NCBI RefSeq assembly: GCF_038025025.1
Contig: NW_027117343.1
Location: forward strand, 2,170,001-2,234,000
Source: Phyllosticta citribraziliensis
Taxonomy: Eukaryota
Reading direction: 5' to 3'
DNA: 64,000 nucleotides
Below, in pieces: positions 1-64,000 of the stretch. Position 1 is the first letter of the stretch, and each line of letters opens with the position of its first letter. The notes under the pieces are model-generated. The model saw only the letters and a program-made list of their open reading frames with translations. It was not told the origin of the DNA and did not search any database. The translations under genes and the position numbers were made by a program.

Positions 1-1995
1 CCTCGGGAGCCGCTGGTGATTCTGCAGCGGTGACATTCGCACTTTCAGCAGCTGTTGATTCGGTTTGGATAGGAGCTGCAGGCGGGGAGGCCGGAGGAGT
101 CAAAGCCGAGGACGGTTCCTCAGTTGCAGGAGCCGCTGGGCCAGGCGAAACAGAGTTCTCTGCGGTAGTACCGGGAGCTTCGTCCTCGGGTGCGTTAGAC
201 ATCTCCACATCACCATCTTGGTCGGCCGCGCCTGTGCCAGTTGCAGCGTCCGGTGCGGGAGATGCAGCTGCTGAGCCTTCTTGGCTTCGCGATGCGGCAT
301 CTTCGGCACCTGCAGATGGGCTGTCCCTCTTTGACGACTTGCCCGTGTCTGGTGCGTCGTTTGTGTCTTCGGCGCCGTTGGCACTTCCTGGTCTGTCCAG
401 CGGAGTGGCGTCTCCGTCCTCTGCGTGAGCATTCGGGTAGTCCATAATGTTCATGCGGCGCTTTTTGCTGGGCTGCTTCCGGACGCCCTGCCGCTCGTTC
501 TCTCCTTCGTCTTCGCTGTCACTAAGCTCACCCTCCTTCTCTACCCGCTTGTCCCATCGGTGCTGGGTGTATCGGACGTCCGGGTTTTCGTCTTCATCGA
601 GGTCATTCATCTCGTCCTCAGCCTCGTCATCCATACCGGGCATGAGCGGTGAACGGGGGACGTCGGTCATTTGTACAGAGGGCGCAAAAGCGGTGCGCTT
701 GATGTTTTCAATAACCTGCGAGCGGATCTTATCCAGGTACTCGGGGGAGTTGGCGTTGTCCATATTTGAGGGTCGGACATCTAGTTGGTAGTCGGGACCA
801 AAGTACTGCTTCGGTTAGCAATGGCTCGAGACAGGCTGTGCTGGGTACCTACTTCATAATAGTCGTTAAAGGGGAGGTCTGGACCCAACTCTGAACCAAC
901 CAATTGGCCAGTCTCAAATGCCCACGTCCGGGCAACGTTGCGCATGGTATATCCGCCGCCTCCGAGAACCAACACCGGCAGGTTGAAGCCCTTGACAAAG
1001 CGTACGCAGTTTGCATGGCCCTTCATGCTGAGGTTGAATGCGCCCAACCTGTCACCCGACAGGCTATCTCCACCACATTGTAAGACGACTGCCTCGGGTC
1101 TGTACCAATCCATGACGGCCTTGATCACTGGCTCAAAGATGCTCTTGTAGGTCTCGTCCGTAATGCCGTCCCGGAGCGGAAAGTTGACGGCGTAGTATTT
1201 GCCGTTTCCAACACCAATATCGCGGAGCTCGCCAGTTCCCGGAAAGTATTCACCATACTTGTGAAAAGATACCGTCATCACGCGATCGGTCGTGTAGAAT
1301 GCTTCTTCGACACCGTCGCCGTGGTGCACATCAATGTCGATGTACAGAACGCGCTGCTTGAAACGGAGGAGCTCAATGATTCCAAGGACAATGTCTGCCG
1401 CAGAGTCAGCTTGCATGCTCTGCAAATAGCCGAGGCAAACGTACCGTTCACGTAGCAGAAGCCACTGGCTTCGCTCTTTTTCGCGTGGTGGAGGCCGCCC
1501 GCCCAGTTGACAGCCACATCACACTTGCCGCGGTTCAACCTAGCAGCACCCTCCATACTGCCACCTGCGCTGATTCCACAGTATTCAAAAAGACCGTCAA
1601 AGACTGGGCAGTCATCCCCCACGTTGAAACGGCTCTGCTCTTTCGAGAAATTGTCCATGTTGTCGGGCGTAACCTTTTGTAGGAAGTCCACGTATTCATC
1701 CGTGTGGAATTGGGTCATTTCGAACTTGGAGGCAGGTTTGGCGCGCTGTCCCCAGTGTCAGTGAGCTCTCAAGCGTGGTCCATGGGCAAGGACACTGACG
1801 TATATCTCGAGCTTTTTATACAAGCCATAGTTCATGATCAGACTGTGAGTGACGCGTATACGGTGCGGCTTCATCGGATGACCCGCGACGTATGCATAGT
1901 TGCCAACATCAGAATCGTAGAAGTAAGCGACCTTCTTGGGCTGGGAGCTTCCATTGGTGTTGAACTCGTCCAAGGGAGGACCGGCGCCCACCATG
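1..1995 (-). CDS. RPD3: Class I histone deacetylase Rpd3; 3' end runs off the window start; 3 introns (~810-851, ~1396-1444, 1746-1799)
   Basis: Exons join into [72 protein letters not shown] and GGGGYT motifs, followed by an acidic low-complexity tail. Introns are GT-AG with CTRAC branch points. Confidence 0.97.
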
Positions 1996-2385
1996 TTTGC
2001 GACTGTGCGGATTTGTAGGTGAGAGCAAACAGGACAAGGTTTGAGGGAGGTTTGAGGGAGCTCCAAAGTGCGCCCTTGCAAAGAGATGAAGGCAAAGCAG
2101 CCTGGGGCGTTGGACGCGCGAACATGCGCCTACATCAGAAGGCCCTAGCGCGGGCGGTCAGCCAGCTAGCGCGTCGGCGCCGCTGGTTCGCCGACCTCCG
2201 TACCTCAGACCCAAGCTGCCGAAGCTACTGACGCCTTCACTGAACTGCATCCACTCTTCCACATCGCGACACCACAAACTCCCCGGCCATCACCGCAAGA
2301 TTCTCTCATCTCCTCCGCTTCTCGAATCCTCGTCTGCTCGACCTTCCTCTCTCGTATTCTCGCCCCACAAATAGCATCATACAAC

Positions 2386-3628
2386 ATGGACCGACTAAAC
2401 CGGATGCTCGCCGCCGCGCAGGGCATGCGAGATGCCGGCCCAGCTCAGGTATGCTTTCCCCGTAATCGCCCAGAGTCTCTAGAATGATGGAGGCATTCCC
2501 ATACCCACACGGATGGTACGCGGATTGGTACTTTGTGCGCGCGTTGCCTCACCACAAACATTGGCCATCTTGGACCGCGCTGACGATGACGGCAGGATAC
2601 CAACCTCATCGACAACTCCGAGACCGTCTACATATCCTCCCTCGCCCTCCTCAAGATGCTTAGGCACGGTCGCGCCGGTGTGCCCATGGAAGTCATGGGT
2701 CTGATGCTGGGAGAGTTTGTCGACGACTACACCGTCAGAGTCGTAGACGTGTTCGCCATGCCTCAGAGCGGTACTGGTGTCAGTGTTGAGGCCGTGGATC
2801 CTGTTTTCCAAACCAAGATGATGGACATGCTGAGACAGACGGGACGGTAAGCAGGTGCTTGGAGCGAAGATGTTGCGGAGCTAACAGCCCTCCGCAGGCC
2901 AGAGACCGTCGTCGGATGGTACCACTCGCATCCTGGTTTTGGCTGCTGGCTTTCCAGCGTCGATATCAACACTCAGCAGTCTTTCGAGCAACTCACTCCT
3001 CGCGCCGTCGCAGTCGTCGTAGATCCTATCCAATCCGTCAAGGGCAAGGTCGTCATCGATGCCTTCCGTCTCATCAGCGCTCAGACCCTCATGATGGGCC
3101 ACGAGCCGCGTCAAACCACGTCCAACCTCGGCCACCTCAACAAACCTTCGATCCAAGCGCTCATCCACGGCCTGAACAGGCACTACTACAGCATAGGCAT
3201 AAACTACAGGAAGACTGGCCTGGAGGAGAACATGCTGATGAACCTCCACAAGCACGTCTGGACGGAGGCTCTCCAGATGGCCGACTTCAAGCAAGAAGGT
3301 GACAGGAACGTCGACAAGCTGCAGAAGCTGGTTGGTTTGGCAGAGGGTTACGAGAAGAGGGTCAAGGAGGAGACGGAGCTGTCCAAGGACCAGTTGAAGA
3401 CAAGATACGTGGGCAAGGTGGATCCCAAGAAGCGTGCGTATTGCCCTTTGGTTTGAAAACTGTCGCTGACCATCATTTGCAGACATTGAGGACGTCGGCC
3501 AGCAGCTGATCGAGGACAACATCGTCGCCGTGTCGAGACAGATGATTGACAAGGAAGCCTGTCTTCCCAAGAACGGCGGCGCGAACGGCGCGGTCAACGG
3601 GGAGATGGAGGTCGACGACGAGCTGTAA
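2386..3628 (+). CDS. RPN11: 26S proteasome lid deubiquitinase Rpn11 (MPN+/JAMM), 3 introns
   Basis: Spliced protein contains [40 protein letters not shown] (JAMM motif) and HGLNRHYYS. Confidence 0.97.
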
Positions 3629-3843
3629 ACGACAATTCTTTCTTGTGCTTAAATTCCAGCATGGGGCGCCGGACAGGACAGGATAGATCCAATTACGGAC
3701 CGTGGCTAGCGCCACTATGGAATCTCGAGGTTGCTTTGCAAATTCATTCAAAATGCCGAAATGGTCGCTGCGAGAACAAAACGCTCAATCCCGAAATACA
3801 GACATGCGAAGCCAAGCCGAAATTCCCGGTGAGTGTCGACCAT

Positions 3844-4197
3844 TTACGACCGTGGACTCACGACCTTGAGAAATCTTGGTCTTTCCCGCGGCTGAATCTC
3901 AATGAATTCTCCTAAGCAGTCGTAACATTCGTCGTATCGTATCACCAAACGGTCCACAACCAACTCTTGCTTCTTACTAGCCAGGCTTGCTCGAATCCAT
4001 GTCACTGGCCGGCCAAAGTAGAGCCAGGAATTGGCGTTGGCGATTTGTGGAGTCTCGGAGTAGAGATCGATTTGCATGACGTTTTTCCGTCCTTTCTTTT
4101 GTTTTCGATGCTGTTTGATGTAGCATTTGTGCCTGCAGATTTCAACGTGGGCCTCGATGTGCCTGCACGCGTATTGGTATTCCGTCTTCTTGCACAT
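3844..4197 (-). CDS. Small hypothetical Cys/His protein (117 aa), MC-x8-C-x-H...CxxC pattern
   Basis: ATG at 4197 gives MCKKTEYQYACRHIEAHVEIC...YDECYDC. This arrangement resembles small fungal putative zinc-binding proteins. No homology search was done. Confidence 0.55.
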   Translation of the reverse strand: MCKKTEYQYACRHIEAHVEICRHKCYIKQHRKQKKGRKNVMQIDLYSETPQIANANSWLYFGRPVTWIRASLASKKQELVVDRLVIRYDECYDCLGEFIEIQPRERPRFLKVVSPRS

Positions 4198-4748
4198 TTC
4201 GAATTTCTTTGGCGGGTTAGTGTCTTGCTTGCTCTGAGGGTGATTGTATTGGTACCTGAAGTGGTGAAGCAGGTTCGCTCCAGTCAGCGTTACTCCAATT
4301 GGCTCTTCTTCTTGTCGATATGAGAGCCTTGTGGGGCGTGAGGATACCAGGATCAAGTCTCGCTCGTTTACTACTTGCAGGGGAGGTCGACCTGGCACTA
4401 TTTAATCCACACCGCTGCGTAGCCAGGTACTGGTACATGGGACGAGCCACATTTTCTGCTCCTGTACAAGACCAACATGTGCATCTGTAAGAAAGCAAAA
4501 TCCTTGGCTCTCGACTTGCTTTGGAGTTGCGTGACCGCCAGATGGTCGCTGTGTATGGGCAGCTGACCGCCAAGACTGGGGATGGATCGGCGTCGCCCCC
4601 GGAGCATTCCTCTGAGACCAACCACTCCGCACCCGACTCTCTATGGATCCACGCTAACAGCGTTTACGAACCTGTCCCACCTGCGAGCCTTTGAACCCAT
4701 CGCCAGTGAGCCTGTCATCACTCACGCGCGACATCCGCAGCCTTCGCG

Positions 4749-6618
4749 ATGGCGCGCCCGCTATTCGAGCAACGTCGTGCCTCCTCCGAGCACACCAACG
4801 ACCGTGGTCTGGCCGAAGAGGACGCTCTGCTTACTGGGGAGCACACCCAGAAGTTTGAGCCTCCCCAGAGCAAATGGAAAAAGATCCGAGAAGTTGGCCT
4901 CTTCGTCTGGGCCCTCCTCGCCACAACCATCGTAATCATCCTCGCCGTCGTCGTCCAAAAGGAGCGCACCACGTCGGCGCCCTCCCCAGTGCCTGACGGC
5001 AAGCGGAACCTCATATTCATGGTGTCGGATGGAATGGGTCCGACGAGTTTGAGTCTGACTCGGAGTTTCAAACAATATGAACAAGCGGAGCCTTTCGACA
5101 ATACGCTCATGCTCGATGGGCACTTGATTGGACAGTCGAGGACTCGAAGCTCGAGCAGCTTGATCACAGACAGCGCAGCTGGAGCCACGGCCTTTTCTTG
5201 CGGACACAAGAGCTACAACGGAGCAATCTCCATGCTGCCAGACCACCAGCCCTGCGGTACCGTGCTGGAGGCGGCGAAGAGGGCTGGATACATGACTGGA
5301 CTTGTCGTCACGACGCGGATTACGGACGCCACACCCGCCTGCTTTGCGGCCCATGTGAACATGCGGTCGGAGGAAGATAGGATTGCTGAACAAATGGTCG
5401 GGGACTATCCGTTGGGTCGCGTGGTGGACTTGATGTTGGGTGGCGGGAGGTGCCACTTCCTCCCGAACTCGACCGAAGGATCCTGCCGCGATGACGATAG
5501 GGACATTATTGCGTATGCAAAAGAGCAAGGCTTCGATTATGTCGACAGCAGGAGTGGATTCGATGGTCTCAAGGAGGGCACCGCCGTCAACCTCCCTCTG
5601 CTGGGACTCTTTGCAAGGACGGATATTCCTTACGAGATTGACCGCCGCAATGAGGCAGACATCTACCCGTCTTTGGATGAAATGGCGAGGACGGCCATGA
5701 AGGCGTTGAGTGACGCTACCAGGGACAGCGACAAGGGGTTCTTCTTGATGATTGAGGGTAGCCGAATTGACCACGCCGGTCATGCCAACGATCCTGCGGC
5801 TCAGGTACACGAAGTATTGGCGTACGACAAGGCCTTCACTAGCGTACTCGAATTCCTCGAGAAGGACGACACTGAGGGTGTCATGGTCAGCACGAGCGAC
5901 CACGAGACCGGAGGTCTCGCTACTGCCCGCCGTACGTTCCTGTCCCTTGCATATCGCGTGCGCCGCTAACTCCTTTGCAGAGCTCCACTCCACCTACCCC
6001 GAGTATCTCTGGTACCCTGGAGTCCTCTCCAATACCTCGCACTCGGCGGAGCGTGTCACCCATAACTACCACAGCTTCCTGTCCGGCCAGCCCAAGAAGC
6101 CAGCCATTGAGTCATGGGTCCGGGAGAACGTCAAGAAAGGCCTCGGCATTGACGATGCCGCTGACAGCGAAATCAAGAGCCTGGTAGAAAAACCAGAACT
6201 CGCCCCGTACACATTTGCGGACATGGTCAGCCGTCGCAGCCAGATCGGATGGAGCACGCACGGCCATTCTGGTAAGTCGGACGCATTCCTTCACATAATC
6301 CACAGTCACTGACAATGGTACCCAGCTGCCGACGTCAACATCTTCGCGTCGTCGCGCAAAGCCGCCGCCCCGCTCGTCGGCAACCACGAGAACACCGAGG
6401 TTGGCGATTTCCTGCGCAGATACCTGGACGTTGACGTTGAAGCCATCACCAAGGAGCTGCAGGCCAAGGGCACCAGCTTCGTCAATGCCTTGGGCCAGGC
6501 GGTGGATTGGATGGGAGCGCCTCCTAGCCAAGACAAGGAGCACGGCTGGGAAGACCATCTCGACCACTACCAGCATGACTTTAAGAAGCACAAGAGGTGC
6601 GAGGTTTGCGGCGTGTAA
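4749..6618 (+). CDS. PHO8: Vacuolar repressible alkaline phosphatase (type II membrane protein), 2 introns
   Basis: N-terminal EEDALL dileucine-type signal, one TM helix, IFMVSDGMG, TDSAAGATA (catalytic Ser), EGSRIDHAGHAND, TSDHETGG and WSTHGHS motifs. Stop TAA at 6616-6618. Confidence 0.95.
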
Positions 6619-7004
6619 ATGAATGATCGCAGATTGATCGTTTCCCATGACCTCCTTTCGATTTTGTAGTTATGATCTCGGTCAGGTCAGGCGTTGGAGG
6701 GCTTTTTTGCCATTTGGCCTCCTTTTGTATGAACAGTGTGGATTCGAGTATAATGTTCAGATCAGTTTGGAAAGGGTTCCATTTTAGAACAAGATTATAA
6801 AAGGACTAAACCTCGCTGAATGAAGCTGCAAGCAAGCCGAGCTGGGCCGGCTGGCTGTTGGTATATTCCCTTTTATGCAAACCTGTTGATGACTCTCTTT
6901 TTCGCTCGTCGCCCTTAATGATATCCCCCAAAACGCCGTCGCTATGCAAAATGATTCCTTTTTTTGAAATGAGCACCGCCTCACAGGCCAAGTGCCGTCG
7001 ACGC

Positions 7005-8081
7005 TTATAGCGCAAGCCACTCCTCGAAGTAGACGCAATTGCTCGCGCTCACTGGTCCTCCCTCTTCGCACAGGTTGAAGACCGGGCACCGTCCACAAGG
7101 CGCCTGCGTAAGGCCGTTGCCCCAAGGCTCTTCGTCGTCGGGAGCCTGTCTAGTGCTCCTGTATCCCATAGCGCCGATGCGCTCCAAACGACCATCAAAG
7201 ACTAGATTGTCCAGTAGCATGCGCAGGTCCGTCTCACGAATCACGACGCCCTCAATGACGCCACTGTTCCTGATGAAGTCCAGGATCGAAGACGCCGTGG
7301 GATAATTGCGGTAGCCCGGGGGGTGCGGAACAAGCGGGCGTCCTGCGCGACCTGTCGGAGGTTTGTATTTTGGCGGATCGGCTGCAGGGTCGTGTCTGCG
7401 AGCGGCTGCGGCCTCCTTCTTGCGCGCAATGGCTTCCTTGCTCACAACCGGGCGCGGCTGCTCGACCCAGCTTTCGCCCTCGACCCATTGCACGATGACA
7501 CTCCCGATCGTGTCGATGAGCTCGACGTCGAGCTCGCCGTCCGTGTGCCATGGTCCACCCGAGACGTCTTCGGCGGGCGTCAGGTGCGCGAGCATGTAAA
7601 TCTTGCGGCCGGGGTTCTTGACGCTGGTGATGGACTTGACGAGCCGCTTGCCCTCGAGCGACTTGAGCGCCTTGTTGATGACGGTCTGGTGGAAGTTGGT
7701 CTTGGCTTTGATTGTGCGCGTCCACATGCCTTGGTCGCTGGTCGAGGAAATGTGCGAATATACTACGCGCTCGTTCGGATCCATGGAACGCAGTCTGAAG
7801 CGCATCTAGGGTCAGCATGATTGCTTGCCGTGGTGGGCTTTGCCGTCTCACTTGTTTGCATCTTCGCGCGTCCGCAGCCGCCAGCATAGCGTCCGGTCCC
7901 ATGTATTCTGGCCAGACTCGAGGAGCTCGAACAGATGCGAGTCGACCAGAAGCTGGCACAGCATGACCAGCTCCTCGACATCCTTGGCAATGTTGAGCAG
8001 AACGAGGTCTTCCTGGAAGAAAATGGTGCCCGGCTCGCGCTCGGCGCACTTGTCGTAGAGTAGGTCTTTTTTGCTCGCCAT
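7005..8081 (-). CDS. RPC34: RNA polymerase III subunit C34 (Rpc34/RPC6), 1 intron
   Basis: Winged-helix segment (GMWTRTIKAKTNFHQTVINKALKSLEGKRLVKSI), SGGPW..DGELD, and C-terminal CGRCPVFNLC..C Fe-S-type motif. Confidence 0.92.
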
Positions 8082-10126
8082 TTTGAAGATGTGTTCTCGT
8101 CGACGGAGGCCAAGCTATCGGGCTATCTGTCGACCATGGAGAGGATTGTCGGAGCGTGTGAGGCGTGTTGGTGGTGGACGCGACAGAATCAAAGAGTCAA
8201 GTAAGATGCGACGCGATTATTCCTAGACGACCACCCAGGAAATTCAGCAGAGGGTCCGTGCCCAGCCAAGGCGGTGAAGAATCGGCCTTCAAAACCCCGA
8301 CCAATCCCAGTGCCTGCTGAATAAGTCAAGACCCAGATCAGTACCTCTCGCCGGTCATCTCCAAGACCTTTGCCGTCTCGATCATCATCTCGCCATTACA
8401 TCCTAGCAGGTGGATGAATATGTGCTTTTGCTTTATTGAAACCTACAGCCTCATTCTTTGCTGATGCAGTCTAGGATCCCTCAACTTCAAAGGGGACTCC
8501 TCTTACGCAATCTCTTTTCCCCGGACTCAGCTCTACTGCCAATCAACGTTCGCTTCATTCGCTTCTTGTTCATCTGATATCTAAGCCCAGAAGCTAGTGC
8601 TGTACAACTCATTGACAAAAGCTGAAAAGAAGCATTCAGCCACATTCGCTTAAGACCTCCACAATGCTTACTTGATCGACACCTTGGACTTTACTTTGTC
8701 TCTTAGCCAAGCGCTGCGTCTGCTAGTCCAAAGCTTTTGGATGTAACTTGGACTCGCACGACATTCTCCCGACCCTCGCTGTCCCTTGTTCCTTGCGGAG
8801 ATCAAGTCAAGGATTTCAACACTGCGAAACAGCCGGCACATCACACAGCTCGGCAGCGTGATTCAAAGTCTACAGCACAGGTACAACAAGCTAGCGAGTC
8901 ATCAGCAAGCTGTAGTTGCCCAGGCAATCTGCAGTGACACTATCAGTCCGCGCTAGGATGGCACTCCAGGTGACCAATCATCCTTCACGGGGAATGGAGT
9001 CGACAGCGGCTGCCCTGACGATCGCACTGCTGCGAGCGGGGTGAGTGCAGACTGCATGTCCCAAAAGGCCGGGGACAGTAACAGCCATGACCACTAGAGA
9101 GTGGATGGATCCCCACAGTGTTTGCAGTTCCAGGGGTTTGGGAATCTGGGGTAGTTGACAGTCTGTGCACATGGCCGACGGCAAGAGGAGGATTCATGTT
9201 GTGTTCCCATTCCATGCGTCGGTCAACCCCGACGGACGTATCTAAAGCTTCTGGACTCTGGAGGCGGCCTTGCGTCACCATACGGAGCAACATGTCGATA
9301 GGCGTGCACTGCTTATGGGGAGCGTCGGCCGGGCCCGCTCCTCGCATGCCGTCCCACTGATCTGCGATTGCTCGCACATTTGGACGACGGACGAGGGGAT
9401 GCAGCTCCTGAATGATGGCCGGTTGAGGTTGGAACAAACTTGTCATGGATCCTGGCCGGTCAATCAAGTTCCCGTTGCTTGGTACGTCTCCAGGGCAGTT
9501 TTGGCAATTTAGGTTTCGGTCGGGTAGGCTCGGCCTGCCGTTTACGCCAAAGCGCCAAACATCAAAATGCATCCGATGCTGTACGCCGCAGGGCTTATCA
9601 CGCGACGGGCAAGGCTCTCGAAAGGTCAAGGTCCACCGCTCATCCTCAGCGTGGGCAGTTGCCCTGTTTGGCGGCCAAGACTGCGCCTATCGTTGCCGTC
9701 ATCCTTGCAAGTCACGGTGGCATGTCGATGTTGAGACGCAGCCAGCGCGAGTGGCGCGTGGCGACCGGCCTCGAGGCTTTTGCATGGCCGAATGCTGGCC
9801 CCAAGACGATGCTAATTTGCTGATCCAGGGTCGGGCTTTCGGCCTTACCTTATCACTGCCTTCGATTGGGACGAGCAAAAATTGGATCCGCTTCTGCACC
9901 CTCTCTGCTCGCCAGCTGCATGCGAACCCGGTCAATCGCTTTTGTTATTTTAATCATGGTCCTGCCGGTCTCTGCTTCCCTGGTTTCTTTTCCCGCGTCC
10001 CCAATTCCCCGGTTCCCTGCCTGGCTACCACCCTCTCCAGGCTGCTGAAGATCAAACTCCTTCGCGGAGCTTTGGCTAGCCTCGACACTAAAACTCCTCG
10101 CGACCTCGCGTCCCCCGCGTCGCGCC

Positions 10127-11861
10127 ATGGCCTTCTTCGACGTCGAGAAGTCGGCCGCCGAAGCCGAAGTTGGCTCCGCCGACTCTTCCAACAAGCACGG
10201 CACCCCGACCTACACCGTCGAAGGCAATGCTGTGCCTGGCGAGAGCTTCGAATATGGTGACAGCTTCTACGCACGCATGCAGAGGCTGGCCGGCAAGTTC
10301 AACATTGAGCAGAGAGGCATTGAGCGCGTGCCTGAAAATGAGCGCACCGATACCTCTCTCTTGAATGTTGGCACCATGGTAATGGCCCGCGGTCCAAATA
10401 TCTCCTGCCCTCCTGCTAACGGGGCTTCAGTGGCTTTCCGCAAACATGGTCGTTTCGTCCTTTGCCATTGGTATCCTGGGAACGGAGCTTTTTCAACTGG
10501 GCGTCGCCGACGCCATGTTGGTCTGCCTCTTTTTCAACCTGCTCGGAATCATTCCAGTCTGCTGGTTCTCCGGCTTTGGGCCCATCTTTGGTCTCCGCCA
10601 GATGGTGCTCTCCCGCTTCTGGTACGGCTGGTATGGAGTGAAGCTCAGTAAGATTTTAGGTGTCCGTCTCAATTTCTTAGACTAACGTCACGTCAGTTGC
10701 TTGCTTCAACGTTCTGGCTTGCATGGGCTGGTCCTCCGTCAACTCCATCGTCGGTGCTCAGCTGATTCACGCCGTAAACACTGACGTTCCTGGTTGGGCT
10801 GGCATTGTCATTATTGCCGTCTGCACCTTCCTCGTCACACTTTTTGGCTACAAGATTGTCCACGCCTACGAGTTTTGGTCCTGGATCCCGACATTCATTG
10901 TGTTTTTGATCACCCTCGGCGTCTTTGCCCACAGCGGCGACTTTCAGTCCATCCCCATGGGAGTCGGCAAATCAGAGCTCGGCGGCGTCCTCTCTTTTGG
11001 CTGCACAGTGTACGGTTTCGCAACCGGCTGGGCCAGTTACGCGGCCGACTACACCGTATACCAGCCAAGCAACCAGAGCCGCCGAAAGGTCTTTGTCAGC
11101 ACATACCTTGGTCTCATCTTTCCGCTCCTCTTCACCCAGATGCTCGGAGTCGCCGTCTACTCTGCCACGCAGCTCAACGGTGGTGACAACCGCTACGCAG
11201 AGGGATACGCAAGCTCCAGCACCGGTGGCTTGCTCGCCGCCGTCCTCGTCTACAAGATGGGCCGGTTCGGCGAGTTCTGCCTCGTCATCCTGGCTCTGTC
11301 CATCATCGCCAACAACTGCCCCAACATCTACTCCATCGCCCTGACTGTGCAAGTCTTTGCGCGCTGGACCACCCACATTCCCCGGTGGGTCTGGACCGGC
11401 ATCGGTACCGGCGTCTACATCGCCATTGCCATCCCGGGCTACTCGCACTTCAACATTGTCCTCGGTAAGCCAACCCCTCTCTCTCCTCGTCATCACACGC
11501 ACCCAACTAACGCAACCTCGCAGAAAACTTCATGAACTTCATCGGCTACTGGCTCGCCATCTACGAAGGCATCGCCGTGTCGGACCACTTCCTCTTCAAG
11601 CGCGGCATCGGCGGCTACGACCCGGCCGACTACGACAAGCCCGAAAAGCTGCCGCCGGGCATCGCGGCCATCTTCGCCTTTTGCTTCGGCGTCGCCGGCA
11701 TGGTCACCGGTATGTCGCAGACGTGGTTTATCGGCCCCATCGCCCGCCACGCTGGCTTGCCCGGCATTGGCGGCGATGTTGGGTTTGAGCTCGGCTTTGC
11801 TTTTGCTGCTGTCGCGTATGTGCCGTTGCGCATGGTTGAGTTGAAGATGTTTGGCCGGTAG
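10127..11861 (+). CDS. FCY2: Purine-cytosine permease (NCS1 family, Fcy2/FcyB-like), 3 introns
   Basis: IEQRGIERVP, WLSANM, GLRQMVLSRFW, GWASYAADY and IANNCPNIYS motifs; many TM helices; canonical introns. Confidence 0.93.
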
Positions 11862-11884
11862 AGCTGCCAGGGGCGAATGGGCGC

Positions 11885-13330
11885 CTGGTTGTCGTTGTCG
11901 TTGTTGTCGTTGTTGTTGTCTCTGACGATTGTTGGGCGTGATCAAAAGATTAAAACGGATAGAAGGATGGACGGACGGACCCACGCAAGGCGCCGGTGGA
12001 TGCATCTCCTCTCAGTCGGACACGCGTTTGTTCTTTCACATTTGGACGTCTTTTTCCGGGCATGGGATAGGTGCTTGGGCATCGCATCATCATCTTGATT
12101 GCATCTCTGCGCTGGGTGGGGCATAGCATGGCATAGCATGGCATGCTTGCTTGGTCGTAGCATTTCTTTGCGTTGTCATCGTCGTCGTCGTTTTTGCCGA
12201 GATACCACATCATATATACTTATTGTTGTTGCTGTCATTGTCATTGTCGGTTTTGTTGCTCTCCTGCTGTTCTTGTCTTCTCGTCTATGGTTCGGCAAGC
12301 CTGGCGGTTGATGAGACACGTGTCTTCCCTCGGTATGTAGATATCCCAGATACCTAATTACCTAGGCCAGCTCGGCTGGTCATGCATCAATGCTCTGCTC
12401 CCCCCATGTGGCTATCTGTTGTGATGAACGCTCCCTGGGCATGCTGTGCGGCGCAGGAAAGCCAATGATGACAGGGCCAACAGTCTCCCCTTCGTTCTGT
12501 ATGTCCATCCACAACCCTCTCCATCTCCCTCTCGTGCGTATTACGAATTATGGATTACTATTTTTCTCTTTCTTTCTCTCTCTCTCTCTCCCCCTCTTCC
12601 TGTCCTCTCTCTAGTCTACGCCCGTACATCATTTGTCTCCATCTCTACATCTCTACGCAGCAAATGTACATCTGCAGCGTCGGCGCGGACGGTCTTCTTC
12701 TTCCCACCCGGCCAGGCCAATGCGAGAGCGGCGCTGGGTATGGGGTTGACTGACTGCCGTACCGTACATCGTCTGTTTGGCTGCGGTCAGGCAAGGCAGG
12801 CGCTGGGGCGCTCCCGGCGTGGCGTGCCATATTACTATTACAAGAGCCATCGACCGGCCTCGAGTCTGCCTTGTGCTGCCATCGTGTTTTTGTTAACATG
12901 GGCGCCGCTTGACGCAAAGCAGCGGCGGGAGTTGTAACGGAAATGACGGCAAGACGCTATGCATCGCATGCAGGATAAGCAAGCAGGACGGGCAAGCAGA
13001 TAAGCAGACAAGACAAACAAACAAAACGTGACCAGAAGCAACAAGAAGCAGGCAAGAGAGGTAGCGTAGCACATTCATTGACACGACCGACCGACCGACC
13101 GACTGTCCAGTCCAGTGCCGTCGCGTCGCGTCCCCATCCAAAGATGTTTGCGGCGAGTTGGGCTACCTACGTATGTAGCGTAGCGTGGCGTGGCTGGGTA
13201 TAGCAGAGAGAAAAAAGAACAAGTACAAAAAAACGAACAAACGGAAAAAGAGGATATACAGACGAAGAAGAAGAAGAGAAAATTCGTTGGCAGCAAGAAT
13301 GTTTCAGCTCGACGAGGATATCACCACATC
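11885..13330. repeat. Microsatellite-rich convergent intergenic/3'UTR region
   Basis: (TTGTCG)n at ~11888-11918, (GCATA/GCATG)n at ~12121, (CT)n at ~12575, (ACCG)n at ~13086, (GAA)n at ~13264. Confidence 0.75.
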
Positions 13331-13544
13331 TCCGCGGCCCTCCTTCCTAGACTAATGCGAGAAAAGAGAAGGAAGGCATCGATGGACGCGGTTCGTGTGT
13401 CGCGCGTGCGCGCGGCGATGATGGGGCCAGAGCCGAAAAAAGAAGAAAGCAACAACAACAGCAATAATCCGGACACGTTTTTTTCGTTTCCCACTCCTCA
13501 TCCCATCCTCTCCAGATCGGTCGAAACCGCAACGAACGAGCCGC

Positions 13545-14756
13545 TTAGAGCGCAAAGAAGGCACCAGCCATACCGGCAACCATGCCGACGACGCCGCCGA
13601 CCTTGACGGCCGAGGCGGCACCGGTGTAGTGCGCGCCGGGAGTGGTGACGGGGGTGCCGGCGACGGGCGTGGGGACGCGAGCGGGCGTCGTGGCGCCAGC
13701 CGGGGGAGCAGAAGCGGCGGGCTGGGTGTTGCCAGCAGGAGGAGCAGAGCCGGCCGGCTTGGTGTTGCCGGCAACGCTGGAGACAACGGCGGGGACGGTC
13801 GTGACGGCCGTAGTGGCGACGGACTTGGTCGAGGTGGCGAAGGAGACGGCAGGGGTCGAGACGACGGGGGTGGCGGTAGCACTGGGAGGGATTATCAGCT
13901 TTCTTTGTCTTGTGGTCTTGGTCTGTTTTTATTTTCGCTTTTGCATGGCACAGGGGGTGGAATGTGGACGTACCAGTCCTTGCAGGAAGTGACGGTGCTG
14001 GTGTAGACGGGGCGGGTCACAACACAGCCGCCGTTGGAGCAGTCGAGGCTGACGCTCGAGGCGCCAGTGACGGTGTAAGTCTTGCTGTTGTGCGTCAAGG
14101 TGGTGGCCTCAGGGCAGTAAGTCGTGAACTCGGTCAGGGTCTCGGTGACGACGCGCTCAGAAGAAGCCGACGAGGCGGACAGGACGGCGGACGAGGTCAC
14201 GCTGTCGACCTTGACCGAAGCAGTGGTGCTGGCCGCGGCGCTGGAGCTCGACGAGCTGGAGGCCGAGCCCTTGTTGGAGATGCCGAATTGGGTGCTCCCT
14301 GAGGACATGTCAGCGAGGTCTTGATTCTGGTTCAAGGGATATACGCACATTGGTAGGCGCCGTTGGAGTCGAAGACAATCTTCATGCCGTAGCCGGTGTC
14401 GCCGTTGCTGTCGGCGAGCGAGGTCTCGGGGGTCCACGAGTAGAGACCATCGTTCTCGGTGCCAGTAGCAATGGAGCCGACGGTGACGCAGTTGGAAGAA
14501 GGACCCTTGCAGAGGTACAGCGAGACGGTACCACCGGAGTACGGGGTGGTCGGGTTCCAGGTAATGTCAAAGGGCTTGCCAACAGGGACGATCTGCAATG
14601 GTCAGCGTGCGTTGCAGGGCGGTGGTAGATTGATTGACTTACGGAGCCGGTACCAGGGAGGTAGATGGCGTTGCCGTTGGGCAGGTCCTCGGCCTTGACG
14701 AGGGTGGCCAGGCCAGCCGTGAAGAGGGCAAAGAGGGAAAAGTCGTTGGAGAGCAT
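13545..14756 (-). CDS. GPI-anchored Ser/Thr/Pro-rich cell-wall protein with a Kre9/Knh1-like N-terminal domain, 3 introns
   Basis: Signal peptide; GKPFDITWNPTT...LCKGPS...YSWTP...QWSTQFGI domain; FTTYCPEATT motif; Ser/Thr/Pro stalk; hydrophobic C-terminus (AVKVGGVVGMVAGMAGAFFAL*). Confidence 0.85.
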
Positions 14757-17700
14757 GTTGATGTTGGGTGAATGAAGGACTGGGGGTAAAGAGTGTCTGT
14801 TGACAGGAAAGACTGTCGGCGCGCGAGGTCAAGAAGCAGGAAGGAAGGGACGAAGCCGACGAGAGCTTCTGGAAAAGTTGATGTTTGGGTGGTGTTCAAG
14901 ACAGGAAGAAAGAGGCTACGAGGGTTGGATAAATGAATGCTTCACAAAAGTCAGCGCGGCGGTCCTTCATCGCGTAGCCGAGGAGCGGACAGTGCCAGTG
15001 GGCCCCACCGTCGTATCGGCAGGCAGGATGAGCACAGTCTAATCTCAAAGAGTCGCGAAGGCGGAGGCATGGCGGAGATTGTGCTGGCTTGGTGGTACGG
15101 CGCGGTGGCAGTGGCAGTGGCAGCCAGCGAGGGGTATGGTACCTAGGTAGGCCACAGAGGCGCCAAGGGGGGTGAAGGATGAGAGCGGGCAGCGAGCGCA
15201 AAAGGGTAGGTCACGATGGAGTGGCATGGTGGTGGTGGTGGTGGTTGAAGGGCGTTGGTCGAGCGGCCCTGGTGGGCGGATAGGGCCGCCCGACGGACCC
15301 TGGTCGGTCGCCTCTCTTCCATTTCTTCCCCGACGAAACATCACGAACAACACCGTCCTCTCCCAAATGCGATCAATAAACACGAGCCGGCGCCTTGGCA
15401 GCCTCCTTTCTTGCCCTCTCTTCCACTCCCGTTGCAACCGTTGCCGATGACGCCCTGGGTGGAAACATGTCTCATCGGCCCTCCACCGCAGCTCCAGCGC
15501 CAGGACCGGGCCATTTCCGTTGCCGCCGTGTCGCGGGCCTCCATGCGGAGAGGGCGTACCTGACGATCTTTGACTCGCGCAGCCCTGCGAGGCTGTCGGT
15601 CCTGTCAGTGTGTGTCCATCACCGCGGAGCCGAAGCCAGCAAACAATCACCCTCCAAAAATCAACCACCACCCTGCGACATGACTTCAACGGCCTCGTAC
15701 TACCTGCGTGATAGTACCTGCATCCCACGGTAAAAATAACCCCTACTCACTATTGCGGCCCGTATTCCTTCCATCCTCCGCGCCCGGCCAAGCACTTTGT
15801 GGCGGTGTTTCGCTGACCGTTGCGTCCGCTCTGGTCATACGATAACACCGACCTCGGCAAATACAACTTCACTGGCCACGTCGGGTAAGGCTGAGTACGT
15901 ACGTACAAGAGGCCAACATTGTGTCCATTCCCAAATCTTGGTCAATTCGCTCTCACGGCGACCGTTGCCGAACATCTCGCACTTCACTGCAAATCCGAAA
16001 AGAGCACGGCCCACGACGTCTCAACGCCCGAGAATCAACTTCACACACGCTACCAGGCCCCTCCAGCCTTCAAACACGCGTGGACGCGGCTATAAGCTCG
16101 TAGCGCGCCCTGTCCTCATAGTTCCGTCGTCTCGCCTCTCCGGCCCTGTGGCTTGCCAGGGCAGACGGGAAAACCCGCGCATCCTGCTTGTGGTCAACCA
16201 ATTTTAAGGGGCCAAAATCCTCCCACAACCACCCAAGACGAATAGCCGCCTTTCGCTGACCAATCGCACCAACAAGACACTCAACCCCAAAATGTGACGA
16301 GACAAGCTTCTGGACAAGCTTCGCCAACAAGCTTACTCGGGATGCGCGGTATGCCTGCATGCATGCGCGCGTGCAAGACATGGCTCTCGCACCCACCCCC
16401 TTTTGGTCCTGTTCGCCCGCCTTCGCTGGATTCAGCCCTCACCACCATCGATAGTCTGCGTCGCACAGGCTGCCGTCCAATCCATCATGCCCTCCGCGCT
16501 CAAATGGAGCTCCATCCGGCCGGCCAACGTTCTTTTCGTCCGCCGGGCGTGGTGGGGGCCGCCTGGCTGCTTCTTCCCCAGGCAGCACGGTCAGGAAGCA
16601 AGCATCCAGACCCAGCGCATGGCGTGAGATGTGCCGGGCCGGAAGGAGATTGCCAGATGGCCGACGAGCGGTGACATGGAGAGAGCGGTGGCAGTGGAAT
16701 AAATCGACTCGATGCCGTCGTTGCTTCGTGCGGCTCTACTCCCATTGGCTTGGTTTCTACCGTCTGTCTGCTGCCTGGTCCTCGCTCTCAGTCGGCGGCA
16801 CTTGCACGGCTAGCAAGACGTTTTTCCAAGACCTCTCCGTACTATTAATGGCCAGGAGGCGTCGAGAGGTGAGATATCCTGCCTTTCATTGGGCGGCGGG
16901 CTCTTCTTGTGCTGGATGGATCGGGGCGAGCGGTTGTGCTGCTGTCTGGCTGTCCGGTCTCGTGGCCCCCTTTCATGCCACGGCGGACTGCCTCGTCTGG
17001 AACATATATATACATCCCTCCGTCTGTTCTCTCGATCCCTATCGCTCCTTGGATCCCCGGCCAACATCTCAGTATTTGCAACCACACTGAAAGCCGAGGG
17101 ACTCTTCCTTTCGGATAAGTGAGAGACTGGATTCTTGTTGCTCCGCGGTGTCTTGCTTAGAGGCCTAGACAGACCACCGATGAAGCCGTGTACGTGTGAC
17201 TATGATGCCGCCGGCATTTTGAGGAAGCGGGGCGGGATGCAGAGTGCATCCGTAAATAAAGGAACGCCTGTCTACAACGTGATACACCGACATGAGAGTT
17301 GAGCAACAGGAAGAAGATTAGTTGGACTCAATTCCGCAGGAACAACATGGACAGCAGCATTGTGGGGTTCCCCCGCTGCACTCCCGTAAGAGACAAGAAA
17401 CGGATTAAAATCAAAAAAATGGCACGCACTCGCAAACTCCAATCAACAAACGCATGATCTAAACAGGATCACACCCACAGCGCTCGCTCGCGTACCTACC
17501 TACCTACATACATACTAAACCACCAAGACTTGGCAGGTAGCAAAAGCCGTGACATACACAACTAGGAGAGTGTGAAATGCGGTTCATAGACGCCCTTGAA
17601 TTGTTCCTTGTGTGGATTATGGGTGCTCCTCAATCATCTCCCACATTCTGCTACACGCGCTGCGAAGGATTGTCACCAAGCCTCAGCCAACATCCTCCCT

Positions 17701-19054
17701 CCCCTTACTACGATGTGCTTTATAGTAGTCGGAAGTTGGTGATCGGAAGGTTGTTATGATGGAGCAGAGTGACTGACCGGCGTTGTTGATGGATTTGACT
17801 CAAGGGTATGCCGTGCAGTCTTGCTATTAAAGAGAGGGGCGGGCTCGCGCATGCACATATTGAAGGCTTTAATTCTAGACACGGCGAGAGCTTGCGGCGC
17901 TTTTGTGCGGGTGTTTGAGTACTACTGAGTACGCGAGAGATTTCAGGGATGCAGTTTGATAGCCTTGTAGGCAAGATTTGATACGGCTAGCTGATGATGT
18001 TTTGGACGGGCACTGTGGGATGGATCTTTTGCAATGGAAAGCTGTGGGAGTGGTTGATCCATCTCTAAGTAGGCAAGCGATGGTGTCGCCTTGGTCTGCG
18101 GACGTCAAATTCTGCGCTTTTTAATTCTTGATCGTATTTTCAATTTTTCCGCAGTGTGTGCCACATTTTTTGCACCGAGCCTTTGATCCCATGTGTGTCG
18201 ACTATACTGGACAGAGGATGCCAGCTTGTATGAGGCTGATTGTCTGGACAAAAAAAGTGATTTGAATGGACTGGAGCCATAGAAAGCTGGAGAACAAGCG
18301 AGGAAAAACCAAGGGACAGGAACATAGGCGGAGGGATAAGAAAGCAGAAGATGTTCAAGACGAGATGGAAAAAGCAGATTTGTACTATACGTGTGACCTG
18401 TACAACTTGTCGGTCACAAAGGTAACCCAAGACGTGCAGAACACGGTACGGCACAAGCGGTACAAGGAGTCAAGCCGTGCCTGGTTCTAGTATCAGCAAC
18501 TGGTAAGCAACGGCTGGAGGTCATGACGCGCAGTCGCAGCGCAGTGAGTGTCGAGAAACATGACAATCTCAGTGTCTAGCTGGAGTGGTGAACGATAGCC
18601 AACCACACGCAACTAGGGTAAGAGACGACAGCTCCCCCAGCACAGCTGGTGGCAGACGGGTGCTCCCGAGATACAGTCGCGGTGTTGTGGGCCATCGTTT
18701 CTTCAACACCCACTGCGGCACTGCGATGTGGCGGTCTTATCTAGACGATCTCATCATAACGAGGCCAAGGTCGGACGTTTGACACTGAAAGCGTTTGGCG
18801 GCCGTCGTGTTGGAGGTGGGTTGCGCAGAGTGGTGGGGCGGGTTGTTCGCATCGCGGATTGTGGGGTGGTCCGTCTATTTTTAAACCTCGAGCCTCTCCG
18901 ACTTGCTACTCGCCGATTCTTGGGTGCAACCTTCTTCTGGCCTGTCCGCAACCTTTTGCCTCTCGCCTCTCTGCCATGCTCCGCCCCAAACCTCTACTTG
19001 TGCGCCCCCGACACCTGCGGGCCATGCTGCGCTGAAGCCGACTCCCCGAGAGCC

Positions 19055-21940
19055 ATGGACCGCTCCCCTCATGGCCACCATCTCGATGACGATGAGGGTC
19101 TCTACGCCGAGCCCACTCTGTCGCCCGCCTCGCGCGCACTCCATGACCGCCCGTCAGATCCAGAGCCTGAAGAGACGCAACACGCCGATGACCAGGCTCG
19201 CAGCCACCGCGATGAGTCGTCCTCGCCGCGCCTATCTAGCGTTGCGCGTTCCTCAAGCCACACTGCCACCACCGCGCGCAGCATCGCTTCGACCAACCTA
19301 TCCACCCTGGCAACTTCGGCTTCGCATGGCTCCTCGAACATGGTCCAGGACAACAAAGATGCTGCTGCCGTGCGCGCTCGCCAGCAGCAGCATTGCCCAC
19401 CAACAATGACCATATTCGATTTAGAATCCGATACCGCCACCTCGTCTGCTTTGCCGCAGCCTTTTGGGTTTTCGATATCTCGCAAAGGTCGAATGGTGGC
19501 CGTGTTTGGAACCAAGAATATCTGGATAATCGAGGCAAAGAAGCTGCCAGAGACGTGCGTTCGGACGCTCCAGGTGCGGCGCAAACCCGTCGCGGTGGAG
19601 ATTTTGGATGACGCCAGTCTGCTCGCGGTACTCTCCAATCCATTCAAGGTTGACTTGTATCGCTTGCAGGTGGATGGTGTGCCTGGCTTGGAGAGGATCA
19701 AGAGCGTCATACTCACCGTCGATGCGAGTACGATAGCCTTGTCCCCGGACGGCATGGTTCTGGCTACTGGACACTCGTTTGGCATCGAGCTCGTCTCGCT
19801 CGCTGAAAAGGCCTCGGAAAATGACCGGAGATCAGCGAATTGCGATCCCATGGACCATTTGATGTTCTCAGATGATGGGCGGACTTTGATTGCCACAGCT
19901 TCGGCTCGCATGCCACGACCCACGACAGTCTTTTCAGTCCATGGCGCGTTTGACGGGCCTCTCACAGAAGACGGTGATCTGATCCCGCAAGAGAATCATG
20001 TCGCGTGGACAAGGCAGATACTCTTTCCCGAAAAGGCTCACACTGCAAAGCATGCTCTGATATTGCCAGACCCGCTGACCGGCCATGTCAACGAGCTGTT
20101 TGCTTTTGACGCAGAAGAAGACACGTGGGGCATTTACGACCTCGGAGGAATGCAGTTCATCGAGACTAAGGAGAACCCACCCGAGGCCGGCCAGTACGTC
20201 CATGCCGAATCTCTCGAGGACGCTCTTCCAACAGTCTCGCCATCCCTTGATCATGTGGCTGTTGCCGTCAAAAATCAGGATTCGAATTCTTTTTGGATTT
20301 ATCGACTACCAGATACTTTCGAGTCCAACTCGGCCATCTACAACGAGTTGAAGGAGCATTCGGGAGACCACTCGCCGCTTGCGCCCTGCTCCTATGTAAC
20401 CATGCCAAGGGAGGAAGACACTTGCGCACAAGACGTTTCTGGGCTTCGCTGGATCACTCACAATGAGAATGATGGCCGCGCAATTGAACGTCTCTTGGCC
20501 GTGGGAAATGTTGTCTCCAACACGGCCCCAGACACTCCGATCATGCCGGGAGAAGCGGCTAAAACCAAGGGTATCCTCATTGTGATGGACTTCGACTTGC
20601 GCAAATCCATGGAGAACTACATTCCAACCAAAGCTGGAAGGGTAACTATCGACCTGGACCAAACCCTACCGGGTGAAAAATTGCCCGAGGATGAGATTGA
20701 TTTTGAAAGAGAAGTCGAGCTGGTAAGGACGCGGACCGTGGCTCAAAAAAGGGGAGAGGCCGCGAGGGCTGTGGCCAGTCACAACTTGCTTCGATCCTCT
20801 ACTACAACTTCTCAACAAGCTTCAAGTCGAGCGCCCGCCTCTTCCCGCCAGGACAGCGATGATTATGTCCAGACCGTCTTGGAAGAGCCCTACGTGCAAG
20901 GACAACCAAGGTCCCAAGCCTCTCTAACTCGGGCCGCGACAGTGGCAGCAGCTTCTCCTGCAAACCGAAGGCACCTACGAGCCTTGCCGGACCGACCGTT
21001 GGAGTATCGCAGAGCAGATGGTCTCCGAGAGATGCCTCACGAGTCTGACGCGGATAATTGGATTCCTCCTCCTCCACCATACACACCCCGGGCGGATCCT
21101 CCTGGACCAGGCGCCATAAGCATCAGCCTATCTCATCCTGAAGGAGTACCCTTGCCGACCATGCCCTCTCCTCCACTCGCGCAAAACTCGACTTTGCCGC
21201 GCCTTCAAATCCCCAACAGCGGATATACTTCGCCGTCCTCCAACATTCCCAACTCTGCGCCTGTCGACCGTGGCCATCCTGCGCCGCACCTGATCAGCGC
21301 TGCCGCTCCGCGCTCGGCCAATCCGACCTCGCGACCTCCTCGGATAGCTCGACCAGAATCGCATCGCTACTCGCTCCCGGCACTCCAGAGCCGTCGTCCA
21401 GGCACAGGCTTGCGTCACCACACCAGCCCAAGCCAGGCTCCGTTCCGCCCACCACCCCAGGATCCCTCCGAGGCGTCGTATCAACATCCAATCACTGTGC
21501 CCGAGCACGCGGTCTCATCCAGCGCGCCCAACCCACCCGGGTTGGAGCACCCTGCAAGTCGTCATCGCATGTCGAGACCTCCATCCCCGGGTGTTTCGCC
21601 AACCTCTGCTCCAGTTCTGGCACCCAGCTTCAACCGCTCTGAATCGGTTCCAGCGCCTGTCCACACTGTGACGACCAACCCACGCGCGGCGCAAAGTGTC
21701 GACGACTTTGGACCCGGACCGTCGGCGCGGCGTCGTGCGGGCATCAGGGGTCTGCGGCGCATTGGGCACCCAAGGGGTCAAGGCGACGTCCAGAGGATGT
21801 CAACCATCAGGAGCGTGCAGAGCACCGGGGGCTTGAGGATCCGAAGCGCAAGTGCGCCGCTTGCAGGTGACAGGGCCGTTGATACCCCTGGGTCACGGGA
21901 TGATGGAGCCAAGAAGAGGATGAGGTGTGTGGTCATGTAG
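19055..21940 (+). CDS. Uncharacterised WD40-like beta-propeller protein with a Pro-rich disordered C-half, PPxY and C-terminal CaaX
   Basis: Long intronless ORF, first ATG at 19055. Blade-like repeats (IALSPDGMVLATG, LMFSDDGRTLIA), HESDADNWIPPPPPY, and the ending KKRMRCVVM*. Confidence 0.85.
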   Translation: MDRSPHGHHLDDDEGLYAEPTLSPASRALHDRPSDPEPEETQHADDQARSHRDESSSPRLSSVARSSSHTATTARSIASTNLSTLATSASHGSSNMVQDNKDAAAVRARQQQHCPPTMTIFDLESDTATSSALPQPFGFSISRKGRMVAVFGTKNIWIIEAKKLPETCVRTLQVRRKPVAVEILDDASLLAVLSNPFKVDLYRLQVDGVPGLERIKSVILTVDASTIALSPDGMVLATGHSFGIELVSLAEKASENDRRSANCDPMDHLMFSDDGRTLIATASARMPRPTTVFSVHGAFDGPLTEDGDLIPQENHVAWTRQILFPEKAHTAKHALILPDPLTGHVNELFAFDAEEDTWGIYDLGGMQFIETKENPPEAGQYVHAESLEDALPTVSPSLDHVAVAVKNQDSNSFWIYRLPDTFESNSAIYNELKEHSGDHSPLAPCSYVTMPREEDTCAQDVSGLRWITHNENDGRAIERLLAVGNVVSNTAPDTPIMPGEAAKTKGILIVMDFDLRKSMENYIPTKAGRVTIDLDQTLPGEKLPEDEIDFEREVELVRTRTVAQKRGEAARAVASHNLLRSSTTTSQQASSRAPASSRQDSDDYVQTVLEEPYVQGQPRSQASLTRAATVAAASPANRRHLRALPDRPLEYRRADGLREMPHESDADNWIPPPPPYTPRADPPGPGAISISLSHPEGVPLPTMPSPPLAQNSTLPRLQIPNSGYTSPSSNIPNSAPVDRGHPAPHLISAAAPRSANPTSRPPRIARPESHRYSLPALQSRRPGTGLRHHTSPSQAPFRPPPQDPSEASYQHPITVPEHAVSSSAPNPPGLEHPASRHRMSRPPSPGVSPTSAPVLAPSFNRSESVPAPVHTVTTNPRAAQSVDDFGPGPSARRRAGIRGLRRIGHPRGQGDVQRMSTIRSVQSTGGLRIRSASAPLAGDRAVDTPGSRDDGAKKRMRCVVM

Positions 21941-22926
21941 CGGGCCTGCACGGAGTCGGCACTTGCAAACGTGGACTCTGCATGAAGACTGTGTTCATGT
22001 ACGGCAAAGAACTGGTGTCGCCAAAGATCCCTTGATGAATAGACCTTGTCTATCCTTTTGCGGCTCCACACAACCTTTTTCCTTGTCTCACCCTTCAATA
22101 CGCGTCCATGGACGTTCGAAATTTTCTTTTATGGCATGTTTATACCCCACCTTCCGTACATTCGCTTGCTCTCTTTCTTGCACATGGTTCTTGTTCCCTT
22201 TTTTCCCATTTTGTCTCTTTCATTTCTTTTCTCCCTTCTCCGATCATACATAGAATTTGGACAGACGCTCGCGTTGCTGTTGCACAAAATTCAAGATACC
22301 CCCCTGGCCGGCTGGCTGGCGGCGGCGGCGGCAATGAGGGGCATGCGCCTTCATCTAAGAAGCAGAGGCACGCACGCACGCACGCGGATTGCGGAGATTT
22401 TGACATGACTTTCTTCTTGCAGAGCGTGGTGTTTGGGGTTTTTCATTGTTGTTGATGCGCTACCATTGTGGCGCGTCTGCATTGCACTCGTTGAGCTAGC
22501 TAGCACATGAGTTGGTGTTTGGTTGGATATAGGAATTGCCAAAACCCCATGAGAATTTTCCTCTCTCTTTCGTATCATGACAATCGCGTCCAGAGTGATT
22601 TCCGTCGGCTTCGAGCTGTCCGCCTCGAGTCCTGCTTTCACGTCAACCCGCGCGAAGAGTTGTTCAAAGAGCAGCCCGACTGCGCGGCCGCCGCATATGC
22701 ATTTATGCCTCGAGCGCGAGAGCCACAACGCCGCAGGTGCCTTGGCAAAAAGAGAAGAGGTATCGAAGCAGTTGATTGGTGGGTAAGTGCAGACACACTG
22801 CAGCCAGGCTGTACAGCTGCATGGAAGCCCCCACACCAAAAACGTGGGTATAGAGCCGGAGGACAGAAAAGAAAAGACAAAATTCCCCACACCACGCCAT
22901 CCGCCATCTTGGCCTTTTGCGGCCAA

Positions 22927-24586
22927 CTACAAGCCGTACGTCAAGAACGTGCTCACCATCCACCCGTTGGCCATGTCGTACGCCTCGTCTGGCGTCGTGC
23001 CCTTTAGCACCTCGTACCGGTTCATGTCGCCACACGCGCCCGTCCGATTGCCCTCCGCGTCCGCGTTGACGCAGCCACCGCTCTTGACCAGTCCGGCGAC
23101 GCGCTCGCCCACGTCGCGGCCCTCGAACCACGCGCCGTGCAAGAAGCCGTAGTACTCCGCCGAGTTGGCCTCGCCCGCAAACCACAGCCTGTCCACGTTC
23201 GCGCGCAGGTTCTGGTGCATCTCAAGCGTCACGCCCACCGGCCAGTTGGAGTAAGAGCCGTGCGTCCACGGCTCGAGGCTCCAGCGCGGATACATGAAGG
23301 CCAGGGGCTCCGGCACGTCGACGTCGGGGAACATCTTGCGCAGCACGGCGAGGGCCTCGGCCTGCGTCTGCTCGTCCGTCTGCGCCTCGACGCGGTACGA
23401 CTCGTCGCCGACGACGGTCACGAAGAGGATGTTGGAGCCCGGCAGGAAGCCCGGCGTCGACAGCGACTGCCAGATGGGGTAGTAGCCGCGCCGGTCCGGG
23501 TCGGCGTAGAGGAAATATTGCGTGTCGCTGGGCCAGAAGGTCTCGTTGAATTGGAAGAAGATTTTCGTGTACGTCCCCATGTCGAAGGTTTCGATGGCCA
23601 GCTTCTTCCAGTCGGGGAGCGCGGGCGTGAAGGCGACGACTTCGTTTTGCAGCACCCCCAAGGAGAAGGTCGTGATGGCGTAGTCGGCGCTGATGCAGCT
23701 GCCGTCGGTGTTGGTGACGGTCACGCCCTCGGACGAGTACGCTATCTCCTCGACCGTGGTGTTGAGGAGCAGCCGTGAGTCGTTGGCGGCAAGGAAAGTC
23801 GTGGATTCGCCAATGATCCACGCATTGAAGCCGCGCTGGTCAAAGACAAAGTTGTCCTCGTCACTCTGTATCGAATAAGTGCTTATCCCCGAGTCAACTC
23901 CTCTCTAGACTTACGAATTGGTTCCAAGTCGCGTTGCTGTTGGCAACGCCGTAGAGAAGACCGCTCTGGTCGGGCGAATACGCAGACTCAAAGTCCCACG
24001 TCCACCACTCGGCAGCCTGGGCCGCGGGGTCCTTCTTGGGCTTCCAGCCAGCCAGCGAGAAGCCCGCCCTGGCAGAGATATCCTGCAGATTCTCCGTCAG
24101 AATGTACCCCGCGTACTGGTCCGCGGTCGACGACGCGTCGTCCGCCTGGTCGAGGAGGTCCGAGTAGTCCGAAAAGCCCGTCTCGTTGTACGTGAGGATG
24201 GAGCTGTAGTTGGAGTACGTGTTGGTGATATTGTACTTCTTCGCAAGGGACCACACGGGGTTTTCTGGGCCTCCTTCGGATCCTAGTCCTTGCACCCAGT
24301 TTGCTCCCAGCTCGATGACGTACGGGGAACCGTCTTCCTTTTGCCCAAACGTTGTGTGGTACGCGCGACCTCCAATGTGGTCGTTGGCCTCGACGATGAC
24401 AAAGTCTGATATGGACTGGTTTGCCAGTGCTTGGGCGGCGGTGATGCCGGCCACTCCTGCGCCGAGGATGGCTACTGTCGTGTGGCGACACTGATCATTG
24501 CTCCTCGGCTGCACAACTCGCGCAGAAACAGAAACGACAGACGTCAAGATCAAAGACGCCTGCAAAGCATTGGCTGGGAAGCGCAT
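22927..24586 (-). CDS. Secreted flavin-containing polyamine oxidase, 1 intron
   Basis: Signal peptide; VAILGAGVAG FAD-binding motif; EANDHIGGR; ELGANWVQG; YTKIF; GSYSNWP; FAGEA..EYYGFLHGA. Confidence 0.92.
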
Positions 24587-26026
24587 GACAGGCGAGGAAT
24601 ACTCCACGACAGCACCAAAAAAAAGAACTCTGAAAACACAAAACAAGCTTCAGCAGTACAAACAAAACTCACCCAGCTCCAATGTCGAATCTTTATATGG
24701 CGCAACGGCACAATGATGCCGCAGATTCTTGAAAAGAGATGAAGGACGATAGGCCACACAGAGCTGCCCTCGGACAGAAGACAACGGCATGGTCGGACAA
24801 GACCTTTTGCGCCGGTAAGGTTTGGCCCACTAAGCAAAAGGGGGCAGTCGCACGCAGTCGAAGCGGGTCACAGGGCGCGTGCCTGGCAGTGATGGCTCCG
24901 ATAAGAGTGACAAACAGGAAGTTGGATGCGAGAGACGTGGGGAAGAGATACGCGGGGGTGGACGGTACGGTGGATTGTTGCCGAGAGATGTCGTGCATCT
25001 TGGGGGTCCAAGGCCCCCAAAAGGTACACCTGCTTGGCGTCATGTCGTCCAGCCTCTTGGGCACTGCTGGCCATGTCACGGCCTGAAAAGCTGTGCAACT
25101 TTGCAATGGCTGCGTCGGACTGGATGCGTTGGCTTTCGGTACATGTATGTTGTGCTGGCCGGCCGGCTGAGTGGCTGAGGTGATAACGGGCAGCGATGTG
25201 ATCGTCCTTCGGCCCGAGCATGCATCAACCCTGTGCTAAATGATTCGAGAAGACGTGCTCGACAGCCTCGCCGTCCAACCTAACCATTAATCATAACCTT
25301 TTGTTGCTTGGAGATAAAAGCTTGGCCTTCTTGTAAAGACTTCAAGAATTACGACCGCAAATATCAAATGCTCGACCTTTGTCACCATCAAATGCTCTCC
25401 AGCGGTGCATTACACGTAACCAACGCCCAACAAGAAATCGATGGTGCTGGAGGCTCATTACGGAATGCTCCAAGGAGAGGCGTCGGATCCGCGAGTTAAT
25501 TCAAGGCATCAAGTCAGCTGATTTGGGTGCTGTTACCTTGCCAGTGATGGCGACGCGCAATCGCATCTGCAGAAGGTCCTTGCTCCCGAAGCCGGGTGAT
25601 CAAATGCTCCCCATGTCCATCCTCCCAAAGAGTCGGATGCTCCCTGGGAGCTCCAAGAGCCTTGAACAACATGTAATTTATCTTAGCGTCGTATCGAAAC
25701 GTGCGAAAACCACTCTTCCGCACCAAAAGTGTGGAGGAAGTGTGACGCACAAAGAAGTCGTTCTCCTTCAATGCGCGGTGTGTATGAAGAGGCGTATAGA
25801 CGAAGAAATTGAAAGAAACAGCGAAAGACATAGGATACAATCATTACTGTAGACAAACACTTAGATATGGAGATATATAACATCCAATTAGTCAATCGAC
25901 CACCCAGTCCTGTGGCACAAAAGGTGCAGAACATTTTATGACCGTCATTCATCCTTCTTTCTTCTTTCTCCCCCCCTTTTTCTCTCACAATTTTCTTCCT
26001 TTCGTTCAGCAAGCGCACGCACCTCA

Positions 26027-28763
26027 TCAGATACCCGAGTCCTCCTGGTGAACCGGGTGCGCCGCATCGTACTTCTTCCAGCTCGCGCACGTCTCGTACG
26101 TCGCCTCAAGGTTGCCGTTCGTCGTCAGTATTTCGCCTTGACGCTCGAGAATTTGCATTGCGAGACCTGGAGGGATGCGTGTCAGCGAGAGTCAACTTTT
26201 GAAAGGGTGCTTGCTGGTAAGGAGAGGAGTGGAGACCGGCGAGCTTGCGAGAGGGAAGAAAGGATAGGTGGGCAAGTGGAGTAGACGAAAGAGGCATGCG
26301 CCAAACGCTGCGCTAGCCGGAAGAGGCAATCCCCTCAACCAACACCACGAAGAAACTCAAAAGCAATGACCGCGTCCCCGAAGAAACTCAAAGCAATGAC
26401 CGCGTAGGTACGTACCAGAGCTAGCGTGGAAGTTCAAGTGGCTACAAGCAGGTAGACTTCGTTAGCAAGGCTCCACAATCAAGCGGCGCGTCCCCTTTCC
26501 AAGAGGATCCATCCACGTACCAGTGCACCGCCCAAGCGCCCGGGTTGTCCGGTTTGAACGCGAGCGCGACGTAGCCGTTGCTCGGCACGAAGACCGTGTC
26601 GCGGCGCGGCGGGTTGGAGAGAGTGAAGCGTGTGAGCGGGTCTTTGTCCTCGTTGTACGGGTTGTTGCGCTGCGCGAGAACCTTTGCATTTGGTCAGTGT
26701 TTGATCGATGAGAACAAGGTTTGGAGCTTACAGCGAAGTCATGTCCGTGCAAATGAACCGGATGGCCTGCTGGGACTTCACGCTTGTCTGCGTGGATGAG
26801 GGGGTCGACGTCGGCCGTGATGATGAGGTAGACGAAGCCGCTGTTGAAGTCGTCTGGAGTTTTGTTGGTTAGTGTTGTGGATGGATGCAGGGAGGTGGAT
26901 ACATACAGTCTATGATGTTGTACTCTGGATTCCACGTCTTGTTCTCGACGTTGAGAATAGTCGGGTTGGCAAAGTCGAGCCAGAGCGGCTTTTGTGCGAG
27001 TTCCCAGCGGAACGCGTTGTGGGACCGTGTGCCGTCCTCGATGCCAATCGTGTACGTGTTGACAAGCACGTCATTCTGCGGGTGCTGATCAACCTGCCAT
27101 TTGTAAATAGGTTTCAGCAGCTCCCACGGCTCGTCATGACAGCTGTTCGGAAATTTGTTCTTCGTCGACTTGGGTGTCTCGGTGCTGCGCGCGTTGTATC
27201 GTACAATGCCCGTCAGGCCGTCGTGGGTATAGGATACGTTTCCGCAGCCGAATTCTTGATCATCGATGCCACCAATACCGGAGGGAGCGGGGATGTCGGT
27301 ACGGATCCAATAGTCGCCTGGTGTTGCGTTGGCTTCGACAACAACGGTATAGCGCTGGCCTGCATCACTTAGTACGAGATCTGCGCTTTTGGATATTTTG
27401 ACCTACCAGGATTGAGGAGAACTGCATTGGTCTCGTATGGTTCAATTGGCACGAAATCAGCGGCAATTACCTGCATCTTGTGCTCGTCAATGCTGAAGAT
27501 GAAGGCAGCGCCAGTGCCACCATTGATCAAGTTGATGAGGTAACGCTTTCCAGGCTCAAAGGTGTTTTCATAGTACGATTCCCATCCTGGCGCGCACATC
27601 TTCGGGTCATTCGAGAGCTTGCAGTCGTAATGGCCGTGGCCGTCAAGAAGAATGCTGTTCCCCTCCGGAGGAGGAGTGAAGTTTGCATTGGTTCGTGGCT
27701 CGCCTGCAGTGAGCTCCTGAGCGAACAGTTCAAACACGCTCTTGTGGAACCTGGGCCTGTCAGTGCAAGTGAAAAAGGGAAGGCATACAAAAAGCATACC
27801 AGTCAGTGATTATCAGGGGCCTCCACTCCTTGTCCCAATTTGCAGAATCAGGTCCGTGGATCCTCAGAGCGCCCGCAACGCCGTCGGAGTAAGCCAGGCT
27901 GTAATGCGAATGATACCACGAGTTGCCGTACTGTGTCGCCTTAAACTTATAAGTAAATGTTTCACCGTAGGCGATTGGACACTGCGTAACGCCATTAACC
28001 CCATCCATCTCGTTTGAGCCGAGCATGCGAATTCCATGCCAGTGGATGCTTGAGGCAAGTTAGTGGCCCACGAACGTTTTGGTGGCTGTAGAACTCACGT
28101 CGAGCCATTAGTCGGGTTCAAATTCTTGACATGCACCACAATCTCGTCTCCCCAGCATGCCTCGATCAAAGGACCAGGGTAGCTGCCGTTGATCACCTTG
28201 CCGTGAGGCTTGGAGTACCCGTCGTTGACAAGCTTTTGAGCACAATTAGCCGTCCCGCCTGCACGTAACTGCCGGACGAATGAAACAAGCGCTCGCTTAC
28301 ATTCTTCTCTCCGACCTCGATCCAGTACTGTGACAGGTCAGTCAGTCAGCAAGGTGTCTCTGTCTCATTGTTGGATGGAAGTGGTCTCTGGCACGCACTT
28401 CACGAGTAACACCAGTCGGCCAGTTGTTTTCGTCTAAGGCAGCGTCAGCACGTGGGCATGATGAATGCTCCTTCCCTACGTACAATCGGTGTGTATGTCG
28501 TACTGCGAAAAGAGCGGCTGCTTGGACGTCGTGTCCTTCAGCCAGCAGCTTCTATCACTCGCAGAGTTGCAGCTCTTGAAGCCCTTCATCGACGGGTACG
28601 AGCAGGTGAAGCCGTTGGAAGCATCGTGCGGATGCCAAGTGAGGTCATCATGAATCGAGAGAGGCTGCTGGCCGGCACCATGGCCAGCATGGTCCATGCC
28701 TCCCAGTGGCGTGAAGAAGGGGAGGTGCAGGAGCAGATCCCAACACGTGTTGAAGAACCCCAT
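26027..28763 (-). CDS. Multicopper oxidase / ascomycete laccase (AA1), about 10-11 introns including very small exons
   Basis: All four Cu motifs appear after splicing: [18 protein letters not shown] and [12 protein letters not shown]. The C-terminal DSGI* is typical of ascomycete laccases. Confidence 0.93.
26348..26405. repeat. Tandem ~28-bp direct duplication inside the last laccase intron
   Basis: cgaagaaactcaaaagcaatgaccgcgt (26348-26375) and cgaagaaactcaaagcaatgaccgcgt (26379-26405), differing by one A. Confidence 0.9.
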
Positions 28764-30819
28764 GGTGGTGGGATTTTTTGTTATGAGAAGGATTGAGAAG
28801 ATTTCAAAGACGAGAAGGGCGCAGAGTTTGCCAATGGGCAGCGCCGTTTCGAGTACAAATATGGCCGCGGCAGCAACCGTTGCTCAAGCTTCAGCTGAGA
28901 CGAACGCTGACACCGGTTGATCCGATATGGAGAATGCGCCCTACATGGGCTCGCGTCTGCCCCAGACGTGTGATGCACGTACGTGATGGTCACCAATAGA
29001 CAGCCATTCTATCGCTCAGCCTCAGATCACCCAGCCTGTCCGTCCACTTACCTCGAGCTCCGAGCGCCAGCTAGACGCCACAAAATCATATCTCGTGCTG
29101 TGGACGCATGACGGCATGCTGGGAGCATCTCAGTCAGAATATTGCATAGCCGCGAAGGCAAAAACTCTGGCAGGGGCAGGCCGGAAGAGAGGGAGTCAAC
29201 CATGACCATGGCCATCTTCCCAAAGCGGAAGATTGATCGTCTTTTTGATCTGTCACGAGTTTCCAGAGCCCATTCAGACGACCATTGAGCATCTTTCGGA
29301 GCTTCGGACAGTGATTATTCCACATTCTTGGACGGGACAGGCTGATGTGCTCGTATAAGCGCGGGCTGACGTTGTAGAGATGTGCGCACCCCGAGATCCC
29401 GTCCTGCAAGCTCATTGGCGGTGACTTGAAGCCAGATTCTCACGCACGCGTAGACAAGCGGGAAGAGGCGAGTGGGAAGACTGATGGATGTCGGGGAATA
29501 CCGCAGAATGGCGCTGGGCTTTTTGCTTTTTAGGTGGGTGCGGGGCCAGCCTTGCAAGACAGCCAAGCCAACATCCCGACTGAAGAAACGTTCAAATAGG
29601 CATCCATGGTACGATATGTATGTCGTCGGTGCTACACTTGGCAGTGGCTTGTTGCCTACTGTCTGGACGTGATGCAGACGTGGTAAGAACCCCTTCGTAA
29701 AGCGCGAGTGGCCTGATGGACAGGTGCAGTCGCATAAAGGAAAACGCTGCTATCCAGATTGAATATACGAGAGATTGACTGCCGCAGCAGCCAAAGGGCC
29801 ATTGAGAGCGCTTACGTGCCTCGAACATATGAGCTTGGCATGGTTGGTCGAGGATTGTTGCCACAATAGGCAATGGGGCCACAGAGCGTCGTTGGGGCTG
29901 GAGCTTCAGGGCTGAGGTGAGCAAACGCCACGCATACTCCGAGTTTCGCGGAAAGTTTTGAGAGTCGTCCAGTCGATGTTGTTCTTATCAGGTAAAGCTC
30001 TCGGGGGGATGGAGCAGCGTGCGGCCGATCCCCATAAAGGCTCGTCGTTCGCAGCCGCTCAAAAGGACCGAGGCTGATAGCAAAAGCCGTGACACACGGG
30101 AGAGAATGTGGGTAGGGAGAGGAAGTAAGGAAGCAGATGGGGAGATTTCCTGTGATTCAATGGCGAGTAACAGTGAGCATTCAAGCTCATCTGATTCAGA
30201 GCATTCGAACATCCAATTCACACAAACCCGTCATCACTGGTGAGCGCCACGGCTTCTCTCACCAGTCTCGGACCGAAACTCAGCAATCGAAGAACCGCAG
30301 AAAAGCTGGGCATTTGCCGTATGGAGCATTGCGGCACAGTTCGACCAGTGCGTAGGTGCAATTGTGGATATGGGGCCCGTCGTCCTATTCCCGGCAGGCC
30401 AAGTTCAGAGCTCCTTATAGGCGTGTTGGCGTCTGGGCTGGCCGCGCGGAAGCGGCAGCGGTAGATGTGCGAAGGGCGCTGACCAAGTTGTCTGGCGAAT
30501 GGCGGATCGCGCCCTGCCGTGCGGGAGGCCTCGCCCGCATGGCGAAGCTTGAGCTCAGTCATGGTCCGGCGAATCCGGGTGTCTTGGTGCAGGTCAGAGT
30601 CGATGGTTGGCGCGCGCAGGTCAACAAGATGGGTTTCGGCCCCCGCCAACCTCCACGTGGGTATTCGCATCTTCGCTTAGCCTTTTAGTAAGGAGGCTCC
30701 AGAGCAAGAATTGGGGCGTGCCGGAGATGAGTATGACGTTTGATGTAAGTATACCGCATTAAGGCGGTCTGGCAGACGGAGCATTATTCCAAGAGCCTCT
30801 TCCTCTCGCGCCTCCTCTG

Positions 30820-31926
30820 ATGTTGCAGTCATCCGCATCCTCGTCCTTTTCCGCCCGTCGCCTGAACCGGTCGACCTTTGTGATATCCGAAGATGACCGC
30901 TTCGGCGCCCATCCTCTGATATACGCAAAGCTGCACCCGCTGCTGCCAGTCCTCATTCTCTCCAACACGGGCTCCGGCGTGCCTCGCGACTCGTCGGTCG
31001 AGGTTTACAAGCTTCGACAATTCCTCGAGGAATATCCCATCCCCGACAATGGCGGCAAGCCACTGAATCCGCGCACAAGCAATGGCCTTCCGGAGCGACA
31101 TTACTATGTCATCATCAACCATTGCCATTACGACCGGATTGGCGCGGTGGAGCAGTTTCCGACGCCTCCATCGACCAGCGCCACTTCCTCGGGCGTCATG
31201 ATAACAAGATCAAAATATGCCATAACGGCCTCCAAGGGCTCCAGGTACTCGACCGTCGTAGCATCGGGCAACGCACCATCCTTCATCACCGGCAACCTTG
31301 CCGAGCACAGTTTATGCAACCTCCTGCGGCGACCAGTACCAGATTACAGGCCGTCCAAGTGGGCCAAGGATGGCGAGCAGCTGTGCCACGACGGGCAGAA
31401 GCTCGACATTACAGCCATCCACGCTCCCGGCCACCTCCCGGACGAGATGGCCTGGTACGATCACCAGGAGCGCTGGTTGTACGTGGGGGACACATTTTAC
31501 GAGCGAGGCGAGGACGACATGGCCATTGTGTTTGCGCGCGAGGGAGACCTCGTGGACTACATGTCGACGCTCCGCAAGCTGCTCAGCTTCGTGCGGTTGC
31601 AGAACGAGTACGCGATAGCAGAGGGGCTCAACGAGTACGACCACGAGGGCTACGGAGCGGCCAAACGAGTGACGGCGAGCTGCGGGCGCAGCACGTCGGT
31701 CGCCGACGCCGAGAGCAGTCTCGTGGCCGTCATTGCGCTCTTCGACAAGCTCTTTGCCGACAAGGTGCCCGTCACGGAGACGACCATGTACCGTGGCGAC
31801 GAGTACTACACTTGGATGGAGGAGGGCGATGACGTCAAGTACTCGATTGTGGCCCCGCGGCGGATGGTCGAGGAAGCAAGGAAACAGTTTGGAGACCGGG
31901 CCGTGTTGCAGAGCATCATGCGGTAA
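30820..31926 (+). CDS. Metallo-beta-lactamase-fold hydrolase-like protein with atypical metal motifs
   Basis: 368-aa ORF with NTGSG, NHCHYDRIG (HxHxDH-like), APGHLPDE and LYVGDTFY. Confidence 0.8.
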   Translation: MLQSSASSSFSARRLNRSTFVISEDDRFGAHPLIYAKLHPLLPVLILSNTGSGVPRDSSVEVYKLRQFLEEYPIPDNGGKPLNPRTSNGLPERHYYVIINHCHYDRIGAVEQFPTPPSTSATSSGVMITRSKYAITASKGSRYSTVVASGNAPSFITGNLAEHSLCNLLRRPVPDYRPSKWAKDGEQLCHDGQKLDITAIHAPGHLPDEMAWYDHQERWLYVGDTFYERGEDDMAIVFAREGDLVDYMSTLRKLLSFVRLQNEYAIAEGLNEYDHEGYGAAKRVTASCGRSTSVADAESSLVAVIALFDKLFADKVPVTETTMYRGDEYYTWMEEGDDVKYSIVAPRRMVEEARKQFGDRAVLQSIMR

Positions 31927-32342
31927 GGCAGTACAGTTAATGGAGTGACGGACGACGACCAGCTTTTTCTCTTCTTCCACCAAAACTCGGACTAGGGTAG
32001 ACGGCAGACACAGACAGCAATGAGATAGCACATGCACAACGGACCAACACCAACGGACCAAGGGAAGGGAAGGGAAGTTGGATCTCAAACGGAGCGAGTC
32101 AGGGGCTGAGGGGCAACTGGAGCGGAGGCAGGGCCGTACGGTAGGCGTGGAAAAGGTCCGCGCAGCCTGGCCGCTCTCCAGACCGCGCGCGTTGAGCGCC
32201 GCGACGGCGTGTCCGCCAGCCAGAAGAAAAAAAATTCCCACGGCCGTTGCATTACTACTGTACTCCACACGCGGCGCTTGCAGCACCTGGCAACCATCCA
32301 CCCACACGCCCGACCCGACAAATCGAGACGACTGGAACAACC

Positions 32343-33263
32343 ATGTCCGACAAAGACGCAGGGACGCCCCGTCTCTTCCTCGCTCGCCATGGTCCGTGAC
32401 ACGCCACAGCACCAAGCAAAAGCCCCTTCCGCTGTCCCCTTTGTCCCCGCAGCCACACCCGTCGCATCACCTTCTTGTCCTGTCAACCTCAGACAGCAGA
32501 CTGGCTTCCTTGACCTCAATCAATCCCTCGTCATGCCGTCGTCGTCCCCAGCTAACACACACCCCTCCACCCCACAGGCGAAACCGAATGGACCATCAAC
32601 GGCCGCTACACCGGCGTCACCGAGCTGCCCTTGACGCCCAACGGCGAGCGACAAGTCCTCGGCAGCGGCCGCGCCCTCGTCGGCTCCAACAAGCTGATCA
32701 ACCCGTCGCGCCTCGCCGCCGTCTACATCTCGCCGCGCCAGCGCGCGCAGCAAACCTACGACCTGCTCTTCCCGGGCCCCGCCAAAACGGCCCTCGCCGC
32801 CGCCGACAAAGTGCACACCACCTCGCGCCTCGCCGAGTGGGACTACGGCGCCTACGAGGGCCTGCTGACCAAGGAGATCCGCGCGCGCCGCGCCACGCGC
32901 GGCCTCGACGGCGAGCGCCCGTGGGACATCTGGCGCGACGGCTGCGAGGACGGCGAGTCGCCCGCCGAGGTCACGGCGCGGCTGGACGACTTGATCCGCG
33001 AGATTCGCGACATGCAGCGGCCGTACATGCACGGCGAGAAGCCGGTCGACGTGGTGCTGGTGGCCCACGGGCACCTGCTGCGGGCGTTCGCCAAGCGCTG
33101 GCTGGGCTACAGCATGGAGACGCCGCTGAGCATGATGATGGCGCCGGGCGGCGTCGGCGTGCTGAGTTATCAGCATCATAGTGTTGACGAGCCGGCGTTT
33201 CTGCTCGGGTTGGCGCTGCCGTTGGCGGAGGAGGCGGCGGAGGTCGAGGAGGTGAAGAACTAG
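32343..33263 (+). CDS. SHB17: Histidine phosphatase (phosphoglycerate mutase family), sedoheptulose-1,7-bisphosphatase Shb17-like; intron 32392-32577
   Basis: Splicing restores LARHG|ETEWTINGRYTG; also ISPRQRA, EWDYGAYEGL, WDIWRDGCEDGES and VAHGHLLRAF. Confidence 0.85.
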
Positions 33264-34010
33264 GTGGAGATGGGATAGAGTGGACTGAGGGTTTTGAGCG
33301 TAGATGGTAGACCTAGATATATCTAGCACTAGACCATAGAGGCGTAGATGGGATATATTAGCCTTACCCGCCCCAACCCATTCCAGGCATGTCCAAGCCG
33401 TACCAAGCAACGACACACTGAATGTTACGTAGCATCGCGAGCTCGTAACGCTGCTCGAGTATGACATCAAACAGGCGAACAGCTTAACAAATCCCTAGCT
33501 CCCTGTTACTACTCCAGTCCAATGCCAACCACAACTACAACCGGTCAACCCCAAGCCAAACATACCCCTAACAGCAGCATGAGTGAGACAAGACACGGGA
33601 GATGAAGAGGGAGACAGTGACACGCGACTGGCTGGGACTGGGCTGTAAGCAGGAAGACAGGTACGGTATGTAGGAAGTAATAGGGGGAGGAGAGAAGCAT
33701 TCAAGAGCGACATGACCCTGAGCACATCATGTCAAGAAAAGCAAAAGGGGAAAGGGGGAGGAAGGAGAAGAAGCAGAGAGAAACAGACATTTGACCATGA
33801 CAATGCCAGCGACGACGACGACGACGAGGATATCAAACGTTTGGATTCATGGACAAAAATATTCCAAAACCATGGACAAAAATGCCCCAAAGCCCCGCTT
33901 TCACCCCTCTCCCCTCTCACCTCTCCCCCTACTTCTACTACCAGCTCGCTACTGACTGACTGACTGCTTCCGGCCGCAACAATAGCCAGCACGATTTACT
34001 CTACCTCACC

Positions 34011-35923
34011 TCACGACTCGGCGTCGACAAACTCCTCCAAGGAGCCCGCGTCCGAGTCCTTCCGCACTATCGTTCCGTGCGGGCGGCCATTCTTGTTAGC
34101 AGCAGCGTCGTGCTGGCCAAAGTCGATGGGGTCGTCATGTGCAGCCGCCGACGGCACCGTCGACGTCGACTGCCTGTGATCCGACTCGCTGTTGTTGTTG
34201 TTGTGCTCGGGTATCGAGAGGCGCCGTTGCGGCGGTTTTTGGCCCGGCAGGATGGGCGCAATGTTTAGAATCTGTTTGGTCTGCTCTTCGGGCGTTGCGC
34301 CGTCACTGTCACGGGGAAGATGTCAGCCTCACTTTCCTCTGCATGCCGGACACGGCGACGGCGATGCTCCCTCTCCTGCACTTCCTCCCCGGACGCCCCC
34401 CGCAGACTCGGCTGGAGACTCACATGGTAGCCCGAATGATAAAGTCCAAGTCCTCCTCGCCCTCCTCCGGCCCACCCGGTCCGCCTTGGACTCGTCGGAA
34501 TAACCGAGGCGTCCAGTCGTGCCCTTCGTCTGCGCGCCTCGCCGCCTCCTCGCGCTGCCGGTCTTCGATCTTGGTCTTTTCGTCCGTCGCCGTCAGCTGG
34601 TCGCGCTGCTTGATGGCCGTCGTGACCTTTTGCCACAGCCGTTGAGACTCGCGCTCGTCCTGCTCCTCGAGCGAACGCACGCGGGGCGGCGTCTCTCGCG
34701 CGTGGGATGCGTCAAACAAGAGTTGTCTCTTGCCGGTCTGCGGGCGAAACGCCTGTCAGCAAAACAGGCTGCAAGTGTCAAATGCGCGACACCTCTAGAC
34801 GTACCTGAATGTTCTTTGCCCACATTTCTCCTGTCCACAGCCCCGAGAGCTCGTAAAGATTGTGGCCCGTTTTTGCGTCTCTAATGTATCCGCCGATGGC
34901 GTTATATGTGCCGCTCACCCAACCTTTCGTCTTGAACTCAATGTCCGCCTCCAATCCCAGCTCCGGACACCGCACAAAGCTGTGGTCGCCCAGCTCGTAC
35001 TTCATCTTGCCAAACAGGATCCCCCGGGCGTACATGTTGGGCTGCGTAATAAAGCTGTTGCCTAAATCAGCAAAACAAACACAACCAACAACCCCGCAAT
35101 TCGAACGTACTATCTCTCATTATGGTTCAGGAATCTCATGACGGCGAGACCCTCCATCATGCTAGCGGCAGAGTTGCCCAAAAACTTGCTCCGCGGCTTG
35201 AGGGTGCCGTCGATGCGGATGTGATGCTCGGGGGCCATGAAGAAGTAGCTCGACTTTGGGGGGTGGTGGCTCGTTTGCTCGGAAATGTAGTAGCCTCTGG
35301 TATTGTCCGGATAGTCCCAGTAGCAGGTGAAGGTCTCTCCGAGGATGGGGTTTAGGGGTTTTTTGACGCCTCTGTCCGGTGGAGGTCAGCAATTTTTTTT
35401 CATTTGTTGTTGTGGTCACTGCTGGAGCGCGTAGAGTATACGTACGGCGGTTTGATGTGCCAGCCACTGAGGTAGAACTTTACGACAGAGAGAAAGCGCT
35501 CAGTCGGGTCTTGGATGGTAGGCATGGGGAGCAGGGTCTCCGGGTGTGCCATGAAGCTGGTCGGGCCTGTATCAGTTTTCGGTTCCTCTTGTCCTCTTCT
35601 ATTCCACAGCGGTACGGAGGCGGGCGGGCTGCACGCACTTGGTTATTCTCTCAAGCATCGAACGAGGCTCCAGGATAAAGGTTGGGAGGGTGATTCTGCT
35701 GAGGTCGGCGCCGGGGCGCAACTGCGAGATGATGTGGGTGAGGACTTGGGGGTGTTAGCTTGAGTAGATGCCTGACAGAGCAAGCAGGCTGGAGGTTACC
35801 ATTGCTCTGCTCCGAGTCGACGACGGTCTCGTCTTCGGGGGTGACGGTTGAGTTGTCGCGGGCATCTTCGGTGGAAGAGCGGTTGCTCGACAGCGAGTGG
35901 CGTCTGGCGTGGCCGAGCACCAT
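34011..35923 (-). CDS. Oxysterol-binding protein homologue, short (Osh6/Osh7-like) class, 6 introns
   Basis: [41 protein letters not shown] signature, [12 protein letters not shown] and [13 protein letters not shown]. The last exon ends ...[10 protein letters not shown]. Confidence 0.92.
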
Positions 35924-36714
35924 GGTTTCTGGGATCTAGAGGGCGAGGTTGGGTTCGGGCGCGGTACTTGTCGAGATGTCGTGGAGGATATGGGGCGGTG
36001 CGACGGGCATCAGGGCAAGGAAGAAGGACTTTGCTGCAGCAGCGGCCGTGGATGACGCGGGTGGGTGGGCTCTCCGGGCGTTGGCTAGGTTAGCGGGGTA
36101 CGGTACTGTGCTGCCACTGACACTGCACTTTTTTGACAGGACAGCACTGACAGATGGCCTACCGTACCGTACCACTGCCACTGCATGCATGCGTCAAAGA
36201 AACACAAGACGTCATGTTTCACTCCAACACCAACAAAAACATCAACAACACCATCGCCCTCGTCGCCCTGCCGCCGCCCCGTCGTCGCCGTCGCCGTCGC
36301 CGTCCTTGACCGCCCGCCCGCCCGGCCAACACATGCCACGGCCACGGCCACGGCCACACCCACGGCCACATCCACGCCCGCCGACAGGGGCACGGCGTCT
36401 TTGCGCGATCTTCAACACCGGCACGGCACTTCTTTGCGCGTTGCCTCCGGATGCCGCCTGCTTCCGCTCTCCGCCCGTTGCGACTCCATCCAATCCCAGA
36501 ATATTCGTATTCGACCACGCCGTCTGCTTTGTTGTTCTCCACATCCCACCTGCTGCTACATGCTGCTGGCAGGTTGCTACCGTTTGACCCCGCGTCCTCG
36601 AGACCCTAGGTACACATGTCCGGGTCTACCCTCGCTAGAAAAAGATCTACCCGAAATGGACACCAGGGCTTCCTATCACAGCATGTGGGGGCTTCGTTTA
36701 ATGAGTAAACACCT

Positions 36715-39700
36715 TCAAAGCTCGAATTCGTCATCCTTTTCCTCATCCTTTGCCTGCCCCTGGCCCAACTGCTGTCTCCTGCGCTTGTAGAACTGGTCCA
36801 GGCACTCCCTCCGCTGCTCCTGCGGCCACCCCTCGACTATCAGCGCAAACTCCGTGACGTCGTCAAATCCAAACGTCTTCGCCATGGTGCAAAACTGCCT
36901 CAGCCGCACAGATTCAGGGGGATTGTGTTTCAATCTCGTCCCCTGCATCTCGTCGCCGCTGTCAAACTCCTCCTTGTCGTCCTCACGGCCAACGTCCTGG
37001 CTGGGCGCAAACACGTGCTTCTGGATGAAGTCGACGTCGTTGTCATTCGCCGCGGCCCTTTTACTGAGACGGTCCTCAATTTTCGACGTCCCAATGACCT
37101 CCTGATTCTCGTGCGTGTACTGGACTCCGATGCTTGACAGGATTGCCTGCACCGCGTCCTTCTTCTTAGGTGCCAGCTTGAGATTTTTGGCCATCTCGTC
37201 GACTTCGCCCTCTTTGATCAAGTCGGAAATCTGGCTCATGAGCGCGTCTTCATCATCTCCAAGCAAGGTACTCTCGTCCTCGTCCTCGCCCACGCCGTCG
37301 ATGCCCATGACCTTGACGCCAGCTCTGGACTCGGCAACGTTGGTCTTGTTGACAATGTCCCGGAGAACAATGTTGTCGCCTTGGTAAGAGAAGAGATTGG
37401 CAAGCCCGAAAATCTCGCCCTTTTTCTCCGCCTTGTCCTGCACACCGCGGAAATATCGGCGCTCGTTGGTCGCATTGTAGCCAATATTTGCCTGCTGCTG
37501 CTTGTAGATTTGGCGGGCGTAGATAATCTCTTCGATTGTGCCCGCTGAGACCAGGCGAAAGACTTCAACATCTCGAGTTTGACCAATGCGGTAGGCCCGG
37601 TCTTGGGCTTGGAGATCATATGCTGGATTCCAGTTCGGATCAAACACGACAACTTTGTTGGCTGAAGTGATGTTCAAGCCCACACCTCCAGCTCTTGTGC
37701 TGATGAGGAACACAAACTGCTGTGGGTCGGCGTTAAAGTCTGACACCTCCTGAGCCCGTTGGTCGTACGTCATGGCGCCATCCAAGTAGCTCACGCTGTA
37801 CGTGGTGGTGGTAGTGAAGAGCATTTTCAGCATTTGAAGGAGTCGTACGCTGTGGCTAAAGACAAGAACCTTGTCGCCATTGGCATACCAAAACTGAAGG
37901 AGCTTCCTCAGGATCTTCCACTTGCCGCAGAACTCTTGAGTAGCAAAGGTCATGATGTTGTTCCGTTGGTTGTACAGATCCTTCCACTGGGTTGGCATGG
38001 CCACCTGAAGATCACTCAGGTCCCTGGATTGCTTCTCGTCCGGATCAGTATTCGATGGGATCAGTAGGGCGACGTGATTCGTGAGCTTTTGCAGGACAAC
38101 AATGGCCGGAAAGACGTAGTGCTGCCACTTTCCTCGGCCGGGAATCTGGACGTAGCAGCACCATCCACGTTTCTTGCGCGATCCGCAATCACAATCTTCA
38201 GTCGATCGGCGGATGTGATCAATGATCTCCGACGTGACGAAATTCTCGTAGGCATCGGCTTGCGTGTCGGTGAGGGGGCAAAACACTGGGCAAGTCAGTC
38301 GACGTCAATCATGGCTTCACAGAAGACTCACCGACTCGGTCGCTCTTCTTGGGCAGTTCGTGGGCAATCAGAGTCTTCATGCGTCTTAGGAAAAATTGGG
38401 GCAACAGGTTCTTGACCAACGAGTTGGCCGTCTTTCGCGCCTTGGCCAGCTGGTGATAGGTCGCATCATGGGCCTGGCCCATCTTGAGGGGATCGCTGAT
38501 GCAATTCTTCCATGTAACAATGCCTCCGAATCTGCCCGGATTGGTCCAATTGAGCAACGTCCACAGCTCCAGGTAGTTGTTTTGGATTGCGGTTCCAGTC
38601 AGGCCGATTCTGCAGAGTGCGTTGATCTCATTCATTGCGTGCGTGACCTCTGAAGTGTTGGACTTGATGGTGTGGCATTCGTCTGCAATGACACAGTCCC
38701 AGTCAATGGTGTTTATGGCGCTCTTATTTAGTCGATAGGTTGAGTACGTTGTCAACACAATCTCAGTGCTCCCGTGTTGGATTGCACGCAGGGCGGCTTC
38801 CTTCGCGTCTGGGGTTCCATGGTAGACATAGACATGCCACCAGCCCCAAGTCTTCAATTCGGACTCCCAGTTCCTCATGAGACCGCCCGGGCAAATGATG
38901 AGCACTCTTGGGTACTCTCGACCATGGCGGCGCATTTTTCGCATGCGCTTTTCGTCGCGCTCATCGCCAGTCTTGCCAAAAGCTGCGGTGAGGAAGGCAA
39001 TTACCTGGATGGTCTTGCGTAAAGCACGGTCAGTATTTGGAAAAATCAGCGGAATATCATAACTTATCTAGACCCATGTCGTCTCCCAAGATTCCTCCCT
39101 TTTGGTAGACATATTTCTCGTGCAGAAACTCGGCCCCTTTGATCTGGTAGTCTCGCAACCATTGTGCTAGGGGAGCAGGAATGATGCCGGCAGAAGTCTC
39201 CAAGACGACGTCCTCGTACTCTCTTGTTGGCTTGCGATCTGGGAAGGCAGGCCTCTCCTGGAGATACTCGAGCCTCTCGTCATCAGAAAATTCAACGTCT
39301 TCGTATTCTGGGGGTATCATAAGGCCATTTTCCCCCATTTTCTCGCGGTTCTTTTCGAACTGTGCTTTGCGATCTTTGACGTATTCCGGGAGTTGCTCGT
39401 CACCAAGCCCCTGCAGGTCTTCGTCGTTGTCGCTGTCGGATCCATAGGCACGTTTCTGCCTCCTCGCTTTCTGGTCTTCCTTGTCTTGGTCAAACACCAT
39501 CTTTGGGTGACTTTTGCGGCCGACCATGCTGCTTGACTTTGCCTTGGACTTTGCCTTGACCTGGCGCGACACTGCAGCTGCGCGTTTTCTCTTCAGAGTC
39601 TTTCGCTGTGTGAAGGCCTTGTACACCGCTTCGGCATCCTCATCATCAGACCACTCGACCTTTCGGGGCTCTGCCTTTTGCTTTCCGTGTCGCGGACGAC

Positions 39701-39895
39701 GCTGCTCGTCCTCGTCGCTTGCGGTTTCCGAGTCGTGGTGGTCATTGGCAATGACGCCTGAATAGCTGATCAGTCTCAAGTCGCTGCTTTGTAAGAGGGA
39801 GGATTACCGTAAACATATTCGTCAACGTCTAAAGTCTGTCTGCGCTCGTCACGTCTGGTTTCGGAATCGCTGTCGCCAACGTTTTCGCCCTCCAT
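36715..39895 (-). CDS. SNF2-family ATPase, ERCC6L2/Rad26-like; 3 introns, the second (39019-39067) is AT-AC
   Basis: LRDYQ, GGILGDDMGL|GKTIQ (Walker A after splicing), IADECH, GLTGTAIQN, LISTRAGGVGLN, QAQDRAYRIGQ, and HENQEVIGTSK (VIGSSK-type motif of the ERCC6L2 group). Confidence 0.92.
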
Positions 39896-42800
39896 CCTGT
39901 CGATTTTCTCGGCGGCCGTGCGACGGCGAGTCGTCGTACGCGACGAACTGGATGCAAAAGTAGCCATGAAGTCTCATGTCGCGGTGGTTATCGGAAGAAA
40001 GTCTGAGGGTGAGGTTGGAGTCGAGACGCGGGGAAAGAACGCGACGCGACATAAAAGTCGCGCTGCTGCAGGGTCCGCCACACAACCCCGCCAGTAATGA
40101 CGACACCCATCCCACTTCCCCTTTTTGGTCCAAGGCCTGAAAGCTCCCTCCATTACCATTGCCATGTACATGTCGGCTTGAATTTGTCCTTGCTTGTCTT
40201 TTGTTAAACTGATTTATTTCACCGATTCTGTTCTTATTCAACCGACCCTCTTTGTGTCGACCAACTAAGTGCCAGTCTTTCACATATTGTGTCGTGAAGC
40301 TGGGGACAATCCACACGTGAATGGAGCAATTCTTCCAGATGTAGTGTTCATTGCAAGACCCCTAACGAGACGTCCCAATTTTGATCACTCGAGAAAATGT
40401 GATTATGGTTTCATTTATAAACTAAACTCTTATGATAGGATGGACAGAGCAATGAAGTCGCGAACGAACAATCAACTCCATCATATCAAAAGACCGCCAT
40501 GAATTCGACACAGACACTTGCCTCCTGGGAATGATTCTTGTCAGTTGCAGCTGATGCAGTACCTTTTGATGACAGGCGATATTAATTAGCTTCCCATTGC
40601 CTTCACAACAGCCCAGACTGTTCGAGAGTGATAGTTCATCCACATCCACGTCCGAAGCTTGATCGCCAAAATCGTGGCATACACAAACAAGGATTCAGCA
40701 ACTTGGATTGTGAATGCTCCATGTTGCCCTCTCCTACATGTCGGTTAACCTGATCAAAGCCTCCCGCGTTTGATGTTCGACAGCACAATTCTCTGGAGGA
40801 TGAGTGCGGTGTAGGAGGCATCCTTCGAATGCTCCCGCTCGGAGACTTTTTCGACCGGGAAAGTTGAGACCGAGACGCCGTTACCTGTCTCCAACGGATG
40901 CATTGTGACACGGCCACCCAAAACGGCCATGCCAATGTTGAAAGCTTGCAGCCTTCGCAACAACGATTGCCTCGGCTTCGGTCTTGCAGCCTTGCTTTCA
41001 GCAGCAACCATTTCGTGCTCGGGGACATATTCGTGCGAGGACTTGGATAGCGTCGACGGCGCACGTAGCGCGTTTGGCGTGTGTTCTAGCTAAGCAGTAG
41101 CCATCCTGCCAAGGTTACTTCCTCCCGGTCTCAAGGCTGCGGAGTCCCGCTGTCTGATTGCTCGGGTAAAAATTGCTCCCCGTGGAATCGTCTTGTAGTA
41201 ACCCGAGTACGACAAGTCCAAAAACTTTTGCTGAGTCGTGACCTGGAGGACCGAGACAGACGGATGAATAATGTGCCTTCGCGTGGACCTTCGAGCTGAC
41301 GTCAGCACTGCGCCTTTGTAAAGTTCTCCATGCGACTGCCAAGATTGCACACTGCTAATCAGGAGTGACTACATTGAGGCCGTTTTGCGAGGCAACGTTG
41401 AGCTGAAATTGCCAGGGTTTGAGAGTAAGGATGGAGGGAGTCGGAAGCCGCTTTGTTTCGGATGGTTTGATGCTTGCGTGGACAGCAAAGGCTTCAATTT
41501 GACTCTTGCTCTTACCAACCATACTGGCTCAGTAACTCATGTCATTGCGGGTGAAGGGGATGGTTTCGACTGCCGGTCTTCGAAAGCCGAGCAAAGGCTT
41601 GATGTACCAGAATTTCGGAGCCTAGAAGAATTACCAGCGGCTGATGAAGAATTAGCTTCAAGGAGAGATCGACTGTGATGCCTGCCCAAAGTTAGCAAGC
41701 TGGTATAAGATGTAGAGAAAATGCCGCAGGTTTGCTTCTGGCGACTGCTCGCATCTTTCGATGCCATTGTATGCGTCGATACAATCTATGCAACATGGTC
41801 GGCCCGGGCCGGGATGCCGGTAGGGGTTTCCGTCCGAGACATCGAGACACTGGTGTTGGCAGTTTGGCTCCGTGTCTCGGCTCTGCGAGCAACACAAGAT
41901 TTCTGTGCAGATCAGGTGCATGACGGGCGGGTTCCACGAGGCCAGCCGAGTCTCACGGATCCGAGGGCTGCAGTCGCACAGATTGCAAAGGCACAGCTCG
42001 ATGCCACCTCTTCAACCTCGCGAGGCTGACGCGCACAAACCTGAGATTTCGACTCGTGGGGGATGAAGGAAGACTGGTGAATGCTCCGGACTTGTGGTTG
42101 CCAAACGAGAAAGGTGATACCAATGTCATCCATGTCGGATAAACAGCCACAGGTGTCAGTCATGCGAAACCAGCACGGACGAAAAGCACAGGCAGGCTCC
42201 AATTCAACGCATGTTGCGGTAACATTTTTGGTTGGGCATCGATTGAATTGTGCAGACTCGGAGCCTCGAAGTGGACGGCAGGCAGTCCGAGGAGTTTACG
42301 ATTCCCGAACGAGTCGGCAGCCAAAGATGCCCACTGCTGATAGGGTAGAAGAGCAGCAATTGTGTCAATCTCGTGATGTTGATTGGTCGGTATTTCGTGC
42401 TCGAGTCGTTTTGCGTTGAGTGGGACCAGTAGGAAAAGCAATGGATCCAGGGCAGACGCTCGCGTGGAGCGCCACACGCAACCTACCGCTAAGTGTGGCA
42501 TTACGATCCAGTACGTGTATTGGTGGAGGCGACGCAGGCCAAGCCGTCCTGAGGGTGGCCTGGCGGAGTAGTGGCCCAACGAGGGGAGCGGAATGTGGTG
42601 GTTATCCACTGCCTTGCACGTGGAAAGCGGAAAAAGGCATGTCCGAGGTCAGGTTACTGTACGAGGGGCCGTTGGAGGGATTGCCTCGTTACATATCCAT
42701 GGTACCCGGGAAGAGAAAGAGATGTGGCTGATGAGCGTCGATGGACGAGGGCGACTGGAGCCGGGGACCAGTGGCCAGAGCAAGAAGATGGCGTGGCTTG

Positions 42801-43560
42801 CTGGCTTGATAAGTACTGCAATGAGCAGCGTCGGTCCAGATGTGCGTGTCATCGAATGCTCCTTGGGCGCATGTGGTGTGCAGAAGAAAGACTGAGCGAG
42901 GACGTCGAGGGCCTCAGGCGCCCCGGCCAGATTAGCGAGAGTCGGCGTCGATCGACGCAGCGATTGGAAGACCTCACCCTCGTCGACTCTCGCCCATCCC
43001 CGATCAACGCATCGCTTCGATGCAGCCCATCATCGAATCATCGTCTTCTCCGACTGCCCCGTCTACAAGCTTCCACTGGTGCCGTTCCTGGCAGCCCTCC
43101 ATGGACGCGTCGGCCCCAGCGTAACCGAACGCCCTATGCAGCCGCCATCCTGGCTCGTGTTTAGCCCGAGCTCCAACAACGGGTTTGGCATGGCCCATTT
43201 GGATACCCAGCGGACACTAGCTCAGGCATACCGGGAACCCTGATGACGCACGGCATGGACTTGGGAAGCGTCCTAGCTGGAGGCGCCACTCAGCACCGCC
43301 TCTGGCCATCCTTCCACACCACTAGAATCTACTTGTGTCGGATCCTTACCTGCTCTTTCCCCGTCCTGCGCGACCCTTTAAAAGCAAAATCATCGGCCCA
43401 GCCATAGAGCGAGCGATGTCTCACCGTTGACCCTTTTTACGCCAAGACACGAACATCCACCCTACCGAGTCCACTTGTTCAAATTCGACGTCCACCGGCT
43501 CCCATTTATTCGCTCCTTCCCGCTCCTCGTTGCGGCCTTGCTTCGCGCGTCTCTCCCACA

Positions 43561-45560
43561 ATGGCCTCCCCAGCGCCGCGAATTCTTGTCTATCTACTGA
43601 GAAGGGACTTGCGCATCAAAGATAACCCAATCCTCCACCACATAGCGCAATACGCCAACGCCAAATCTCTCCCGTTCACTCACCTCCTTCCTTTGTACAT
43701 CTTGCCCGCCAACCAGGTGGAAGTCTCGGGGTTCTTGAAGCCAGACACCAGGAGTCCGTACCCCGAAGCGCGAAGCCAGGTTGCTGGGTTCTGGCGCTGT
43801 GGTCACCACCGAGCCAAATTCCTTGCTGAGAGCGTCTGGAATGTCAAAGACAATTTGACGAAGCTGAACAGTGACCTCATCATCCGCGTTGGAATGGTGG
43901 GTGACGTCCTGCGGGATCTCGTGGCTTGGTACATGGAATCTGAGGGTGGGAACCAAAGAGGGACCATTGAAGCCATCTGGATGACCTCGGAGGAAGGTGT
44001 CGAGGAGAAACGCGAGGAGCGCGATGCGCGCAACGTGGCCAAGACTGCGGGAGCCGAATTCAAACTATGGACCGACGAAAAATACTTTGTGGATGAGTAG
44101 GTGCTTCAACGAATCTCTCTTCTCTCACTAATCCTCGTAGTCGCGATCTTCCCTTTTCCAACATCAAAGACCTTCCAGATGTATACACTACTTTCCGCAA
44201 ATCAGTCGAGCCTCTCCGATCACGACCGCGCGAGCCCGTTGGTGTTCCTTCGACGTTGTTACCCCTACCACCGTCAGAACAGATTGCGCCGCAAAATGAC
44301 CCATTCGCCCCGCCCGAGTCTTCGTCGGAAATGATTGAAGGCCTTCAAAAGCCGCTCAGTCCCTCGCTAGATCTGGAATTTCCACCCCAAATGCCAGCTG
44401 GTGCAGAATCGGCGCATCCGTTTAAAGGCGGCGAAGATGCTGCTGAAGACCGTCTCTCGCACCTCATAGCGTCAGGATCCATGACCTCATACAAGGACAC
44501 ACGCAACGGTCTCCTTGGCCCAGACTTTAGCACGAAACTGTCTGCTTGGCTGGCTCTTGGCTGCATCACAGCGCGACAGGTCCACGCCGCCTTACTAGCG
44601 TTTGAAGACGGCAAGGCGACGGTTAAAGATAGCTGGAAGAGCGCAAAAGGCTATGGTCAGGGCGAAAATACGGGTACAGCCGCTGTTCGCTTCGAGCTCC
44701 TCTGGCGTGACTACATGCGCCTCTGCACCCGCAAGTTTGGCGCCCGCCTCTTCCACCCCGACGGCTATCGCAACGAAGCGCCCGACGCATCTTCTGAGGG
44801 TGGTCTTTCAAAGAAAAAATGGCGTTGGTTGGATCGTAGTAATGGGCCAGGCGACGATCCGGCGAAAACGCGTGCGGCGGTGGAACGATTCCGCAGCGGG
44901 CGCACCGGCATTGGGCTCATTGACGCCAGCCAACGAGAGATGTTCCTCACAGGATACACCTCCAACCGCGCAAGACAGAATGTCGCGTCCTTCCTCTCGG
45001 CCCACCTCGGCATCGACTGGCGCGTCGGCGCGGAATGGTATGAGTGCGCGCTCGTCGACTACGATTTGTCCAATAACTGGGGCAATTGGAGTTACGTTGC
45101 TGGAGTTGGAAACGATCCACGGCAAGGTCGTAAGTTCAATCCAGTCAAGCAGGCGCTTGACTACGACAAGGGGGGCGAGTACATCAAGACTTGGGTGCAA
45201 GAGCTGCGAGACGTCGACGTGGATGGTGCTCAAAATGGTGGCCGGCGTGGAGAGGAAATGCTCATGGGCTTGTTTCAAGCGTGGAGGCTGCCAGAGAGGG
45301 AAAAGGAGCGGCTGAACTTGAAGGGTATCGAGTGGGTCGAGAAGCCCCTGGTGCGAATCCCGTTCGCCGTGGGTGCCAAAGGCGGTGGTGGAGGTGGCGG
45401 ACCAGATCACAGAAGAGGCGGCGGTGGACCGAGGGGAAGAGGAGGCTTTCGAGGGCGAGGAGGTCGCGGTGGTCGAGGCAGAAGAATGGGAGATGTGGAC
45501 AGGGCCATGGCGGGCCAGTACCAGTTTGGAGGACCGGCGACGGGCGTGGGAGAGCCTTGA
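43561..45560 (+). CDS. Cryptochrome-DASH (photolyase family) with a C-terminal RGG-rich tail, 1 intron (~44097-44140)
   Basis: RRDLRIKDNP, FKGGED, YKDTRNGLLGPDFSTKLSAWLALG, FELLWRDY, TGYTSNRARQNVASF and NWGNWSYVAGVGNDPR. Confidence 0.93.
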
Positions 45561-46050
45561 ACGTTGTCGAGCGACCGTTTGTACGTGTACTTGACTTCGT
45601 GTTTTTGGAGACAGTCTCGCGAGCCTCGTCCCAGGAGTATGTACTGTTACGGTGAGCGAGTTGGAGCTTGGATATCCCTTATGGATGCCTGCCTTTTCTT
45701 TTTTTATAGCCATTGGAAGCGTTTGAATACTCTTTCTTTTGCTGTATGTGCGATGCCTTGTTGAGCCTTTATGGTTGTTGCAAAATGGCACTTATGGTTG
45801 GTGTTGTTCGATTGCCTTTTTGGTTATCCCCGTCTTCGGCCTCAAATGACCCACAACAAGGTGACCAGCTAGCCAACCATCTACCCCCAGACACACCACC
45901 ACAAAGTCCGGCGACAATTCAAGCTGTAGTTTCTGGTTCAATCGAGGAAACCACCAAGTAAATCGCAGAATGGAACATATGCACCATTCTCATTATTACC
46001 CACAATGTAAACAAATTTAGCGAACGAATCTTCAACAAGACCACAAAAAA

Positions 46051-46122
46051 AGCTGCGTGGCGCAGCGGAAGCGCGCCGGGCTCATAACCCGGAGGACACT
46101 GGATCGAAACCAGTCGCAGCTA
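46051..46122 (+). tRNA. Initiator tRNA-Met (CAT), intronless
   Basis: Cloverleaf with acceptor AGCTGCG/CGCAGCT (A1:U72), anticodon arm CCGGG-CTCATAA-CCCGG and T-loop ATCGAAA (A54/A60), all eukaryotic initiator hallmarks; T-rich run downstream. Confidence 0.96.
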
Positions 46123-47365
46123 CTTTACTCCTTTCTTTTTGCCTTTTTGTCCCTTTGACCAATTTTTTTGTCCTGTCTCGCCTGGATGACTCACTTCTGT
46201 GGGCCATTACGTGCAGGCGCGCCGAAGTTCACCCTTAGGCGAGGCAGGTAGATGGTGATGGGTTCGAAACGCCGTCGTGCTTTTTTCTTTTTTTTGGGGG
46301 GGAACTTGGGCTAAGCGAGATTGAAATTTGAGGATGGATAGTATGTGAGAAAGCGAAGTGTTGAGTGCTGGACTGAACACCGACATGCCAGCATTTATGG
46401 ACCGCACGAAAGACTGCAGCAATGCTGCGAATGTTCTGGAGTCTTCAATTTCTCCTGGGCAGGATTTCTCAGGCCTTAGAGCATGCAATTAGAGGAATAA
46501 AAGGAAGCAAGTGGTTGGGGATCACCCTGCCTGCTCGTTGCCCATGCCTCTCCCAATCACCATGTTCTTTGTTCCCGTGTACCGCAACTCTTCCATTTAA
46601 TTTTGGACCTACGAAACAAAGAAATGAAAATGCGCGAATTCGGAGACTCGCCCTTGCATACCTACGCAGCTACTGATTGGCCGCAGCGTGGCTGGCTCCC
46701 GTTATGAAAGAGCAGATGGCACTCCGAGCTTCCCGTGTGCTGTGGTTGTGAGTAGAAAGACCGGGCCTTGATGACTGTTACTGTAGATTTTTTGAGGAAG
46801 GTACTGACTTCTTTTCCTTTGGTCGAAATCCGTTTGCGCGTACCAGATGATTGCGCTTGAGCAAGTTTGGTGTTGGAAAGGTCCTTTTTGTCAAGGACGA
46901 TGCCGACATGCATCACTTGTTGCAAATGCGCGTTTGGCATCGTGGTTGATGAGGAAAGGACGACCAGCTTATGATGCCTCTGCGGCATGACCAAGAGAGG
47001 CCTCATTGGGAAATCTCGGTGGTGCTTGCCTGCAGAGCGGCATATTCGACCAGACGCTTTGAGGTGCTCTACGCCCTCGCCTTGCGCCCATCTTCTGCAC
47101 CGCATCATTACTGTCAGCTTCATCTTTTCTTTGCTCGCTTTCTCGACAGACCTGACGGAACGTCTGAAGACAAGCTTCGTATTCATCGCTTTCCAAGGCA
47201 TCATCACCGTTCCATTTCATCAGCAGGCGGCGTCGAAGATCAAACATTAACGTCCAACTTCTCAAAACAGCATCACTGCTATCCTTGTACAGGCAATTCA
47301 GACAAACAAGTCTACTCACGACACGCGTGGAGAGAACGTAACGGCAGCTTCACTCTGAAGATTCC

Positions 47366-48181
47366 ATGTCGCGCTTCCACCCAAACTCCTTCGCGGACGC
47401 CGGAAACTTGGGGACTTTTGGATCAGATTACCCAATGAGTGATACGGCAGGCTCTAACAAGGCTCCCGACGGAGGCAATGTCAACGCCAGCGGATCAGGC
47501 CAACCCCCAGATACTCAGTCGCTTCAACAATCTCCTGCCAAGCCTAGTTCAATTGGCAGCTCTGGCGGAGAGACTGCAATGCAGGCGAGAAAACTTTCAC
47601 CCGAAAATGAACTCAGAGTCCTACGCCTGTGCAGAAACTGGACGCCAAATTTGACCTATGGTCTCTGGGTCCGAGGCATGTTAAAGGACGACCTGCAGCA
47701 ATTCCAATGGCTGGGAAAATGTCTCAAAATGCGCCTTGATCTGGCGCAAACCGGTGTCATCGAGCCAGGCTCAAGTCAGGGGCTCAATACCGACGTCGTC
47801 GAGGACTTTGAAGAGAATGTCGCCTGGATCTTAGCCTCAGTGTCTTGCCAGGACTACGTTGAAGTCTTGGACTGCCTCAAGCCCGCCTACCTATGGAATG
47901 AAGACTGGCGGATTGAGACTATGCTGAGCATGTACATGCCCGCTAACCAGCTGCCATTTGGGATTTTGAGAACGCCACAATCGATGCAACAACCACTGCA
48001 ATTGGTCCAACAACCGCCTCAATTGGTGCAACATCCACATTTGATGCAACATCCGCCACAATCGGTGGAACTAGCCACTCCTACTGCCATGTCGACTTCT
48101 GACAGTACAACCTTCGCCACTATGCATACACCCCAGAATCCGCCTGAGAATCCTTACACGAAGGAACGACCGAGTAAATGA
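47366..48181 (+). CDS. Hypothetical 271-aa protein with a Gln/Pro heptad repeat
   Basis: ATG-initiated ORF with a helical-looking core (LRVLRLCRNW...EENVAWILASV) and repeats MQQPLQL/VQQPPQL/VQHPHL/MQHPPQS. No recognisable family. Confidence 0.5.
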   Translation: MSRFHPNSFADAGNLGTFGSDYPMSDTAGSNKAPDGGNVNASGSGQPPDTQSLQQSPAKPSSIGSSGGETAMQARKLSPENELRVLRLCRNWTPNLTYGLWVRGMLKDDLQQFQWLGKCLKMRLDLAQTGVIEPGSSQGLNTDVVEDFEENVAWILASVSCQDYVEVLDCLKPAYLWNEDWRIETMLSMYMPANQLPFGILRTPQSMQQPLQLVQQPPQLVQHPHLMQHPPQSVELATPTAMSTSDSTTFATMHTPQNPPENPYTKERPSK

Positions 48182-49097
48182 AGTCGAAGTTCCAATGAAC
48201 TTACACTTCCAAGCGCATTCATTGCGGACCACTCAGATCGACTCTTTGTCAGCCGGTCCACTCAGCCTTTGTACAATCAGAAAGACTTTTCCAGATGATG
48301 GAAGTCAAGTTGTTCCCATTCCCTGGCTCTTACGCATCCTTTTCCAAGACGGATCTGTTCCCCCTGGACGACTTGTGTGGCCTGAATTCATCGAGACTTT
48401 GCGTCATGCAGGATCGGATCATTGCTTGTTTGCTTCTTCGCATCGGATTCCACCCGGCTGGATGGTTCTCACTCACAGGACATGGCACTGGACGGCACAA
48501 TGCATTTCCATCCGAGAATCCGGCCTCAGGAACGTCTCAGCACCAGCTGCTGGCCGAACCCCCTGAGTTTTCTTGTTTACTGCTCTGGCGCTCTTTTTTT
48601 TTTTTGCTCTTTCGACCTTTTTCCTTTGAAAAGGCGATCAGCTTCTCGAGGTGCCATCGAAGTTGTCTGGAAAGGTTCATCGGGCGGAGTTTACGCGTTG
48701 ACTTGGGGCGGCTGAGGGGAAAGTTCTGCAGCATAACCAAATCACTCTAATTCAGAATTGCTTCTCGTTACTGGAGTCAGTACTCAACTTGCGTGTTGCC
48801 GTCGCCAGGTGTGCCACTGAAAATTCTTGACCCTACAATCACGAAACTTACCCCCAAGACCGCTCGACTCTTGCAAAGCAAATGGCATTTGCCAGACCCA
48901 CGATGCTAGTCGCAAATCATTGGGTACCACATATTACTAGCAAATTCATGACGACGCACTATGTGAGAAAAATACTAGGAACCATACATCTAACCACAAT
49001 AAAACGGTGCTCGCTAGCCAACGCAAGAAGTCCCAACCAACCGACAGAAAAGCAACACCCACCCACCCTACGCTCCACATTCTCTTTCCCCGCCAAT

Positions 49098-50797
49098 TCA
49101 CTCGCGATTCATGAGATGCGGGCACTCATGCGGTGCAATGTGGCTCATCTCCTCGCGCGTCTTTTTCGTCTCGTCACTGTCGGGGGCCACGGCTACGCCC
49201 TCGCCTGGTAGTAGGCCTACGGCTTGCTCCTCCATGTCCCTGCGGTGCGGATGGGCAGATGCGGCCGCGTCGTCGTTTTTGCCGATGGATGGGCACGGCG
49301 ACGAGCCGGATTCGGGCGGCGTGTCGGCCGTCCAGCTGCTGCTGCCGCTGCGGCTGGTGTCGGAGCTATCCGAGGGGGCGACTTGAACAACGCCCGCAGT
49401 AGCGGTGGTGGCAGAACCAGCACAGGCAGCAGCAGCAGCAGAGTCGGCAGTGGTCGAGTTGAGCGGCTTCGTCTCGTCCGAGCGGCCGCGGTACTCCGTG
49501 TCCAGCGCGTCGTGCCACTGCTCCTCGGCGGCCTCTTGCTCGTCGCCGGGCGTGATGATGGTGGGCACGCTGGGATCCGACATCTGGCGCGAGATGAAGG
49601 GGCAGCCGGTGCGGCCCTGGGGGCCGGTGAAGATTTTGCGAAAGTGGTCGGCCACGTCCGGCTGATTGCCCGTGTACGACTCGCTCGACCGGGAGCGCTC
49701 GCACTTGGGGCGGTGGGCGAGATCGTGCTCGTCCGTCGTCGGCGTTCCCTGCGTTGGAGTAGCTTCAGACGATGTCGCTGTTTGCTGTGGCGGCGATGGT
49801 GACCGGCTGCTGACCTTTGGCGCGATGGGCTCCTTGTTTACGATGCCCTGTGGTGCGATTTGGCGGAACATGTCCATCGGGTCAAACCACGTCTCGACTC
49901 GTTGCAGCCGGACCTTGTCGTCGACCTTGGCGACAGTGACGCCTTGGATGTCGATGGAGCCGCCGTGGGCTTTGGCCGTGACTTTTTCGCCGCGGCTGCT
50001 CGACGTTAAGATTGATCGGGTGCTTTGGTGACGGCGACTTACTCATTGAAGCCAACATAGTCGTTCTTCATGACACCCCAGTGTCGCCATCGAAAGGCAA
50101 CTTGAGGCGGGCCGCTGTAAACTTCAAGCACCTCCCAGGCAAAGGTGGGCATCATTCTTTTGAACGTCTTGTGGCTAGAGGCAAAGTCGGAATTCTCCGG
50201 GCTGTAGTACTCGTTGGGCGAGATGATGGCGTTGTAAGTTCCAACGTTGAGCATGTGCTCTCCGCTCTGAGGGGGGCCGCCATTTATGGCGAAGGTGTAG
50301 TTTGGTCGGTCAATCGTCCTCCAGTCTGCTAAGTCGGTCTTGAAGGATGCCTCAACCTCCCAGTTCTTGACTAGATTCTCGACGAGATGGTGGAGACTAC
50401 CAGCAGCATGAGACATTTTCTTGGCTAATGTGCTCGATTAGTTAACGGTTTACCATGTTGGCGGTCTATGCAAGAGCAAACAAGATTTTGTGTGCATCGA
50501 CCAGAATCGTCACAAATCTCAGGGGTCTTTTCGGTTTCAGAGGGTCCTTCATGCAACACAGCATCCCTCGTGTGCATGTCCAATGCTCTGCTTCCCAAGT
50601 AAAGACGAATGAAAAGCCCACTTACTCTCTGCATACATCCTGCGAGTCTTGCTATAATCTGGTGCCCGGCCATATCTCCACTTGACATCCTGATCCTTAA
50701 GCACGGCATCGGGGTCGGTCAGGTAATCAGGCAGCCCAGAAGGCTTGGGTTGGGTTACAGCAACCATGGTGTGGAACATGGGCCCAGGTCTCTTCAT
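49098..50797 (-). CDS. 'Pathogen-related protein'-like SnoaL/NTF2-fold protein with a long disordered C-tail, 2 introns; start codon uncertain (50797 or 50779)
   Basis: WRYGRAPDYS, LVENLVKNWEVEASFK, GTYNA, FAWEVLEVYSGPPQVAFRWRHWG and VETWFDP motifs, joined by canonical introns. Confidence 0.85.
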
Positions 50798-53633
50798 CGG
50801 GGAGAACGATTATGATCAATTGAGGAAGTAGCAGAGGCTTTAATAAGCCACGTCAATTGAGATACGAACGACTTGCAGAGCTGGAGGTTTGGAAGAGGTT
50901 TGAGGGGACGGGAGGCCGGAGAAGGGCCTAAATACGTCCGTTTCATATGCAGATGTGAATCCTGGAGGAGCCCACGGTCCTGGGCTGGGCTGCTGGGGGC
51001 GCGGCAAGCAAGCAGAGCTTTGAATGGTGGGGAGCAATCCGTTTCTACTCGGAGACGCGTTGGCTACGTCCAGAGAGGAGACATTGGTCAGGCTTGGATC
51101 TGATAGGAGGCGTCCGGAGGCCGCCCCGTTCCCAAGCAATGTCGGGGCCCTTGAGCCCATTTTTTCCTGTGCAACTCGACGACTTCTGCAGCTCACTGCA
51201 AGAATACCTACAGGTAGAGATTGCATGCTGCGGCTGGGTAACGGGAAATCCTATGCCATGATTTGGCGGGCCAATGCCGGCCGACTGTGTCGAGGCATCT
51301 CATTCGTCTGGAACAGGCTGCGCCGGAGCGATGGGGAGTGTGATTGTTGATGGGGTCCTGGCGGGCGTAAATTTGCTTTTGGCGATTGCTTTTTGGGCGT
51401 CGTAGTTTGCAAATTGTTCATGGCGAGATGAGAGCGCCGAGCAGAGAATGAACAAGCGATACGAGCTCGGACGACATGAAGGCGGCACAGTCGAGCGGAA
51501 CTGAGGAGATGGAGCGTCTGGAGGAGGAGGAGATGGACGGTGGAGCAAGGAAAGCAGGAGGTTGAGGCTGCAAGGGTCCTGGGCGCGGCCGTGCGCCTCT
51601 GCGGCCATCTCTTTTGACGCATGCTGCCGCTGTCTGTACAACCTCATCCGTCCCCTTTCGGCACCTCTGCGCGTCGGCCCTCGCGCTCCATCCGTCCAAT
51701 GCGTCGCGACCTGCTGATTTTTTCCGACTCGATCGCGATGGCGCCCGTTTATCCGCACTGCCGTGTACGGCGCGAACCACCTCGACGCGTGCCTGTGCCA
51801 CCCACTGGACTTTCTTGACGCAGACCACTACGACTCCTGACCGTTACAGGCATAGGCACAGTGTCACTACGTCTCCGCTTCCCGATGCGTCCATCTGCGG
51901 CACTCGACTTCTTTGGCGGCTTCTTCTCATCGAGGCCGTTGCAAGCGCCTCTCTGCTGCACCTCTCAAGGACCCTGGACAGCCACGTTGGCTCGCCGCCT
52001 CTCCCCCCCGTCCTTCAGACCTCTTTTTTTTAATTACCTCTGCAAGAGCCAGGAACAATATGTAGGCAGGCAGCCGGGCCAGTGATGTGACTCGTCGTTT
52101 TTGCCAAAAGGCTGGTCCTGGGGTTACATACGGCGGACTCTCTGTTCATCTTCACGGGCCAGAAGACTGCAAATTGAAGTTTTTTAGGCACACTCCACTG
52201 CACACCGCCATTTCCGTGCCCAATCCGTCAACCTGGTCAGCTGCTTTGGTTTACCCCAGTCTCCAAGGGCGGTTTCCGCGTGACGATCCCATCGGCCTGG
52301 GAGCCTGCTCCAATTGATTTGTGTGGGCAGCGGTGGCGCCTCCGCTCGCGTGTTTGGTTGCTCTCGCATCCGTTGGAGGCTGCATTGAGGAGTTTGCGTG
52401 GCTTCAATCCAAGAGGCCATGATGGTTCCGGAGGCTGACCAAGCCGTCCGTGGCGCAATTGGACGTGGTGCATGAATTGGTGAGGATGTTGCTTTGGTTG
52501 TACCACATCTCAACAAAATTTCTGCGCGTCCGGCTGCTTTCTTTGGCGACTAACAAAACCGTCCCGATGTCCATCCGTGGTTTGGGACAAAGTCGTGGCA
52601 CACGCTACAAAAAGTATGGGCGGGCGCCTAGGTAGGTAGGTACGTAGCATTCGCAGGTCTGAATAGGTGATGAACAACAGCGCAAGCATTTCGTTGCAAA
52701 CTGAGAGGGAGTCCCACGTTATACAGGAGCCTCGATCGGTGATGTCTCCGTCTCAGCTTGGCGCCACCAGCAAAAGATCGAGGACGTGGAGGGACGAAAG
52801 ACATGTCGTGACACACGCGGCTGCGGGAGGAGCATGAAGTTGTTGTCTACACGGTGTGTAGGAGCACAGTGTCTCTTCTTATCTGCGTCTGCGCGGAATA
52901 ATACGAGGTGTGACTTGCTGGGGGTGCGTGACACGGCCTCTTTAGGTGAGTGCGGGATGTGATGTGCCCGGTGGCAAGAAGAATTGTAAAGTTCTTGATG
53001 ATATTTTGGTCAAGATTCACCGGTGGCGAGAAGAAAATCATCGTCTTGATGAATATTGGAGGTCGATCCGGCAAGCTTACGCGCCGCGCCGACATTCATC
53101 CAGGAACTAGAAACCAAAGTAGCGAGCGGAATGTTTCCCACTGTCGATGAACTCGGCAGAGCGTGAACATAGAGAGTCTCGAAAAAGGGTGAAGCTACAC
53201 CGCACACCACTTATACCAAAAGTAGTCCTCAATAGACGAATCACGCGCAACAAAAAACTCTCCGTCGAAAGCAACAAGTGCAAAACCTAAAATCAGGCGA
53301 AGAAAAAAGAAAGAAAAACCAACGGACCATTCAATATACCAGACACAAATCGCATTATGTGTGTAGCTGAAGGGTCCGCCGACGGCTGCCAGTTAGTAGG
53401 ATGAACGCGCTCTCTGTCATCACACACAATCTCTCTGTTCTACATACCACGGGGCGGCGGCAACGCGGGAAAAACAAAAAGGGCCGTAAGCATTACCCAT
53501 CCCTTCACTTCTCCTCGCACAAATCACCACCCACCCAGCGCCCCCTTCGAAAGCCCCTCGATGTTCTTTACAACCTAGAGATAGTTAAAGAATATAAGTT
53601 TTAATTTCCACACTCCCTTTCCATCAACAAGCC

Positions 53634-53734
53634 GCCCGGCTAGCTCAATCGGTAGAGCGTGAGACTCTTACTGGTTCTACATGTCAGAAAAAGAGGTTAT
53701 CTCAAGGCTGCGGGTTCGACCCCCGCGTTGGGCT
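53634..53734 (+). tRNA. tRNA-Lys (CTT) with a 28-nt intron (53671-53698)
   Basis: Acceptor GCCCGGC/GTTGGGC; D-arm GCTC..GAGC; anticodon stem TGAGA/TCTCA with CTT at 53667-53669; canonical 37/38 intron containing AAGAG, complementary to the anticodon loop; TTCGA T-loop; T-runs downstream. Confidence 0.95.
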
Positions 53735-54929
53735 CAATTCCCACGATTCTTTTTGTTTTTTGACCTGCTGGTGGCGGGGGGGACGTTTGGGAGATGTTTT
53801 CGTGGTTTTGACTTTTTGATTTTTTTTTTTTTTTTTTTTTGGTGTGGTCGGGGGCATTGGGGGAGGTGGAAGGTGGAGGAAGGAGCGTCGAGTGGGTGCC
53901 TTCCTCCTATAACCATGGCACACTGGCACGTGTCGTCGTCGTCGCTGCTGTGCAGTGAACTGAAGGAAGGGAGAATTATGGGTGACGGAACACTTTCAAT
54001 TATTTTATTCAATACTGGATCCTCGCAGACAGGAAGCGGTTCCACTTGTACGTCGAGCAGTTACGATCCTTCTACACTGACTCTTTATGTGTGTACATTT
54101 ACGACGCCCACCTCTTCTCTCTTGTTTCTTTTTTCATTTTTTCCCCTCCTCTAATCATCATCTTTGCTCTTTGCCCCTACTCACCCATTTACTCTTCTTC
54201 TCTCTCCCCTCTTTGCCGACGCATGTAGGCAGGTAGCTGGCACCGCACCAACACACATCATCCACATGACATGATCCACAACCTCGCTTCGTTTCCTCCT
54301 AGCCTCTCCTCTTCTCTCCATCTCCTGCACAACGTCGACGCAGTCATTCAGCCAGTCACTCAGTCAGACTCAGTCAACCAGTCGCTCAATCAGGCAGGGC
54401 AGAGCCCAAGGACGCACGCAAATGCAAACGCAGCAATGTGGAAATCCACCGACCACTTGCCCGGCTTTTCTCGGAAGAGCAGGTCGACTGTCTGTCTATC
54501 CGGCGGCCGTCCGGCTTTGTTTACCGGCCCGCCTGAGCACAAGTCTACGTACGTACAGTCAAGTCTAGACGGTGTGGCGAGGAGACGAGACGAGAGGAGA
54601 CGAGAGGAAAGGAGAGATGGGACGGGGTGGGCAGTGGATGTCTTTGGCCACCTAGGTACTGAGGCATGGTGCGAAAGTGATGGGATATATCTTCTCTGTG
54701 CTCGCACCCTCGCGGCACAGGGGGGTGTTCGAAGAAATGAGAGATGAGGCCGCCTGGCAGTACGAGTGCGTTCAGGGAGGACTCGTTCCCTGCTACAGCT
54801 GCATTTAAGGGGTACTGTTTACTGCTACAGCCAGACCCAGGGAGTCTCATTTGCTGTCGACACCCACCCACCGTACCCCTTTCCACAAACACCCCCTCCC
54901 CTCCCTCTCTCCAACCACCACCGTCCTAC

Positions 54930-56066
54930 CTACCGCCTCACATCAAACAGCTCCTCAGCATTCCGCCGAAACAGCCTATCAACCAACGCCTCATCGCCAT
55001 CACACCACCGCAGGCAGCGCTCCACAAACGGCACCACGTCGAGCCCGTCGAAGCGCGTGTGCGGCCAGTCGGTCGCAAAGACGACGCGCCGCGGCGCCGC
55101 GCGCAGCAGCTCGCGCGCCATGGCCGCCGTCCACGGCAGCGCCGGGTCGGACTCGATGCGGTACGCGCCGGACAGCTTGACCCACGTGCTGCTGCTGTCG
55201 CGGAGCAGGCGGACGAGGCTGGCGAATCCGGCGAGGGTGTAGGGGTCGTGGTCGTGTTCGGCCCCCTTGGAGCGCGCACTCGCACCGCCCGCCCCCTGAT
55301 GCGCGTCGCTGCCGGGCTTTGGGGAGTCTGGCAGCGTGGGGTGGCCCAGGTGGTCAATCACGATGCGCACGCCCAGCGGCGGGTCCTGGCGCACGACGTC
55401 CTCGAGCAGCGGCACGCTCTCGAGGCCCAAGTACAGCTGCACCGCCCAACCGAAGCCGCGCACGGCGTCGGCGGCGGCGCGCAGCTCGCTGCCCAGCTCG
55501 GCGGCCGTCACGGCGCGCCCGACGCTCTTGAAGTTGAGCCGCACGCCGCGCACGCCGAGCGCGTGCCACGCAAACAGCGTGTCGGGGGACGCGTCGGGCG
55601 GCAGGGCGACGACGGCGCGCGCGCGGTCCGGGCCCAGCGCGTGCAGCGCGGCCAGCGTGCAGCTGTTGTCGGTGCCGTAGATGGAGGGCTGCACGATGAC
55701 GAGGTTGGCCAGAGGCGCGAGGAGCGGGTGCGAGGCGTAAAAGGACTGGGCTTGGTGGAGCGTGTGGGCGGATGGAGTGTATTTGGCGTTGGGGGCAAGG
55801 GGGAAGGCGGCCGGGTCGATGAGGTGCATGTGTGCATCCCATGAGCCAGGGGGAGGCGCAGTGCCGTCATGATGATTTTGGAGGAGCGGCGGCCCGGTTG
55901 AAAACGGTTGACATGGACGAATGCTTCTTGGGGAGCGAAGACGAGGCGGTGTTGGGGCGCGTGTGAGGCTTGGGCAAGGGTGCGTCATGGTGATTGGGCA
56001 GGCCTTGAGGCGCGCCATGTGCGGGCGCAACAGGCGGCGGCCAAGTCCCGTGAGGACCCAAGACAT
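54930..56066 (-). CDS. Amidohydrolase_2-family TIM-barrel hydrolase (lactonase-like); Arg-rich N-terminus may be a mitochondrial presequence; start uncertain
   Basis: WDAHMH, VIVQPSIYGTDN, GVRGVRLN, VIDHLG, WVKLSGAYR, FATDWPH and NAEELF motifs. Confidence 0.88.
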   Translation of the reverse strand: MSWVLTGLGRRLLRPHMARLKACPITMTHPCPSLTRAPTPPRLRSPRSIRPCQPFSTGPPLLQNHHDGTAPPPGSWDAHMHLIDPAAFPLAPNAKYTPSAHTLHQAQSFYASHPLLAPLANLVIVQPSIYGTDNSCTLAALHALGPDRARAVVALPPDASPDTLFAWHALGVRGVRLNFKSVGRAVTAAELGSELRAAADAVRGFGWAVQLYLGLESVPLLEDVVRQDPPLGVRIVIDHLGHPTLPDSPKPGSDAHQGAGGASARSKGAEHDHDPYTLAGFASLVRLLRDSSSTWVKLSGAYRIESDPALPWTAAMARELLRAAPRRVVFATDWPHTRFDGLDVVPFVERCLRWCDGDEALVDRLFRRNAEELFDVRR

Positions 56067-57004
56067 TTGGAAGAGGGTTTAGATTTTGTTTCTTTGCTCC
56101 AGAGGGGATAGTGGTCGGAGGTGGTGCAGCAGAGGTGCGGCAGAAGCGGGGTTGACCTACCTGTGATGGCCCAACAGCTCAGGCATCAAGCCGAAGCTTA
56201 GCTGCTACCATGTTTCGAGGCTTGGTCGACATGGCGGCCAAGACGCGAAAAGGGGTGTCCTTGTCGGTGGTTCAGCAAAGATGATTGCTCTGCATTTAGG
56301 ACAGCACCTGATAAGGAGTACTGCAGCTATGCAAAGAAGAAAATCTCATGGTCTCGGACGTGTGGACGCGTTGTACACGACTTGTTCACTAAGCCTCGTC
56401 ACGCCCGCAGCCGGGCTTCCGAAAGTGTTCTAGAAGGCGACTTGTTAACCTTTGGGGGGTGCTTGGCCTGCAACTAGCAAATAGCGCGATTCCAGATGGC
56501 TTCTGCGGCAGGCAGGCTCATGGGCGGAATGTCAGGAGATTTGCGGAGTTGGGGGCAGGCTGAGGGTTGCAGTGGTGGTGCCATGGAAAAGCAACAGGGC
56601 TTCCCCGCTCTCGATGACGGCGATGATGATGATGATGATGATGAGGGTGCGCAGTAACCGAAGGTAATGTATGTCGCTGTAAGGTATGCAGCGATTAGGT
56701 TGGTCGGTTGCTGGATGGTTGGGGCGGCAAAGAATGAGGTCTTGGTTGCCGAGCACTGGATGCAGTATTCGGCCGACGAAGAGACAGTCGGTTTCTCGGT
56801 TTCTTCGGAAGAGCTGCGCAGGGCGAGGCTGACGGCGAAGAAGGATGCTCTCGTCGAAGTCACGAGCGGCAGAGTTGTTTTGTTGACCGCTCTTCTTCGT
56901 AATAGTGGCACGCGTGACTGGACGAGGTGTTGGTGAGTGGCCACGTCTAGCGCAAACGAGGGGGCGTGGGACAAAGAGGTGGCCTGGCCGTGGCGAGACG
57001 TAAG

Positions 57005-57011
57005 TGAGTCA
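57005..57011. promoter_or_regulatory. TGAGTCA, candidate Gcn4/CpcA (AP-1) site in the divergent amidohydrolase/cyclin promoter
   Basis: Exact TGASTCA match, with a second near-match TGACTCT at ~57564. A 7-mer can occur by chance. Confidence 0.45.
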
Positions 57012-58092
57012 GCGGCGGAAAATTCTCGGGCAGGCACCAGCGAGTGGCAAGCGCTGTCTACTGACTGCCCGCCTCACCGGCCACTGGCCGCAAGCGTAAC
57101 GTAACAGGTGGTACAGTACCAGTCAAAGGGTGGCTAATACACAAGCTGAAAGCGTCCAACAAAGCCGATCTAGCACCCCGGCCTCGTCTTATTCTGGGCA
57201 CCGGCGGGGTCCGACGGGACACGCATCGCTCTACTCCTACATAGGTGCGTTCCCAAGCGACCAGCGGCAAACGACACGCTGGACACTGTAGCCACCGCGT
57301 CCGTCGGCATCCCTCCGCTCTCTGCGTGCGTGCAATCGAGTGGGAGCGCCGTCTGGGTGCCGTGGCCGTGGCCCTGGCCGTCGCGGAGCCCATGGCGGTC
57401 CGTGCGCGGTGGTAGGGTAGGGTAAGGTAGGGTCGACGGGAGTCCAGTCATGCCCTGCCCGGGCTTGGCCTTCGCCGGTGGGTGGACGTGGGAGTCGCAG
57501 TCGCAGTCGCAGTCGCAGTCGGGTGCCATCCATATCAAAAAGCCCGCCACCCGCGCCGTGCAGTGACTCTTCTCCCCCCCCCCCCCCAAGAATCAGCCAC
57601 GCTGCATCACACATCATGGCCTTTGTCAAATCCTCCCCAGTCGTCTAGACTTCTGTTGTCCTCACTCTCCCGCCTCCAGACTATTCTCTCCTCTCCTCTC
57701 CACTCCACTCTCTCGTCTGCCACTGCAACCTTCTGGCCACCTGTTTGCCTCCCGCCCGGCCTTGCCCGTTTACCCAGTCAGCAGCCTTGTCTCATAACGC
57801 ACCGACGCTCTTACCGCTGCGCTGCCGCCTTCTCCAACGACTCACTCCTGCTCGACTGCCTATCCCTCCTCCCTCCTTATAACCACTCTGCTCTCCAGCC
57901 TCACCTCCATCCCTCCATCCCTCCTAATCAAATCCCTCCCGCTTGCACACGGCTCTTGCCTCGTTCACTCGATCGCGACCGCTGCTCCGCAAGACGACCC
58001 ACCTGTCCACCTCGACGACGAACCCTCCACCTACCTCCGACTCCTCTCGGCTTGTCCTGGCACGCGCTTGGTTCCGCTCGGCTACCTCGCGC

Positions 58093-58116
58093 ATGGTGAC
58101 GCTCGTCACCGCCTAA
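58093..58116 (+). other. uORF1 of the Pcl5-like cyclin (MVTLVTA*)
   Basis: ATG GTG ACG CTC GTC ACC GCC TAA. One of only two ATGs between 57619 and the cyclin ATG. Confidence 0.55.
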
Positions 58117-58146
58117 CCTCCTACAAGCTCCACCACACAAGTCACA

Positions 58147-58254
58147 ATGTACACCAAGTCATACAAAGCGCCAGTCGTCATCAGTCGCCCAGAGATCTCC
58201 ATCGGTTCAGATTCCAAGACCATCATCGTCCACGAACGCGCTGTTCGCTACTAG
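58147..58254 (+). other. uORF2 of the Pcl5-like cyclin, 35 aa (MYTKSYKAPVVISRPEISIGSDSKTIIVHERAVRY*)
   Basis: Strong fungal start context (CACA-ATG), C-ending codon bias, and ~540 nt without any ATG between it and the main start. Confidence 0.6.
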
Positions 58255-58796
58255 TCTCCGCTCCTCCTTTGCGTCTTTGGCCCCGACGGACTTGATCCCC
58301 GCCGAGCCAAAACACACGAGAGTACTGGATTCTGTGTCGGACAAGGTCCCTATCTGAACATCTCTGTTGCTGACGGCGACTGGACGCTTCCAAATCGTCA
58401 ACCGCTCCTGCAAAAAACTCCCCGACTCACGACCGTCTTCGACATTCTGCACACTCTGGATTTGTTCTTAATTCCTGGCAAGGACTGAAAGCGTACAACG
58501 GCACCTTTGGTTCCGCGTGCACCATCACGAGCATTTGGCGACCTTCCAAACGCCTCTACACCAATTCCAGAAAAGACCAGTCTTCAAAAGACCAGTCAGC
58601 TGCTGCATTGTCAGACCACTGAGCGGGTGATTCCTGGCACTTCTTACCGGATTCCTCTCTCGGTCACCCCACGACCATCCAAAAGTTTCGACTTTCGGGC
58701 CCAAAAGGGACACACGGGTGCTTAAAAGCAACCTCTCCACTCTCTATCTGCTTGCTGGCTTTTGGTTAGTATACCCAGGCGTTCTCCAGTTACATC

Positions 58797-60957
58797 ATGG
58801 GTAGCGACTTCCCCTTCGGCCAAGACGTCTCCCATCCCTACGGGTCCTCCGTTTCTTCTTCAGCCTCCTCTTCTACTTCTTCGGTATTTTCCTTTGACGC
58901 CGCTTCCTCTACTTCTTCAATCTCCTCGGCTGCAACCTCGATCCACGGCAGCTGGGACTCGAGCGACTCGTGGAGCCGCCCATCTTTCCAAGACGCTGCT
59001 TGCACGCGCGCTGGCGAGTCCTTTGCGACCAGCGGCGGTGTTCAGCGCTACAATGCACCTTGCCAAACTCAGGGCGCCCTTCCCCCTCTGCAATCTGCCG
59101 TTGATGCTGCCCTCGCCGCAGAATCTCGGCGCAACCCGCGCAGATGTGCCACTGCCAACACGCGTGCGCCGCCCGCTCTGGTTCGCCAGAGCGAGCGCAC
59201 TGTCAAGTTTGTTGACAGCCTCGTCGGTAAGCAATACAACCTCCACCTCCCCGAACCCTTCGCTGAGCACTGTACAAGACTCTGCGACCCAAATGGTTGA
59301 GATAATTTGGCCCCTCTCTGTGCCTGCCTGCCGCAATGAGGGCTCCGGCCGCGGTGTGCTTCCTCTTCGAACCTTTATTCAAGAGACGCTCCGCCGATCC
59401 CGGACCAGCTACTCGACCCTCCAAGTCGCACTTTACTATCTCATCCTCATCAAGGCGCACGTCCCCAAGATTGACTTCACCATGGAGCAACCTGAAGACC
59501 AGTCTTTGCGAGCTCTGCAATGCGGTCGTCGCATGTTCTTGGCCGCCCTGATTTTGGCCTCAAAATACCTCCAGGACCGAAATTACTCTGCTCGGGCTTG
59601 GAGCAAGATTTCCGGCCTCAAGGTCCACGAGATCAACACCAACGAAATGGCGTTTCTCAAGGCCGTCAACTGGAAGTTGCACATTACAGACCCAATCTTT
59701 GAAAGATGGCAGGCAATCGTCCTGAGAGCATCGCCCTCTCACCCTCCACCGTCTCCTGGAGCCCCGCAACTCCCCTGCGGCTTCAACGATTGGAGAGCAC
59801 TCATTCCCATTCTCACCCCCGAGCTGGACAACTTTGATCTCATTCGCAAAGCTCCGACCAGCATGCAGGTTCCGAGGCAGCTGAGCCCTCCTGCGGCTCC
59901 GTTTGCGCCAGGCTTTGTGCGCGACTCGTGGCACATGGAGCCCTCATCGGCTCCTCGCCAAAAGGGAGCGCCATTTGTTCTGGAGCCTACAGTGGACATG
60001 ACCCCCCCTGCGCCACTGCTGTCAAGACTCGGACCTCTCCCAACGCCACAAATGACTCCCCAGTCGGCGGCTTCAATCACTCCTGCAGCGAGTGTTGCGG
60101 CCATGGGAGCCAGACGCCCTTCCATGTGCACAGCCATGGCCTACCACCAAACCGCAATGTCGCGGAGCGCTCTCGACCAGGTCACCCCGGCTTCCCGTTA
60201 CCACGGTCTGGAAGCTTATCAAGTCTGTGGCCGACGACCCTCTCTTGCGACGTCGACGACTTCGTCGTCCTCTTCGCCAGAGTCCATGATCTCGGACAGT
60301 TCTTCTCGGTCCTCTCGCGCATCCTCCATTTCCTCCATCTCGTCCGCGGCATGGGCGCCTGACACTGCCAAATTGGCAAAGTTGGCGACGTGCCGCAATG
60401 CGGGGCTGCCCTACCAGGTGCAACCAAAGGAAAAGGAAAACGCCGAGTACGTACCATCGATTCTTCCGAGCGAACCACTGTCGTCCCCCGATCTCGAGGG
60501 CTTCCACATCAACGACACGGCGGAGCCGACCCCTGTGCCATTCCAGCGCGCCGAGCTTCCGCCCCAATCCACTGCTGAGGATGGAGCCAAGGGACGTAAG
60601 CGATGCAGATCATCCACGACGGATACGTCGCTGCAGCAAAACGTTCGTGCGCTTCTGAGTCAGGACCAATTGGCTGCCGAGACGCTGCTCGCCATGGACA
60701 TGGATCGCCAGACTGGATTCACCCAGCCCTCTGTGGCCAACGATGCCTGTATCGCCACCAGTTTTTTGCTCAACGACACGACGACGACGCCTTTGGCACT
60801 TAGCACCAAGGGGCTGCAGTCCCCGTTTGCGACGGTGCCGGAAGCGCGTCGTCCCGTTCAGAAGGACTTGGGGCGGAAGCGGGCGTGTTGCGCCAGCGAG
60901 GTGTCGCAGCTGCTTCAGCAGCGGTCTGGTCCTGGCATGTGGGATGGCATCATCTGA
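58797..60957 (+). CDS. PCL5: Pho85-type cyclin, Pcl5-like; intron ~59227-59278
   Basis: Splicing joins FVDSLV|DSATQMVEIIWP; cyclin box LRTFIQETLRRSRTSYSTLQVALYY...CGRRMFLAALILASKYLQDRNYSARAWSKISGL; Ser/Pro-rich tail. Confidence 0.88.
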
Positions 60958-61379
60958 GAAGCCTCACCTCCCTGTCGCTTTGTACATTTCCACCATCACT
61001 TGCACTCCAACATATAACCATCTACCTTGACTCTCTTGCGAGCCCTTTTTTTTTTTTTCTTTCTTTCCTTCGTTGTTACTTTTGCTTCGAGAAATATTCT
61101 TAACCAAACGACTTGCTTGCCTCTGACCCTTTGTTTCTTTCTTGCTTTCCGAATCGACGACCCACCCCCCGTCACGGTCGTCTTTCTGGTGCTGCTGCCT
61201 GCTTGGCGTTTTCCCCCTTCCTTTTTTCGTTTTCGTGTTCTTTCTTCACCTCGAGTTTTTCAAATACATTAACGGTCGGGAAACGGGGCCGGTGGCGAAT
61301 CACCACCAGGCAGGGTCTTTCGCAATCGGAGTGGGGGTTTTTCTTTACCTCGATGGATTGATTGGGGGCGAGGTGGGGC

Positions 61380-62019
61380 GTGTTGTAGTAGTAGCAGAGG
61401 CAGAGGCAGTAGTGGTGGGTTGTTGGTTGCGTGTGGGGCCGCCGCCGCCGCCCGCTGGCATGGCTGGCATGGTTGGCAGGCAGGCTACCTCGTCACTTTT
61501 CTTACCTGCCTACGCACCTACCTGCTTACCCACCTGCCTACGTAGGTAGCTTACCTTAGCTAGTAGTCAGTCAGTCAGTCTATTGCGAATGGCAATGAAT
61601 GAATGGAATGGGGGAGCTGCTTGAGGTGAAGGGCTCCCTTGTGTCACTAGAAGGACTTCCTTTTTGCTTGCTATGTGATTGTTGTGGTTTGTGTGGGTGG
61701 CTGGATACACGAGATGTGCTGTTGCCTACATGTAGTCTTGGGTCACTCACTCGGCCTGTCGGTCCTCATTCTATTTCGGTTCCTTTTTCATTTCAGGACT
61801 CTTGCGCCCTCGTTCCTCCTCGGGTTGCCAGCTCGGTCTTCGGTTCGCTTTGTGTACGAGCGAGCGAGCGAGCGTACGAGGGGCGTGTGTGAGAGTAACT
61901 GAGTGAGTGGATGCCCGAGTACACAGGCAGACAAGTACGCGGGTGGGTACGCAGGCAAGACAGGCAAGTACTTGGGAGGTAAGAACTGATTTTCCCTCCT
62001 TGTTTTCTATCTTTCGCTT

Positions 62020-62054
<35 letters not shown>

Positions 62055-63480
62055 TTTCCCTGCCAGCAATCGATATTGGCCTCAACATTCAACACTTAAC
62101 GTAGAGCAGACAGAGCCGGTAAGACAGCGCGAGTGGTGGCGACGACATGTCGATATCGACGTCAGCGGGCAAGAGAAAGAGCAAGAGCAAGAGCAAGAGC
62201 AACAGCAAGTACAACGACTGGTCCGCCAATTACTCAATGTTGGGTCATTCTAGTCACTGGCACTGTTTGAATTGCTCCTTTCTTTTGCGCACGCTCGCTG
62301 ATGGCAGCACACCGTACCTACTTACCCACTCCCGCCAGCTGTGCCAGCTGTGCATTCGCCACCACCAGTCCAGGTGTTCTCGTTCTCGTTGGGGTGAGTA
62401 ACTACGGTAGGGGTGAGTGAGGATGACTCATACCCACGACCATCTGGCGTGGCGGCGAGGCGACGCGAGGAGGCGGCGTGGCGAGGCGTGGCGACGTTGA
62501 ACTAGTGACACAAACAAGTGGACGGAAGTACTCCTAGTCACGTTGGTATGCATGTACCATGTGGCGAGAGGAACGCGAGAAGAAAGGAAGGCGAGAAAGG
62601 TCAGGGATATTTCTGGTTAGTCATTTATTTGTTCGTTCGTTCGTTCGTTCGTCAGGGGGGCGAGGGAGGGAGGAGGAGGAGGTTGCGACTGCATCTGGCA
62701 CTTGGACGAAAGAGAGGCTCGAAAATGCTTCCTACGCGGTCGGTGCGAAGGGTTGTTTTCCTTCTCACTCACTCGCTCACTCACCACCATCATCTCAATC
62801 TCCTCAAGAAAAGTACATAGGTACACCCACCCACCACCCACCACCCACGCCCACCAAATCCCAACCCTCCCCTCCCCGAGCAAGCGCTCCATCTCCGGCC
62901 CCGACACATCCCCACCAATCCAGTTCACCTACCCTTCTAGGCAGGTACGGTAGGCTGTCGTCCATCCGCCGCCCGTCCATCCATCCATCCATCCATACAA
63001 GTCTCAGCAACGTGGCTATGCCGCGCATACCTCCTCGCACATGCGTCCAAAGCATGTATTGTATGTGACCAAAAAAAGCAACACCGACGGCAGAAGATTC
63101 CGCGTCGCGTCGCAGCGCCTCCTGCGCTCGCTCCGTCGGAAGTCGGAAGTCGGATGGCCGCGGCGCGAGCAAGCGGGCCTGTGAGCAAGCAAGCAAGCAA
63201 GCGACGGCCGCTCGCTTCCTCGCTCGCTTCCTTGATTTGTCGGCGTGTTGGGGTGTTGCCTGGAGGGCTGCTGGGCTGGCTGGCTGGCTGGGTCGGTTGG
63301 CGGACGGACGGACGGACGGACTGATTGACGGACAAACGCGTCCTCCCCGCCGGACGACTTTCCTGTTGCGCTGGAGGGCTGCTGCTGGGCGCTCGTGTTG
63401 ATGGATGGATGGGGTGCGGAGGACGCAGACGGCGCGGCGCGGTTGTGAGTTGGAGAGGTGTGATGGGATGCATGGATGGA
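61380..63480. repeat. Microsatellite-rich convergent intergenic region
   Basis: (CAGT)n, (GAGC)n, (AAGAGC)n, (TTCG)n, (CCAT)n, (GCAA)n, (GGCT)n and (GGAC)n tracts. Confidence 0.75.
62021..62054. repeat. C34 homopolymer
   Basis: 34 consecutive C. Confidence 0.9.
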
Positions 63481-63686
63481 TGCGACACGCGACATTCAGA
63501 CTCAGAATGCAAGCAGGCCGTTGAGAAAGGAGCATGTAGGAAACTGAACTTGCAGATTAAAAAGAGCCGTGTGTTCGAAAAAAGGTATCGACATGTCCGA
63601 CGTCTATGCACATAACACATCAACAGGAGTACCGTAGCCCACCTGCAGCCAACCCACCCCAATAACTTTTTCATATCATTCATCCC

Positions 63687-64000
63687 TCATTGACTCATAA
63701 GCAGCTTGGTAGCCCACGAGACATTCAGCGTGCGCAAGTCGCTGTAGTGCTGGCCGGTGCCCAAAAAGACGACGGGGATCCCCGTCGCATGCACCATGCT
63801 GACCAACGTGCCCACCATGTCGCCGACGGTATCGCACTTGCTGATGATGAAGCCATCCAGCTTGCGGCCGCTGCCGAAGCTGGCGTTGAAGTTGCGCGCC
63901 TGCGCCACCGAGTCCGTCCCGACGAGCGCCTCGCCGACCATGAGGATCTTGTCCGGCTGCGCCAGCTTGGCGAACTTCTCCAGCGACGACATGAGCCGCT
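63687..64000 (-). CDS. SRP101: Signal recognition particle receptor alpha subunit, C-terminal GTPase part (5' partial)
   Basis: PDKILMVGEALVGTDSV, DGFIISKCDTVGDMVG and PVVFLGTGQHYSDL, all SRP-GTPase motifs. Confidence 0.93.
   Translation of the reverse strand, partial: RLMSSLEKFAKLAQPDKILMVGEALVGTDSVAQARNFNASFGSGRKLDGFIISKCDTVGDMVGTLVSMVHATGIPVVFLGTGQHYSDLRTLNVSWATKLLMSQ

Follow-up and report, generated by a model that had tools for sequence, protein, structure and literature searches.

Introns of the U2 type that start in AT and finish in AC belong to a class that has already been described, together with a rule for assigning introns to it (PMC1557818). They are very rare: a survey of five genomes from animals and plants counted 24 of them in a total of about 610,000 introns (Sheth et al. 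2006, PMC1557818), and AT-AC introns are presented as still rarer in fungal annotations (PMC7072748). The consensus 5′ splice site is stated as /ATAAGT for the U2-type AT-AC introns and as /ATATCCTT for the U12 type (PMC5029451). In animals, the type II AT-AC introns of SCN4A and SCN5A are described with AT-AC termini, the /ATAAGT donor, an ordinary branch site and both ends conserved among related species (PMC5029451, PMC1557818). That a first-base A and a last-base C compensate for each other was shown in yeast, using engineered introns (Parker and Siliciano 1993, as cited in PMC5029451). In addition, a natural AT-AC junction nested in the intron of Saccharomyces cerevisiae RPL30 is given as 1-2% of transcripts, it is unlike /ATAAGT, and its mechanism is left open in the same paper (PMC5029451). 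In Ascomycota, no convincing minor introns are reported, and most of the minor snRNAs are reported as lost (PMC10639083).

In this study, we report an AT-AC intron of 49 nt in the filamentous ascomycete Phyllosticta citribraziliensis, located on the minus strand of the window (the whole stretch of DNA analyzed, 64 kb). It resembles the animal type II introns in its termini, donor, ordinary branch site and conserved ends, and it differs from them in its host, which belongs to a phylum reported to be without the minor spliceosome, and in its 49-nt length, its fungal CTGAC and the lack of a long polypyrimidine tract. For the SCN genes, experiments are described that establish the role of the major spliceosome, while in Phyllosticta this role is inferred from the signals. 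With the engineered yeast introns it shares the paired substitutions at both ends of a U2-type intron that is normal in other respects, in a fungus that lacks a minor spliceosome; those introns, as they are cited, were made in the laboratory, whereas the Phyllosticta intron is natural, apparently fixed in the genus and placed in an essential P-loop codon. The RPL30 event is likewise a natural AT-AC junction of an ascomycete, but the Phyllosticta junction has the /ATAAGT consensus and is the sole route to a functional protein. The AT-AC II introns hypothesized in xylanase genes of filamentous fungi are similar in host group and proposed U2 type and differ in gene family, a comparison made from a one-sentence mention (PMC1557818). 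With the U12-type AT-AC introns only the terminal dinucleotides are in common, and their donor and branch consensus are absent here.

Gene structure and removal of the intron

The organization of the host gene is provided in Table 1. By its domain content, it is an ERCC6L2-like SNF2 ATPase, that is, a DNA-repair helicase gene, in agreement with the initial annotation. The joined coding sequence has 1035 codons and no internal stops, and the Pfam search gave SNF2-rel_dom (PF00176, E 2.3e-41), corresponding to the SNF2 N-lobe, Helicase_C (PF00271, E 4.5e-25) and, at the C-terminus, VIGSSK (PF14773, E 6.5e-24) and the ribbon-helix-helix domain RHH_ERCC6L2 (PF25806, E 5.8e-27).

Table 1. Coordinates of the exons, introns and splice signals of the ERCC6L2-like gene in the window.
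Feature	Position	Strand	Basis
Exon 1, 160 nt, ATG 39967-39965	39808..39967	-	X1 contig; joined CDS = P0001
Intron 1, GT-AG, 50 nt (GTAATC...CTGAT...CAG)	39758..39807	-	X1 contig skips 50, CT..AC on + strand
Exon 2, 690 nt, 3′ end GAC GAC ATG GGT CTA G	39068..39757	-	Sequence, contig, CDS
Intron 2, AT-AC, 49 nt, phase 1	39019..39067	-	Sequence and X1 contig skip
5′ splice site ATAAGT, exonic AG before	39062..39067	-	Sequence and consensus scoring
Putative branch site CTGAC, branch A = 39030	39029..39033	-	Sequence; use as branch point inferred
3′ splice site AC, first AC past branch site	39019..39020	-	Sequence and contig
Exon 3, 687 nt, GC AAG ACC = (G)KTIQVIAFL, SNF2 N-lobe	38332..39018	-	Pfam and contig
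Intron 3, GT-AG, 46 nt (GTGAGT...GACTGAC...CAG)	38286..38331	-	Sequence and contig
Exon 4 including stop codon; Helicase_C, VIGSSK, RHH_ERCC6L2	36715..38285	-	Pfam and contig

Intron 2 splits the codon for the second Gly of the P-loop behind its first base (DDMGL/GKT). The gene strand reads GAC GAC ATG GGT CTA G / ATAAGT...ACTGACCGTGCTTTAC / GC AAG ACC ATC CAG, which matches exactly the letters quoted in the initial annotation. Removal of the 49 nt gives DDMGLGKTIQ, and motif I (GLGKT, residue 282), invariant across 40 aligned orthologues, is intact in the spliced product. Retention leads to ...GDDMGLDKL and then to a stop, the in-frame TGA that had been noticed earlier and at which the ORF 39057..39803 ends.

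The AT-AC intron is genuine and is spliced out. Record 1 of run X1, whose nature as RNA is a guess in its record, is a transcript-like contig of 4286 nt with 0 mismatches to the window, composed of the blocks 36500-38285, 38332-39018, 39068-39756 and 39807-40000, with exactly three introns skipped. The 49-nt skip has GT..AT ends on the plus strand, equivalent to AT..AC in the orientation of the gene, and it can be placed in one way only; the predicted junction 39068^39018 is therefore present in this contig (one run, contigs only). In addition, the spliced CDS is identical to the RefSeq protein of P. citribraziliensis (P0001; XP_066655641.1 / KAK7537490.1, 1035 aa), although X1 is possibly the same data behind this model and the two supports may not be independent. 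Runs X2 and X3 had no contig cover over 39019-39067. It must be noted that the form assembled in X1 is fully spliced, with no retained form, and that contigs drop rare forms; constitutive means here that the assembled form is spliced, contigs giving no splicing efficiency.

Alternative pairs of the GT-AG, GC-AG and AT-AC types were enumerated for introns of 35 nt or longer, with the first base at 39100-39041 and the last base at 39045-38986. Within this range, no GT-AG or GC-AG pair kept the frame, so that the earlier claim that no GT/AG pair preserves both frame and motif stands with GC-AG included. Seven AT-AC pairs were frame-open, and GLGKT was restored by 39067/39019 only. Wider GT-AG pairs, those chosen by public mis-models, lose 14-16 residues, GLGKT among them.

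Splice signals and proposed mechanism

From position −2 to +6, the donor of intron 2 is identical to AG/GTAAGT at seven of eight positions, with +1 as the only difference. The branch A of the putative CTGAC site is located 11 nt from the last base of the intron; in the two other introns of the gene, CTGAT is found at 12 nt (intron 1) and GACTGAC at 9 nt (intron 3), and the lengths of these introns, 50 and 46 nt, are close to the 49 nt of the AT-AC intron. The GT-AG nature previously attributed to all other introns traced in the window was verified for these two, which was the scope of our check. In its donor, branch site and length, intron 2 is of the major-spliceosome type, and the U12 signals are absent.

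We consider it very likely that intron 2 of this ERCC6L2-like gene is a U2-type (type II) AT-AC intron in constitutive use, fixed in the genus and probably derived from a GT-AG intron. The donor would be recognized by the major spliceosome through normal U1/U6 pairing, given that ATAAGT differs from GTAAGT at +1 only, and the ordinary CTGAC would serve as branch site. The second step would then be completed by the first-base A and the last-base C, which together would substitute for the usual G-G end contact.

The signals by themselves do not distinguish the intron. The pattern ATAAGT-N(15-45)-CTRAC occurred once in the window versus 0.58 expected, and at least one match was obtained in 45 of 100 shuffles; this bare pattern is at chance level and not significant. 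The intron is judged real on its coding context, the transcript contig and the identity with the public protein, rather than on the motif. With respect to a repeated or introner-like origin, intron 2 had no second copy within the 64-kb window, exact matches elsewhere being of at most 11 bases.

Conservation and mis-annotation in Phyllosticta

DDMGLGKT was found in 10 of the 16 public (NCBI) Phyllosticta models, which belong to six species, and was absent from the other six. The wrong models span four of the six species and show three distinct failure modes, as foreseen in the initial annotation, where models without the P-loop were expected from gene finders. The site is mis-modelled in P0002, a second annotation of P. 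citribraziliensis on another contig.

Conservation in the other Phyllosticta was read from protein models and read-through fragments, rather than from the DNA of this locus. The metagenome proteins from Logan, ENA and JGI were assumed to be unspliced ORF calls, an assumption supported by P0128-P0132, P0005 and P0011, which end in intron read-through. P0128, an ORF fragment from Logan that groups in the P. capitalensis cluster, ends with ...GDDMGLDKS, and its Asp, encoded by G/AY, points to A as the first intron base in P. capitalensis. The mis-models of the same species contain ...ADRSSRKTIQ, in which Arg (C/GN) points to C as the last intron base; the CTGAC branch motif is also kept, as read from ...ADRSSRKT. 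Judged from these translations, the AT-AC state, whose conservation in relatives had been proposed for checking, is fixed across the genus Phyllosticta. In run X6, from an organism 90-95% alike, record 17 contains gap-free contigs through the intron region, the intron-end letters being outside the stretches listed.

The practical effect of the intron is mis-annotation, not regulation. In the six wrong models of 16, the loop that binds ATP in this DNA-repair enzyme is missing or garbled, and comparative or functional readings based on them would be misled. The novelty implied in the initial annotation must be lowered, since the RefSeq protein already corresponds to the AT-AC-spliced CDS and the class is described (PMC1557818); among the papers covered by our literature search, none joins Phyllosticta and AT-AC. 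This is a new, well-documented case of an already known class, relevant mainly for annotation, and no new kind of biology is opened by it. Even so, it provides a clean, transcript-supported and genus-wide example of a natural AT-AC intron, very likely of the major spliceosome, in a filamentous ascomycete, and a natural substrate for studying the pairing of intron ends and the second splicing step in fungi.

Alternative explanations and origin of the intron

Removal by the minor spliceosome is hardly credible here, even though the AT-AC termini are those given for most U12 AT-AC introns (PMC7072748). Only four of eight positions of the 5′ site are identical to the U12 consensus. The U12 branch consensus is TCCTTAAC, lying roughly 10-15 nt from the 3′ end, and no similar site exists at a workable distance in intron 2, in which the best match (6/8) fills the last 8 intron bases. 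Rfam found two tRNAs only and no minor snRNA in the window, a weak point given its 64 kb, and minor introns are reported absent from Ascomycota (PMC10639083); that P. citribraziliensis would have no minor spliceosome is taken from this literature on the phylum in general. Both the assignment of the signals to the U2 type and the statement that filamentous ascomycetes are generally without the U12 spliceosome, already made in the initial annotation, agree with these observations and with the published /ATAAGT consensus (PMC5029451). We give almost no weight to an artefact either. Two single-base sequencing or assembly errors, one at each end, would suffice to disguise a true GT-AG intron, but the X1 contig has 0 mismatches to the window on both flanks, independent annotations and assemblies of four species fail in ways unexpected from a GT-AG intron, and the P. 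capitalensis fragments give A first and C last. Against a dead gene, the sequence is expressed and encodes an intact protein (1035 aa) in which each of the four Pfam domains is present.

The non-canonical ends could also suggest a removal without spliceosome, by a HAC1-type endonuclease-and-ligase pathway or by self-splicing, a question equally raised for the RPL30 event (PMC5029451). This is most improbable in view of the full U2-type donor and branch signals of the intron and of its folding: together with its flanks, it folds worse than 200 of 200 shuffles (z = +2.24), which indicates that there are no boundary hairpins. Also unlikely, though somewhat less so, is a regulatory device in which an inefficient second step would be rate-limiting and the retention stop (DKL*) would tune the repair ATPase, for instance after DNA damage. 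It would fit with the in-frame stop reached three codons into the retained intron, with non-canonical ends kept over six species and with the minor share (1-2%) reported for the yeast RPL30 AT-AC isoform, from which AT-AC splicing can be inefficient (PMC5029451). However, the sole transcript contig is fully spliced and X1 has no retained form, although rare forms are dropped by contigs; conservation of both ends is expected regardless, because reverting either end singly would do more harm than keeping both changes; apart from the ends, the donor and branch site are close to consensus; and the nearest outgroup manages without an intron at the site. The "splicing-limited switch" proposed in the initial annotation finds no support. 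In its complete form, with a genus-fixed U2-type AT-AC intron in the P-loop codon, derived from a GT-AG intron still present in other Pezizomycotina and kept as a rate-limiting, condition-dependent gate, the idea is similarly unlikely; if true, this gate on ERCC6L2-like activity would be a natural, evolution-tested regulatory use of first-last nucleotide compensation.

Regarding its origin, intron 2 probably arose through two substitutions in a GT-AG intron that occupied this position, an ancestry read from translations of distant fungi. The ORF fragments P0138, P0147 and P0176 (P0140 ambiguously) continue after ...GDDMGLG with unrelated residues and appear to fit a G-start (GT) intron at this position in a few of these fungi. 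The intron site is empty in 40 of 43 metagenome loci, and Botryosphaeriaceae-like relatives, the nearest outgroup, have no intron there; in this regard, a lineage-specific gain may instead explain the intron. At the site of intron 3, the Botryosphaeriaceae-like ORFs read through (SDRV/GK...), which indicates that this intron is common to them and Phyllosticta.

The interrupted P-loop and its gene

The gene had initially been annotated as an ERCC6L2/Rad26-like ATPase, and the label ERCC6L2-like is right because of the set of Pfam domains in exons 3 and 4. The joined coding sequence, of 1035 codons, is identical to the P. citribraziliensis protein P0001 (XP_066655641.1/KAK7537490.1), so that the AT-AC junction of intron 2 is already embedded in a public annotation and implicit in the RefSeq model. 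No published description of a Phyllosticta AT-AC intron was found in the literature searched.

Features of the gene and tRNA genes of the window (window positions)
Feature	Coordinates	Strand	Remarks
Upstream ORF	39977-39849	minus	42 codons (MRLHGYF...)
Exon 1	39967-39808	minus	
Intron 1	between exons 1 and 2	minus	50 nt, GTAATC...CTGAT...CAG, ordinary
Exon 2	39757-39068	minus	
Intron 2	39067-39019	minus	49 nt, start ATAAGT, end ...ACTGACCGTGCTTTAC
Exon 3	39018-38332	minus	Pfam SNF2-rel_dom
Intron 3	38286-38331	minus	46 nt, GTGAGT...GACTGAC...CAG, ordinary
Exon 4	38285-36715, stop codon included	minus	Pfam Helicase_C, VIGSSK, ERCC6L2-type ribbon-helix-helix
tRNA gene	46051-46122	plus	Rfam
tRNA gene	53634-53734	plus	Rfam; 101 nt, probably contains an intron

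On the minus strand (39100-38990), exon 2 ends in ...GAC GAC ATG GGT CTA G and the downstream exon opens with GC AAG ACC ATC CAG, as initially read. Excision of intron 2 gives DDMGLGKTIQ and its retention leads through ...GDDMGLDKL to the in-frame stop that had been noticed (ORF 39057..39803). All GT-AG, GC-AG and AT-AC pairs of at least 35 nt with the first base at 39100-39041 and the last at 39045-38986 were enumerated. Within this range no GT-AG or GC-AG pair left the frame open, in agreement with the claim that no nearby GT/AG pair keeps both frame and motif, while seven AT-AC pairs did and only 39067/39019 restored the P-loop. By itself, ATAAGT-N(15-45)-CTRAC matched once in the window vs. 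0.58 matches expected, with at least one match in 45 of 100 shuffles; since it is not significant alone, the case for intron 2 rests on its coding context and expression.

Upstream of the gene, an ATG located 10 nt before the annotated start opens an ORF in another frame that overlaps the main start codon and is a possible overlapping uORF. It is included in the transcript contig of the public sequencing run X1, whose reach extends to 40000.

Spliceosome type

By all sequence criteria intron 2 is a U2-type (major-spliceosome) AT-AC intron. The donor with its exonic AG agrees with AG/GTAAGT at 7 of 8 positions, the sole difference being at +1, vs. 4 of 8 for the U12-type (minor-spliceosome) donor /ATATCCTT. 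The A of the CTGAC branch motif lies 11 nt from the last intron base, a spacing similar to that of the two GT-AG introns of the gene, and the length of 49 nt is close to their 50 and 46 nt. Donor, branch motif and length were thus correctly described in the initial annotation. The lone 6/8 match to the U12 branch consensus consists of the last eight intron bases, where it could not function as a branch site. Intron 2 folded with its flanks gave nothing notable (z = +2.24), which makes a non-spliceosomal cut guided by structure less likely. Rfam matches across the 64-kb window were limited to the two tRNAs.

Intron 2 adds to a known, rare class. The consensus stated for known U2-type AT-AC introns is /ATAAGT (PMC5029451), and this very rule serves for their classification in Sheth et al., who counted 24 of them in five species and mentioned that xylanase genes of filamentous fungi have been hypothesised to contain others (PMC1557818). 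A survey covering more than 3000 genomes describes Ascomycota as devoid of convincing minor introns and as having lost most minor snRNAs (PMC10639083). Intron 2 would be recognised by U1/U6 and U2 in the normal manner, and its A-first/C-last pair would stand in for the G/G contact in the second splicing step, a compensation shown in engineered yeast introns (Parker and Siliciano 1993, cited in PMC5029451).

Expression and conservation in Phyllosticta

Intron 2 is a real feature of an expressed gene and is conserved throughout the genus. None of the runs for this stretch is recorded as RNA. In run X1 (organism A), whose RNA label is a guess only, a contig of 4286 nt (depth 1178, 0 mismatches to the window) contains positions 36500-38285, 38332-39018, 39068-39756 and 39807-40000. 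It skips exactly 46, 49 and 50 nt, and three exact intron-sized skips are a cDNA signature. The 49-nt skip has the ends GT..AT on the plus strand, that is, AT..AC on the gene strand, with unambiguous placement of the cut; the proposed junction 39068^39018 is therefore used. This evidence concerns the presence of the spliced form, contigs being no measure of splicing efficiency, and X1 may be the data behind P0001, hence the two lines are not necessarily independent. Intron 2 is outside the coverage of runs X2 and X3, and genomic-looking contigs of X6, from a relative with 90-95% identity, cross the region with no gaps. At its 3' side the X1 contig runs 930 nt past 36500 and so ends some 1.1 kb after the stop codon (36715), in the direction of a same-strand gene for an oxysterol-binding-protein-like product (ORFs at 34778-35385). 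Either the 3' UTR is long or overlapping transcripts of neighbouring genes were merged by the assembly.

The clusters around the four best matches comprised 16 NCBI models from six Phyllosticta species. DDMGLGKT is present in ten (P0001, P0004, P0121, P0123, P0124, P0126 and P0134-P0137). The remaining models fail in three distinct ways: in P0002 (P. citribraziliensis, other assembly contig) DDM is followed directly by AFGKT, in P0122 (P. citrichinensis) and P0133 (P. paracitricarpa) HEKY is followed directly by TIQ, and the sequence in P0003, P0125 and P0127 (P. capitalensis) is DDM-ADRSS-RKTIQ. No GT-AG intron would lead to such failures. In the P. capitalensis mis-model the 3' portion of the intron is translated in frame: its ADR stands for (G)CTGACCGN, which means that the branch motif would be kept, and Arg before Lys-Thr implies C as the last intron base. 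The Logan ORF fragment P0128, from the same cluster, ends in ...GDDMGLDKS, where Asp (G/AY) implies A as the first one. The mis-models and these translations make an assembly error or a single-strain peculiarity very unlikely, and the translations point to conservation of the AT-AC intron at the orthologous position across Phyllosticta.

Nothing observed supports the suggestion that the intron acts as a splicing-limited switch, which seems to us improbable. The assembled transcript is fully spliced, the nearest outgroup does without an intron at the site, and the two ends would be expected to stay conserved even with no regulatory function, a reversion at one end alone being worse than the pair. 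The main value of the intron is that of a documented annotation trap, as had been anticipated for gene finders (6 of 16 models wrong), and of a natural substrate on which the pairing of splice sites in fungi can be studied.

Homologues and origin of the intron

Logan ORF fragments behave like ORF calls made on unspliced sequence, as the read-through into the intron at the ends of P0128-P0132 shows. In P0005 (97% identity to a Lasiodiplodia theobromae protein; source contig of 30.6 kb) and P0011 (closest, at 77-80%, to Botryosphaeriaceae proteins among the named ones compared) DDMGLGKT is uninterrupted and read-through begins after ...SDRV, as GK..., so intron 3, but not intron 2, is shared by these Botryosphaeriaceae-like relatives. 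A scan of metagenomes, in which one of the two search patterns (LGDDMGLG) was biased to uninterrupted genes, gave 52 loci, 43 of them spanning the intron 2 site and 40 of these 43 uninterrupted. The distant loci L046 (3207-3290) and L050 (79-150), with 33-39% identity, carry a GT-AG intron located 3 nt downstream, within the Lys codon. Locus L052 (3189-3320; 39% identity) is interrupted by 102 nt at the Phyllosticta site (CTA G/.../GT AAA ACA), for which frame and GLGKT need the ends GT..CA or TA..AG, the plain GT-AG reading being of 103 nt and breaking the frame; the choice is between a further non-canonical intron and an error of 1 nt in the contig.

Of the 54 short proteins with similarity to exon 2, 40 cross the motif (39 with the strict pattern and P0181 with GTGKT), 11 end within GDDMG(LG) or immediately behind it, and the remaining three are without the motif. 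Four of the 11 (P0138, P0147, P0176 and, ambiguously, P0140) read GLG followed by unrelated residues, for which a G-start intron at the exact Phyllosticta site would be the only canonical reading. The donor of P0138 would be GTATGT; of the named proteins in the comparison, its closest relative is from Lambiella, a lichen-forming fungus. In the other interrupted ones, introns would lie one to three codons upstream.

Interruptions no more than about 15 nt from the P-loop codons were observed in P0030, P0072, P0117, P0139, P0165, P0168, P0172-P0174 and P0178 and in L046 and L050. In these orthologues, which come from many fungi, they fall at several different places: in the Met codon or after Met, in the first or second Gly, in the Lys codon or after Lys, as deduced from read-through translations except for L046 and L050, and the intron is often missing in close relatives. 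Given the interruptions at and around the motif, these codons are a recurrent intron site and look like a hot spot for intron gain, loss or sliding in the gene family. Most simply, the Phyllosticta AT-AC intron is a former GT-AG intron in which both ends changed; a separate gain in the Phyllosticta lineage is conceivable. Intron 3, after ...SDRV, is absent in all 40 metagenome loci spanning its site and may mark the order Botryosphaeriales.
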